Origin: Macrostomum lignano
Taxonomy: Eukaryota
Assembly (NCBI GenBank): GCA_002269645.1
Contig: NIVC01000352.1
Span: forward strand, 557,794 to 621,793
Length of the DNA: 64,000 bases
Direction: 5' to 3'
The position numbers and the translations under genes were made by a program. The notes under the pieces were generated by a model that worked only from the letters and a program-made list of their open reading frames with translations, was not told where the DNA came from and made no database searches. This document shows, piece after piece, positions 1 to 64,000 of this stretch (position 1 is its first letter; each line of letters begins with the position of its first letter).

Positions 1-861
1 TTTGTGCTCGTTCGTTGGATAATTAAATCCCGTCTGTAATAGATAGAGTCTCCCTGCTCTGCCTCAGCTCCCCTTCCTGCGTCGGGTTTTAATACTCATC
101 TGATTTCCCTGCGTCTTTATGAAGCCGCGTTTTTGGGGGAAGAGACACAGGGGAGAAAGAAATCCGGTGGGTGTCTCCTGTGGCTCAGGCCAGACTAAAA
201 GTGAACCAAGCGATGCATGGAGAAAACAGCAGACCCCCTTGAAGTATGATACAATTTTTAAGAAGCCAGCAATTTCTTGCTAATTATCGTTCAAACGAAG
301 CAAAAACAAGACCGTTTTAATCTGATTAAGTTTCACTGGCTGGTTGAGGTAAGCAGAAACTGTCCGTGGATAAATAGTAGAGCTAGCGTTTTCCTCTAGC
401 CAAGTTAACGAGAGCGAAAACAACAAGAATTGGTGAGAAGAGCGGGTAAATAGTACTGGATGTACTTTTCGCTTGTTTCTGTGCGTCAGAAGCTGCATAT
501 TTAGCAGCACGTTTAATCATGCGCGATAGGTAAGCGATATAATAGCACTGAAGCCATAAAAGATATAAGAGTATCGATAATCTTAGAGACTCTTCTCACA
601 CAAAGCTTCGGTAAGAAAGTAAGTTCTGAGATCTTAAACTGTAGATTTCATTTATGCGATTTTATGGTTCACAGAAGAAGGTTAGATAATGCGAGCGTAG
701 TATTAGATCTGAGTTCTCTGTGCAGAGAATTATACTTGTGACGCTGTCTATAAGATAAAAAGAATGTATCATTATTTATTAGGAAAGCGACATAGAAATG
801 ATTTCAAACTGACTCGATGGCCTGATGCACGTTTCATTTTTCTCGGCTTGAACCGAATTCA

Positions 862-1145
862 CATCTCTTTCCCCTCTCTTGATTCTTATTGGCTGCGACA
901 GATCTGCTGTAAAGTTGATTTGATTCGGCCTTACCTCCACCCAGTTTGTCTCCCTTCCCCTCTTCTTGCTTCTTATTGGGTGCGAAAATAAGACAATTGG
1001 TTTGACTCAGCCTTATCCCCATCCAGTTTGTCTCCCTCTCTCTTGATTCTGATTGGCTGCGACAGATCTACTGTAAATTTGATTTGACCCAGGCTTACCC
1101 CCACCCAGTTTGTCGCCCCTTCTCTCTCTTAAATCTTATTGGCTG
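862..1145. repeat. Imperfect tandem repeat (about 75-80 bp unit) downstream of PKD2
   Basis: Recurring blocks ctctcttgattcttattggctgcgacagatct and cacccagtttgtctccc. Confidence 0.6.
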
Positions 1146-1249
1146 ATAGTTCATTTTAAGTTATCAAGTGTCATATGCAGCTTGTATTGATAAGGCTACA
1201 TCGTGGCTGGTGGCAGCGGATCCCAATCAAATTCGAGCCAGCCAGGCAG

Positions 1250-4200
1250 TCACTGCTGCTCAGGTTTCCCAACACCGGCCGCTGGCGAATCCCATTGACG
1301 AAGTTCCTGCTGAAGCTGCTCCATCAGATTGAGTCTAGATACCTCAGGCGACCCAGACAAAGGAGCCCTCACAAGCTTCAGCATTCGGTATAGCGACGTG
1401 CGGCGCTCGAGTCGGAGCCGTTCCAGCCTCTCGAGCGTCATCAGCACTCGATCGATGCTGCTGAGCGCGCCGCCGACCCGGCCTTCCAGACGGTCGACGC
1501 GCCGCGTTAGGAACGCCAGCTCGTCGCGCGAAGCCGGTTCGCCACGAAAGCCGGACCGCAATCCCGGAGCTCCGGCGTCCTCGTCTAAAACGGAGCAGGC
1601 GGCGTCCGAGCCGACTTCGAACGACGTTTCAACCTGGTCGGGTGCCGGCGCCGCTCCGGTGATTTCGCGGTCCAGTTTCATCTGCGGGATTTCAAAATTG
1701 AGACTCTCTTGGCCCTCATATCGCTGCCAGACAGATAGAATCCCTGCGATAGAAAGAGCTCACCTTTTCACCCTCCAAGTCGCGTCGCATTTGCATTCGC
1801 TCGGCCGCGCTTAACACTTGGTCTCCGTCGGCGTCGTATTTCGCGAACAGGGCCTCGATCTCGGCATCGGCAAAGCCGCGTCTGCGTGCGTGAGCGTTTT
1901 GGAGCATTTGGCGCTTCTTTTAGAAGAAAATTCGATACTTTGAGGATCCTTGCTGTAACCAACAAAAGTGAACTGATAAGCATGGTTGTAAGACAACATT
2001 GCCGAAGGCGTTGCGCCAGGGTGCCCACAGCCCCCTTGCAGTTATTACTATTAGTATTATAGGGAGACAGGACAGCTAGTCTCCGATAGCTAAGCGCATT
2101 CAAAAGCTTGCACGATCGCAACTCACTGCCTCAGTTGATTACGCCAGCCTTCAAAGTTCACGGTCGCTTCGTCGCCGCACTGCAGCACAGCCCGCTGAAT
2201 ATCCAGCACTTTCTGGCGCCTCACGGCCAGCTTATCCATCAGTCTGTCGGCTCTCTGCGGTGAGTATTTTGAGTACTAGCACTGAGCTTCCACCACCGCG
2301 TCTCAAGGCAACATGACTTCTGTACTCACCCTGCGCAGAAATCTGGCGACGTCGATCCTAGCGTGTCCGCCGCCAACTTCGTTGTCAGCCTTGACTTCGC
2401 CAAATTTCTCATTAATAATGGCCAGAAACATGTTGAGCAGTATGAAGAATACAAAGAACACGTACAGCAAAAAGTACACGGGTCCAATCAGCCTGTTAGC
2501 CTGCTGGATCTTGTAGAAATTCACGTCGCCAAGGATGATGCGGAACAGGGTGAATACCGCCTGTTGAAAGTTTTGAAAGTCGTCCACCTGGGTGCCGAAC
2601 ACCAAAGTGCCCAGCAGAGCGAAGGCGAAGAAAATGATGAAGAATATGATGCAGAAGGCTACCAGATCCTTGGCGCATGAGCCTAGCGTAGCGCTGAGCA
2701 TGGTGAGTGTCCGGCTGAAGCGGACGTACTTGAACACCTTAATCCAGGCCAGGAAAACGGCAATAGCCACGGCGTGGTTGAAGCAGGTCTGCCAGTAGGA
2801 CAGCGAATAGAAGTTCGGGCAGTCCAGCGAGTCAACGAGCAGCTGGTGCAGCTTGTTGGACACGGCGGCGATGCGGTAGATGTTGAACCCGGCACACACG
2901 TAGCACACTATCAACAGTGCAACGTCCAGGTAATTGGAGAGCACCTTCAGGTAGGCCATGCGTTGTCGTCGTATCTCCAGCACCTCCAGCACAGTGTAGT
3001 AGATGCACATCAGCAGCAGGCCGCACTCGCAGGCGGCAACAAAGTAGTCGAATGGTTCAACGTAGCGCAGCAGCTTGAGAGAGCGGAACTCCCAGGAGGG
3101 GACCACGCCGCCTGCGGGTGGGTGTGAGGCAACTGTTGGGATGATTTTAGGCGTCTAATCGTTGATCCTACATCGCATCTGCGAGTATGCATGTAGTAGG
3201 AAGGATGAAAATCGGCACTCTGACGAAACACAGAATTGAACCAGGGGTCGTGGAGCGAGAGTCAGGTGCGTTTACCGCTGAGCTGCCCTGTCCCCTTTAG
3301 GAAGAATGCATGAGAGTAACCCAGGGATAGACTAAAATTAACTAAACCTGACCTAAACGCGATCCAAGCATAAACAAAATTTAAATTAAAACTCGTCCGA
3401 CTCTCCCACCTAAGTCCCGGGTTCGATTCTCTACCGCGTGGCAGAATATTTGGTTCGCCAAAGGCTAATATCATGCTCATGGGGGCCATTCCCCACGGCG
3501 CAGCAGAGCGTGTACACTGCTTGATCAGAGGCGCGCTCCGAGTGCATATTCAAAGATTCTAGTCATTTTCGATTCTCTCCTCACTATAGCAACGGAATTG
3601 CCAAAAATTCTGGTTCATCCCAGGACACACCGGTTGCCGGAAGCTCAGCTACCAGGCGAGCCACGCAGAACAGATTCACATTGGGGTTGTACACTGTGAA
3701 GTCAATGAAGACAGCCCTGGTGCTGCGGTCGAGCCACAGCGAGTCAAACAGATTTCGCAGAGTCTGCTCCGAGGCCGCCCGGGTCGGCTGCAGCAAGGCT
3801 CTGTAGCCGCCGCCCTCGTAGGTGGCCACCGCGCCCGAGTAGCTCCCGCTGCCTGCGGCGGGTGCGGATTGCGGAGTTTTTTTCCCTGCTGATGATTTCA
3901 TTTTAGCAGCTTTTCTTAGCTGCCTACTTATAGTAGGATAGTTTGCTTTTCTGACGAACAAACATACCGATGTTGGGAGACCGACAGACAGACAGACAGA
4001 CAGACACTAAGACAGACACTATGGCAGACACTAAAACAGACACTAAGACAGACACTAAGGCAGACATTAAGACAGACACTAAGGCAGACACTAAGACAGA
4101 CACTAAGACAGACACTAAGGCAGACACTAAGGCAGACACTAAGACAGACACTAAGGCAGACACTAAGACAGACACTAAGGCAGACACTAAGACAGACACT

Positions 4201-5588
4201 AAGACAGACACTGAGACAGACACTAAGACAGACACTAAGACAGACACTAAGACAGACACTGAGACAGACACTAAGACAGACACTAAGACAGACACTAAGA
4301 CAGACACTAAGACAGACACTAAGACAGACACTGAGACAGACACTAAGACAGACACTAAGACAGACACTAAGACAGACACTGAGACAGACACTAAGACAGA
4401 CACTGAGACAGACACTAAGACAGACACTGAGACAGACACTAAGACAGACACTAAGACAGACACTAAGACAGACACTAAGACAGACACTGAGACAGACACT
4501 AAGACAGACACTAAGACAGACACTAAGACAGACACTAAGACAGACACTAAGACAGGCACTGAGACAGACACTAAGACAGACACTGAGACAGACACTAAGA
4601 CAGACACTGAGACAGACACTAAGACAGACACTAAGACAGACACTGAGACAAACACTAAGACAGACACTAAGACAGACACTAAGACAGGCACTGAGACAGG
4701 CACTGAGAGACAGCATGAAAGCCCCTCACCGTCCAAGTTGGCCTCATTCTGATAGACCCACGCCATGCCGCTTCCGCCGCCTCTGCCCTGGAAAGCTCCC
4801 CTGTGCGCGTTGTCAGCCGAGTACGGCCCGTGGCACCAGCCGATGACGCCGCGGAACGGCTTGGCCACCTTGCAGGTGCGATTGCCGACGCGCACCTGAC
4901 GAATCTGCGCCACGCCCAGCAGGACAGTCTCGTAGTAGATTGTCGAGCGCGCAGTGGCGTTCGCCGCCGAGAGGTTGCCGCTGCTGCTAAACAGGCCGTC
5001 TAGGAGTGGCCCGTTGACAAACTGGAGAGTTTTTAGGGGGTTGAGACCTATTTGGTTCTCAATGACTGTGGACAGGTGTAAAATAGCTACTCACACTCCA
5101 CCACTCCTGAATGGAGTTGATCTCGGCAAACAGTTTAGTGCCATTGCTAATTGGAACCTTCAGAAACAAGCCACTGATCGACTGGGTGAAGTTGTACATG
5201 CTGATGTTCTTGGTACCGAAGGCCACTGAAATTCAAAGCGGTGTCTCTAGCATTGTCCTATTGTATATTCGCAAGTCTCAGTCCCAGACTCACCCACAGT
5301 CATCAGAACCAGAAAGCAGCAGTAGATCACGAGCTCTCGCAGAGTGGCTTTGACATGATTTTCATCGTCACGACTTGCCGCTTCGTCTGATTCATTTGCC
5401 TTCGCTGGCACCAGGCAGCGCCACCAGCCGCCGCCGCCGAAGCAGCCGACGCCTTTGCCATTTCCGGTTGGCGATTCAGCATCAGCTGCTGCTGGTGACA
5501 CTTCTGCATCCGGAATGGAGGCATTCTCGCGCTCCTCCAGATCCCGAATGGCCTGCTGACTGTCAGACTTCATGGCGTTGCCGCTCAT
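1250..5588 (-). CDS. PKD2: Polycystin-2 family TRPP cation channel (PKD2/PKD2L1-like), 8 coding exons, about 799 aa
   Basis: Phase-consistent GT-AG exons: 5588-5294, 5225-5095, 5021-4730, 3852-3631, 3111-2330, 2254-2127, 1881-1764, 1681-1250 (2400 nt). Motifs match PKD2: [44 protein letters not shown], pore region FGTQVDDF...FRIILGD...GPVYF...[12 protein letters not shown]-hand [14 protein letters not shown], and C-terminal coiled coil [13 protein letters not shown]. The last exon could contain a further intron. Confidence 0.95.
3231..3290 (-). mobile_element. tRNA-like head (putative SINE fragment) in a PKD2 intron
   Basis: Minus strand reads GGGCAGCTCAGCGGTAAACGC...CCCCTGGTTCAATTC, with A-box and B-box-like motifs. 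A related 20-mer (ACGACCCCTGGTTCGATTC) occurs at 18651-18670 in a CFAP73 intron. A second B-box (GGTTCGATTC) lies on the plus strand at 3419-3428. No complete cloverleaf was seen. Confidence 0.45.
3983..4712. repeat. 12 bp minisatellite (GACAGACACTAA/GACAGACACTGA) filling a PKD2 intron
   Basis: Tandem array inside intron 4729-3853. It explains the spurious ORFs 3924..4913 (repeat part), 3928..4716 and 3970..4752. Confidence 0.97.
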
Positions 5589-5596
5589 CTGTTGGT

Positions 5597-8500
5597 GCTG
5601 ATGAGGACAAGACTGATGAGATGCTGATGAGGACAAGACTGATGAGATGCTGATGAGGACAAGACTGATGAGATGCTGATGAGGACAAGACTGATGAGAT
5701 GCTGATGAGGACAAGACTGATGAGATGCTGATGAGGACAAGACTGATGAGATGCTGATGAGGACAAGACTGATGAGATGCTGATGAGGACAAGACTGATG
5801 AGATGCTGATGAGGACAAGACTGATGAGATGCTGATGAGGACAAGACTGATGAGATGCTGATGAGGACAAGACTGATGAGATGCTGATGAGGACAAGACT
5901 GTTGAGATGCTGATGAGGACAAGACTGATGAGATGCTGATGAGGAGACTGATGAGATGCTGATGAGGACAAGACTGTTGAGATGCTGATGAGGACAAGAC
6001 TGTTGAGATGCTGATGAGGAGACTGATGAGATGCTGATGAGGACAAGACTGTTGAGATGCTGATGAGGACAAGACTGTTGAGATGCTGATGAGGATATTG
6101 TTGAGATGCTGATGAGGACAAGACTGTTGAGATGCTGATGAGGACAAGACTGTTGAGATGCTGATGAGGACAAGACTGATGAGATGCTGATGAGGACAAG
6201 ACTGTTGAGATGCTGATGAGGACAAGACTGATGAGATGCTGATGAGGACAAGACTGTTGAGATGCTGATGAGGACAAGACTGTTGAGATGCTGATGAGGA
6301 CAAGACTGTTGAGATGCTGATGAGGATATTGTTGAGATGCTGATGAGGACAAGACTGTTGAGATGCTGATGAGGACAAGACTGATGAGATGCTGATGAGG
6401 ACAAGACTGATGAGATTCTGATGAGGAGACTGATGAGATGCTGATGAGGACAAGACTGATGAGATGCTGATGAGGACAAGACTGATGAGATGCTGATGAG
6501 GACAAGACTGATGAGATTCTGATGAGGAGACTGATGAGATGCTGATGAGGACAAGACTGATGAGATGCTGATGAGGACAAGACTGTTGAGATGCTGATGA
6601 GGACAAGACTGTTGAGATGCTGATGAGGACAAGACTGTTGAGATGCTGATGAGGAGACTGATGAGCTGCTGATGAGGACAAGACTGTTGAGATGCTGATG
6701 AGGACAAGACTGTTGAGATGCTGATGAGGAGACTGATGAGATGCTGATGAGGACAAGACTGTTGAGATGCTGATGAGGACAAGACTGTTGAGATGCTGAT
6801 GAGGACAAGACTGTTGAGATGCTGATGAGGAGACTGATGAGATGCTGATGAGGACAAGACTGTTGAGATGCTGATGAGGACAAGACTGTTGAGATGCTGA
6901 TGAGGAGACTGATGAGATGCTGATGAGGACAAGACTGTTGAGATGCTGATGAGGACAAGACTGTTGAGATGCTGATGAGGAGACTGATGAGATGCTGATG
7001 AGGACAAGACTGTTGAGATGCTGATGAGGATATTGTTGAGATGCTGATGAGGACAAGACTGTTGAGATGCTGATGAGGACAAGACTGTTGAGATGCTGAT
7101 GAGGAGACTGATGAGATGCTGATGAGGACAAGACTGTTGAGATGCTGATGAGGACAAGACTGTTGAGATGCTGATGAGGACAAGACTGTTGAGATGCTGA
7201 TGAGGAGACTGATGAGATGCTGATGAGGACAAGACTGTTGAGATGCTGATGAGGATATTGTTGAGATGCTGATGAGGAGACTGATGAGATGCTGATGAGG
7301 ACAAGACTGTTGAGATGCTGATGAGGACAAGACTGATGAGATTCTGATGAGGATATTGTTGAGATGCTGATGAGGACAAGACTGTTGAGATGCTGATGAG
7401 GACAAGACTGTTGAGATGCTGATGAGGACAAGACTGTTGAGATGCTGATGAGGAGACTGATGAGATGCTGATGAGGACAAGACTGTTGAGATGCTGATGA
7501 GGATATTGTTGAGATGCTGATGAGGAGACTGATGAGATGCTGATGAGGACAAGACTGTTGAGATGCTGATGAGGACAAGACTGATGAGATTCTGATGAGG
7601 ATATTGTTGAGATGCTGATGAGGACAAGACTGTTGAGATGCTGATGAGGACAAGACTGTTGAGATGCTGATGAGGACAAGACTGTTGAGATGCTGATGAG
7701 GACAAGACTGTTGAGATGCTGATGAGGAGACTGATGAGATGCTGATGAGGACAAGACTGTTGAGATGCTGATGAGGACAAGACTGTTGAGATGCTGATGA
7801 GGAGACTGATGAGATGCTGATGAGGACAAGACTGTTGAGATGCTGATGAGGATATTGTTGAGATGCTGATGAGGACAAGACTGTTGAGATGCTGATGAGG
7901 ACAAGACTGATGAGATTCTGATGAGGATATTGTTGAGATGCTGATGAGGACAAGACTGTTGAGATGCTGATGAGGACAAGACTGTTGAGATGCTGATGAG
8001 GACAAGACTGTTGAGATGCTGATGAGGACAAGACTGTTGAGATGCTGATGAGGAGACTGATGAGATGCTGATGAGGACAAGACTGTTGAGATGCTGATGA
8101 GGACAAGACTGTTGAGATGCTGATGAGGAGACTGATGAGATGCTGATGAGGACAAGACTGTTGAGATGCTGATGAGGATATTGTTGAGATGCTGATGAGG
8201 ACAAGACTGTTGAGATGCTGATGAGGACAAGACTGTTGAGATGCTGATGAGGACAAGACTGTTGAGATGCTGATGAGGACAAGACTGTTGAGATGCTGAT
8301 GAGGAGACTGATGAGATGCTGATGAGGACAAGACTGTTGAGATGCTGATGAGGATATTGTTGAGATGCTGATGAGGAGACTGATGAGATGCTGATGAGGA
8401 CAAGACTGTTGAGATGCTGATGAGGACAAGACTGATGAGATTCTGATGAGGATATTGTTGAGATGCTGATGAGGACAAGACTGTTGAGATGCTGATGAGG

Positions 8501-10272
8501 ACAAGACTGTTGAGATGCTGATGAGGACAAGACTGTTGAGATGCTGATGAGGAGACTGATGAGATGCTGATGAGGACAAGACTGTTGAGATGCTGATGAG
8601 GATATTGTTGAGATGCTGATGAGGAGACTGATGAGATGCTGATGAGGACAAGACTGTTGAGATGCTGATGAGAACAAGACTGATGAGATTCTGATGAGGA
8701 TATTGTTGAGATGCTGATGAGGACAAGACTGTTGAGATGCTGATGAGGACAAGACTGTTGAGATGCTGATGAGGACAAGACTGTTGAGATGCTGATGAGG
8801 ACAAGACTGTTGAGATGCTGATGAGGAGACTGATGAGATGCTGATGAGGACAAGACTGTTGAGATGCTGATGAGGACAAGACTGTTGAGATGCTGATGAG
8901 GAGACTGATGAGATGCTGATGAGGACAAGACTGTTGAGATGCTGATGAGGATATTGTTGAGATGCTGATGAGGAAAAGACTGTTGAGATGCTGATGAGGA
9001 CAAGACTGATGAGATTCTGATGAGGATATTGTTGAGATGCTGATGAGGACAAGACTGTTGAGATGCTGATGAGGACAAGACTGTTGAGATGCTGATGAGG
9101 ACAAGACTGTTGAGATGCTGATGAGGACAAGACTGTTGAGATGCTGATGAGGAGACTGATGAGATGCTGATGAGGACAAGACTGTTGAGATGCTGATGAG
9201 GAGACTGATGAGATGCTGATGAGGACAAGACTGTTGAGATGCTGATGAGGACAAGACTGTTGAGATGCTGATGAGGAGACTGATGAGATGCTGATGAGGA
9301 CAAGACTGTTGAGATGCTGATGAGGACAAGACTGTTGAGATGCTGATGAGGACAAGACTGTTGAGATGCTGATGAGGACAAGACTGTTGAGATGCTGATG
9401 AGGAGACTGATGAGATGCTGATGAGGACAAGACTGTTGAGATGCTGATGAGGAGACTGATGAGATGCTGATGAGGACAAGACTGTTGAGATGCTGATGAG
9501 GACAAGACTGTTGAGATGCTGATGAGGACAAGACTGTTGAGATGCTGATGAGGACAAGACTGTTGAGATGCTGATGAGGAGACTGATGAGATGCTGATGA
9601 GGACAAGACTGTTGAGATGCTGATGAGGATATTGTTGAGATGCTGATGAGGACAAGACTGTTGAGATGCTGATGAGGACAAGACTGTTGAGATGCTGATG
9701 AGGACAAGACTGTTGAGATGCTGATGAGGACAAGACTGTTGAGATGCTGATGAGGATATTGTTGAGATGCTGATGAGGACAAGACTGTTGAGATGCTGAT
9801 GAGGATATTGTTGAGATGCTGATGAGGACAAGACTGTTGAGATGCTGATGAGGACAAGACTGATGAGATGCTGATGAGGACAAGACTGTTGAGATGCTGA
9901 TGAGGACAAGACTGATGAGATGCTGATGAGGACAAGACTGATGAGATTCTGATGAGGAGACTGATGAGATGCTGATGAGGACAAGACTGATGAGATGCTG
10001 ATGAGGACAAGACTGATGAGATGCTGATGAGGAGACTGATGAGATGCTGATGAGGAGACTGATGAGATGCTGATGAGGACAAGACTGTTGAGATGCTGAT
10101 GAGGAGACTGATGAGATGAGGATGAAGACAAGACTGTTAAGATGCTGATGAGGACAAGACTGTTGAGATGCTGATGAGGACAAGACTGTTAAGATGCTGA
10201 TGAGGACAAGACTGTTGAGATGCTGATGAGGAGACTGATGAGATGCTGATGAGGACAAGACTGTTGAGATGA
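5597..10272. repeat. 4.7 kb minisatellite with 26 and 23 bp variant units (GCTGATGAGGACAAGACTGTTGAGAT core) directly upstream of the PKD2 start exon
   Basis: Variants: ...GACAAGACTG(T/A)TGAGAT (26 bp), ...GAGACTGATGAGAT (23 bp), ...GATATTGTTGAGAT (23 bp). On the minus strand it is bounded by a donor-like GTAGGT near 10304 and the acceptor CAACAG|ATG at 5589. Confidence 0.97.
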
Positions 10273-10972
10273 GGACAAGGACAAGACAAGTAACCAACAC
10301 CTACCTCTGTTTCCAGGTATTCAGGTACTTGCTAAACGGACAAAACACTGAAGTTAATTGTGGTTGCAGCCTGGCAGTCCCTCAGTCAAAAAATGCATAG
10401 CATGACAAGCGTTTTATACAATAAAGCCGTTTTTACCATGCAAGCCCTGAGCACACAATGCAGGCCATAAAGAGCGGCACCTCACTGTTAGGACAAATGA
10501 ATGAGCAGATAATTAGATTATCCGCAAAACTGATGGATTAAGGCTTTAGTTTTGTTTACCGTTGCTACCAACAACGCAATGAATCAAAGCCAGCAAAGTA
10601 CCGGAACAAACTGACTCAGCAACGGCACAATCAAGAGTTTGAGGCTAATCAAGCTTTTGTAATGTTGTTGAGAGTCATTGACCGTGGAACAGGAATTCAG
10701 TGGATATGCAAGCTGCATTAATAGCTATAATATGTCATAATAATATAAGTAATGTCTATTTATTATTCCTGCATGAATGCCATTTGTTTTGAAGTCCAAA
10801 AATTGAGGAACTCTTTAATTCATGAAAGAAGACATAACAAATAGATACGGCTCTAATAAATTCGTACCTTCGCCACTTGAAAGTTTATTTAGATTCTGAA
10901 AGTCATAAAAATAGTTTTAAGTCGTGTATATTTCTCTGCAAGTAAAAGTGCTAAAAATGTTCAACTGCGAGG

Positions 10973-11260
10973 AGCTACCATGAACAGCTGCAGTAGAATG
11001 ACGGTAAACTCGGCTTTCCTAGAAATGAGCTGGAGACCGGTAAGGAACGTATGTTGTTCGTATCACCAGTTCATTTCGTATGCTCTGGAGAACGCATAAG
11101 CGCTGAATGGGGTTTTGCCATAGACAAATTCAGTCGAGAGAATCAGATTTCTCGAGAACATACTAAATTGAACAGCAAACATTCGTTCCTCAACGGCATG
11201 GCCTCCAGTTGATTTCCAAGAAAGCCGAGTCATTCCACTGCAACTGTCTATGGTAGCTAA
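10973..11260. mobile_element. MITE-like element with about 80 bp imperfect terminal inverted repeats
   Basis: agctaccatgaacagctgcagtagaatgac...tcggctttcctagaaatgagctggag (from 10973) mirrors ctccagttgatttccaagaaagccgagtcattccactgcaactgtctatggtagct (to 11260). TA (or AGCT) is present at both ends. Confidence 0.7.
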
Positions 11261-11468
11261 TTTTCTGTCAAAAACACAGGCTTAGTTTTAATCACACTTA
11301 ATGTCGTCAGGAGATTTAGAGGCATTTGGAAATTGTGTACTATTTTTAAAAGAGTTTACCTCCTTCCGTTTATCTATGGTAAAACCCCTTTAACGTAATA
11401 CAAAAGCGAAATCTTTGCGCGAATCGTAACTGTGGCGTCTTTATGCTCTCGTACAAAAACAGTTCTCA

Positions 11469-14233
<2,765 letters not shown>

Positions 14234-14313
14234 TAAAACTCGCACTGGTGAGACTACGTCGAGGGTTTCCTACGTGATACGTGAATATTGAGAACGGTTT
14301 TCTACTGAGCCAA

Positions 14314-17184
14314 CTACCGTTGTTCATTCAAGCAGCTGCAAACTTGAGTTGTAGCTCGAGAGGGTCGGAGGTCCAGGGAGGGAGGCGGCTGTAGAATTGA
14401 AGTGTTGAAGGGCCAGCGAGAGAGGTGGCTGTGGAATTGGGGTGTCTGCGGAATTGGGGGTGTCTGTGGAATTAGGGGTGGCTGTGGAATTGGGGGTGTC
14501 TGTGGAATTGGGGGTGTCTGTGGAATTAGGGGTGGCTGTGGAATTAGGGGTGTCTGTGGAATTGGGGGTGTCTGTGGAATTAGGGGTGGCTGTGGAATTG
14601 GGGGTGTCTGTGGAATTCGGGGTGTCTGCGGAATTGGGGGTGTCTGTGGAATTAGGGGTGGCTGTGGAATTGGGGGTGTCTGTGGAATTGGGGGTGTCTG
14701 TGGAATTAGGGGTGGCTGTGGAATTGGGGGTGTCTGTGGAATTCGGGGTGTCTGCGGAATTGGGGGTGTCTGTGGATTTGGGGGTAGCTGTGGAATTGAG
14801 GGTGGCTGTGGAATTTGGGGTGGCTGTGGAATTGGGAGTGTCTGTGGAATTTGGGGTGTCTGTGGAATTTGGGTGTTGAAAGGCCAGATAGGGATGTAGA
14901 ACTTACGGGACCACCGAGCGACAAAAAGCGGCCCCGAGCCTCAGCCATGATGGCATCATCATCAGGCATCGCGGACTCCTCAACCTTCGCAGTTTTGGGC
15001 ACCACCTGCGACTCCCGACTCGACTGTTCCGAAGGCGGCGACGGAGGCAGAGAAGAATCTGCGGCTGAATCGCTCTGCAACAGGTCATTGAGCGCGCTCT
15101 TCAGCCGCGAGTCGAACTCTCCCTCCTCGTCCTCGGGAGCGTCGGTTTTCTTGACAACCGGCGGAGGCGGCAGCAGCACCGATGGCGGCTGTTGCGATGG
15201 CGAGTAGGAAATTAATTCAGAAGTGAGCTCAAATGCGCTGCCCGTGAGAAGTCAGCATTGGTTTATCTGCAATTATCTGGAACCAGCTCTGCTCACCTTC
15301 TCCTCTCTGGTGGTCTCAGCGCCAGCCGGCTCTGCTGCATCCTTGACCGGTTGGAGGTTCCATTTGCCACCGCCGAACAAGTTGATCTGCGTGCCGCCGC
15401 AGCAGCACCTGGCCGACGCTCGGCCTTTCCCTGGGCTGTCAAAATGCTTTCGCCGCGGCTTCGATGAAGACGGTTCCGAGGGGGGCGACGCCGGCTCTGC
15501 GGCGGCTTTGGCAGGTGAAGATGGCACGGGTTCCACTTTGCGTTGAATCCGCTTGTCCTCTGCCTCTGCCTCTGACTCGCTGCTGCTGGTGCTGCTGCCG
15601 CTGTCGCTCCCTGAAGCGCTGCCACTGAGCAAGTCCGACTGAGCGCTGCGGACTGCCGAGGCTTCATCGTAGCGCCACGGTCGGCAGAGGAATTCCGCCA
15701 CCTAGAATAAGTATTGAATCGTGTAGACATTGAAATTTGAGCATTGCCAAAAAATCAAGGCGACTGTATCGTCTGGCATGTACTCTAGTTGTCCATGACT
15801 CACTCTTTGCCCTGGGGGGGGCTCATAAATTGCAAAAACTTTAAATCAATGTGGCTCAAGTCAAACTTGTCTTAAATACCCTAATTGTACGTTTCCTAAG
15901 CCACAGGTGTACAAGAGGTATGTACATGTAATATGGCACGCTAGACTCAAAAAATTCTGCAATCTACATAGGAGGCTGATTCTAACAGCAAAGTACATGA
16001 GCTAGATAGGAATCATTTTGTCATAATACGCTCGCATATTATCACCTTCTAAACTTTGAAATTCAAAATAATAAAAAATGTTGTAGTTCCGGACTAATGC
16101 ACATATTCTGTGCTACTTTTTTTCAGAAACTGTCTGAGCAACCACATAACTTGCTGGGTTTGAAATTAGAAGTCCAGAAGGTGAGATATTGTCAATTTGA
16201 TGCTACAGTATCGAATAATTCTTATCTCTATTGTCTATTTTGCTGTGAAAAACCAGCCTCTACTGAAGATGGCACTATCAGCTTGTGTTGGGGATGACTC
16301 AGAGTCACTGAACGATTATCAAGGACGCTCACCTCAGTCGCGCTGCAGTTCAATCCACAGCAGTGGCGCCTTCTGAGACAGCCGCCAACAACGGCCAGCG
16401 CTCTTACAGTCCGGTTGCCGGCGTTCAGACAGAACGGACCCTCGTAGAGGAAGGTCACCTCGCGGCCTCTTTTATTTTTACCGTCTGGCTCCCAGCGGTG
16501 CACCGGGTTCGGCTCGGTGCCGTCGGTGGTGAAGTAGATTTGAATAGCTTGACAGCCGCCTCGATGGCAGCGGCAGCGGCATCCGCGATAAGTTTCGTGC
16601 TGAGCCGAGCGGCAATCTGCATGTTGGTAATTAAAGGTAGATTAGTGCAACGGTGTGTTCGGTAACCAGTTCGAGTGGTGCTGGGGCAGTTAAAGATCTA
16701 TCAAAGTCTATTTTGTCCCAGGCGTCGGCCAAGACCACCCAGCTGTACAATGCCAAGTATTTTTTGCTGACAAGACAGCAGGTTGACGCAGCAAGTCATC
16801 AATGCAGCGTCCATTCAAGCAACCTGCAGCGTCGTCGGCCACTCTCTGAGCTGTACTACCTACAGCTGGTGCTGTGGGTGTTGCTCCTGACGCTCAGACA
16901 CCTTTGCGTTGCGTCGTGATCTGCTGGCTCTGTTGCTGGCTTGGCCTATAGTTTTAAGTCCTACAGACTGCGTCCTGTCGCTGCATTCTAAAATGCATTA
17001 AAGAGATGCGTTTTTTTCACTTACCGTCCATGCCGATAATCTCAATCCGCGTGGCCGTGTCCACCTGCCAGACGCGTCGACGCCTGTCAAAGCGGCATCG
17101 GCCGTCGGGCATCGGGCGGATCAGTGGCGGCTCCGGAGCCGCTGCCGCGGCGCTATGGAACGGTGCAACTACTGCTCGGCAGTG
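14314..17184 (-). CDS. Protein with a DZANK1-N-terminus-like Fn3-associated (CHB_HEX_C-like) domain and a low-complexity C-terminus, 5 exons, about 377 aa from ATG 17112
   Basis: Phase-consistent exons: 17184 (ATG 17112)-17025, 16616-16333, 15701-15297, 15188-14907, 14388-14314. PEPPLIRP...VDTATRIEI...IYFTTDGTEP...TFLYEGPFCLNAGNRTVRALAV resembles the DZANK1 N-terminal domain from memory. The start codon and the last exon are uncertain. Confidence 0.7.
14425..14878. repeat. 18 bp minisatellite (TGTGGAATTGGGGGTGTC) filling an intron
   Basis: Tandem array between the donor at 14906 and the acceptor at 14389. Confidence 0.95.
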
Positions 17185-17841
17185 CTGAATAGAATTGTTG
17201 CAATTCTGTCAGGTTCTGATAGAACTACAAATATGCCTAGCAAATGTTCTATAGCAATGCATAGTGACTGGCTAACAATAGCCTATCAGTGTAGGGTTTT
17301 CAAAGTACAAAGGCTAATTATATATAGACTAAGCTTGTCTATTCTAAGACTATTGATGAGTGCGTAAATAAAAAAATCAAACAAAGTGCAGCTGGTTGAA
17401 ATTCAAAATTTTTTATAGAAATTTCTCATCTAAACATCAGGAAAAATATGCAACAAGAATAATGGAAGCGCGTGAAACGGACTGCAAGAGTATCAATAAA
17501 ATTGTTTCTTACAAATTGGAAGCTTTCTGTAGGCTGCATTACCCGAAAAATCCATATATAGCGTTTGTAGAATAGTAGGAATGTAATAGAAATTATTTTT
17601 AACATTAAGAAACCAAGATTGGAAGTTTAAAATACGGTGCATTACCAAAATTTGTGATATACAAGAATAAAGGTTATCATTCAGAAACTGGCTTTCGATA
17701 TTAAAATTTCCGAGTTAATATAACACTTGAGCACAATCATACAGCAAGAAGACGGTGCTTGGCTCAATACAAACGATTCGATAAAAATAGTTTCACAAAA
17801 TGAGTCAATAGATATTAAGAATCAGGCCGCAGAGCTCCAGT

Positions 17842-19484
17842 CTAGTAATCTGACTCCTCATCGACCTCTATGGCGCCTCTGGCGACTCTATCCGTGATGG
17901 CCGTCAGGTCAAGGACGAACTGCTGCACCCTGGCCAGCTGTTCCGAGGTCACCTGCAGCACTTCGTCATCCAGGTCGATGTCGTCGCCCTGGTCCCGGTA
18001 GCGCGACACCAGTTGGCACAGGTTGTGGGTTGCTACGCGAATCATGCCGAGCTGAAGGGTCCGATCAGCTACCGAGTTTTTCACCTGCGTCCATTCCGCC
18101 TCGCACTGCAAAGCCCGGCTGGCGGACTCGTCTAGCCGTTCGCGCAGCCCGCTGAGTACATTGTTCTGCGACAGGACCTCGTTGGCTTTGGACTCTTTGT
18201 AGCGCGACTGCTCTGATTTGTGGCCCTCGACTGTTTCCTGGTTGCGGTCCTCGCGGCGTTTCAGGTCCTGGTGGAGGGAAAACAGAACCAAGGCAGCTCT
18301 GAAAACTTGCTTCCCTGGTTATGATAGAAACTGATGAGCATCATTTGACCGTAGCACCTATGCATAATAACTATTTGCATGAGGAGCTGTTGAACCCTGC
18401 CGAAACACCTTCCCACAGTTCTGCCCATTCTGCAGACACCTGAGCACACACAGGCGCGCCAATACTGTACACAGGCACGAACTCGTACACACATGCTCAC
18501 ACAGGGTGTACAGCGGCCCTGATTTTGTGATCATCAGGCATGTGCACTCTCTGTGCCTTGGGGGTTGGCCCTCATGGCTGTGAATCGCACGACAAACCCT
18601 TATGACCAATTTTTGTGCACACGAGCCCCAATCGAATGCGTTTGCACACGGAATCGAACCAGGGGTCGTAGCGCTAAACTGCTGAAAGCGTAAGACTTTT
18701 TTACCCACCTTTTTAGTTGAGCTCAACGTCTCATAGCGATCCATGACCTCGCGAACCTCAGTAAATTCGTTTGACTCTTCGATAACTTTCTCGAGAAATT
18801 TCTGATAGCGCTCGTAGCGATCTGATAGGGCTTTAAGCCGTTCGCGCAGCTGGGAGTAAACCCGCATCTCTCCTTGGATTTCCACAATCTCCTGCTCCTT
18901 CTGACGCCTGTACGCTCGCTCGTCGCCGGCCTTCTTAACCGCGCGAACTCGTTTGGCGTCCGTTTCTTTCAGAAATCGGTCGAACTTCAGCAGACTCTCC
19001 TTCAGCTGGTGCTCCTTCTTCTCTAGCTCTTCACGACGCTGCTGAAGCGATTCCATCTTCATTTGGAACTCTTCTTTTTGAGCCTGGTGAAGCATTTGAT
19101 TAGATCATTTTTATAACTATAGTTCTGTCGACTGTCTAGTGTCTAGACATTGACGTTCACTGGGGGTTTAAACGTGGTTGAAATAATAAATATCAGCGTT
19201 TGAAAGAAGAGCGAACTCACGCTGAGTGCCGTCTCAACCTCCATCATTTCGCGTTTCTTTTCCAGCAGCCTCGTTGCCGATGTAAGATGATCGTCCTCTC
19301 TCTCTGGCATTTTTCTATGAAATATTTCCAAATAAAGGTTTTAAAATGTATCAAAACAAAAAAATATTTTTTGTTTTCTAAATTTGGCTTCAGCAGCTAG
19401 GCTACAGAACAAATAGCGATGCACTTACACTAGCAGCTTATCCTCAAATGTTGTTCGAAAATATTCCTCCATGCTAACGTCCAT
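17842..19484 (-). CDS. CFAP73: Cilia/flagella coiled-coil protein CFAP73/CCDC42 family (DUF4200), 4 exons, 316 aa
   Basis: Phase-consistent exons: 19484-19429, 19314-19221, 19083-18709, 18267-17842 (951 nt). MEEYFRTTFEDKLLVKMPEREDDHLTSATRLLEKKREM...AQKEEF...LKESLLKFDRFLKETDAKRVRA matches CFAP73/CCDC42 N-termini. CFAP73 versus CCDC42 orthology is not resolved. Confidence 0.9.
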
Positions 19485-20632
19485 AACACCGCTGTCTGAA
19501 ACTTTCGTTACTAGTCAAATTGTATTTCAATTCGTAAAAGAAAGATTTTAAACAGCTAAACAGAAACAATTGCAGTCTATATTTCTATGAAAATTTACTT
19601 ATAAATTATGCATTATTGGTCATCATAAAATTTTGCTACAAAGTCTACTCTAAACAATTAGTATGTCGACTTTCTCATATGATAATAGCTAAATCTTGCT
19701 TGTCTGTTTACATAATTCAAGAAGAAGCAACTTAAGCTAAAATGAAAGAATACTAGATTTAGGCAATCCTTGACCTTTTTATCAAAAACATATTTACTGT
19801 TTCAGACCCACAGAAAAAAATTAAACTTTAATATTAAACTTTTAAAAAGGAAAAAATACAGAAAAACTGAATATTTCTCTCAGTCTTCCATTATTTTAAC
19901 AAAAAGTTCTAAAAAACAATAACGTTACACTAGTACACTACACAGCACAAAGCTTATAAATTAATAATATAGGGATAAATACTTATTTTTTGTTCTTTCC
20001 TTCATTCTTCAACCGTTCTTCAAGCGAGCTACTCCCCCAGAAATATAGTTGATTAACTTGATTTCATGATTTACGATTTTCATATTCCCTACTCAAAAAA
20101 TCAATCAGCTCAAACATCAAACCATCCGGAAATAAATCTATTTGCCACTCTAACAAAAAATCGGCTGTTAACTTTTAACTTCGACTAGTCAGTTTAGTAT
20201 CAGCTGTCAGTCAAATTATATTCAGTTAGGTTGGCACTCGACAGGCTGTGAATGAACTAAAAGCTAAATAAGTGGCTTGTAAAACAAATCAAATAAGAAT
20301 AATTTACATGAGAGAATTTAGTACTTTACTTTTGTTGCACATCTGTAAAATTTTCTTATGAAAATTGATTTTTTAAACAAAGTTTGTATAATAAAACATA
20401 GTTTTATGTTTATTACACACAATCTCTATTCTCTTTTTGTTTTAAACAATTAATCTAAGAACAACATTTTAAACTAAAGCATATTTCATGGAAGTGTTCA
20501 TATGACATCTGATTTATCGAAGAAGAATCCTACCCTTGATTCCAGGAAACTGGAATTTGCAATTGCACTTGCAGTTTATTAGTTTGTGCAATAATATTTA
20601 TAACCTGTCGCAAATAGTGTTTAATTTCAGCC

Positions 20633-23600
20633 ATGAATTTTCTACGCAGGGCTAGCTTTTGTTCATGGAAGTTATTTAACAGGTAAATTTTCGATTTTGT
20701 GTATCATGACATATGTTCCATTTTTTGTTGAAAATTGTTGAAATTTTGTCCAAATATTTTCATCTTTTGGTATGGTTTTTTACTTTAAAGTCTATAGCAA
20801 CAAGCAACAACGAATACAGGTTATTAACTATATATTGTAATAATTTTTATTAAATTTTGTGTCTATCATTAAGCACAAACTAAGAATAGAGGCATTGAGA
20901 AAACCTTAACATCTTGTCTATATTTTGTTTATTAATTTACATTTTTCTATTCAACTTCTTTTATTTTATAACAATTGTAGTCAAATTCAAGTTATCTTTC
21001 AAATTTTTCTGTTAATATTATAATTACTAAAAATAAAATAGAATCGTTGCCATTAATTTTTGGTGATATCATTAGAGTTAGACCTTTGCTTATGTTATGG
21101 TTAATTTGATAAAAGGATTTTCTAGTTTTGAACCTAATTTTATAAGTGTATTTTTAAGTTCCAAATGTGCAATTAGAAACTATGAAAATTATTAAATATA
21201 CTAATTGTTCTCCAAATTCTCCAAAAAACAATTCTATTTTTTTAGATTATTTATTAAATAACAAAGATTAATCTTTTTTATCTAGTTTTATTATTAATAA
21301 ATATATTTTTTAATTTATTACCTAATGAAGTATTTTATTTCATTTATTGTCCTTTATGTATTATAATTTTATATTATCTATCTAAAAATTATTTGCATTG
21401 TATAAATAAATAGAAATTAGATGGCGCATGACCAAGACCGCCACACACCAAGACCGCCACAGCTCTTACTGGCTACTGGAATTGAGGGGGAGCTACCAAT
21501 CTTCCAGCATTGCTATTGGTTGTGATGGGTTGTGGAGTTAGATGAGGAAGAAGCGTCCCAAGATTGGTCAGGAATAAGATGAATAATTAAGTGGCCCAAA
21601 ACGATTGCAAGTCAACAAGGGCAATTTTAAAAATATCTTTAACAAAAGCACAATTTGTTACTTTTAGCAGTGGATGAGCATGAATAATGCTTTTGAGAGC
21701 AAAAGCTTGAGTAATTAATTTTAACTTCACTTTCAAAAAGCCTCTCAAAAGTTCAATTGCAAGTTGCTGTAATTTGAAAAGTTTTTTTACGAGCTCGCAC
21801 AATTATTTGAGTGTATATTCGGCGTCTGGGTGCGTCTAGTGCATTATTACAGACAAACAAATCTAGCGGCTTGATATTGTGCTATGGTACGTGGATTTAG
21901 AGGTGCCATTCATTTTGACGAAGGTTTACATGTACTTTGACGAAAGCAAGTTAACCACTATCGTTCACTCACATAACAGAAAAAGCGCATCTTAGGCCCA
22001 ATGCCTATGAGAATGTCTGTGTAAATGTACGAGCATTATTGTGTGTATTTTATTGTGTACTCAAAGCCGAGAATTTTGGTGAAAGCAAAGGGAGGGGATG
22101 AGAGTAAATGTACATGCACATGTAATTTGAGAGAATATATGGATCCGGGGGTTAGGAGATCTCTCACTCTCTCACTCACTCTCTCGCTCTCTCTCTCACT
22201 CTCTCTTTAACTCACTCTCTCACTCACTCACTCACTCACTCTCTCTCTCTTTCTCTCTCTCTCACTCACTCACTCTCTCACCCTCACTCCTATATTCTCG
22301 CTTTCTCTCTCACTCACTCTCTCTCACTCACTCACTTACTCACTCACTCACTCACTCACTCACTCTCTCACTCACTCACTCACTCTCTCACTCACTCACT
22401 CACTCACTCACTCTCTCACCCTCACTCCTATATTCTCGCTTTCTCTCTCTCTCACTCTCTCTCACTCACTCACTCACTCACTCACTCACTCACTCACTCA
22501 CTCACTCACTCACTCACTCACTCACTCACTCACTCTCTCACCCTCACTCCTATATTCTCGCTTTCTCTCTCTCTCACTCACTCACTCACTCTCTCACTCA
22601 CTCACTCTCTCACCCTCACTCCTATATTCTCGCTTTCTCTCTCACTCACTCTCTCTCACTCACTCACTCACTCACTCACTCACTCACTCACTCTCTCACC
22701 CTCACTCCTATATTCTCGCTTTCTCTCTCACTCACTCATTCTCGCGCTTTTAATTCATTTCTGAATTTCAGGCACTATAATACACAAATTACAGCATTTT
22801 TCACACATTTGATCTTTTGCCTCCGATTTTTAAATGCAAATATAGTTTACTCTCGCGCACTGCGGCAACTTTGCACAGGTACAGTGTGAGCTACATGTAC
22901 ATGCATTTTTTCAAAGGGTACTGATCGATAAATACTGATTCTGACATTCTGACATCTCTCCAAAATATACATGTACCAAACTTCTTGATACATGTAATGT
23001 AATACATGTAATACATGTGAGATGCACGTATGTGCATATAAGTGCAAGATACATGTACATGTACACGTTATCCATTCTATCTGTGACGTTTTTTCTAGCC
23101 GATCAGGAATTATCAATAGCAGTCAAATTTTTTGAAATTTCCGCAGCTGAAATCACATTCAGCGTTTTGCAAAAGGAAATATTTGCGAAATCAAAGCCGT
23201 TTTTACGAGTAAAGCACAAACTGCATGTAGCCTTGCCGCTCGCAAATAAGTAATGTGGTGTGATGTGATATATTAGAAAGATGTGATATTAGCGAAGAAC
23301 ATATTTTTCTAAATCTTGCCAATCAACTTTGGGAAGGGCACCGGCATAAACTCGTATAAGCTGCTCGCTCCGTTTATATTTCGGGAGTCCATGCGGTGGA
23401 GATGCTGGAATTTGGTGAAAAAACCTGCAACCTTGAAGATATCAGTGGATAGGGCAGATGGAAGGGAGATTTGCGAACAAATTGTGAGAAAACAATGGTT
23501 GCATACTTTTGCAAAATGCTTGCATTTATCTGTTAGTACAGTAGTACATGTAGCTACTATGCGGACATGCGTTCGAAATATGCAAAATACCATAAGATCG

Positions 23601-26600
23601 GACCAAAGGCATAATCATTTTTTTATTTTACATAGTCCCATCTGGGATGCAACTTTTAGTCCCATCAAAGTTTGTATGTTATTCTGAGGTCACGACCTCA
23701 TGCTCATGCTGCACTTGGCAGATCCGGGGGCCTTGTTTGGTTGCACTTCTACACATGGGAACACCAACTACAATATAGATGCCGCGCCCACATACGTTGC
23801 TCGGAAATTCAATTGCATCACACTAATATTTATTACCTGCAGCTATTTTGGAATATTTGATAGCTATATCACTAACGCCGGCCCCTCATAAAAAATGCGT
23901 TACTATCCAAATCTTTTTTGTGCCCTCCTCTTGAATTCAGTACGTTAATTGGAACTCACAGTTATATATACAAACAGTTTTTTAAGCTCGACTCGAGTCC
24001 ATGCAGTTCAGGGGTTGCATCCAGAGGGGGAGGGGTCGAGGGAGGAAAATTCCGGGGTCTGCCAGTGCCATCTCTCTCCGTAACAACCCCCCCCCCTAAA
24101 TTTTTTGAGTACGCCCCTCGTTCCGTTCAAGATTTATGGCTTGGTATTAAAAATGCACGGCCGTTGCATGTAGCTATAGCTATAGCGATGAAGTCAGAAC
24201 CTATAAGAGATAAAAGTCAAGTACAGCTGTTTTTTGTTACTATTCGATCTATTCGTGGTAACTGGGTGGAGTATTTGCTTTTTATCTTGATTTAATAACA
24301 ACCCTGAGACAGTTGGCTGACCAAGCCAGCTGTCAATGCATTCATTCTAAAAAAGTGATAAATTTTTGTTACCTTGCCCGACAATATGCTATTGCTGGAG
24401 TAGCTAATTTATGCAGATAGTGTTATGCAAAGCTGGAAAAGAAGTCGCTTTGATTTAAACTATCAGAACTTCGATGCAGGAGAGACAAAGATGTAGTAGA
24501 GAGGGGTCACAGACAGAGATGGGGTCGTGTATTGAAATTAATTTGAACTTTTTGCGCAGGCTATTCTGTGTGCAGTTTGAACAGTGATTGTGCAATCTAG
24601 TTCTACCTCATTAGTACATGCAGATATAGTAATTTTAGCATACTACTAGAGCGTTATGGACAAGCAAACATACAAACCTTAGAGATTTAGTATATTTGGA
24701 TTAGAGATTAAATATAAATAAGTGCCACATTGAGTTAGGGCTCGAGATGACCTATGGAGCTGGCAGCACATTTCGCTTTAAGCACGGTGTAAAAGTTGAA
24801 GATCTTGTTATTAGCGCTCACAAGCCAAATGTGCCCCCGCCTCCACAATCCAGCAGGGGGTGCAGAGAAATAAAACTGAAGGTGCAGTAAATAAGATGCA
24901 TGCAAATTTAGCAAATGTGCAAATTTTTTCTTTTTTACCTGTGCGCCGCATATGGACTGAAATAAAAGTGCAGAATATAATGGCGTGCGAAAAAAGATGG
25001 CATTTACCTGTGCGCCGCATATGGACTGAAATAAAAGTGCAGAATATAATGGCGTGCGAAAAAAGATGGCATTTACCTGTGCGCCGCATATGGACTGAAA
25101 TAAAAGTGCAGAATATAATGGCGTGCGAAAAAAGATGGCATTTACCTGTGCGCCGCATATGGACTGAAATAAAAGTGCAGAATATAATGGCGTGCGAAAA
25201 AAGATGGCATTTACCTGTGCGCCGCATATGGACTGAAATAAAAGTGCAGAATATAATGGCGTGCGAAAAAAGATGGCATTTACCTGTGCGCCGCATATGG
25301 ACTGAAATAAAAGTGCAGAATATAATGGCGTGCGAAAAAAGATGGCATTAGTTAGACGGTAATAATTAATGGCTTTACCTGTGCACTATTTGCTAAGCAA
25401 GCAATGAAATGAGATTTATAACTCGATTTAAGTAAAATGGTTAATTATTAGAAGTTGCCACTTGAATCAGGCAAAACGGAGAGATCGCGATCAATTCTGC
25501 TGCGCATCATCCTCGCCCTCTTGTTGCCATCCAGGTTGCGCATGAATATGGCTGCAGGCCCGGAGAAATGCGGCAATCGACATAGTGCCCTCTCTCAGGT
25601 GTCGGCAGAATGTCTCAAAGCTGACATTCACTCGCGCGTACCTAGCATGCACTTGCTGGTGGTGCGTGACAGCTTGGCCTTGATGAACTTGCTGCAGCAG
25701 ACGTTGCACCCGCTCTGCATCACGCTGAAGCAGGGTCAGCAGAAGATAGAAATTGAGCGCTTTCTCTCCACGCTTGTTGAGCTGCGCGTGCCAAGCCTCC
25801 ACGGCATTGTTCGTCCTTGTAAACCGCTCAAAGACCGCTGAAAGAGACTGAGTGAAGAGAGGATGAGAGTGGAGAGAGGGTGAGAGTTGAAAGAGACTGA
25901 GAGTAGAGGGTGAGAGTAAAGAGAGGCTGAAAGTGGAGAGAGGCTGAAAGTAAAGAGAGACTGAAAGTGGAGAGAGGCTGAGAGTGGAGAGAGGGTGAGA
26001 GTGGAGGGAGGGTGAGAGAGGAGACAGTGTGAGATAATTAAAGAGAGACCTCGAGAGATTATTTCCTAATCCAATTTAGCTGTACAGAGCATGGATATAC
26101 ATGTACCTGTATCTATCACACAATGCGCATACTGTATACCAGGTCGATCATTGCCAATTGATTGCATGGTAAATTAAAAGCAAGTAGTGTAGCGACATAC
26201 TGTCCGGCTGTTGTATGGTCAGAACGGCGTACAAGCACGAGTATACTACTGGTACCCAATGTGATGTACAAATGTACATTTATAGCTATTATACGTTCAA
26301 ATAGTTTTAGAACGTATTTTTTAATGAACAGGGAGAACATCCGAAATCAAAGTAAACGATTACATGTACATGTGATGTACATGCATTTTCATGTCATACA
26401 TTTTGATTGTATTAAGAGCGATCACAGTAACTTTTGAGTGAGTGATCATGTGTGCGAGTGAGTGAGCGAGTGAGCTAAATGAGAGGGTGAGAGAGTGAGT
26501 GAGTTATATAGTGATTGAGTGATTCAAAAGTGAGTATAGTATATGAAAGCTGCTTTATTACCAGGCCTCGGTACAACTCGATCGAGGCCCAGATAGTACA

Positions 26601-29600
26601 TATCACGGACTACTTGAGTGTCGTTTTATAGGAAGCCTGTACATGTACACGTAATAAAAACGGTATGGCTGCACGACTCACCAATGGCACATTGGCAATC
26701 GAACATGCTCGAATCACACATGAAAACTAACATTATAACAAATTATAACAATGAAAACCAACTCAAGGACCATATTCAAAACTGCGAATTAAGAATGTAG
26801 TTAAGTCAAAAGCCTTTTTTCACAGCTTTCTACTAAAAGTAGCTGTTTATTTAGGATTGATAGTTCCCTTACAATTCAAATTGAATGAAAAAAACGAGGG
26901 CTCACTCACGGTCTCGCACCCACCCGGCCCGCTCACTCACCGGTTCCTCTCTCGCGGCCTTGTCGTCCCCATCTCACCCCTCCCCAGCACCATCCAATAA
27001 CATGACGAGCCAAATTCCTCCCCCCTAGCTCCCCCAAGTGTGGCGGTCTTGGTGTGTGGCGGTCTTGGTCCTACACCAATTAGATAGGCCTAATATAATA
27101 TCCAATTTTTCAAGATTTTTGAGACTCAAGATCTATACTTTTGAGATGATCAAGATTCAATTAAGATTTAAGATTAACCCTAATTTGTATCTAATAGACC
27201 TATTTATACTTTTATCTAGCAATGACAATATTAATATAGTTACTTGTTAAATCAAATTTATATAATAATAATAGAAAAAAACAATGATTATTTATTATTT
27301 GAGATTATTAATAACTTGATATATATCAAATATAAGTATGATAACATTGGTAAGTTTGTTTCCAGTTTGTTTTGCAAATTTATTTTTAAGTTTACATCGA
27401 TACTAAACCATAATGCCTATGAGAATGAGCACTAGAAAGAGCAGTTTATAGAGAAGTAAATGGAGGGATTATGGAGCAATAGCTAGAGTAGTAGATAGGG
27501 CAATAAAAGTAGCAATAGATGAAGCAGAAAATAGAACAATAGATAATATGGTATTAGAAATGGTATTAGAGTTTATCATATTTCCTATCCTTTTTGGCCA
27601 TAGGCATCATTTTCTACCTTGGCACATTGGCACTATGTTGTAATACTAATTCAAACTTAAAAATAATATTAAGAAACAGACTGGAAAATAACCACATAAC
27701 CACATAATATCATATTTATTACTAGTCATATAATCATAAATCTAGACTTTTAAGATCTCAAAACAGAGATTAAGATAAAAAAGTGCCAAGATCTTCACAA
27801 TCTTGACAAAATAAAATATAATAGTATTACTGGATTAAAATTCATTATTCTACTTTTTATATCATTTTAAACATTAAAAATAAAACATATCTTACATTTA
27901 TATTTTTGGTAGGTTTTGTCTTTTATCAAGTTCTTAAAATTGATATTACATTTCAAAAATGTTAGATTTTTAATGAATACTTTAAAAGTTAAATTTAAGT
28001 TTTCTTTTTCTTCTATGATTCAAAAATAGCTATAAATATGACTACAGAAAGTTATAGATAAAAAGATTTATAACCAGAATATACAAATATGTATATAGTC
28101 ATAAAAATGTCTAGTTCCTATATTTGTTAATATTAGGCTAACCACTTCACAATATATACTAAATTAGTAACTAAAACTTAAATGACTTAAATTTTAATCC
28201 TATATGCAAATTGTATAATTGAAGTGCTAGGACAGGGATTAAAGTTAAGATAAATCTTTTTTTGCTTTCAATGCAAAAGGTATAAAGAGGCTCTTATGAC
28301 CTAAAGTTCTTGGTATTAAAGACTTAAGCAATAAATTCTATATACCACATATATATTGTGTGGATTAGATAGTATTGGCTAAAATTAAGATTTATACAAT
28401 TCTAGATTTTCTTTTTATGCAATAAATAAGTGCAGCTTATTAATGAATGATGACCTTCAAAAATCCTTTTTATGTTCACTTTTAATAGTTTTTTGTTGAT
28501 TTCAACTAACTATAGTATATGATTGGTGTTACAATCTATTTTTTTCAACTATAGACAGCTACATAGCAGTCCAGCTCTGTCAGGTTTCTTCACTGGTATG
28601 AGTGGAGCAAAAAATGAGATTGGTGCCCAGAGCAACAGATTGTCTGATGGTAATGAGATCTTCGAGATTCAAAGTAAGAAATAAGAAATTACTGTTTCTC
28701 AATTTTCTTTAATAAAAATTCCTAAAAAAAGTTTTATTCAATCTGTCTTTTCAATTCCAATTTCAGTACATCTTGTTAGGCCTCATTTTATGCAGACTTA
28801 TTTGGAAGAGACGTGAGTTTATTTAAGCTATCATGCTTATAGTAAACCATTTTATCTAATTTCTACCTTATTAAAATCTTCAGCAAACGATTTCTGGATC
28901 TGTTTGACCAGAAAGACTCTGGAGCCGAGCTGATCGGTTCATTCACCTGCGAGATTGGGGCGCAAGATGAGGCGCTGCATATCTGGCGATTCAAGGGCGG
29001 CTACCAGGTATTTTATGTAGAAGGCTCACTCCCAGCCCTGGATTGAATGCAAGGGTCACTCCTAGCTATAGAATGAATGCAAGGGTCACTCCCAGCCCTG
29101 GATTGAATGCAAGCCTCACTCCCAGCTCTAAAATGAATGCAAAGGTCACTCCCAGCTCTAAAATGAATGCAGGGGTCACTCCCAGCTCTAGAATGAATGC
29201 AAGGGTCACTCCCAGCTCTAAAATGAATGCAAAGGTCACTCCCAGCTCTAGAATGAATGCAGGGGTCACTCCCAGCTCTAAAATGAATGCAAGGGTCACT
29301 CCCAGCCCTGGGTTGAATGCAAGGGTCACTCCCAGTCCTGGATTGAATGTAAGGGTCACTCCCAGTCCTGGATTGAATGCGGGGGTCACTCCCAGTCCTG
29401 GATTGAATGCAAGGGTCACTCCCAGCTCTAGAATGAATGCAGGGGTCACTCCCAGCTCTAGAATGAATGCAAGGGTCACTCCCAGCTCTAAAATGAATGC
29501 AAGGGTCACTCCCAGCCCTGGGTTGAATGCAAGGGTCATTCCCAGCTCTGGGATGAATGCAAGGGTCACTCCCAGCTCTGGGATGAATGCAAGGGTCACT

Positions 29601-32600
29601 CCCAGCCCTGGATTGAATGCAAGGGTCACTCCCAGCTCTAGAATGAATGCAAGGGTCACTCCCAGCCCTGGGTTGAATGCAAGGGTCATTCCCAGCTCTG
29701 GGATGAATGCAAGGGTCACTCCCAGCTCTGGGATGAATGCAAGGGTCACTCCCAGCCCTGGATTGAATGCAAGGGTCACTCCCAGCTCTAGAATGAATGC
29801 AAGGGTCACTCCCAGCTCTAAAATGAATGCAAAGGTCACTACAGCTCTGGGATGAATGCAAGGGTCACTCCCAGCCCTGGGTTGAATGCAAGGGTCACTC
29901 CCAGTCCTGGATTGAATGCAAGGGTCACTCCCAGTCCTGGATTGAATGCAAGGGTCACTCCCAGTCCTGGATGAATGCAAGGGTCACTCCCAGCTCTAGA
30001 ATGAATGCAGGGGTCACTCCCAGCTCTAAAATGAATGCAAGGGTCACTCCCAGCTCTAAAATGAATGCAAGGGTCACTCCCAGCTCTGGATTGAAAGCAA
30101 GGGTCACTCCCAGCTCTAGAATGAATGCAAGGGTCACTCCCAGCTTTAGGATAAATACAAGGGTCACTCCTAGCCTCACTCTGGGATGAATGCAAGGGTC
30201 ACTCCCAGATTTAGGATAAATTCAAGGGTCACTCCTAGCCTCACTCTGGGATGAATGCAAGGGTCACTCCCAGATTTAGGATAAATTCAAGGGTCACTCC
30301 TAGCCTCACTCTGGGGTGAATGCAAGGGTCACTCCTTACGTGCTAACCTTCTTACCTTAGTTAACTAAAAGTTTATCAGCTGGGTTAATCGCTGAACATC
30401 ATTATAAGCATCAGTTGCCAACGGAACCGCCGCAGGCCTACCAGAAGCACTACCACCTGTACCGGTCCGACCCCGAGCTGCTCAGCTATCGACAGAAGCG
30501 CAACGAAATGCTGCGCTCCCGGCGCAATCAAATCTGCTTGAAGTTCACCTTCTGGCCGGAGGTGGAGCCGCGCAATGGCGAGCACATCTACGAGCTGAGG
30601 AGCTACAATCTGCGTCCGGGTGAGCTAGGAGTAATGCATTTTGGAAATCTCACTCTGAATTTTGGAAATCTCACTCTGAATTTTGGAAATCTCACTCTGA
30701 ATTTTGGAAATCTCACTCTGAATTTTGGAAATCTCACTCTGAATTTTGGAAATCTCACTCTGAATTTTGGAAATCTCACTCTGAATTTTGGAAATCTCAC
30801 TCTGAATTTTGGAAATCTCACTCTGAATTTTAGAAATCTCACTCTGAATTTTGGAAATCTCACTCTGAATTTTGGAAATCTCACTTTGAATTTAGGAAAT
30901 CTCACTCTGAATCTTGGAAATCTCACTCTGAATTTTGGAAATCTCACCCTGAATCTTGGAAATCTCACTCTGAATTTTGGAAATCTCACTTTGAATTTCG
31001 GAAATCTCACTTTAGATTTTGAAAATCTCACTTTGAATTTCGGAAATCTCACTTCAAATTTTGAAGATCTCACTTTGAATTTTGAGGATCTCACTCTGAT
31101 GTATGAAAATCTCACTCTGATGTATGAAAATCTCACTCTGATGTATGAAAATCTCACTCTGATGTATGAAAATCTCACTCTGATGTATGAAAATCTCACT
31201 CTGATGTATGAAAATCTCACTCTGATGTATGAAAATCTCACTATAAAATTTCGAAAACCTCACTCTGTAATCTAAAATCGTATTCTTGTATTTTTGGAAG
31301 TCCTACTCTGTGTTGGAAATTTCTACTCAACATTTGGGAATCCTCCGCTTAGAAAGTGCAAAGCTTCGAGAGTATGAAGCAAAATGAATTTTTTTCTTTA
31401 TGAGTTACCCACTCTTCAAAGCTTTCAATGGGGTGCTTTCATATCCCCGGCACTTCATATCTCAGACACTTCATATCCCCGACACTTCATATCTCCGGCA
31501 CTTCACATCTCAGGCACTTCACATCTCAGACACTTCATATCCCCGACACTTCATATCTCCGACACTTCATATCCCCGACACTTCATATCCCCGACACTTC
31601 ATATCCCCGACACTTCATATCTCAGGCACTTCATATCTCCGACACTTCATATCCCCGACACTTCATATCCCCGACACTTCATATCCCCGACACTTCATAT
31701 CCCCGACACTTCATATCCCCGACACTTCATATCTCCCGCACTTCACATCTCAGGCACTTCATATCCCCGACACTTCATATCTCCCGCACTTCACATCTCA
31801 GGCACTTCATATCTCCGACACTTCATATCTCCGACACTTCATATCCCCGACACTTCATATCCCCGACACTTCATATCCCCGACACTTCATATCCCCGACA
31901 CTTCATATCTCCCGCACTTCACATCTCAGGCACTTCATATCCCCGACACTTCATATCTCCCGCACTTCACATCTCAGGCACTTCATATCTCCGACACTTC
32001 ATATCTCCGACACTTCATATCTCAGACACTTCATATCTCAGACACTTCATATCTCAGACACTTCATATCCCCGACACTTCATATCCCCGACACTTCATAT
32101 CTCAGACACTTCATATCTCAGACACTTCACATCTCAGGCACTTCATATTTCCGACACTTCACATCTCAGGCACTTCATATCTCCGACACTTCATATCCCC
32201 GACACTTCATATCCCCGACACTTCATATCCCCGACACTTCATATCTCAGACACTTCATATCTCAGACACTTCATATATCCGACACTTCATATCTCCGTTA
32301 GGGTTAGAGTTAATCTGGTCAGAGATATGAAGTGTCGGAGATATGAAAATTCAGAAAAGAAAGCACTTTAACTTGTACTTTATTCGCATCGCAGGCAATC
32401 TGCTAGAGTGGGGCAACTACTGGGCGCACGGCCTGCGCTGCCGCCGCAGCGACGATGAGGCCGTCTGCGGCCTGTTCTCCCACATCGGCGATCTGCACCA
32501 GGTGCACCACCTGTGGTGCTACAAAGACTTGGTGCACCGCAACGAGGTCCGCGACATGGCCTGGCACAAGCCGGAATGGGCCGAGACTGTTCGCAAAACT

Positions 32601-32666
32601 GTCAGCCTGATTGACACCATGAGCTGCCGGGTGCTCAAGCCTACGCCATTTAGCCCGCTCCAGTAG
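20633..32666 (+). CDS. NIPSNAP: NIPSNAP family protein (NIPSNAP1/2-like, probably mitochondrial), 6 exons, 264 aa
   Basis: Phase-consistent exons: 20633-20682, 28555-28673, 28767-28812, 28884-29007, 30436-30619, 32395-32666 (795 nt). Motifs: LIGSFTCEIGAQDEALHIWRFKGGY, IYELRSYNLRPGNLLEWGNYW, GLFSHIGDLHQVHHLWCYKDL...LKPTPFSPLQ. The Arg/Ser-rich N-terminus MNFLRRASFCSWKLFNRQLHSS resembles a presequence. Exon 1 is the least certain. Confidence 0.92.
22160..22745. repeat. (CT)n/(CTCA)n microsatellite with a repeated CACCCTCACTCCTATATTCTCGC block
   Basis: Directly visible array inside the MULE. Confidence 0.95.
24943..25349. repeat. 69 bp perfect tandem repeat, about 6 copies
   Basis: Unit TTTACCTGTGCGCCGCATATGGACTGAAATAAAAGTGCAGAATATAATGGCGTGCGAAAAAAGATGGCA, with no spacers. 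Confidence 0.97.
25491..25837 (-). pseudogene. C-terminal exon of a MULE-type transposase
   Basis: After a pyrimidine tract and TTTCAG acceptor the frame reads VFERFTRTNNAVEAWHAQLNKRG...LNFYLLLTLLQ. This is the RTNNxxExWH motif typical of the region after the catalytic core of MULE transposases. I could not find the upstream DDE exons. Confidence 0.7.
29030..30335. repeat. 30 bp minisatellite (ATGAATGCAAGGGTCACTCCCAGCTCTAGA) filling NIPSNAP intron 4
   Basis: Tandem array between the donor at 29008 and the acceptor at 30435. Confidence 0.97.
30639..31245. repeat. 21 bp minisatellite (TTTTGGAAATCTCACTCTGAA grading to TGTATGAAAATCTCACTCTGA) in NIPSNAP intron 5
   Basis: Tandem array starting about 19 nt after the donor at 30620. 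Confidence 0.96.
31437..32348. mobile_element. Foldback-like element: 16 bp array (CACTTCATATCCCCGA) plus TTAGGGTTAGAG spacer plus a short inverted arm
   Basis: Starts TTTCATATC and ends GATATGAAA. The right arm GAGATATGAAGTGTCGGAGATATGAA is the reverse complement of the array unit. Confidence 0.7.
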
Positions 32667-32889
32667 GCCGCGGAACTGCAAGCTGTGTACTTTTTTAATA
32701 ATCTGTCCCGTTTTGGTTGCTTAGCTGTAATCGATAGACCAGATCGGTACTATTTCAAGCGATCGCTGAATTATGGGATGAACTATTGATAGTTTGATTA
32801 TTAATTAATTGATACATTGATTAACTGATGGGGTGCTCTATTAATAGCTTCTGAATTTGAGTTGTTGATTACTTTAACCATTGATGAGC

Positions 32890-33390
32890 TGATGCATCAA
32901 TCATTTAAGTCTTTGATGAGTTGATCCATTGATCAGTTGATGCATCAATCATTTAAGTTATTGATCAGTTGATGCATCAATCATTTAAGTTATTGATCAG
33001 TTGGTGCATCAATCATTTGAGTTATTGATCAGTTGATGCATCAATCATTTAAGTTATTGATCAGTTGGTGCATCAATCATTTGAGTTATTGATCAGTTGA
33101 TGCATAAATCATTTAAGTTATTGATCAGTTGATGCATCAATCATTTGAGTTACTAATCAGTTGATGCATCAATCATTTGAGTTACTGATCAGTTGATGCA
33201 TAAATCATTTAAGTTATTGATCAGTTGATGCATCAATCATTTGAGTTACTAATCAGTTGATGCATCAATCATTTGAGTTACTAATCAGTTGATGCATCAA
33301 TCATTTGAGTTACTGATCAGTTGATGCATCAATCATTTGAGTTATTGATCAGTTGATGCATAAATCATTTGAGTTGTTGATCAGTTGATC
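32890..33390. repeat. 32 bp minisatellite (TGATCAGTTGATGCATCAATCATTTAAGTTAT) downstream of NIPSNAP
   Basis: About 15 copies; the unit contains the palindromes TGATCA and TTGATGCATCAA. Confidence 0.95.
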
Positions 33391-34484
33391 TATTAATTTG
33401 GCTAATCACTGATTGGCTGACCTTGTCTACTCTATCTGGATGTACTCGTATTTGCTAAAAAATTAATGGTTGCTATGCACAAAAAATGAAAATGTCCAGC
33501 TCCCTAAAAATGTTTGCTAAACTTGCTTAATTTATCGCTCTTTCTCTGCTGTGTGCGCACGTGCTCAGCATTGATTTGCGTTCATGTTTGTGTGTGCGCT
33601 GATACGGTTACCAGGTTCATTATGATTGCCTGTAATGCCCAAATTCATCAATAGCTTTTTGTCTGTTTTGTAGTAAGCTTAACTGATGTTTACTGATCAG
33701 TTTTGCCTGAAAAAATAGTAGCGAATATTGCATGCTTTGCACAATCGAAAAAAAAGTTTTTAAAGCTTTGCATTATGTTCATGCTACTACTTAGCTTTGA
33801 TTAGATAGTAGTATCTTCCATTTGTAGTTTCAAGAAAATTTATTTTTCAGGCAAAACGCGCTATACAAGGTTTTTGCGTAGCTTCTAAAGTACAACTAAT
33901 TATTATTTAGTCTACCAACTCGAGTACTTTATAAATATTTTTTGTAATCATCTATTATTGTTATTTCCTATATTTTCAGCGTCGGTGACATTCTGCTCCG
34001 ACCGCGGGTCCCCGCAGTTGGACCCCTCCAAGGGTGGCCTTAGTAAATGCGCACACTGAGTATTGCTTATCCCTTTATTAGTAGTATAGATAAAAGAAGT
34101 AGCATTGTCATTGAAATATATGCAACAGGAACATGAAAATATGAGTGTTTTCGAAATCATGTCGCGTGCCGAGCTCGTTACCTTTTTCTGCGCGAGCACA
34201 GGCTGTTCAGGCCAACCGGAAAGGACCAGAAAAAACGGAAATTGGCTGCTTCTTGTCTGACTCTCGATTTCTCGAACCGGCTTGAGTAGAATGCTAGTGC
34301 TCAGTTCTGATAGCACTGTTCTTTTTCTATATATAACGGATATGCCTGCTTTGTACATACATGTGCTAGCTAAGTAAATTGCAGTTATATTTTGCTTAAC
34401 CAATTTTAGTTAAACCCAGAGTGCAGTGAAGTGCTCCATTTCTTTGTACCTGCCATCTTCCCCAGTTTCTGGGCCAGCCTCCCA

Positions 34485-34715
34485 GATCCCCAGTTTCTGG
34501 GCCAGCCTCCCACATTCTCAGTTGCTGGGCCAGCCTCCCAGATCTCCAGTTGCTGGACCACCCAGATCCTCAATTGCTGGGCCAGCCTCCCAGATCCTCA
34601 GTTGCTGGGCCACCCTCCCAGATCCTCAGTTGCTGGGCCAGCCTCCCAGATCCTCAGCTGCTGGGCCAGCCTCCCAGATCCTCAGTTGCTGGGCCATTCT
34701 CCCAGATCCTCAGTT
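34485..34715. repeat. 28 bp minisatellite (GCCAGCCTCCCAGATCCTCAGTTGCTGG)
   Basis: Tandem array. Confidence 0.92.
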
Positions 34716-37700
34716 GCCGAGACGCCATCCTCTTAACGTGCCAGAGTTCAACATGCAGGTGTAGTGGAATCTTGCACTAAAAGTATCTGTTTAGCCTGTT
34801 AATACGATTAGATTTATTTATTATCATAATTTAGTTCCGCAGGATGCCCAACACAAACAATCCTGTCTGTTCCAGTATTTACCTAAGTGGAAGAGTCAAA
34901 GACTGCATATATGGCTTCTCTCTGTCAGCTTTCTGTGCCCCACAGCTCGCTAGCAGAAGCATGGGGACTGTGGTCTGTATGATGTAGTCAGTGCCAGTCT
35001 ATCAGTTTGCAGTTATAGCTCGCATCTGTCTTGGGTTGCACAGAATCATTTTCTCTCGCTCATTCACACGATATGAGTCACGAGAGGCCGCAGCCGCGTG
35101 GACACTGGCTGCTGCACCGGTATTCATTCGCTAACTTCTGCTTTTCTTCTTTTTCTATAGCTACATCTATGAAAAAGTCGAGAGACAGCTGTCCGTCTGA
35201 CCCGGCTCCGGCCGTAGGGTTTCTTCCGCAAATTTTTCTCTCTCCTTTTTTCGAGGAACCCGGCTTTGAACGAAAGGAAATGATTTTCTCTTTTTTTTCA
35301 TTTCTGCAGCCATCCTGCGCCAGTTTTCTTCCAGTGTGCGTGTCGCGGTCGCTGCAACTGTCGATTTGTAAATACTTCTGTATAAAAACTGGAGGTGATA
35401 TGAAGAAATCGGTTTGGTCTGGTCAGTAGGATTCTGGTTCTGGTTCAGCCTATCGGATAGGCTTGCTTCTTCCAGACCGGACAGATTAGCGAAGAAATGT
35501 CTAAATAAATATTTCCCTGCATCCCACTGCGTCTGAGGATTCGGAGCGGAATGGGAAAACTAAATAAAATGTAGGAAACCAATGTTCTTGTGTAATGCAG
35601 CAACTGCGTGGCCTGTACTTGGGGAAAGAAATGCAATTCCGGTGGCCTCTGTTTTTTTCAAGGAAAATCTAGTCTGTGGCAGAGAATTTGCATCTGAGAG
35701 TGATTTGCTTTGCCCGGACTAGAGGACTGGATTATAGGGTTAGTTTTTAAGTCTTCCATATATTGTCACGCTTCAACAGCGAAGACATGTAGGGTAGTTT
35801 CTGGTTTTACATTTTTCTTGCTCAACAAAAGCGGGGTTGGTGTGTCTGAACTAATTTTAGAAATTCTAATCCTGACCTTAACTGTTTAAATTGTACACTG
35901 GGTACCTTGCTGATTAGCACTATAGTATTTTGACCTAATAGCGTCAGGCGTAAGTCATTTTTGTCAGATCAGAAACTGTTGCAGTTTAATTTTTTTGTGC
36001 AGACCCAAGTTTTTTCCGCGCGTTCTCTCGTAAGCCAAAATTACCCTGAAAAGTGCACGAAAGCAATTTAGCAGCTCTGCCATGCAGAGTATTCGGACGA
36101 GATACTTTAAACTGTTCCGTTTTGCAATTACCGTCCGTTCATGGCTGCTGGCACTGTTTTTGAGTTGGTAGAAGGATTAAAATGCGAAAAAAGTGATGCG
36201 CAACCCTGTTCTGTTGTAGCTGCTGGCACTTCTGTCGGGTTCCATTAATAACTTTCGATTGACCTCTGCATGCAAACTTACTTCATCAACTTCTCACATC
36301 CCATCCGATTATGTAAAGTCTACAGACTTGATCTTTTGAACAGATTTGTAGCCTCCTCCCCCATTTAGTGCAGTTTTTAGGCGTTCAAATGCAAAATTTC
36401 GTTGCGTAATAGAGGAGGGAAGGTAATTGAAAGGACATTTTTAAACCTTGCGTCATTTTACTACGTGTACTAACAGACCAGAGCGATTTGCTGCGGTATC
36501 TTCAAAATACCAATGCTCACTTTATTGATGTCTGAAGTATTTTATACATCAAAGCAAGTTGGTGTCGCACTGTGAGTATTTTTAAATCGGACAAAATATC
36601 TGCATGCTGCCTGGATGGCATTTAAGCGACAAACTTCAAAGCGACGCATATGACATCCTCATCCAGGTATAGGTTAACTCATGGATTTTTTATGCTTTAA
36701 GTTTTGTGGTTCCTGAACAATAATTAATGACTGCCAATGGCATTCAACTTCATTTTCAGGTCTCTTAAAACAGCTGATTTAAAGGGTCGACAGCAGTTTC
36801 TGGCTGGCAGTCACCAGACTATCAAGAGCAGTCTGGATTCAGAATCACTGACCTTCAAGCGGAATTTGCCAGAAAATATTGTTTAATTGATAAGATCCAT
36901 TGAACTATGGAAACCTCTTTAAGTCTTTATTTCGCCAGATTTCCGCCGTATTTAGCACAAGGAAGGGTCACATATGATCGCTGTACTGGCGTTCTTGTAT
37001 GAGCCGCCATTTTGACGCCACTACGTGTACGTAACGCCGATTTTATCGTCTGTCCATGACAATACGGCGTTATTTCAGCGAAACTTTTCTACTCCGTCAA
37101 TATTCGATCGTACCGCAGTTTTGGCGATAGTTCCGGTCGACCCTTGCTCCGTTTTTATCGGTAGAGTCTCGGTGCTTCCGTACCCATTCGAAATTGTTTT
37201 TAAACAAAGTAGACGAGCATTCCACATAAAGTAACGTTATAGTTGTGTAGAGTTTTCATCTCTGTCAGCCATGGATTGATCTCTACAGTGCCAGAGCTTC
37301 CCGTTTATTTCGGCTTCAACTGCAGAAAGCCGTATAATTTTTTTAAAAATTCACTTGAAACTTGTAGAGTTTGAGTGTGGAGTTTGAGTTTGAACAGCCT
37401 TTCAAAATTAGTTGTGATGCAGAAAACTTTTTTATTTCTTGTCCTGATTTGAAGTATTTATTCTGTTTTCTGGGGTCGACAAACTTCGACCCGCGAAGCC
37501 TCTCTAACCTGCCTCAAGTGGATCCTTTGCAACTTCACAATAGCCATCCAGCCCGGCCCGCTTGATGTGTGTCTCTTCTCTCCTCCTGTCTCCCTTCTTT
37601 TCTTTCCTTTTATCTCTCATCTCATCTATCCTCTCATCTCTCTCGCCTATTCCCTCTAGTTCTCTTCTCTATTCCCACTCCTTTCCTTTCGTCTGGCCCG

Positions 37701-39017
37701 CAGCTATGAGCTATTGATTCTTTATCTGGCACTTAAGGTAAAAAATTGCCAACCCTGGGCCTAAGAGAGTCATGTCGGACATTAGACCGGCTTTTCAGGT
37801 CTTGAATAGAGCTCTCAGGCCTCGTCTTTGTTGTTAGGCTTCATTTGTTAGGGAGCTCCGTTTGGTCAGAAGTCATTGCGATTCGGACCACTTAATCCTC
37901 TTTCGAATAGCTTCGGCAGCTACTATATTGGCTACGGGGCTCTTGGCAAGAAATTTTGCTTGTCTGTTGGCTACACTGAGTCACTTTTATTCTGTTATGC
38001 ATTTTTGTCCCAATTTTGGGAACAGGGAAACGTATTTCTACTCGAGCCTATTTTTGAATACATGAGAAATCAAATAGCTTTTCTATACACTAGCTAATGT
38101 CTTCCATAGGACATGAGTTTCTAAAATCTCATGACATCCGGGATCCCGTAGGTCAGAAGAAAAGACCAAACGCTGGGATTGTAATACCTATAGCCAGTTA
38201 GTTGTACATGTACACCTGTTGAAGTAGTGTAATATCTGTTGATTAATTAGGAACTAATCAAAAAATTTTTGGATTAGTCATTTGGGAATCAGCTTTATTA
38301 GCTACAGTGTAAACTTGCGCACACCAATTAGCCATGGAGGATGTTGCAGTTCGCTCTCTTCCTGGGAGAGCTCTCTGTTGTTGAGTCATTTTTGTTGCAA
38401 GGCAGAACTTGCTTAAGCGCATTAATTAAGCGTATGAATTATTACGATAATACGAGGGCATACATTTATTTTGTTTTATTGACCATTCTACGGGGCAGGC
38501 AGTAAACTTTTCCGTTCAAGCACACGCTGCAAGGTCCGGTTTTTATAACTGTCCGGCTGTAATAAAATAAATGCCTGAGGTTGCCGAGCGAGGGAGCGTC
38601 ACGCTGGGTCCGGCTGGTTCTGACTGCGCACGCGGTGCATCGCAGCAAACGTAACTAAGAATATAATACTAACTTTTATGGTGTATACGCGTCCACAGAA
38701 CGTAAAATAATCATTGACAGTCAATATACGCTTTGCTGCAGTACAAGCTTAATGTTGGTACTGCACCTTTTAGCAATTGAATTGCTGTGTTGTAACTATT
38801 TGGAGACACGATATCTCTTATATCAGGAAGGATTAGTCAATTCAGCGTAGCGTAGGAACCGCAAAATCCCGGGTTTTGTGATTCTGGGACACGATTAAAA
38901 ACTGATTTTAAAGCTTTTCAATTGTAATTTAAATGGAAATTCGTGCTAAAAGGAGTTTTGCTTCCCAGAAGTACTAAAGAAATTATAGTTTTAAGATTTT
39001 ACAACAATGTTGTTCAG

Positions 39018-39642
39018 CAGGGGCGTCGCCATGGATTTTTTGGTGGGGGGGGGGGACAAAGCCAACAATTATACACGTACATGTACATGAATAAATTCCC
39101 ACATGTACATTATTTTCAAAATCGGTATTGTCAGCACTCATTTTGGCGCCACAGGCACTCATTTTGGCGCCACAGGCACTCATTTTAGCGCCACAGGCAC
39201 TCATTTTAGCGCCACAGGCACTCATTTTAGCACCGCAGGCACTCATTTTAGCGCCGCAGGCACTCATTTTAGCGGCACAGGCACTCATTTTAGCGCCGCA
39301 GGCACTCATTTTAGCGCCGCAGGCACTCATTTTAGCGCCGCAGGCACTCATTTTAGCGCCGCAGGCACTCATTTTAGCGCCGCAGGCACTCATTTTAGCG
39401 CCGCAGGCACTCATTTTAGCGCCGCAGGCACTCATTTTAGCGCCGCAGGCACTCATTTTAGCGCCGCAGGCACTCATTTTAGCGCCACAGGCGCTATGGT
39501 TTGTCTCCCAGCTGCAAAAGTATTGATTTCCATAACGGGTCACCAGGTGGGGTGGGGGGGACAAAGCATTGGCATATGGCCCCCCAGATCTTTTACTGGG
39601 GGGGACATGTCCCCTCTGTCGCCCCCGTTGGCGACGCCCCTG
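39018..39642. mobile_element. MITE-like element with 14 bp perfect TIRs enclosing a 21 bp minisatellite
   Basis: CAGGGGCGTCGCCA (39018-39031) and TGGCGACGCCCCTG (39629-39642). Internal array GGCACTCATTTTAGCGCCGCA at about 39134-39492. No clear TSD. Confidence 0.75.
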
Positions 39643-41619
39643 ATGTTGATACAAAAATAACGATCTGAACCACCTGATTCAGGGACGCAATGCGCTTTCT
39701 AAATAATGACTCAACAATATGCTGTGGTAGATTTAGCCTAGAGTCAATGACAAGACTATAGCCAAGAGCCATCTCTGTGTATATGTACAATTTTGTCTCA
39801 TCCAATTTCATATTTTCTTAGATATATAACACGTTAACTGCATATAGGCGAGTTTCAGAGAACCGTACTCACACTTTTTTTTTGGCATGACTTCAGTCTG
39901 CTGCCAACGGATTTCGATAATATTGGTTTCATTTTAAATCTAAACAAATGCTGCACCACTGTGTCTTGGAGGGTTGGCTCTCAAGGGCGTAAAATTGCAC
40001 GAGCAGACCCAAGCAGAGATTCCAATTTAGCCGCAAATTAATGTGACTGCACTTATAATCGAGTCTGAGCGGCTAGTACATAAGAGCACCGCGCTAGACC
40101 AGGCTACGGCCCCCATTAAACCTATCCTATGTGTAGTGCACATGGCTTATGAATAGGTAAAATTTAATATAAATTGTAGTGCACTAGAGGTAACTGCAAA
40201 TATGGCGCAGGCGGCTCTCTAATAAGTGGCAGAGCTCCAGCTGGTGCCTGAAACAAGACCGCAGTTGGGGAATTTTTCAGGAATGCCGGAAGCAAGTATA
40301 AGTGCGATAGGCTCTACCTATTACCTATGGACAGGTATAGTGTGTTTTTACCTAGGTCCACGCGCCGCTGTTGCATCCCTAGATTTTTTAAAAGCTTGGC
40401 AAATGTTGGTAAGAGAGCGAAAGAGGGGAGGGCTGTCAGCGAATTCCCGTGGATCCCTGGCTGCAGCCCTCTGGGAGGTCTATCTGTAAAAAAATCCAGC
40501 TTCCCATCTACATCTAGATCCCCTGACGCGGCTGGCCACGCAAATCCATCCAAACCCAGTCGTCCTTGTCTTTGCGGCCTGACAGTTTTTCCGCGATTCG
40601 TGCGGCCGTGCCAGTCCAATAAAAAAGGTCTTCGCGTACTTTAGCAGCATTTACATATTCTGAGGGTGTACTTGACAATCATTTTCAACCTCCATTGGGG
40701 TCAGTATTTTTGGTACTTTTTGAAGGTCACACTGGAAAACACTACAGACTACCAATGAGCAATTGAATTTTTTAAATTTCTTTTCCCGATATAAATTTGA
40801 AGCACTTTTTTGTATAGTGGCGTAGACAAGGGGGTCATGGGGAGGTCATGACACCGCAGACGGCCGACCATTGAAGTTTTGAATCTACCAGATCAAGGGT
40901 CATTCACGAGACACAAGCACTCTAACGGCCGAACCATGCATATGAGCTCGATACAGCCACATTTTGCCTTAACTTCCTTTTAATTACTTATAATCAGTAG
41001 TCAAAAGCAACTCGTGTAGTTGATGGCGAACATGACTTCAATTAAAGTTCACTTCAACTCAAACCGTGCATTAGCATAGCAGTCAAAAAAATGCGCGTAG
41101 GAACGAAAAATAATGAGCTGAGTTCTCCGTCTGAAGGACCTGTCATTTCCTTCCTTCTCGTACGTGTTAATTAAATTTTTTCTCCCTATCTCCTCTTTCA
41201 TGGAAACTGGAAAATTAAGTATAGTTATTAGAGGTCTCTGGCCGATGAGTCAGCTGGGCAGCTGAGCTTCATTAGGGGAGAGGTGAGCACACTCTGTGAG
41301 CACAATCACAATGCCTGCCCTACATGGGAAGCTTTTTTTAATTTATGTGACACGTTTACAACTTATGAATGCCTTTGCTTTTATAGTTATCGTGTGCAGT
41401 TCTATTTTGGATAAATTACGACGCTACTATGAGGCAGTCGTGAGAGCAATGCTTAAAGTTTGGTGGTATCCGTGACCCAGCTACATGACTGTGCGATACA
41501 GTGTATAAATGTATAGTGTTTCTACTGTACTCATCGATGCAGTAAATGCATGCGGTTTTGAGGCCCCAGATAAAAGAATGGCAAAAGAGGGGTGTCCTTT
41601 CACAAAACCTAAACTTCAC

Positions 41620-42210
41620 AAGACCTAAACCTTAAGTGACCTAAACTTCACAGGACCTAAACTTCACAAGAACTAAATTCCACAAGACCTAAACTTTACA
41701 AGAACTAAACTCCAACAAGGCCTAAACTTCAACAGACCTAAACTTCACAGGACCCAAACTTTACAAAAATTAAACTTCACAAGAACTAAACTTCACAAGA
41801 ACTAAACTCCAACAAAGCCTAAACTTCAACAGATCTAAACTTCACAGGACCTAAACTTCACAAGAACTAAATTCCACAAGACCTAAACTTTACAAGATCT
41901 AAACTTCAGAAGACCTAAACTTCAGAAGACCTAAGCTTCAGAAGACCTAAACTTCAGAAGATCTAAACTTCAGAAGACCTAAACTTCAGAAGACCTAAGC
42001 TTCAGAAGACCTAAACTTCAGAAGACCTAAGCTTCAGAAGACCTAAACTTCAGAAGACCTAAGCTTCAGAAGACCTAAACTTCAGAAGACCTAAACTTCA
42101 GAAGACCTAAACTTCAGAAGACCTAAACTTCAGAAGACCTAAATTTCAGAAGACCTAAACTTCAGAAGACCTAAGCTTCAGAAGACCTAAACTTCAGAAT
42201 ACCTAAGCTT
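41620..42210. repeat. 16 bp minisatellite (GACCTAAACTTCAGAA/GACCTAAACTTCACAA)
   Basis: Tandem array with a degenerate left half and a homogeneous right half. Confidence 0.95.
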
Positions 42211-43371
42211 CATATGTATTCTAAACAACATCAGTGCTGCAAGTCCAAGTTTGACAAGTGATAACTTGCAAGTCTGCAAGTCTGCAAGTTTGAATGTCCA
42301 ATTCCATAGGCTTGATTGTCTATGGCCCAACCTGTCTCATATTACTCGTACTTCGAAGCACACAAGCACAAAAGCTCGAATTTAGGAAACAAAAGAGATC
42401 GAAGCCGGCAAAGAAAACGAAAAGACTTGAAATTCTAACTTCGAAAACGGATCGCCACGCGGTTGTGTATTTTGGCACGAGTGTGGTCCAGCTGCAATGT
42501 CTCAACTCGCTCTCTCTCTCTCAGTTCTTTCATGTCATGGCCAAGCCACCGCGGCCTTGTGGCACATGTGCAAATTCTGTTTCCATGCCAGTGACGCATC
42601 GAAAGCGAGTGAGAAATTTGCGGGGGGGGGAATAAGTTCTCTTGATTGTGGCATGCCAAAACAGGCCCCCCACACCTCTTCAATTGAAGGGTATTGCGTG
42701 AGAAAACACTGCAGAAAACTGCAGGAGGCTTAAGCTCTGCATAGCACGTGTGTAGCTATAGAAATGAGAGTGAGGTAGGACAGAGAGGAAATTATAGCTG
42801 ACCAATTGTGGTCTTGCATACGGGGGAGCACTTAATCTGAGCAGTGCGTGTGCGCGTGTGTGTGCTCATTGTACACCCAGGTAAAATGCAGCCTCCTAAG
42901 ATTATAGGAGCTTACAGGGCAGAACAATAGAGTAGAGGTAATTATTTCTACTGGGCTGTGTGTGTAAGTTGGAGAGAGGGAGAGAGTGAAATCTCGGACA
43001 AAAGCTGACTGACAGCTTCGAACAACGAGAGCGTTGCGGTGTGAAATTCCTACGTCTCCCTTGGCTCAGAGCTGAAAACACAAAGACAGAGAGAAAGAAA
43101 ACGAGAATAGTCTATTGAAAAATATATTCTACTTTTAACTCATAATTGACCAGCAGTCATCTTTGTCCAGCGCGCTGAAAAGGATTCAATTTGGTGAGTG
43201 CCTTAATAACCTCGCAACCCGGCTGAGAGCTGCTCATTTGGCAACTGGCTTTGTGTGCCGGATGTTTGCCAAATTTTTTTATAGACTGTACCTTTAATTA
43301 ATACGGTTATTAATAACATAAAATATACTATATAACGAAGAGAGCGAGAGAGTCTGGAGGACGGGGAAGGA

Positions 43372-43605
43372 GACTGGATGAAGGGGGAGAGAATGAGACT
43401 GGATGAAGGGGAAGAGAGTGAGACTGAATGAAGGGGAAGAGAGTGAGACTGGATGAAGGGGGAGAGAGTGAGACTGGATGAAGGGGAAGAGAATGAGACT
43501 GGATGAAGGGGAAGAGAGTGAGACTGGATGAAGGGGGAGAGAGTGAGACTGGATGAAGGGGAAGAGAGTGAGACTGAATGAAGGGGGAGTGAGACTGGAT
43601 GAAGG
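43372..43605. repeat. 25 bp minisatellite (GAGACTGGATGAAGGGGAAGAGAGT)
   Basis: Tandem array. Confidence 0.92.
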
Positions 43606-44707
43606 GGATAGAAAGAGTGGCAGGAGAGCTGTGGAGATGACAGGCTGAGCCCCTGTAAGCAGCAGGCGCAGTCGAGCTGCTCAGCAAGGGAATTCTGTGA
43701 GGCATCTGAGGATCTGAGAGCAGACTGTTCCCAGATCCCAGATCTAGTGAGCCCCCTGATCTGAGTCTCTGTGTAATTTATACATGAATAGTCGATGGCA
43801 AACGGAATAATGCGGCAATCTTCGGGAGATCAGCTGGTTTGGGTAGTTGAAGGCCGGAATGCGGAACTTCACTGCAAATAAGCAGTTCAGCGGGTTTGAG
43901 CACGAGTTCAGTCTAAGCTACTCACAGTGGATAAAACTTCTTCCATTCCTTCCCAAGTGTTGACGGGGATTTTTCTAAGCTCAAGAAAAGTTTCCCATTG
44001 GAGGCCTGTTCTGCCCTATTCAACTGGCTTCCCACTTTGAGGAGTCCTTTCTCTACTCAACTGGACTCGATCTACTTGATCAGCAAACTGGATTGTAGAT
44101 ATCGAATCTGACCTATTTATTAAGGGGGTAGAGAACTGCTCAAGCTAGCCTGCCTTTGCCTTTTATTATCGGAAAAAAGATTTATAAAGCTCGTGCGTAT
44201 ATGGATAGTAAGACTTTGGGGAGAAAGGATATACGGAAAGGCTTTTTCCCACTGTATATGCGATTCCCAATACATTACTGAAGTCCGGAATTCCCTCTCG
44301 GGTGGTTTAGTGTTTCAAATCATTCACCTGCTCAGCCACGGAGCAAATATAGAATACCACCAGCCTATAAGCCTCAACATTTTCTGTATAGATTTCTCAT
44401 TGCAATCTTAGTTTTTTAATTCATGGGTCACGTGAACCGAGTGATTCCTTTGCTCAACCGTGAACTTGGTTTGTAACTTGTGAGTCTAAATAGAATTACA
44501 TGTATTGTGACTTAGAGAGCGTTGCAAAGAAATTGGTATGTTGAGTCTGACCCTCTCTGAACGTTTCTTAAACTCTTCCTTCACTGCGGGTTTTAATTAC
44601 CCTCGTAATGTCTGTGTTTTATCTTTATCATTTTTTTTAGCTATCTAAATCTTTTTGCTTTGAAATTTTCCCGTTTTCTGCATGCACCCTGTGTCAAACC
44701 CAATCTC

Positions 44708-44995
44708 CCGACACCTCAAACCCCTCACTCCTATTACCCCTCTGTGTACACCTCAAACCCCTCACTCCTATTACCCCTCTGTGTACACCTCAAACCCCTC
44801 ACTCCTATTACCCCTCTGTGTACACCTCAAACCCCTCACTCCTATTACCCCTCTGTGTACACCTCAAACCCCTCACTCCTACTACCCCCTCTGTGTACAC
44901 CTCAAACCCCTCATTCCTTCTACCAGTCTGTGTACACCTCAAACCCCTCAAACTCCTCACTCCAACTACCCCATCAGCGTACACCTCAAACCCCT
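44708..44995. repeat. 37 bp minisatellite (ACACCTCAAACCCCTCACTCCTATTACCCCTCTGTGT)
   Basis: Tandem array. Confidence 0.92.
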
Positions 44996-45546
44996 TCCTT
45001 ACTTCTCCTTCCAACCGATTTAAATATTTTTTAAACCTAAACAATCATCAAAGGCTGAAACCGACACGCTGAAATCATCATCTATTTTTAAATATTGCCA
45101 CTCGAAATTACAAACTTTACAGTAGGACTCTGAAGTAGCAGTAATGTAGCAGTTAGTGGCGATAGAACTGTACTAATAATTATAAATATATGACCAGTTC
45201 GCCACAGAGCCACTGCAGCCGTGGGCAGTTAGTCAGTCACTTCAATTTTCCGTTTCCCGCTCTCCCAACGGAAATTGCTCAGGCTTAGCTTTCTGTCATA
45301 TTAGTTTTCCCAATTATCCCGTATAAGCGAGCGTTTTTTATTCGCTTTATTCATTTTTTGCTTTCCGCTTGCACTGTTTGCTTTCAACATTGGAGCAGCA
45401 TTTGATAGCTTTGAGTTTGGGCCTCTCAGCCACTTTATTTAGTATGCACTAACAGCTAGTGCCTTCGTTCACGGCTAGAAAGTACTTTACTGGTGCCTTA
45501 GAAATGATTTTTTGGTAAGAACCGTAACTAAAGAAAATAAGCTGCA

Positions 45547-45790
45547 GCCTCAGTGTCGTTACTCCCCTCCTCAGTGTCGTTACTCCCCTCCTCAGTGTCG
45601 TTACTCCCCAGTCCTCAGTGTCGTTACTCTCCAGTCCTCAGTGTCGTTACTCCCCAGTCCTCAGTGTCGTTACTCCCCAGTCCTCAGTGTCGTTACTCCC
45701 CTCCTCAGTGTCGTTACTCCCCAGTCCTCAGTGTCGTTACTCCCCAGTCCTCAGTGTCGTTACTCTCCAGTCCTCAGTGTCGTTACTTCC
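45547..45790. repeat. 21/23 bp minisatellite (CCTCAGTGTCGTTACTCCCCAGT)
   Basis: Tandem array. Confidence 0.92.
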
Positions 45791-46636
45791 CAATCCTCCA
45801 TTTTTCTAACGTCGGTTTCTAGTTTATTTTTGTAAAAGGTGCAGAAGAAGAATATAAAATCAAAATTTGTACGTTGAACTTATTTTTAAAAACGCAACAG
45901 AATATGTAGACAGAATCTCAGGATACCATAGTCGGCAACTGCAGCAGTTAATATTGTTCTGATTTTGTGGGCCTTGGCTCTTTAAACTTGTAACAGTTAA
46001 ACTTATGCGTGATTTCAGTTCCAGGCACGAGTGTTAGTCTAAAAGTCAGAGTCAGTTAAGCAACCAAAATTGCGTCTTGTGGCCTTCAACACCCATGCCA
46101 AAAGTTTACTACCCAGCAGTCTGCAGATCTACGCCGATTTGTTTATCACAGCAAGATTCGAGTTTATCATTTATTGAAGTTTGCTGCTTTGTTTTAACAC
46201 GCAATTTTACTTACCCAACCTACCTGCGGCTCTAATGCAAGTTAAACTGAACTTAATCCTTGTGCGTTGATCTCGTAGCTAGTTGGTCCCTTCTGCACTA
46301 TGGCTACTTGGAACATTTTACCTGCTGTGTAATTAGAGAACAGGGATAGGGGCTTGTGCGCTGGTACCCCCTTCCCCGGCTCCAGTGTAAAATAACTCCC
46401 GGGCTCATTTCGTTGAAAACCTGCATATTATTTCAAGTGCGCAGCTAAAGTCGCGCGCATTCCATCGAGATCCGGGATATGGGATCTGCGAGCTGGCGGC
46501 GCAATATTGGTGGAGAGAATGAAATTGAAATGCACCGCGCCATTGCATGGTCGGAATGCACTTTAAAATCTTGAAACTTCGGGAACAAATTTTAATTTGC
46601 TTTTAACTGAAGAATCCCAATGAGAGCTATACAGTA

Positions 46637-46865
46637 ACTCTCCGGTGAAGTCTTCAGTCACTCTCCGGTGAAGTCTTCAGTCACTCTCCGGTGAAGTCTT
46701 CAGTCACTCTCCGGTGAAGTCTTCAGTCACTCTCCGGTGAAGTCTTCGGTCACTCTCCGGTGAAGTCTTCAGTCACTCTCTGGTGAAGTCTTCGGTCACT
46801 CTCCGGTGAAGTCAGCAGTCACTCTCCGGTGAAGTCATCAGTCACTCTCCGGTGAAGTCTTCACC
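46637..46865. repeat. 23 bp minisatellite (CTCTCCGGTGAAGTCTTCAGTCA)
   Basis: About 10 copies, ending in the small hairpin GGTGAAG-T-CTTCACC. Confidence 0.93.
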
Positions 46866-48629
46866 AACCCTCTAATTAATTCCTCATCTACAGATAAATA
46901 TTCGATTTCTAGAGACTGAAGATCCTGCTGAAGCGAATTCTCCCATCTCACCCCGATAAACCTGTGAGTGGAGTCTAAACCCGTAACAGTAAAATTGCCT
47001 ATTTAATGGAGATTTCCATAACGAAACTGCAGCCAAACTGAAACCTAGTCAAACACTAAGACGGGCAGACGTCGGGTCTATTTGTCCATTGCCTACCCCA
47101 CATTTGCCCAAAAAAAATTCCCCAACCGAGGAACCGAAAGAGGAGGCCAAGAAATAAGTAGGATCTTTGCCTCGGACAGGCCGATATCAGCACTTGGCAA
47201 TCTGTGCCCACCCGGACAGCCTGTCCTCTTGGCCGACCCTTCGGTCAGACCCCAAGCCAGGCTCCTCCAGCGGACCCAGTCCTCGGCCTTGATCGATGAA
47301 GGCAGCATGTCACACAACACAGTGGACGCATAATGTCTTACCCAGTTCCGTTTGAACTCTCCAGAACTCTGTTTGATATCCCGTATGGAGAAGAAATTCT
47401 CCCCTTTAGCCCCGTCCAAAAAAATCGTTACTCAACGAGCCTGCGCGATAGTGTTGACACGCACTGTCAGCTATTTTAGGGCGCTATGCGCGAGACCCCA
47501 AATCCCGCCAATCTGCCAGTCGGCAACTCCCATTTTATCCCTTGAAATCCCATCTCGTTACTGCCGGTTTGTTGTTCACGATTGTAACGAGAGGAATTAT
47601 GGGGGAAGGATGCAGAGCTGATCCAAGGCGCAGTGACCATCACGGCTTATGAGTACTGCCTCATGTTCTGCATGGTGTGGCCTTGCTTCACACTTTTGGT
47701 TTATGACTTTTAAAAATACAGGGCGATAACTGACCAAAACGAAGTCGTCAAAAAACGATGGATTTGAGCACTTTTACACACGATTGGGTTGAGCACTCTA
47801 CACACCGTTGAGCATTCACCGCACTATTGAGTTGAGCATTCACCGCACTATTGCGGTTGCCCTGTAAAAAACTGAGTTCACAAAAAGTCCAAACAAAACT
47901 TTATCCCTAACTCATAATTTCCCTACACATTTTCCTTTCCTCAGTGACTCCCCTAATTCAGTTCAATTTAAATTCCGCAATTTGCTTTTCGATCCCAAAT
48001 CGCTTGAAACTCGCCATCAGTCAATTAGCAAAATGCATTCTAAAATTAAGCTTCCAAGTTACAGCTCGGAGCTCATGTGCTCGGATAGACTAAGCTTCCT
48101 GTCCTCCCCCCCCGTTGAAAATGGCCAGCTCTCTTGCTTAGGCCATGAGCTTAGCTCAGTTTTCCTCTATATATTTGCCGCATACACGCAGAGGCGATAG
48201 AAGTTTGCAAACAAAATTGCATGCGGTAGCCAATCAGTCAATTTCTGGAATCGATGCCAATTTCTAAATGTTCTTTCAGCACCAGTAGGCAGCCTTGGCG
48301 ACTCTTTTCCTGCCTCGGTTGAAGCGTTTCTTATTCTGCATGACTTGCTGAAAGCCTGATATTCATGTACAGTGTGAGGCAAATCCTGCACATAGAGCAG
48401 ACTGGCTAAAATGGGTCACTGCTTTTGCAGGAAACCGGATGCTTTTAGTGGAGTCATCGCGGTCTATTGTGCGCCAGCTGTTTGCTGATTGCTTCACCTG
48501 TCTCCTGAGTCTCTTTTTTATTCTATTCGAGTGGCGCAGCCTCATCTGTTGTTGACTTCTCTCCTGTATAATGTAACAGCTTCATACCTTCAGTTAGCTT
48601 TACACTGCTCTATTTAGTAGCTTAATAGA

Positions 48630-49105
48630 AGAGAGAAGGAGGAGAGAGAAAGGGAGAGAGTAGAGAAGAGGTGAGAGAGGAGGGGAGCGAGGAGAGAAGA
48701 GAGGAGGGAGAATGGAAGCGAGGAGAGAAGAGAGGAGAGAGAATGGGAGCGAGGAGAGAAGAGAGGAGAGAGAATGAGAGCGAGGATAGAAGAGAGGAGA
48801 GAGAATGGGAGCGAGGAGAGAAGAGAGGAGAGAGAAGGGGAGCGAGGAGAGAAGAGAGGAGAGAGGAAGTGTGCGATGAGAGAAGAGAGGAGAGAGAATG
48901 GAAGCGAGGAGAGAAGAGAGGAGAGAGAATGGGAGCGATGAGAGAAGAGAGGAGAAAGAATGGAAGCGAGGAGAGAAGAGAGGAGAGAGAATGGGAGCGA
49001 GGAGAGAAGAGAGGAGAGAGAATGGGAGCGAGGAGGGAAGAGAGGAGAGAGGAGGGGAGCGAGGAGAGAAAAGAGGAGAGAGGAAGTGTGCGATGAGAGA
49101 AGAGA
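48630..49105. repeat. GA-rich minisatellite, about 31 bp unit
   Basis: Unit AATGGGAGCGAGGAGAGAAGAGAGGAGAGAG; source of the E/R-rich and L/S-rich pseudo-ORFs. Confidence 0.93.
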
Positions 49106-51741
49106 CACAAACCATGAGAGGGCCGGGTGCTATTTTGAAGTTTCAAAAGACTCGAGGACCGGATAAAGAGGCTTTGCAGGCCGGAGTTTGGCTACCAACC
49201 CCTACTTTAGGTCTTCTCCGCCTTGCTTGCACAAATGTTCAGAGGACTCAATCTAACCTGCATCGCATTTACATCCTAAGATGCTATTTTACGAGCGCCA
49301 AACAAGCGCAAAAACCATGGCGACGTCCTCGCTTGCTCTTTAATGTCTCTGGCTAGCTGGCATTCTCTCTCTGGTCTCTTCAAGTAGGTGATTTAGCGGT
49401 GATTTAGCGTAAGTAGTAGGTGAAGTAGGTGATTTAGAGGTTGTGAAGTTTCGCGGTTGTGAAGTTTCGCGTTGATGAAAGTAGGTGATTTAGCGGTTGT
49501 GAAATTTCGCGTTTGTGAAAGCAACCCCCTTAGCAATGGCCGCACAGTCAGCTCTTTCCATGGCGGCGGAGCATAAAGATTTGGAAAGGGAAATTTGCAC
49601 TTAACCCTATCTTATCCGCGCTTTCACCTCGTCACCCCTAGCCACACCCTCACCCTAAGCCCAAAACCTCCCCTCGGGAGCCTTACCGCGTTCCCCCAAA
49701 GGGAGTCGGTCCTAAGTTGTTGATAGTGGCTGGGGTGGGCGTGAGGGCTGCATTTCCAAATGTTTGACCCTTGGCCATTTCTCACCCCGTCTTCCCTTTG
49801 CCCTCTGCCTCAGCCAATGGGGCTGGCGTGCCATTGTAAAGCGTCTCTCCCCCCTGCCAGCCCCCCTACTTCCCCTCGTTTGGAAATTTGCTATTGAAAG
49901 GAAGAAGAAAGGAGGGACGAGGAGGAGAACGACACCGCCCTCTTCCCGTTTTTCCCCAAGCGCGGAGTTTGGTGGGCGGTGTCGTGTTATTCCCCAACCC
50001 CTCCCTACGTGACCCTGCCTCCCTTTCCCTGTGTGGGTCGCTTGTGCTATTTAGGACTTTAGGAGGAAGGGGTGGGGCGCCCCATTGAATCCGACACCCA
50101 CCCGATTCGTCCGACCAACCCCGAGAGGGCGCAGGGAAGATTGCAGGGCCAAGGAGAGGGGGAGGGAGCGGGAGGCCTGGGCTTCAAAACAGCCAGACAG
50201 GGGGGAGAGAGCCAAACCAAGTACGCAAAGCAGCTAGCTCCCTGTCTTTTTTCAACGTGTCTTTTCAAATCCCCATTAATTCTCCGTTTCAGCTGCTTTT
50301 CAACACAAATTTCAAGTTAAATTATTATTAATTTATCAAACTTTTGGCTGATTTCTCTGCTACCAACGATCAGCTTACCGATTCTATTTTACAGGTAAAA
50401 ACAACTTCTTATTTTTCTTTTTGTGTGTTGGACTAGGAAATTGTCGGACTGGACCCCATCTCTCATCTCTTCTAATATAATCTCATCTGCTCTTATCTCA
50501 TCTCATCTCATCTCATCTCATCTCTCTTCTCTCTTATTCTCTTATCTCATCGGTTCTTCACCTTATATCTCAATCTCACCACCTCATTTTTATTATCTTA
50601 TCCTATCTCATGATCTCGACTCTCGTCTCATATTTCATCGGATCATCTTTATTCCCTTTCCTCTCCTCTCTTCTCTCTCTTTCTCTACCCTCTCTGATTC
50701 TTTTCTGTCGTTACTAAAAGTACTAAAAACTGTACAAATAAAGTAGGTAAGTTGATAGCAAGAGCAAAACTATATGACCTAGATATTGAATGCGTATAAT
50801 GTCAACTTTCTCGTCCGTCAAAAAAGGCTTGTTGCAGTTCGGAACTTCGGAATTGAGCCAATATGTGAAGAAAATTGGGTGGCTTAGTCAGCCAACATTT
50901 GTGGGGAAACGCCCCCAGCACAGCCAGGCCATTTAGTTTAGTGTTTGTTAGTCCGTGTGTTTCACCCGGGACCGCGGCAATTTTTAGGACCTGGGCTGTG
51001 TCGGGAGGGCAGCGAGAGTGAGTGGGGACAGCCCAGCTAGAACTGGGAGGTGCTTGATTCTCCCCAGCACTGGCGGTGGGAGCCCCCTGGCTGAACCTCT
51101 TTATTGCCCTTGCCCACGCAGGCTTCAGCTTGTGCATACGGGACACATTGAACAAATAAACAAGGCAGTATAGGGAGAGGGAGATGAAGGGCCAGACTGT
51201 GCATGGAAGGGAAAACGTTAGAGAATGCGAAGGGTCTCCCGGCTTCTCCTGATTAGTGGTTTTTCCTACACAAAAGGATTCTACATCTTAAATGGGGATT
51301 GCAACCCGCTACATTAGCGAGGACGTAACGTGTGTGAGGCTTGGCTGTTGTCTGGGAGTAGGATTTCAATTTTTAGATGGATAATGATAGGCCACATACT
51401 GAAAACAATCCACTCGCAGTCAAGGAGAAGCTTCTATTTTGCCAAGTTTTGGGCAAAACGGTTCAATTTGAAAGTAAACAGAACTCAAATGTGCACTTCA
51501 CACCAGCACTTGACCAGCATGAAGGTGAGCTCAATGGATTGGAATTAAAGGTAGCAGAGTGCCATAGAATGCAGATGGAAGTGTCTTAACACAGATAAAC
51601 TCTGTACCGAGCTCATGAGCACTGTGCTCCGGCAACAACCCAGTGGTAGATTTGAGACAGAGGGGCCGGTCTGAACTCCTGAGAAGGGCACGCACACTTC
51701 GACTCGATCTGACTTGCCGTTTACAATACAGTAGCTACTGC

Positions 51742-51742
<1 letters not shown>

Positions 51743-51804
<62 letters not shown>

Positions 51805-51813
51805 CAGATAGAC

Positions 51814-51860
<47 letters not shown>

Positions 51861-52251
51861 CAGATAGATATATAGATAGATAGACAGATAGATAGATAGA
51901 CAGATAGATAGATAGACAGATAGATAAATAGATAGATAGATAGATAGATAGACAGATAGATAGATAGACAGATAGATAAATAGATAGATAGATAGACAGA
52001 TAGATAGATAGAGAGATAGATAGATAGATAGATAGACAGATAGATAGATAGATAGATAGATAGACAGATAGATAAATAGATAGATAGATAGACAGATAGA
52101 TAAATAGATAGATAGATAGATAGATAGACAGATAGATAGATAGACAGATAGATAAATAGATAGATAGATAGACAGATAGATAGATAGAGAGATAGATAGA
52201 TAGATAGATAGACAGATAGATAGACAGATAGATAGATAGACAGATAGATAA

Positions 52252-52292
<41 letters not shown>

Positions 52293-52445
52293 CAGATAGA
52301 TAAATAGATAGATAGATAGACAGATAGACAGATAGATAGATAGAGAGATAGATAGATAGATAGATAGACAGATAGATAGATAGATAGATAGATAGACAGA
52401 TAGATAAATAGATAGATAGATAGACAGATAGATAGATAGATAGAG

Positions 52446-52476
<31 letters not shown>

Positions 52477-52490
52477 CAGATAGATAGATG

Positions 52491-52532
<42 letters not shown>

Positions 52533-52585
52533 CAGATAGATAGATAGATAGATAGATAGAGAGATAGATTGATAGATTGATAGAT
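51743..52585. repeat. (GATA)n/(GACA)n microsatellite
   Basis: About 840 bp array; source of the LSIY pseudo-ORFs. Confidence 0.98.
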
Positions 52586-54617
52586 TGATAAATAGAAAAA
52601 TATGTAAGTAGATGAATAGAAAAGTAACCCTAGCTTTCTTGTGAATTTCCATACAAGCACTAATAGAAATAGAAAGTGCTTCTCATCTTCTTGATCACTC
52701 TAAATATTGATTCAAAAACTTCAACCTACTAAAAGGTATTGCAGATCTACTTCATGTTTTGACCCTTAGTTCTTTTTGAGTGACGATAAGTTCGAAGTAG
52801 ATTCAGTCAATTTCAAGCTCGATTGGACTTTTGCGCTTCTCAATACTCTGTTTCGCATCAACCGAATTGCGATGATTTCAAAGCAAATTTCTCGAATGAA
52901 AGAAAGTGCACCCATGGAATAATCGGCGCGCTGTCGGCTCGATATTCGAAACTGTCTGGGCATTTTTAATCGCTACTTGATGGCTTTTCCGTTCCAAAAA
53001 ATTCATCGCGGAACACAAAGCGGCAAGAAGCACTAAATTGCGCTGCTGTATGACATTGAACTGATTGGATATGCAACACACGGTTGGCTTGTCTTTCTAG
53101 CTAATTTAATTCCAGGTAGCTAGCAATTTCACTTCATGCGATAGTCAAGCTCAAGGTACTAGCTTCAGTTACCAAGTAAAAAGGCAAAATATTAAATGCT
53201 TAGGACAGGAGAACTGTGTGGCTTGGCTCTGTTGGTATAGCTGTGTGCCATGCTAATGAGGGCACATGCATGCAATTTTTCACATTTTTTGGCTCGGTTT
53301 TCTATGCAAGAAAATTATACAGCGATACAACGTCAAATGGGCTTTTCAAGACTTATTCAAGAAAAATATAGCGCGTAGTTATTCGCTATAAGAATTCACT
53401 TCAAGGCGCTGTTAGGCAGGCTTAGGTAGGTGACTTAGGTCTCGTATAGTTGTAACTTGTGAGTGTGTCATTAATTATTCCTATGCAATGTCAATAGGCT
53501 CTGTATATTATACGAGCGCGACAAAGAGGAAACGCGCTTCTCGGGGTTTGCTTGTCAGGTAACAGTAACAGGGCTGGCTCTCCGCGTAGCTGGTTGCTTT
53601 TCTCACTGAAATAACTCAGTCATTGCGTCTCACTTGTCATGCCCGCCCGTCTCCAGGTCCCTATCCTGGCTCTCTAATGCAGTCTTTTTATCCATATCTT
53701 TGCAATGCATCTTTTAGCCATGATCCGGTATCTTCAATTCATTCAGGTTTCTCTCTCTCTCTCTCCCATCTCTCCCAGAACTGATCGATTCAAAAGTGTG
53801 TACTTTCTACGCGTCAAAGTTTAGTTATTGTTAGTCCCCAGTCAGTTTGCGAACCAGAGAGCTCACTAATAGTGAATAATAATAGTTGGATATTTTTCTC
53901 TTCCCCAACTGCACTGTAACCGACACTTTCAGACTTAATTGGAGCACGCGCTGAGAACTATATACTGTTTCTCACTGAATCCTGCTAGTGGCAATTCCAT
54001 ATTTGGCTATAGCTTGGGTTGGGACTGGCCTCTAAGATTCATTTCCATAGTTGTTTAGTTCTATCTTGTCATTAGAACATAGAGCGATGCGACCGAATGC
54101 AAACACGGAGGCTATTGATTCGCTTGGGTCACGGTGAGGAGTCGAATGAAACTAGGTAGGCGTTATATTAGCTGTCGCCGTCGTCTCCTTGGTGTACACC
54201 CCGCGGGAATCGCAGCATTATTGATAGTATAGGAAAGGGAGCGGTGGATCTGAGAGAGACCAAGCGAAGGGTGAGCGCGCACACACGCATTTCGTCCCTT
54301 CCACCTTAATCCCTCCAATCCGCACTCACTTCAGTCAGCCTTTCCCGTTCCCATTTGCTTCAGTGTTCAATGTGTATCCCCTATTTTATGTCCTTCAGCC
54401 AGTGTGTCACCTGCCCGTTCGCGTTCACCTCTCTTTCCCGTCACCTCCCCTCTCCAGTTTCTGGCTTAAATAAAGCCTTTATTGTAGCTGAGTGGCAAGA
54501 GGCCTTCCTTCACGCTCCCAACTGCAGCCATTTTTTACAAGCGGTAGGAGGAATATTCTTTATCAAGCCTCTGCTACGACATCCTCACCCACAGGGACAG
54601 TTACGAAGCTGCACGTC

Positions 54618-55646
54618 ATGTCAAAAAATTCGGTTTACCTGGTTCTAGCAGCAACTCTGGCGGCGATATGCGCCGTTTCTGATGCGACGCAACTCTGCTT
54701 AGATATGCAGACCGCAATCCAGGCCGAGGCCGCTAACGTTGTTATCTGCGGGTTTCCAAGGTCGTCTTATAGCACCGGCGGCATTGAGACAGCAAGAATA
54801 CCAGTTGCCTGTCATCGAAAAGCTACAGGCATCGCCAGCCTACTTCAAGCTGAGGCCGGCTACCAAAATATTCAGGATTCTATGGATATTTGTTTCATGA
54901 GCTTGAAGCCTAATGATGAGGGCATTACGATTTTTAACATTGACCTGGTCGAAGACAATTATGGTGATGCTTTTAAAAAGCGAGAAATTTGTCTGCAGGA
55001 CTCGGTTGCGGAGATTGTCGGAATCTCGTCGGGCTTTGCGATCAAAGGCCCAATCAGCAGCATCAACCCGGCCGTGTTTGCTGACACTGGATCGCCGCAA
55101 AGGGCTCAGCTTAAGAACCTGTACCTGGCCTTTACCGAACTGCAGACTCTAGATTTGTCTCTGTTGAAGCCATTGAATCTGCAAGAGCTTTTTCTCGTCA
55201 ATAATTCTAAACTGACTCGGATTGTTAACTACAAAGACGCTCCAATGTCCGATTTGACAACTTTCATCTCGTGGAATAATAACCCGTCGCTGATTGACTG
55301 TCGCAATCTGCTTGGTCTGCCTAGTACTATAACAAAAATCGGCATTCTGCAGAAAGGCCTAAATAATAGTTGCGCCCAGTGCCATCTGCCGAAAAAATGC
55401 GAGCTGCTGGTCAGAATGAATGAGCCAGAGTTGAAATATTTTCCTGGCTTAGGTTCGCAATCGCAAAATTTTCCTTTTCCTATGGAACATATGAAATTTC
55501 GTCCAGCGACCTTCCTTCCTGAATTTGTGCCCTACAAGTCGTACAATATTGCTCCAGAAACCACAAAAGCAGCCACCTGTCAGACGGAATGCAGTTGTCA
55601 AAAGTGGCCTCCGCCAGGTAAGAAGCTAAATGATTCAATAGACTAA
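54618..55646 (+). CDS. Intronless putative secreted, Cys-containing protein with degenerate leucine-rich repeats, 342 aa
   Basis: Non-repetitive 1029 nt ORF. The N-terminus MSKNSVYLVLAATLAAICAVSDA looks like a signal peptide. LKNLYLAFTELQTLDLSLLKPLNLQELFLVNNSKLTRI fits the LxxLxLxxN pattern. The ORF-track start at 54492 is probably an upstream extension. Confidence 0.7.
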   Translation: MSKNSVYLVLAATLAAICAVSDATQLCLDMQTAIQAEAANVVICGFPRSSYSTGGIETARIPVACHRKATGIASLLQAEAGYQNIQDSMDICFMSLKPNDEGITIFNIDLVEDNYGDAFKKREICLQDSVAEIVGISSGFAIKGPISSINPAVFADTGSPQRAQLKNLYLAFTELQTLDLSLLKPLNLQELFLVNNSKLTRIVNYKDAPMSDLTTFISWNNNPSLIDCRNLLGLPSTITKIGILQKGLNNSCAQCHLPKKCELLVRMNEPELKYFPGLGSQSQNFPFPMEHMKFRPATFLPEFVPYKSYNIAPETTKAATCQTECSCQKWPPPGKKLNDSID

Positions 55647-55871
55647 ACTTTTGCTTATTCAAATGTTTTTTGAGTGGCTGGCGTGTGTCAAAGTCAAACT
55701 TTTGAAAAGTTCTTGGAAGTCGATTTTGACGTTAGATACACAATTTTGGCATAGCTGTAGTTCGTGTCGTTCAGATTGGTGCCCCGACGTTCAAAGTGCC
55801 TCAAATAATTTGAGGGGTGCCACTGTGAGGATTTCATAGTCTCTGGCGCTCTCTAAACGTTACTGGCTAGA

Positions 55872-55982
55872 TGGTTGCCAGTTAGGGAGGTTGCCAGTTA
55901 GGGGGTTTCCAGTTAGGGAGGTTGCCAGTTGGGAAGGTTGCCAGTTGGGAAGGTTGCCAGTTGGGAAGGTTGCCAGTTGGAA
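55872..55982. repeat. 16 bp minisatellite (GGTTGCCAGTTAGGGA/GGTTGCCAGTTGGGAA)
   Basis: About 7 tandem copies. Confidence 0.9.
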
Positions 55983-56379
55983 AGATTCATCCCGACGGCA
56001 GTCTCATTCCGACGGCGCTTTTTGCGCCAGCAAGTTTAGCGGCAGAGGATCAGCATATTAGAAGATCAAAGTGCGCAGAAGCCGAGCGTGGAAATGTCAG
56101 GTTAAGCACTTCCTAGACTTTAAGACAAAATAATTTTTAGTCTACATCTTCGCCATTTCTTTTATTTTCGGATAGCGAAATACGAGTAGTTTACAACAGA
56201 CTTTTAGAGGATCACACGGGTGCGTCTGACTTCGTCTGGTTTGTCTTAACTCGCATTTCAAGAATTGCGTTCAGCTCGATTTTTAAGACTTGATTTCGAA
56301 TTAGCTCGTACAACGCGCTTGTCTATCCGAATCTTTGAAAGCTTTCATACTTTCTCGAAAGGTCACTTTCATGAATTTA

Positions 56380-56503
56380 CAGGGTGGCCTACGTAACGTG
56401 CCTGATGAAACAGGGTGACGACTCGACTGTCCGTTAAAATTTTGTCAACATTGGTTGCAAATCAAAAAAGTTATTAACGTTACGCGTTACGTGGGCCACC
56501 CAG
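56380..56503. mobile_element. 124 bp Tc1/mariner-type MITE
   Basis: TA|CAGGGTGGCCTACGTAACG ... CGTTACGTGGGCCACCCAG|TA: 19 bp TIRs with 2 mismatches and TA on both sides. Confidence 0.75.
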
Positions 56504-56734
56504 TATAATCTTAACTTTGAAACCTCGTTATTTGTCAAACCCACATTAGAAATGCTTTCGTTTTCCGTCATACTTTCAAAATTTTTAATGATAGTGATTA
56601 AAATTGGGACTGCGATGATTGACTGCCAGTGACAATTGACTCTCAGTGATAATTGGCTATCAGTGACAATTGACTGCTAGTGACAATAGTAGAAGGCATG
56701 AGGGGGCTTTTGGGACAAAATTTTTCACATCCTC

Positions 56735-56943
56735 CATAATCCCATTAAATCCATCCATATTATCCCTGACAGAATCAGAAAAAAAGGGGGGTCGCACCTG
56801 CTCACAAAACCTCCTCCATAATCCCATTAAATCCATCCATATTATCCCTGACAGAATCATGAAAAAGGGGAGGGGCCGCACTTGCTCCGAAAACTTCGAA
56901 CATAATCCCATTAAATCCATCCATATTATCCCTGACAGAATCA
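56735..56943. repeat. Three identical 43 bp direct repeats with an 82-84 bp period, probably subterminal repeats of the Polinton
   Basis: CATAATCCCATTAAATCCATCCATATTATCCCTGACAGAATCA at 56735, 56817 and 56901; the intervening sequences resemble each other. Confidence 0.85.
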
Positions 56944-57159
56944 GAGCAGGTGTCCACTGATACCTGTTATGCTCACTGTGGACACCTGTTATGCTCACTG
57001 ACACTGACATAATCCACTATCATCCACCAGAAACAATCAGAAAATAATCTGTATTCTTCTCCCCACATTCAATTTGCAACACGAAACCAGATCCCTAAGA
57101 CTTTAAATTATCAGCGCAGGGTCCTTACCCTTTGAAAAAAAATTAAATTCTCAATAAAA

Positions 57160-57402
57160 ATGTTTCCAGTTGTCTCTCCAGGTTCTTATTATACTCAGCC
57201 TAATCCATTGTACAAATCCAAGTACCGATGCAAACTTGAATGCAGCGAGTACATGAGAAAATATTGGCCTGACGTTGATATCAATGTCCCTAATATTAAT
57301 CAAGCTCTCCAAAGACACTGGTTTCATAAGTATGGAGTAACCTACGTAAAAGATTACGACAGCTACTATAACTTTGCAGAAATCATTAGGCAGTTGCGTT
57401 AA
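57160..57402 (+). CDS. Small uncharacterised ORF (80 aa, Tyr-rich), possibly belonging to the Polinton
   Basis: Non-repetitive ATG-to-TAA ORF with an AT-rich upstream region like the other viral genes; no recognised motif. Confidence 0.4.
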   Translation: MFPVVSPGSYYTQPNPLYKSKYRCKLECSEYMRKYWPDVDINVPNINQALQRHWFHKYGVTYVKDYDSYYNFAEIIRQLR

Positions 57403-57414
57403 AAAACCGAAAAA

Positions 57415-57525
57415 CCAAAAGGCCAAAAGGCCAAAAGGCCAAAAAGGCCAAAAGGCCAAAAGGCCAAAAAGGCCAAAAGGCCAAAAGGCCAAAAAGGCCA
57501 AAAGGCCAAAAGGCCAAAAGGCCGA
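57415..57525. repeat. 8/9 bp repeat (AAGGCCAAA[A]) followed by inverted copies
   Basis: The array is followed by TTTTGGCCTT and TCTGGCCTT within 70 bp. Confidence 0.9.
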
Positions 57526-57614
57526 AATCGTTTTCATTTTGGCCTTGCGCGAGGCCGAAATCGTTTGCATTCTGGCCTTCCCTCGAGACGGAATTCTTCC
57601 TCGGCTGGGCTCAG

Positions 57615-58139
57615 TTAAAGTGAAAATCTCTCTCCCCCCACGCGCGCTCTCTCTACCCCCATATCTTTCAAAAGTCTTCCCAATTCATTGTTAGGAGCGC
57701 ACAAAATAAACCCCGCTCCTGAGCCTCCGCCCTCTCTCCTCGTGCACCAGCCCTCTCTCCCTGTGCACCCGCCCTCGCCTTCAACCCCCAACCCCAACTT
57801 TGTTTTACCAAAAATAACAGCTTTAACTAATTTCCGAGCAATAGACTCGCGAAATCCGCTTGAAATCCCCATATTGTCGAGTCTCCTGAGCATTTCTTTG
57901 TCCCAGCGATTCTTCTCCTCAGGAAAATCTCTATACTTAACGTCGTGCCACATGCAGACAGAGTCTAGCTCATTCACAGGCTCATGCCCAGGATTTGGGT
58001 TGTTGTTTCCATCCAGCTGTATTTCAAGAGGATTCAAAGGCCCGCAATATTTTTAGCCGGGAAGTGTCCAGCCTTTGTTTGGATGAGGAAGCTTTTCTAT
58101 CAGTCCATGTGAATCTATTTTACCACCAGAGCGTTGCAT
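57615..58139 (-). pseudogene. Parvovirus VP1u-type phospholipase A2 (Polinton/adintovirus PLA2) with one in-frame stop
   Basis: From ATG 58139: MQRSGGKIDSHGLIEKLPHPNKGWTLPG*KYCGPLNPL...EPVNELDSVCMWHDVKY...WDKEML...KLVKAVIFGKTKLGLG. The Ca-loop YCGP and the catalytic HD and D residues are present. TAA at 58055-58053 sits where Tyr is expected (LPGYKY). Confidence 0.85.
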
Positions 58140-58169
58140 TATTTTATTTAAAATATTCTTTTTAAATAA

Positions 58170-59206
58170 ATGACAGATCAGAAACTTAAAAAACTCTACT
58201 ACAGCGACAAAGGATTCTTTGTAGGCAAAAATGCCGTTAGTAAACTCATGGAGCTGAGTGAGGAGCCAAAAGCTACAGTAGAAAAATGGCTCTCTAAGCA
58301 GGCTGTCTTTCAAGTCTATTTCCCACCAGTAAAATTTGAAAGGCCCCATTTCAGTATTTATAAACCTAATGAGGCGCACCAAGCAGATCTTCTGTTTCTC
58401 CCAATGACTCGGGCTACAAGTATGCTCTCACAGTAATAGACATTGCTTCCAGATATAAGGAAGCTCGCCCACTCAAGACGAAGAAGTCAGAGGTTGTTGC
58501 CAGCGCACTGCAAGATATTTATAAAAACTCTCCGCTCACATACCCCCAAATCTTTATGACCGACCCGGGTAAGGAATTCATGGGTGTAGTGAAATCCCTT
58601 ATGGAAAAGAAAAACACAGAGATTCGCTATGGCAGAACAAACTTGCACAGAGACCAGGCTTTTGTGGAAAGATTCAATCTAACTCTAGCCAAGAGGCTAT
58701 TCACTAAGCAGACAGCTGAAGAGCTGAAACTAAAAAGTGGTCAGTACTATACCAAGTGGACAGACCGGCTCCCCACTGTTATAGAGCAACTGAACAATGA
58801 AGTCACACGCATGACTGGATTGAAACCATCCCATGCAATTAAACAAGACACTGTCGAACTTAAGGCATCTCATAGAACAGACAACAACACGACAACCCCA
58901 CACAACACACACAACACAAAACACACCTCGAACTACCCTAAGCTTCCAGGAGTTGAATCACCATACATACTGACAAACTCTGAGTTTCTACGCTTTTTAT
59001 ATCTACCTGGAGAGCTAGAGAAGGACACCAAAAGAAGAGCTACAGATCCATACTTCAGCCTTGATGTACATAAAATAGACAGACATTTTACCTCCGACTC
59101 CGGTGACTATTACTTTTTATCTCAGGCCTTTAACCCTAAATCCCCCATGCGGTCATTCACTAGAGCTGAACTCCTAGTGATACCAGCTGATACAGAAATT
59201 AATTAA
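58170..59206 (+). pseudogene. Retroviral-like (rve, DDE) integrase of Polinton type, one frameshift near 58403
   Basis: KPNEAHQADLLFLP / NDSGYKYALTVIDIASRYKEARPL...TDPGKEF...QAFVERFNLTLAKRLF. ORFs 58170..58436 and 58556..59206 join with a single-base shift. Confidence 0.92.
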
Positions 59207-59222
59207 AATATTAAAATAAAAA

Positions 59223-59581
59223 ATGGCAAAGATTGAAACCAGAACCATCAATAAACTCAATAAAATCATTGAATCAAAGAAACCAGGTATTATATCAATT
59301 AAAGGTGCCAAAGTAAAAATCGATCCCACGCAGCAAATAGTTCAGTGTAATGAACAAAGACACAGCATCACAGATGAAAAGTCAGGAGGAATCCTACCAT
59401 TAGCAGCTCTTATTCCGATCATTGCAGGCGCTGTAAGTGCCGCAGGTGGTGTAGCTGGAGGTGTAGCAACTGCTGTTAAAGCTGGAATGATAGAGCCCAC
59501 CAGCTGGAATTGCAAAAGATTGCAAGAGACAAAGGTATAACAATTAAGGCAGGAGAGGGCTGCCCTGATTTGATGATGTGA
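59223..59581 (+). CDS. Adenovirus core protein X (pX/mu)-like virion protein; probable frameshift near 59486
   Basis: KSGG|ILPLAALIPIIAGAVSAAGGVAGGVATAV resembles the adenovirus pX C-terminus (MRGG|ILPLLIPLIAAAIGA, recalled) and includes an xxGG maturation-protease site. The shifted frame continues NDRAHQLELQKIARDKG. Confidence 0.72.
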
Positions 59582-59797
59582 TGATTGTGAGCATGAAAAT
59601 TCTGTAAGCAAGTCTGACATTGTCAAAGCATCATGACACTGCACAATGCTGGGTTTACAATAATGCGCATGTGATGAGGTTTAAAACCCCACTTTATCCA
59701 GCTTCATAAACCTAACGCTACTGATAGGATGTAGAAACAGTTCAACTTTTCTATCAGGGTGGTCACCCTCAAAATTTTTTTTATTTTAGAGAAAAAA

Positions 59798-62700
59798 ATG
59801 CCAAAAGCAATCCAGCAAAAGATTTAGTCAACAAACATTTTTCAAAAGGCGTCTCATTTCAAGACAAAAGTAATTACTAAGAGAAGCATGCAAACAAAAG
59901 TTTAACACCGACCCTGGTCACCTGGGAAGCTATGAAAAACAGTTGGAAATCATCAATCAATTAGAATCCAACCAGTATGCGCCTATACAAAATCCTGCAA
60001 AGGAACACCAAGAGAGGAGTCGCAACTTAGTTAACAAATACGAAACTCTCACTGGTGAAAAAGCAAAGTACCCACAAAATAAGCAGGAACAAGAGAAATT
60101 AGAGCAATTAATCCATTTAAAAGAGTCGGAGCTTGCCATTGAAGAGATTAATTTTGCACAGAGGAAGTTTACAGAACATTACATAGAGTACACAATCCCA
60201 ATTAACGGCACCAACGGTACCACCGCAAACATCTACGACTATAAAGACAGCATCCAATCAGTTGTTGATCACACACTCAAAACACGCAAGACTTTAAACT
60301 ACAGATATCATTCAAGATTGCGTTTTATATGCCTGCAAAACCCACTGAGCATCTCGAGTATTACATGACAACAAAGGCAAAGCCATTCACCCCTACAGAC
60401 ACACTGGATCCTTTCCTTCAAGATGTCACTAAGAAAATTGAAGCGTTTACATCCAGAGGTTCCGGATGGGTCGTGGAGGGATTCAAAGAGCGACTGTCAT
60501 GGTCATGAAATATGACCCACTTAAAGCCTCCTCTTATATAGAGCTCCCGCATAAGCTAGCCGGCAAAAAAGCTTGCATAAATGTTAAAAATAAAGACAAT
60601 TGCTGTGCTCTATGGGCAGTTCTTTCTGCACTTTATTAGTGTACCTCACCACCCCGAAAGAACCTCAAATTATCAAAATTATTTCAACTACTATCTCATC
60701 GAATGCGAAAAGAAGGGAATCAGGTTTGACAAAGGAGGCTTGGCGATCTCTCAGATCCCAAAGCTAGAAGAAGTGTTTAATAACAAAATTAGAATCACAG
60801 TCTTTGAGTGGAGTGAAAAAACTGAGAAAGTTCAACCGGTCAGATGTAGCAAAGACGTTTTAGATCCTGAGGGGAAAAGGCGGACTGAAGTGGATCTTCT
60901 AGTGATTGGTAATTTACTAGAGGAGGCTCACTATGTTTGGATTAAAGATCTTTCAAGACTCATTCACAAGCAGTTGAATAATCATCACGAGGCTGTTGCC
61001 ATCTGCCGCTTGTGCCTTAAGCATTACAGTGGACCTGAACGCTTTGAAAAACTAACAGAGCATGAATTATCATGTGACGATCACCCCACTAACTGCTCTC
61101 TTCCTTCAGCTGAAGAGAAGTATCTCCGGTTTAAGAACTATCACAAGATGGAGAAGCTCCCATTTGTTGTATATGCTGATTTCGAATGCTCAATCATGCC
61201 AGAAACTCAAAAACAAACTCAAACTCAAAAACATATCCCCAATTCAGTAGCATATGCCTTTATTAATACAAAAGGACTTGTTGAGTATAATTATTTCTTT
61301 GGAGAGCAGTGTGTGGAGCAGTTTATTGCCAGAATGTTAGAGTTGCAAAGAGTAATTAGCACCCTTCAACCTGTTCCAATAATGATGACTGAGGAGGATG
61401 AAAGCAATTTCCTATCAGCAACTCATTGCCACATCTGCAGGAAACAGTTAACTTGCACTGATTTAAAAAACCCCACCGTTAGGGACCACTGCCACTTTAC
61501 TGGGAAATTTAGAGGTGCAGCGCATAACACCTGTAATCTAAAGCTAAAATCGAACATTCATGATCTAACGATATTTTGTCACAACGCAAAGAACTATGAC
61601 ATGCATTTAATAGTTGAAAAAATCGGCATGATTCCAGACATACACCTTGATTGCATCGCAGAGAACAAGGAGAAGTTTAAGTGTGTTGATATTAAACAGG
61701 ATAATTCGGGTAAAGGTAATTCGGTACAGGTAAAATAAGACTGAAGGATTCATATCAATTTCTAGCTGCCAGTCTAGACGAACTAAGCAAGAATCTAAAA
61801 GATGAACAATGTACATATACAAAGATGTTTGCAAGTAAAATTAACAACAGTGATGAATCATTTAAACTTTTAAGAAAAAGGCTTCTACCCCTATGAAAAT
61901 ATTACTGGGTATCACGTATTTGAAGAGGTTTACCACCACAGGAAAGTTCTTTTCAAAGCTAACAGACTCTGGAATCTCTGACAAAGACTATGAGCACGCG
62001 AAGCATGTCTATAATTACTTTAATTGTCAAAACTTCTTCCAGTATCACCTGCTTTACCTCTACACAGATGTGTTTCTGCTGGCCGATGTGTTTGAAACCT
62101 TCAGATACACCTGGTACACAGCATATGGCCTCGATCCAGCACATTATGTGTCTCTGCCTGCCACTAGCTGGGAATCTTTGCTTAAAATGAAATGGGATCA
62201 AGATCCAGATTGGTACATTGAACTTCTTACAGACATTGACATGTACAATTTTGTCGAATCGTCAAACGAGGGGGATCTCAATTTGCGTTAACAGGTATGC
62301 AAAAGCAAACAATCCCTACATTGAATCTTACAATAAGGAGCAGCCCTCAAACTACATTACTTACTTGGACGCTAATAATCTCTACGGGTGGGCGATGAGT
62401 CAAGATCTTCCAGTTAGAGATTTTCGATGGCTACCCTCATCAGAATTCAAACGGACTTTTCATTGGCTGCCATTTATGAGGTTGATGTTTACATTCCACC
62501 AGAGCTTCACGACTATTTCTCTGACTTTCCACCCTTCCCAGAGAACATCAAGTGCCCGAAAATAATCGAAACTCCCAATGATAATAATGGAACTTGGCAC
62601 CTGTCAGGAACAGAAAAAGAACATACAGAGAAACTAACACAGAATCTAAACAACAAGACACGTTACAAAATCCATTACAAACTGCTTCAGTATTTTATCT

Positions 62701-63647
62701 CACTTGGTTGCAGGGTCACCAAAGTTCACAGGGCTCTTACATTTACAGAGGAAGCGTGGATGAAACCCTACATTGATAAGAACACCCAGTTTAGGACCAA
62801 AGCAACCAACGACTTTGACAAGAACCTCTTTAAGTTGGCCAACAACTCTGTCTATGGCAAGACTCTTGAGAATGAGCGGAAAAGAACAAACCTGAAACTT
62901 GTTACCTCATCAGAGCCTGCTGTTATTCAGGCAAATATGTCAAAGCCAACATTCAAAGAACTCCATATCTTTAATAGCTACTTAGGTGTGATCATATTTT
63001 ACAAAACCAAGGTGACGCTGCGCAAGCCGATCTATACAGGTGTCACTGTTCTCGACGAATCAAAACGTCTGATGTACCAGTTCTTCTATGGCATGAAGCA
63101 GCAGTACAAGGATAAAATGAAACTCTTGTACACTGACACAGACAGTTTTATTATGGACATTCAAACAGAAGACATTTATCAGGACATGCTGCAGCAAAAA
63201 GATTTGTTTGACTTGTCTGAGTATGATGAATCTTGCAGGACACAGAATGGCGATCAAGTGTTTGACGCCACTAACAAGAAAGTGATTGGGAAAATGAAGG
63301 ACGAGATTGCTGGTGACATAATCACTGAATTCATTGGGTTGAGAGCAAAGTCCTATTTTGTAAAATGTGAGTCGTCAGACCCAATTAAAAAATCAAAGGG
63401 AATTCCGAAACGTGTGGTTAGGAAGGAAATTAATGAAGCTGAATACAGAGACGCCTTGAATTGCAACAAAAAGACATCACATGAGTTCTCAAAGCTACAA
63501 TCTAAAAACCATATTATTCACACAATTCAGCAAAAGAAGATTGGACTGTCAGGTGCAGATAACAAGAGATTCATTTTTGATGACAATATCAACAGTCTGC
63601 CGTTCGGGCACTGGAGATTAGGTTTAGGAGGTGGAGATTGGGTTTAG
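59798..63647 (+). pseudogene. Protein-primed family B DNA polymerase (pPolB) with an endonuclease VII-like zinc domain, multiple frameshifts
   Basis: ExoI YADFEC, ExoII CHNAKNYDMHL, ExoIII YTDVFLLADVF, PolA YLDANNLYGWAM, PolB KLANNSVYGK, PolC YTDTDS. The insert reads HCHIC...VRDHCHFTGKFRGAAHNTCNL, and SRGSGW...PLKASSYIELP lies upstream. Spread over ORFs 59943, 60581, 61893, 62218 and 62427. Confidence 0.95.
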
Positions 63648-63765
63648 GAGGTGGAGGTTAGGTTCGGGCACTGGATATGGATAGGAGGAGGTTAGATTCG
63701 GGCATTGGAGTTAGGAGTTAAGATTAGGTTTAGTTAAGAGAAAGTTTAATAAACCTCATAAAAAA

Positions 63766-64000
63766 ATGACGACAAATAACTTTCTTGAAGATTTGGCTAA
63801 CGAACTGGAAATCCCAAACTTTAGAGGAATATTTATGAGGGACACTCTGCCTGATTTTCCTCTAAGAAAGGAATGCGGCATCATGAACTTTGACACACGA
63901 TAAACCAGGATCTCATTGGGTTTGCTGGTGATTGATCCGATCGCAAGCACAAGTGTTATTACTTCGATAGCTATGCGGACGGCAGTACCAGAAGAGCTAA
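63766..64000 (+). pseudogene. Adenain-like cysteine protease (Polinton PRO), N-terminal part, frameshifted and cut by the window end
   Basis: MTTNNFLEDLANELEIPNFRGIFMRDTLP...KECGIMNFD / DKPGSHWVCW / KCYYFDSY, containing the catalytic His and Asp motifs. Confidence 0.85.

Follow-up and report, generated by a model that had tools for sequence, protein, structure and literature searches.

Exchangeable cassettes of an HTH gene and palindromes in a young Polinton/Maverick family of Macrostomum lignano

The closest described systems are the Polintons/Mavericks and the proposed Adintoviridae (PMC8502044; vertebrate elements, PMC8097293). With these, a family of elements in the Macrostomum lignano genome shares pPolB, an rve integrase, adenain, an A32/FtsK ATPase, a double jelly-roll (DJR) capsid protein, AG-type TIR ends, a 6-bp TSD, a length of 15-16.5 kb, PLA2 and pX-like genes, and accessory regions beside the core (PMC8502044, PMC8097293). 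Capsid, PLA2 and pX genes are normal content of animal Polintons and adintoviruses (PMC8502044, PMC8097293), so that their presence here is unsurprising. The family departs from these descriptions in several respects. PLA2 has been described for Alpha virion modules (PMC8502044), whereas the Macrostomum PolB looks Beta-like from its sequence, and the end motif is AGTAGA rather than (AGT)2. The Macrostomum elements also carry a cassette of an HTH gene and palindromes, of which no counterpart was found in the accessible parts of the Polinton and Adintoviridae descriptions (PMC8502044, PMC8097293). A search of openly accessible articles returned no report of such cassettes in Polintons/Mavericks; no relevant paper on Polintons/Mavericks of Macrostomum was found either.

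The cargo of nematode Mavericks is comparable in position (bioRxiv 10.1101/2022.07.12.499685). It occupies a poorly conserved 2-5 kb that separate the left TIR from the integrase, varies among similar elements and is subject to modular exchange. The nematode cargo consists of intron-bearing proteases and kinases thought to be host-derived, whereas the Macrostomum slot holds one diversified single-ORF HTH family with type-specific palindromes. The Macrostomum family ORFs examined include no fusogen. The slot proteins resemble ParB, SopB, KorB and VirB, with their parS, sopC and operator sites, in a predicted HTH with a helical bundle after it, in palindromes located behind the gene, and in that related proteins have related sites. 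In phage immunity regions (repressor and operators), herpesvirus EBNA1/FR and baculovirus hr arrays, a protein and its repeated sites also form a swappable specificity unit or an episome mark. The likeness to these three is one of arrangement alone, and the Macrostomum sites do not lie over divergent promoters.

The window, a stretch of 64,000 nucleotides covered by contigs of four sequencing runs, stops with its contig inside an element. Its right part almost certainly belongs to a copy, damaged and without a cassette, from a young Polinton/Maverick family, and covers the left half of that copy (Table 1). In a second assembly (G000:C4117) the same insertion site holds an element of 14.9 kb with a right TIR, a perfect 6-bp TSD, an ATPase gene and two capsid genes. 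The right TIR is 98% identical to the left (960/978 bp), and the left TIR contains three 81-82-bp repeats (56727-56945). TIRs and a 6-bp TSD, as in Polintons/Mavericks, are present, and the identity of the element as a standard Polinton/Maverick is known biology. Because the right TIR, TSD, ATPase, MCP and penton-position gene belong to the same insertion, the element is a complete capsid-encoding Polinton, and a chimeric locus is excluded. Exact 30-nt element ends occur 324 times in the genome and the reversed control gave none; the family has roughly 160 or more young copies, and 14 of 20 TIR pairs are flanked by a perfect 6-bp TSD.

Table 1. Features of the element in the window (positions are those of the whole stretch)
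Feature	Position	Strand	Remarks
Left copy of 6-bp TSD	56682..56687		identical hexamer after right TIR in second assembly
Left TIR, ~960 bp; element starts exactly at 56688 with AGTAGAAG	56688..57648	+	98% match to right end of same insertion
80-codon ORF inside TIR	57160..57402	+	retained at both ends of many copies; without Pfam family
Inner TIR variant with 8-bp GGCCAAAA repeats and GGCC dyad units	57410..57648		runs directly into PLA2 3' end; accessory slot empty
Parvovirus-type phospholipase A2-like gene (PLA2)	57615..58139	-	PF08398, E 2e-8; premature stop near 58054
rve integrase (INT)	58170..59206	+	PF00665; one frame break near 58400 in window
Stand-alone pX-like core protein gene	59223..59673	+	PF05829, E 3e-7; frame breaks near 59480 and 59620 in window
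Protein-primed DNA polymerase B (pPolB), Beta-like, endonuclease VII-like insert	59798..63647	+	in pieces; Cys/His motifs read by eye as vOTU domain
Adenain-type cysteine protease (PRO)	63766..64000	+	truncated by contig end; stop near 63902; 71% to sister-copy protease

A preliminary description, made from the letters of the window, had named PLA2(-), INT(+), pX-like(+), pPolB(+) and PRO(+) in this order, and all five are confirmed by profile matches and, for pPolB, by identity. The features that it proposed to look for beyond the contig end (capsid genes, ATPase, right TIR, TSD) are all found in the second assembly as MCP, penton-position gene, A32 ATPase, right TIR and 6-bp TSD, and the copy number that it left to be counted is given above. 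Its flatworm host was correct: Macrostomum lignano is the species named for an identical protein of the family. In the window piece, which is broken, the rve domain (PF00665) stays below cut-off with E 5e-6; in a sister copy it is above cut-off with 7e-9. The PLA2 ORF matches PF08398 only and pX is a separate gene, so that the fused PLA2X described for adintoviruses (PMC8502044) is absent from the Macrostomum family. The C-terminal part of pPolB gave 1095 matches; identity to the best 120 is 38-52%, and some are annotated as DNA polymerases. In the sister copy, pPolB matches PF03175 with 27.8 bits (cut-off 25.8), and a Pfam profile search with the C-terminal 400 residues gave no PF03175 match; this weak matching fits a Beta PolB. 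Adintoviruses have an OTU-like domain at the PolB N-terminus (PMC8502044); a candidate for it in the Macrostomum pPolB, read by eye from Cys and His motifs, follows the concept of a PolB vOTU domain (bioRxiv 10.1101/2024.03.18.585575).

All five reading frames of the window are interrupted, pPolB by several breaks, a point absent from the preliminary description. Over 10 kb, 30 small gaps and 22 mismatches separate the window from the second assembly, the INT break is absent from the second assembly, and the latter has frame breaks of its own, so that many of the breaks are likely long-read errors. On this comparison, real decay as the cause of all of them was rejected. Both assemblies show the PLA2 stop and a pair of breaks, near 60290 and 60470, and these three are likely real lesions; the PLA2 frame is intact in 37 of the 38 family ends spanning it. 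The window stretch itself is an ordinary, damaged copy.

The genes beyond the window complete the virion set. PF00770 (protease, E 1.6e-4) and PF04665 (A32-like ATPase) are above cut-off in the sister copy, and both genes occur in the same insertion. The double jelly-roll MCP matches PF21738 above cut-off in one capsid type (E 6e-9) and below it in the other (E 6e-5). The two MCP types differ by a dN of 0.10 and a dS of 1.4, which indicates purifying selection on the capsid genes, and the MCP frame is open in 26 of 40 family ends. The penton-position gene, a conserved 287-residue ORF behind the MCP and the putative single jelly-roll minor capsid gene, is assigned by position and has no Pfam or PDB sequence match. 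A conserved hydrophobic ORF of 249 residues, considered as a counterpart of the GasderminX or Cupiennin of Beta virion modules (PMC8502044), gave nothing significant in Pfam. The family is likewise mosaic in its capsid modules and TIR lengths.

The unusual feature of the family lies in the slot between the left TIR and PLA2. It was invisible to the preliminary description because this slot is empty in the window copy, and no HTH match was found in the second-assembly sequence of the insertion. In sister copies the slot reaches about 3.4 kb, and in 22 of 39 left ends it contains an ORF of predicted HTH fold belonging to one of 13 types, mostly 10-45% identical. The other 17 ends have no HTH gene passing the profile, and six of them, the window included, are empty; the cassette is therefore dispensable for the insertion of a copy. 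RING and orphan cassettes are also found there. The HTH ORFs are under purifying selection (pN far below pS in 11/11 pairs). Some of the proteins end in acidic tails, and heat-shock-element-like arrays lie upstream of six of the 13 types.

The slot content is exchanged. The PLA2/INT core is 94.2% identical between ends with the same slot type (27 pairs) and 92.8% between ends with different types (501 pairs), and thus barely follows the slot; in one pair the core is 99.7% identical and the slots differ. One HTH type recurs with its ORF and first palindromes 86-97% alike, yet with another promoter and next to a pPolB that shares just 25-37% identity. Two Polinton families have a second cassette in common, at 91.5% identity over 1233 bp. 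Gene and sites have thus been shown to move jointly between copies and unrelated Polinton families, and promoters change. The cross-family loci could be rearranged nests. Cassettes that are themselves nested transposons were considered and rejected, since their boundaries vary and no TIR or TSD of their own was noticed at the junctions inspected. The boundaries cut into the TIR, some ends have palindrome arrays without genes, and several types occur together in patchwork loci.

Behind each HTH type there is usually a palindrome, or an array of them, peculiar to that type. In 10 ends the gene is directed to the TIR and in 12 away from it, and the sites are at its 3' end either way. The palindromes are 14-18 bp long, often within repeats of 47-140 bp directly behind the gene; repeats of 47 and 119 bp in this position resemble the sopB-sopC arrangement. 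In 12 of 20 types the 1.3 kb downstream of the gene hold a dyad repeated at least twice; for 30 shuffles and five core-gene stretches the figure was at most once. The remaining eight types have only one dyad. Half-site similarity follows protein identity among 18 types, with representatives picked after inspection of the sequences (Mantel test: rho 0.42 at p 0.0001, against rho 0.006 for an in-gene control), and types share little other DNA similarity, their flanks being diverged. Counter-cases are the pair H1 and H13, with 16% protein identity but one palindrome core in common, the eight single-dyad types, and H2, which lacks a palindrome downstream. The sole non-Macrostomum homologue with available DNA has none within 536 bp downstream either. 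Common ancestry of a gene and its adjacent DNA can yield such a correlation without binding. The present analysis adds the family-wide swapping of cassettes and the co-variation of protein and site.

The predicted fold of the slot protein is nearest to the DNA-binding domains of ParB, KorB and SopB, at middling Z. Of the ten best structural matches to the HTH domain model (pLDDT 96.5), seven belong to the ParB family, at Z 5.1-6.2 over 74-94 residues. With a longer model, ParB-family chains align over 73-86 residues and most plain HTHs over about 50; by Z, the plain HTH repressors DeoR and SorC tie or lead. The overall Z of 5-7.4 lies in a range that, according to the tool, helical domains commonly reach, and no match at E<=0.001 came from Foldseek searches of PDB and BFVD. 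The slot proteins are unlike ParB, SopB, KorB and VirB in belonging to a eukaryotic element, in an identity of 9-18% and in an N-terminal half predicted as long helices (residues 1-110 are nearly all helix in the model). Nine slot proteins and 40 homologues gave no Pfam match, to the ParB CTPase domain or otherwise, with the N-terminal part barely covered by the fold search, and no ParA partner is evident; the slot proteins are not classed as ParB members. Pfam, PDB-sequence and Atlas searches gave no named family, with weak HTH Pfam matches in a few of 22 members, and word-based searches returned the Macrostomum protein alone or nothing. Homologues form 398 clusters in other animals, 390-odd of them beyond those whose genomic context was searched. 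Viral contigs gave no context for two proteins; metagenome contigs gave none for one protein and three loci, one of them true, for another.

The explanation favoured here, at a probability of roughly 60%, is that these are swapping cassettes in which the predicted HTH protein would recognise the palindromes that follow its gene and so tag its own genome. Cognate binding alone is rather probable, and a partition- or tethering-like role is tentatively suggested. The cassettes might instead be transcriptional switches, the HTH protein repressing or activating the element through its own array and the types being immunity groups, as in temperate phage repressor-operator regions. HTH repressors and sigma-4 domains do rank alongside ParB domains structurally, the top matches KorB and VirB are regulators by their entry titles, and the heat-shock-element-like arrays, the acidic tails and a diversification that fits escape from resident repressors agree with a switch. 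It is nevertheless unlikely, since the arrays do not sit over a promoter but follow the gene, either tail to tail with PLA2 or toward the TIR, their position relative to the core promoters shifts with gene orientation, and promoters are exchanged independently of gene and sites.

Quite improbable is a third explanation, in which the arrays act as hot spots of recombination or template switching, by which nearby DNA spreads between Polintons, and protein binding is unnecessary. Such hitch-hiking would account for the variable boundaries reaching into the TIR, gene-free arrays, mosaic capsid modules and TIR lengths, and patchwork loci; it leaves unexplained why type-specific palindromes track protein relatedness despite diverged flanks, and why purifying selection keeps the HTH fold. 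The preliminary description had placed the interest elsewhere, in a virion-forming lineage, possibly uncharacterised, of which PLA2, pX and adenain are the marks. The full virion gene set, the selection on the capsid genes and the open MCP frames speak for this, and a complete capsid-encoding Polinton rather than a bare transposon is indeed present. This insertion is damaged, with lesions common to two assemblies, and virion formation would be a prediction from its genes; the gene set is the published norm of animal Polintons (PMC8502044, PMC8097293), which speaks against an uncharacterised family and makes it doubtful that the interest lies there.

By the known Polinton model, the element would be replicated by pPolB from its TIRs, integrated by the rve integrase with 6-bp TSDs and possibly packaged. 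If the cassettes are tags of their own genomes, the HTH protein would bind its own array, as a dimer to judge from the palindromic sites only. In the style of SopB on sopC, the pair may mark genomes in free linear form to be retained, segregated, or recruited to replication or packaging. Differing specificities would let a copy escape cross-talk with the many copies in the same nucleus, comparable to plasmid incompatibility groups, and heat-shock-type promoters may turn several types on under stress. It is possible, on a more speculative footing than the partition-like role, that animal Polintons have a plasmid-style specificity system, with a widespread unnamed ParB-like HTH family, centromere-like arrays, swapping within and between Polinton families and often heat-shock control, sorting elements of one genome into incompatibility or immunity groups; this would imply a regulated episomal stage.

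The cassettes bear on the question of how the free or viral stage of integrated animal Polintons is controlled. At least 18 natural protein-site pairs occur in one laboratory animal, and since they involve small proteins and oligonucleotides, this question is testable in vitro. If the pairs are cognate, plasmid incompatibility or phage immunity modules would have a counterpart in eukaryotes, and the evolution of HTH specificity could be studied on a series that already exists.

The element begins at window position 56688 (first bases AGTAGAAG), and the contig ends at position 64000. Six-frame translation and Pfam bear out the gene order of the preliminary description between 57615 and 64000: a phospholipase A2-like gene (PLA2) on the minus strand, then the integrase (INT), pX-like, protein-primed DNA polymerase B (pPolB) and protease genes on the plus strand. 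All five frames are interrupted. The right TIR, TSD, ATPase and capsid genes that remained to be looked for are present in a second assembly of the insertion site (G000:C4117), which was found with two patterns, one made of the right end to be expected plus the same 6 bp of flank, the other derived from the left flank. Over 10 kb, of which 2.9 kb is host flank, it is 99.4% identical to the window. Its element is 14,928 bp long, has TIRs of 960 and 978 bp (98%) and a perfect 6-bp TSD, and contains the protease, the ATPase, the double jelly-roll capsid gene (MCP) and a gene in the penton position. Alignment of the two assemblies shows 30 small gaps, and each lacks some of the other's frame breaks, so many of the breaks are likely to be sequencing errors. 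Common to both, and likely to be real lesions, are the stop in PLA2 and two pPolB breaks in the 5' part of the gene.

The TIR contains a conserved 80-aa ORF (Table), for which no family was found. Repeats of 81-82 bp near the TIR end (window 56727-56945; also loci L109 and L021) vary between elements from 2-3 to at least 11 copies. The host DNA to the left has many long tandem arrays (window 3800-33500 and 55870-55990; units of 12, 15, 16, 21, 26 and 30 bp) and a 342-aa ORF with no significant Pfam match.

Table. Features of the element, its host flank and its family, and the palindromes downstream of the slot genes (H types)
Feature	Location	Strand	Description
342-aa single-frame ORF	window 54618-55646	+	host flank, 1 kb outside TIR, also in C4117; signal-peptide-like start, LRR-like stretch
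80-aa Tyr/Cys-rich ORF	window 57160-57402		inside TIR, hence two copies per element; conserved at both ends of many copies
Second capsid type on same replication module	L023, L031, L037, L044, L015, L130, L142		MCP 78-80% nucleotide identity
H1 palindrome			TCTAACGCGTTAGA
H3 palindrome			TATTGG..CCAATA, in 47-48-bp repeats
H4 palindrome			TTCCTG..CAGGAA
H6 palindrome			CCAACGCGTTGG
H7 palindrome			TGAAACC..GGTTTCA
H8 and H14 palindrome			ACGAA..TTCGT
H9 palindrome			TCCTGA..TCAGGA
H10 palindrome			TTCCAACGCGTTGGAA
H11, H12, H15, H18 palindrome			TTCTGGA..TCCAGAA

The 30-nt TIR end occurs exactly 324 times in the genome (reversed control, 0), and the copy count proposed earlier thus comes to an estimated 160 or more, a number in which some sites are counted more than once because of duplicate assembly. 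There are 323 candidates for the 3' part of pPolB; the best 40, which were scored, are 99-100% identical, a figure biased upward by their being the best. Among 20 TIR pairs drawn from the first 100 ends listed, the 6-bp TSD is perfect in 14 and has a one-base mismatch in two. Of the genes spanned, 18 of 34 for INT, 26 of 40 for MCP, 36 of 43 for the minor capsid protein and 37 of 38 for PLA2 have an open frame. The second MCP type (dN 0.10, dS 1.4) accounts for seven of the 41 MCP genes, one of which is in an element whose pPolB is 99% identical; judging from these sequences, this is a capsid-module swap inside the family. One of the family's proteins has an identical counterpart in a record under the name Macrostomum lignano, in agreement with the flatworm host suggested earlier. 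The gene set is standard for such elements in the available parts of PMC8502044 and PMC8097293, so the Polinton first described is genuine yet ordinary. Compared with the Beta PolB described in PMC8502044, the family's PolB agrees only through a weak PF03175 match, and its PLA2 and pX are unfused genes.

Rearranged copies are also found. Deleted derivatives with both TIRs (L093 on contig C105, L094 on C544, L095 on C33, L117/L118 on C276) include 3.6-3.8-kb forms with capsid genes only, an 8.7-kb form without pPolB and protease, and an 11-kb element that has capsid genes at each of its ends. In L049/L050 (C869), L103 and L113 the TIR has been lengthened to 1618 bp through the copying of part of the minor capsid gene to the left end. 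A tyrosine-recombinase-like ORF with a weak QRICH1 match lies just inside the TIR at L043:936-1991, presumably in a nested Crypton-type element.

The stretch between the left TIR and PLA2, the slot, is variable. Among 89 element ends, 39 are left ends that include PLA2 (among them the window; one site is counted twice), and 22 of these carry an HTH-family ORF, 200-300 codons long and in some cases broken, whose C-terminal domain is common to all. These ORFs form 13 types at a 70% cut; right ends, patchwork loci and other Polinton families supply further types. The remaining slots hold a fragment (1), a RING-finger-type cassette (4) or one of two orphan cassettes (6), or are empty (6, among them the window). 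The neighbouring PLA2/INT core does not track slot type in a poorly resolved tree. The RING-finger-type cassette also has a small membrane-anchored ORF (L016:5671-6231, L055, L109, L019, L027) and exists in at least two diverged versions. Nematode Mavericks also have a variable stretch here (bioRxiv 10.1101/2022.07.12.499685), and mosaicism is general among such viruses (bioRxiv 10.64898/2026.10.13.758929), as far as the consulted portions of both reports go.

The predicted slot domain (pLDDT 96.5) consists of a long helix, an HTH and a small helical bundle. Of its ten top VIA-align matches, seven are KorB, SopB, Spo0J, ParB or VirB (Z 5.1-6.2, rmsd 2.9-7.6, 74-94 residues). With a 225-residue model DeoR comes first (Z 8.1, 55 residues), tied within about 1 with P1 ParB (Z 7.4, 86 residues, rmsd 5.0) and KorB (Z 7.0, 80 residues, rmsd 3.6). 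The modelled HTH fold is therefore well supported, and likeness to ParB is a lead. In 11 of 11 pairs pN is well under pS. Among 1.84 billion representatives, a profile of the protein matches 398 clusters (E<=0.001); five of the matches listed are close to Macrostomum types, and 28 of 30 homologue clusters looked up have uninformative names.

Behind the slot gene, within 1.3 kb past the stop codon, a dyad is repeated 2-9 times in 12 of the 20 types with enough DNA, as against at most once in 30 shuffles and 5 core stretches. The sites trail the 3' end of the gene in either orientation. H2 has no downstream palindrome, and the one outside homologue with DNA has none in the 536 bp behind it. Across 18 types, half-site similarity correlates with protein identity (rho 0.42, p 0.0001, 10,000 permutations); the correlation is 0.34 in the 144 pairs under 45% identity and 0.006 in an in-gene control. 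Part of this signal can come from descent alone, and H1 and H13 run counter to it, their proteins being unrelated yet their palindrome core common to both. Arrays of TTCTAGAA, which we take to be heat-shock-element-like, lie upstream of 6 of 13 types.

All 12 best H1 loci sit in the slot of the window family, and 6 of the 12 best H4 loci do. The other H4 loci match the window-family cassette (86-97%) over a stretch that starts 17 bp ahead of the start codon and reaches the first palindromes, and have a different promoter; two lie 4-5 kb from a pPolB only 25-37% identical to that of the window family. Another cassette occurs both at a locus with a window-family TIR and in a different family, the two copies being 91.5% identical over 1233 bp. 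As read from these alignments, the slot gene and its sites travel jointly while promoter and host element are exchanged. Within 10-50 kb, patchwork loci L083-L092 (C1391, C273, C1113) combine 3-5 HTH cassette types with pieces of several Polinton families; they may serve as silencing clusters or as reservoirs of cassettes.

The element would replicate, integrate and possibly be packaged according to the known Polinton model, whose vOTU and terminal protein are treated in the consulted part of bioRxiv 10.1101/2024.03.18.585575. The slot protein would bind its own palindrome array. The bound array would mark free genomes to be retained, segregated or processed, and the diversity of cassettes would stop cross-talk among the many co-resident copies. 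By analogy with SopB-sopC, the cassette would thus be a cis-trans tag, the reading we favour, with a probability of roughly 0.4. The main rival, in which repressor or enhancer cassettes form immunity groups, seems unlikely, and it is quite improbable that the cassettes merely hitch-hike. Since empty copies exist, the cassette is dispensable for insertion; such copies are perhaps helped in trans.

The literature seen, including the available text of PMC11131425 and bioRxiv 10.1101/2023.08.22.554363, whose supplements may list such ORFs, describes neither the window family in Macrostomum nor Polinton cassettes that join an HTH gene to palindromes. It is the cassette system of the family, rather than the window copy, that raises the interest of the finding.
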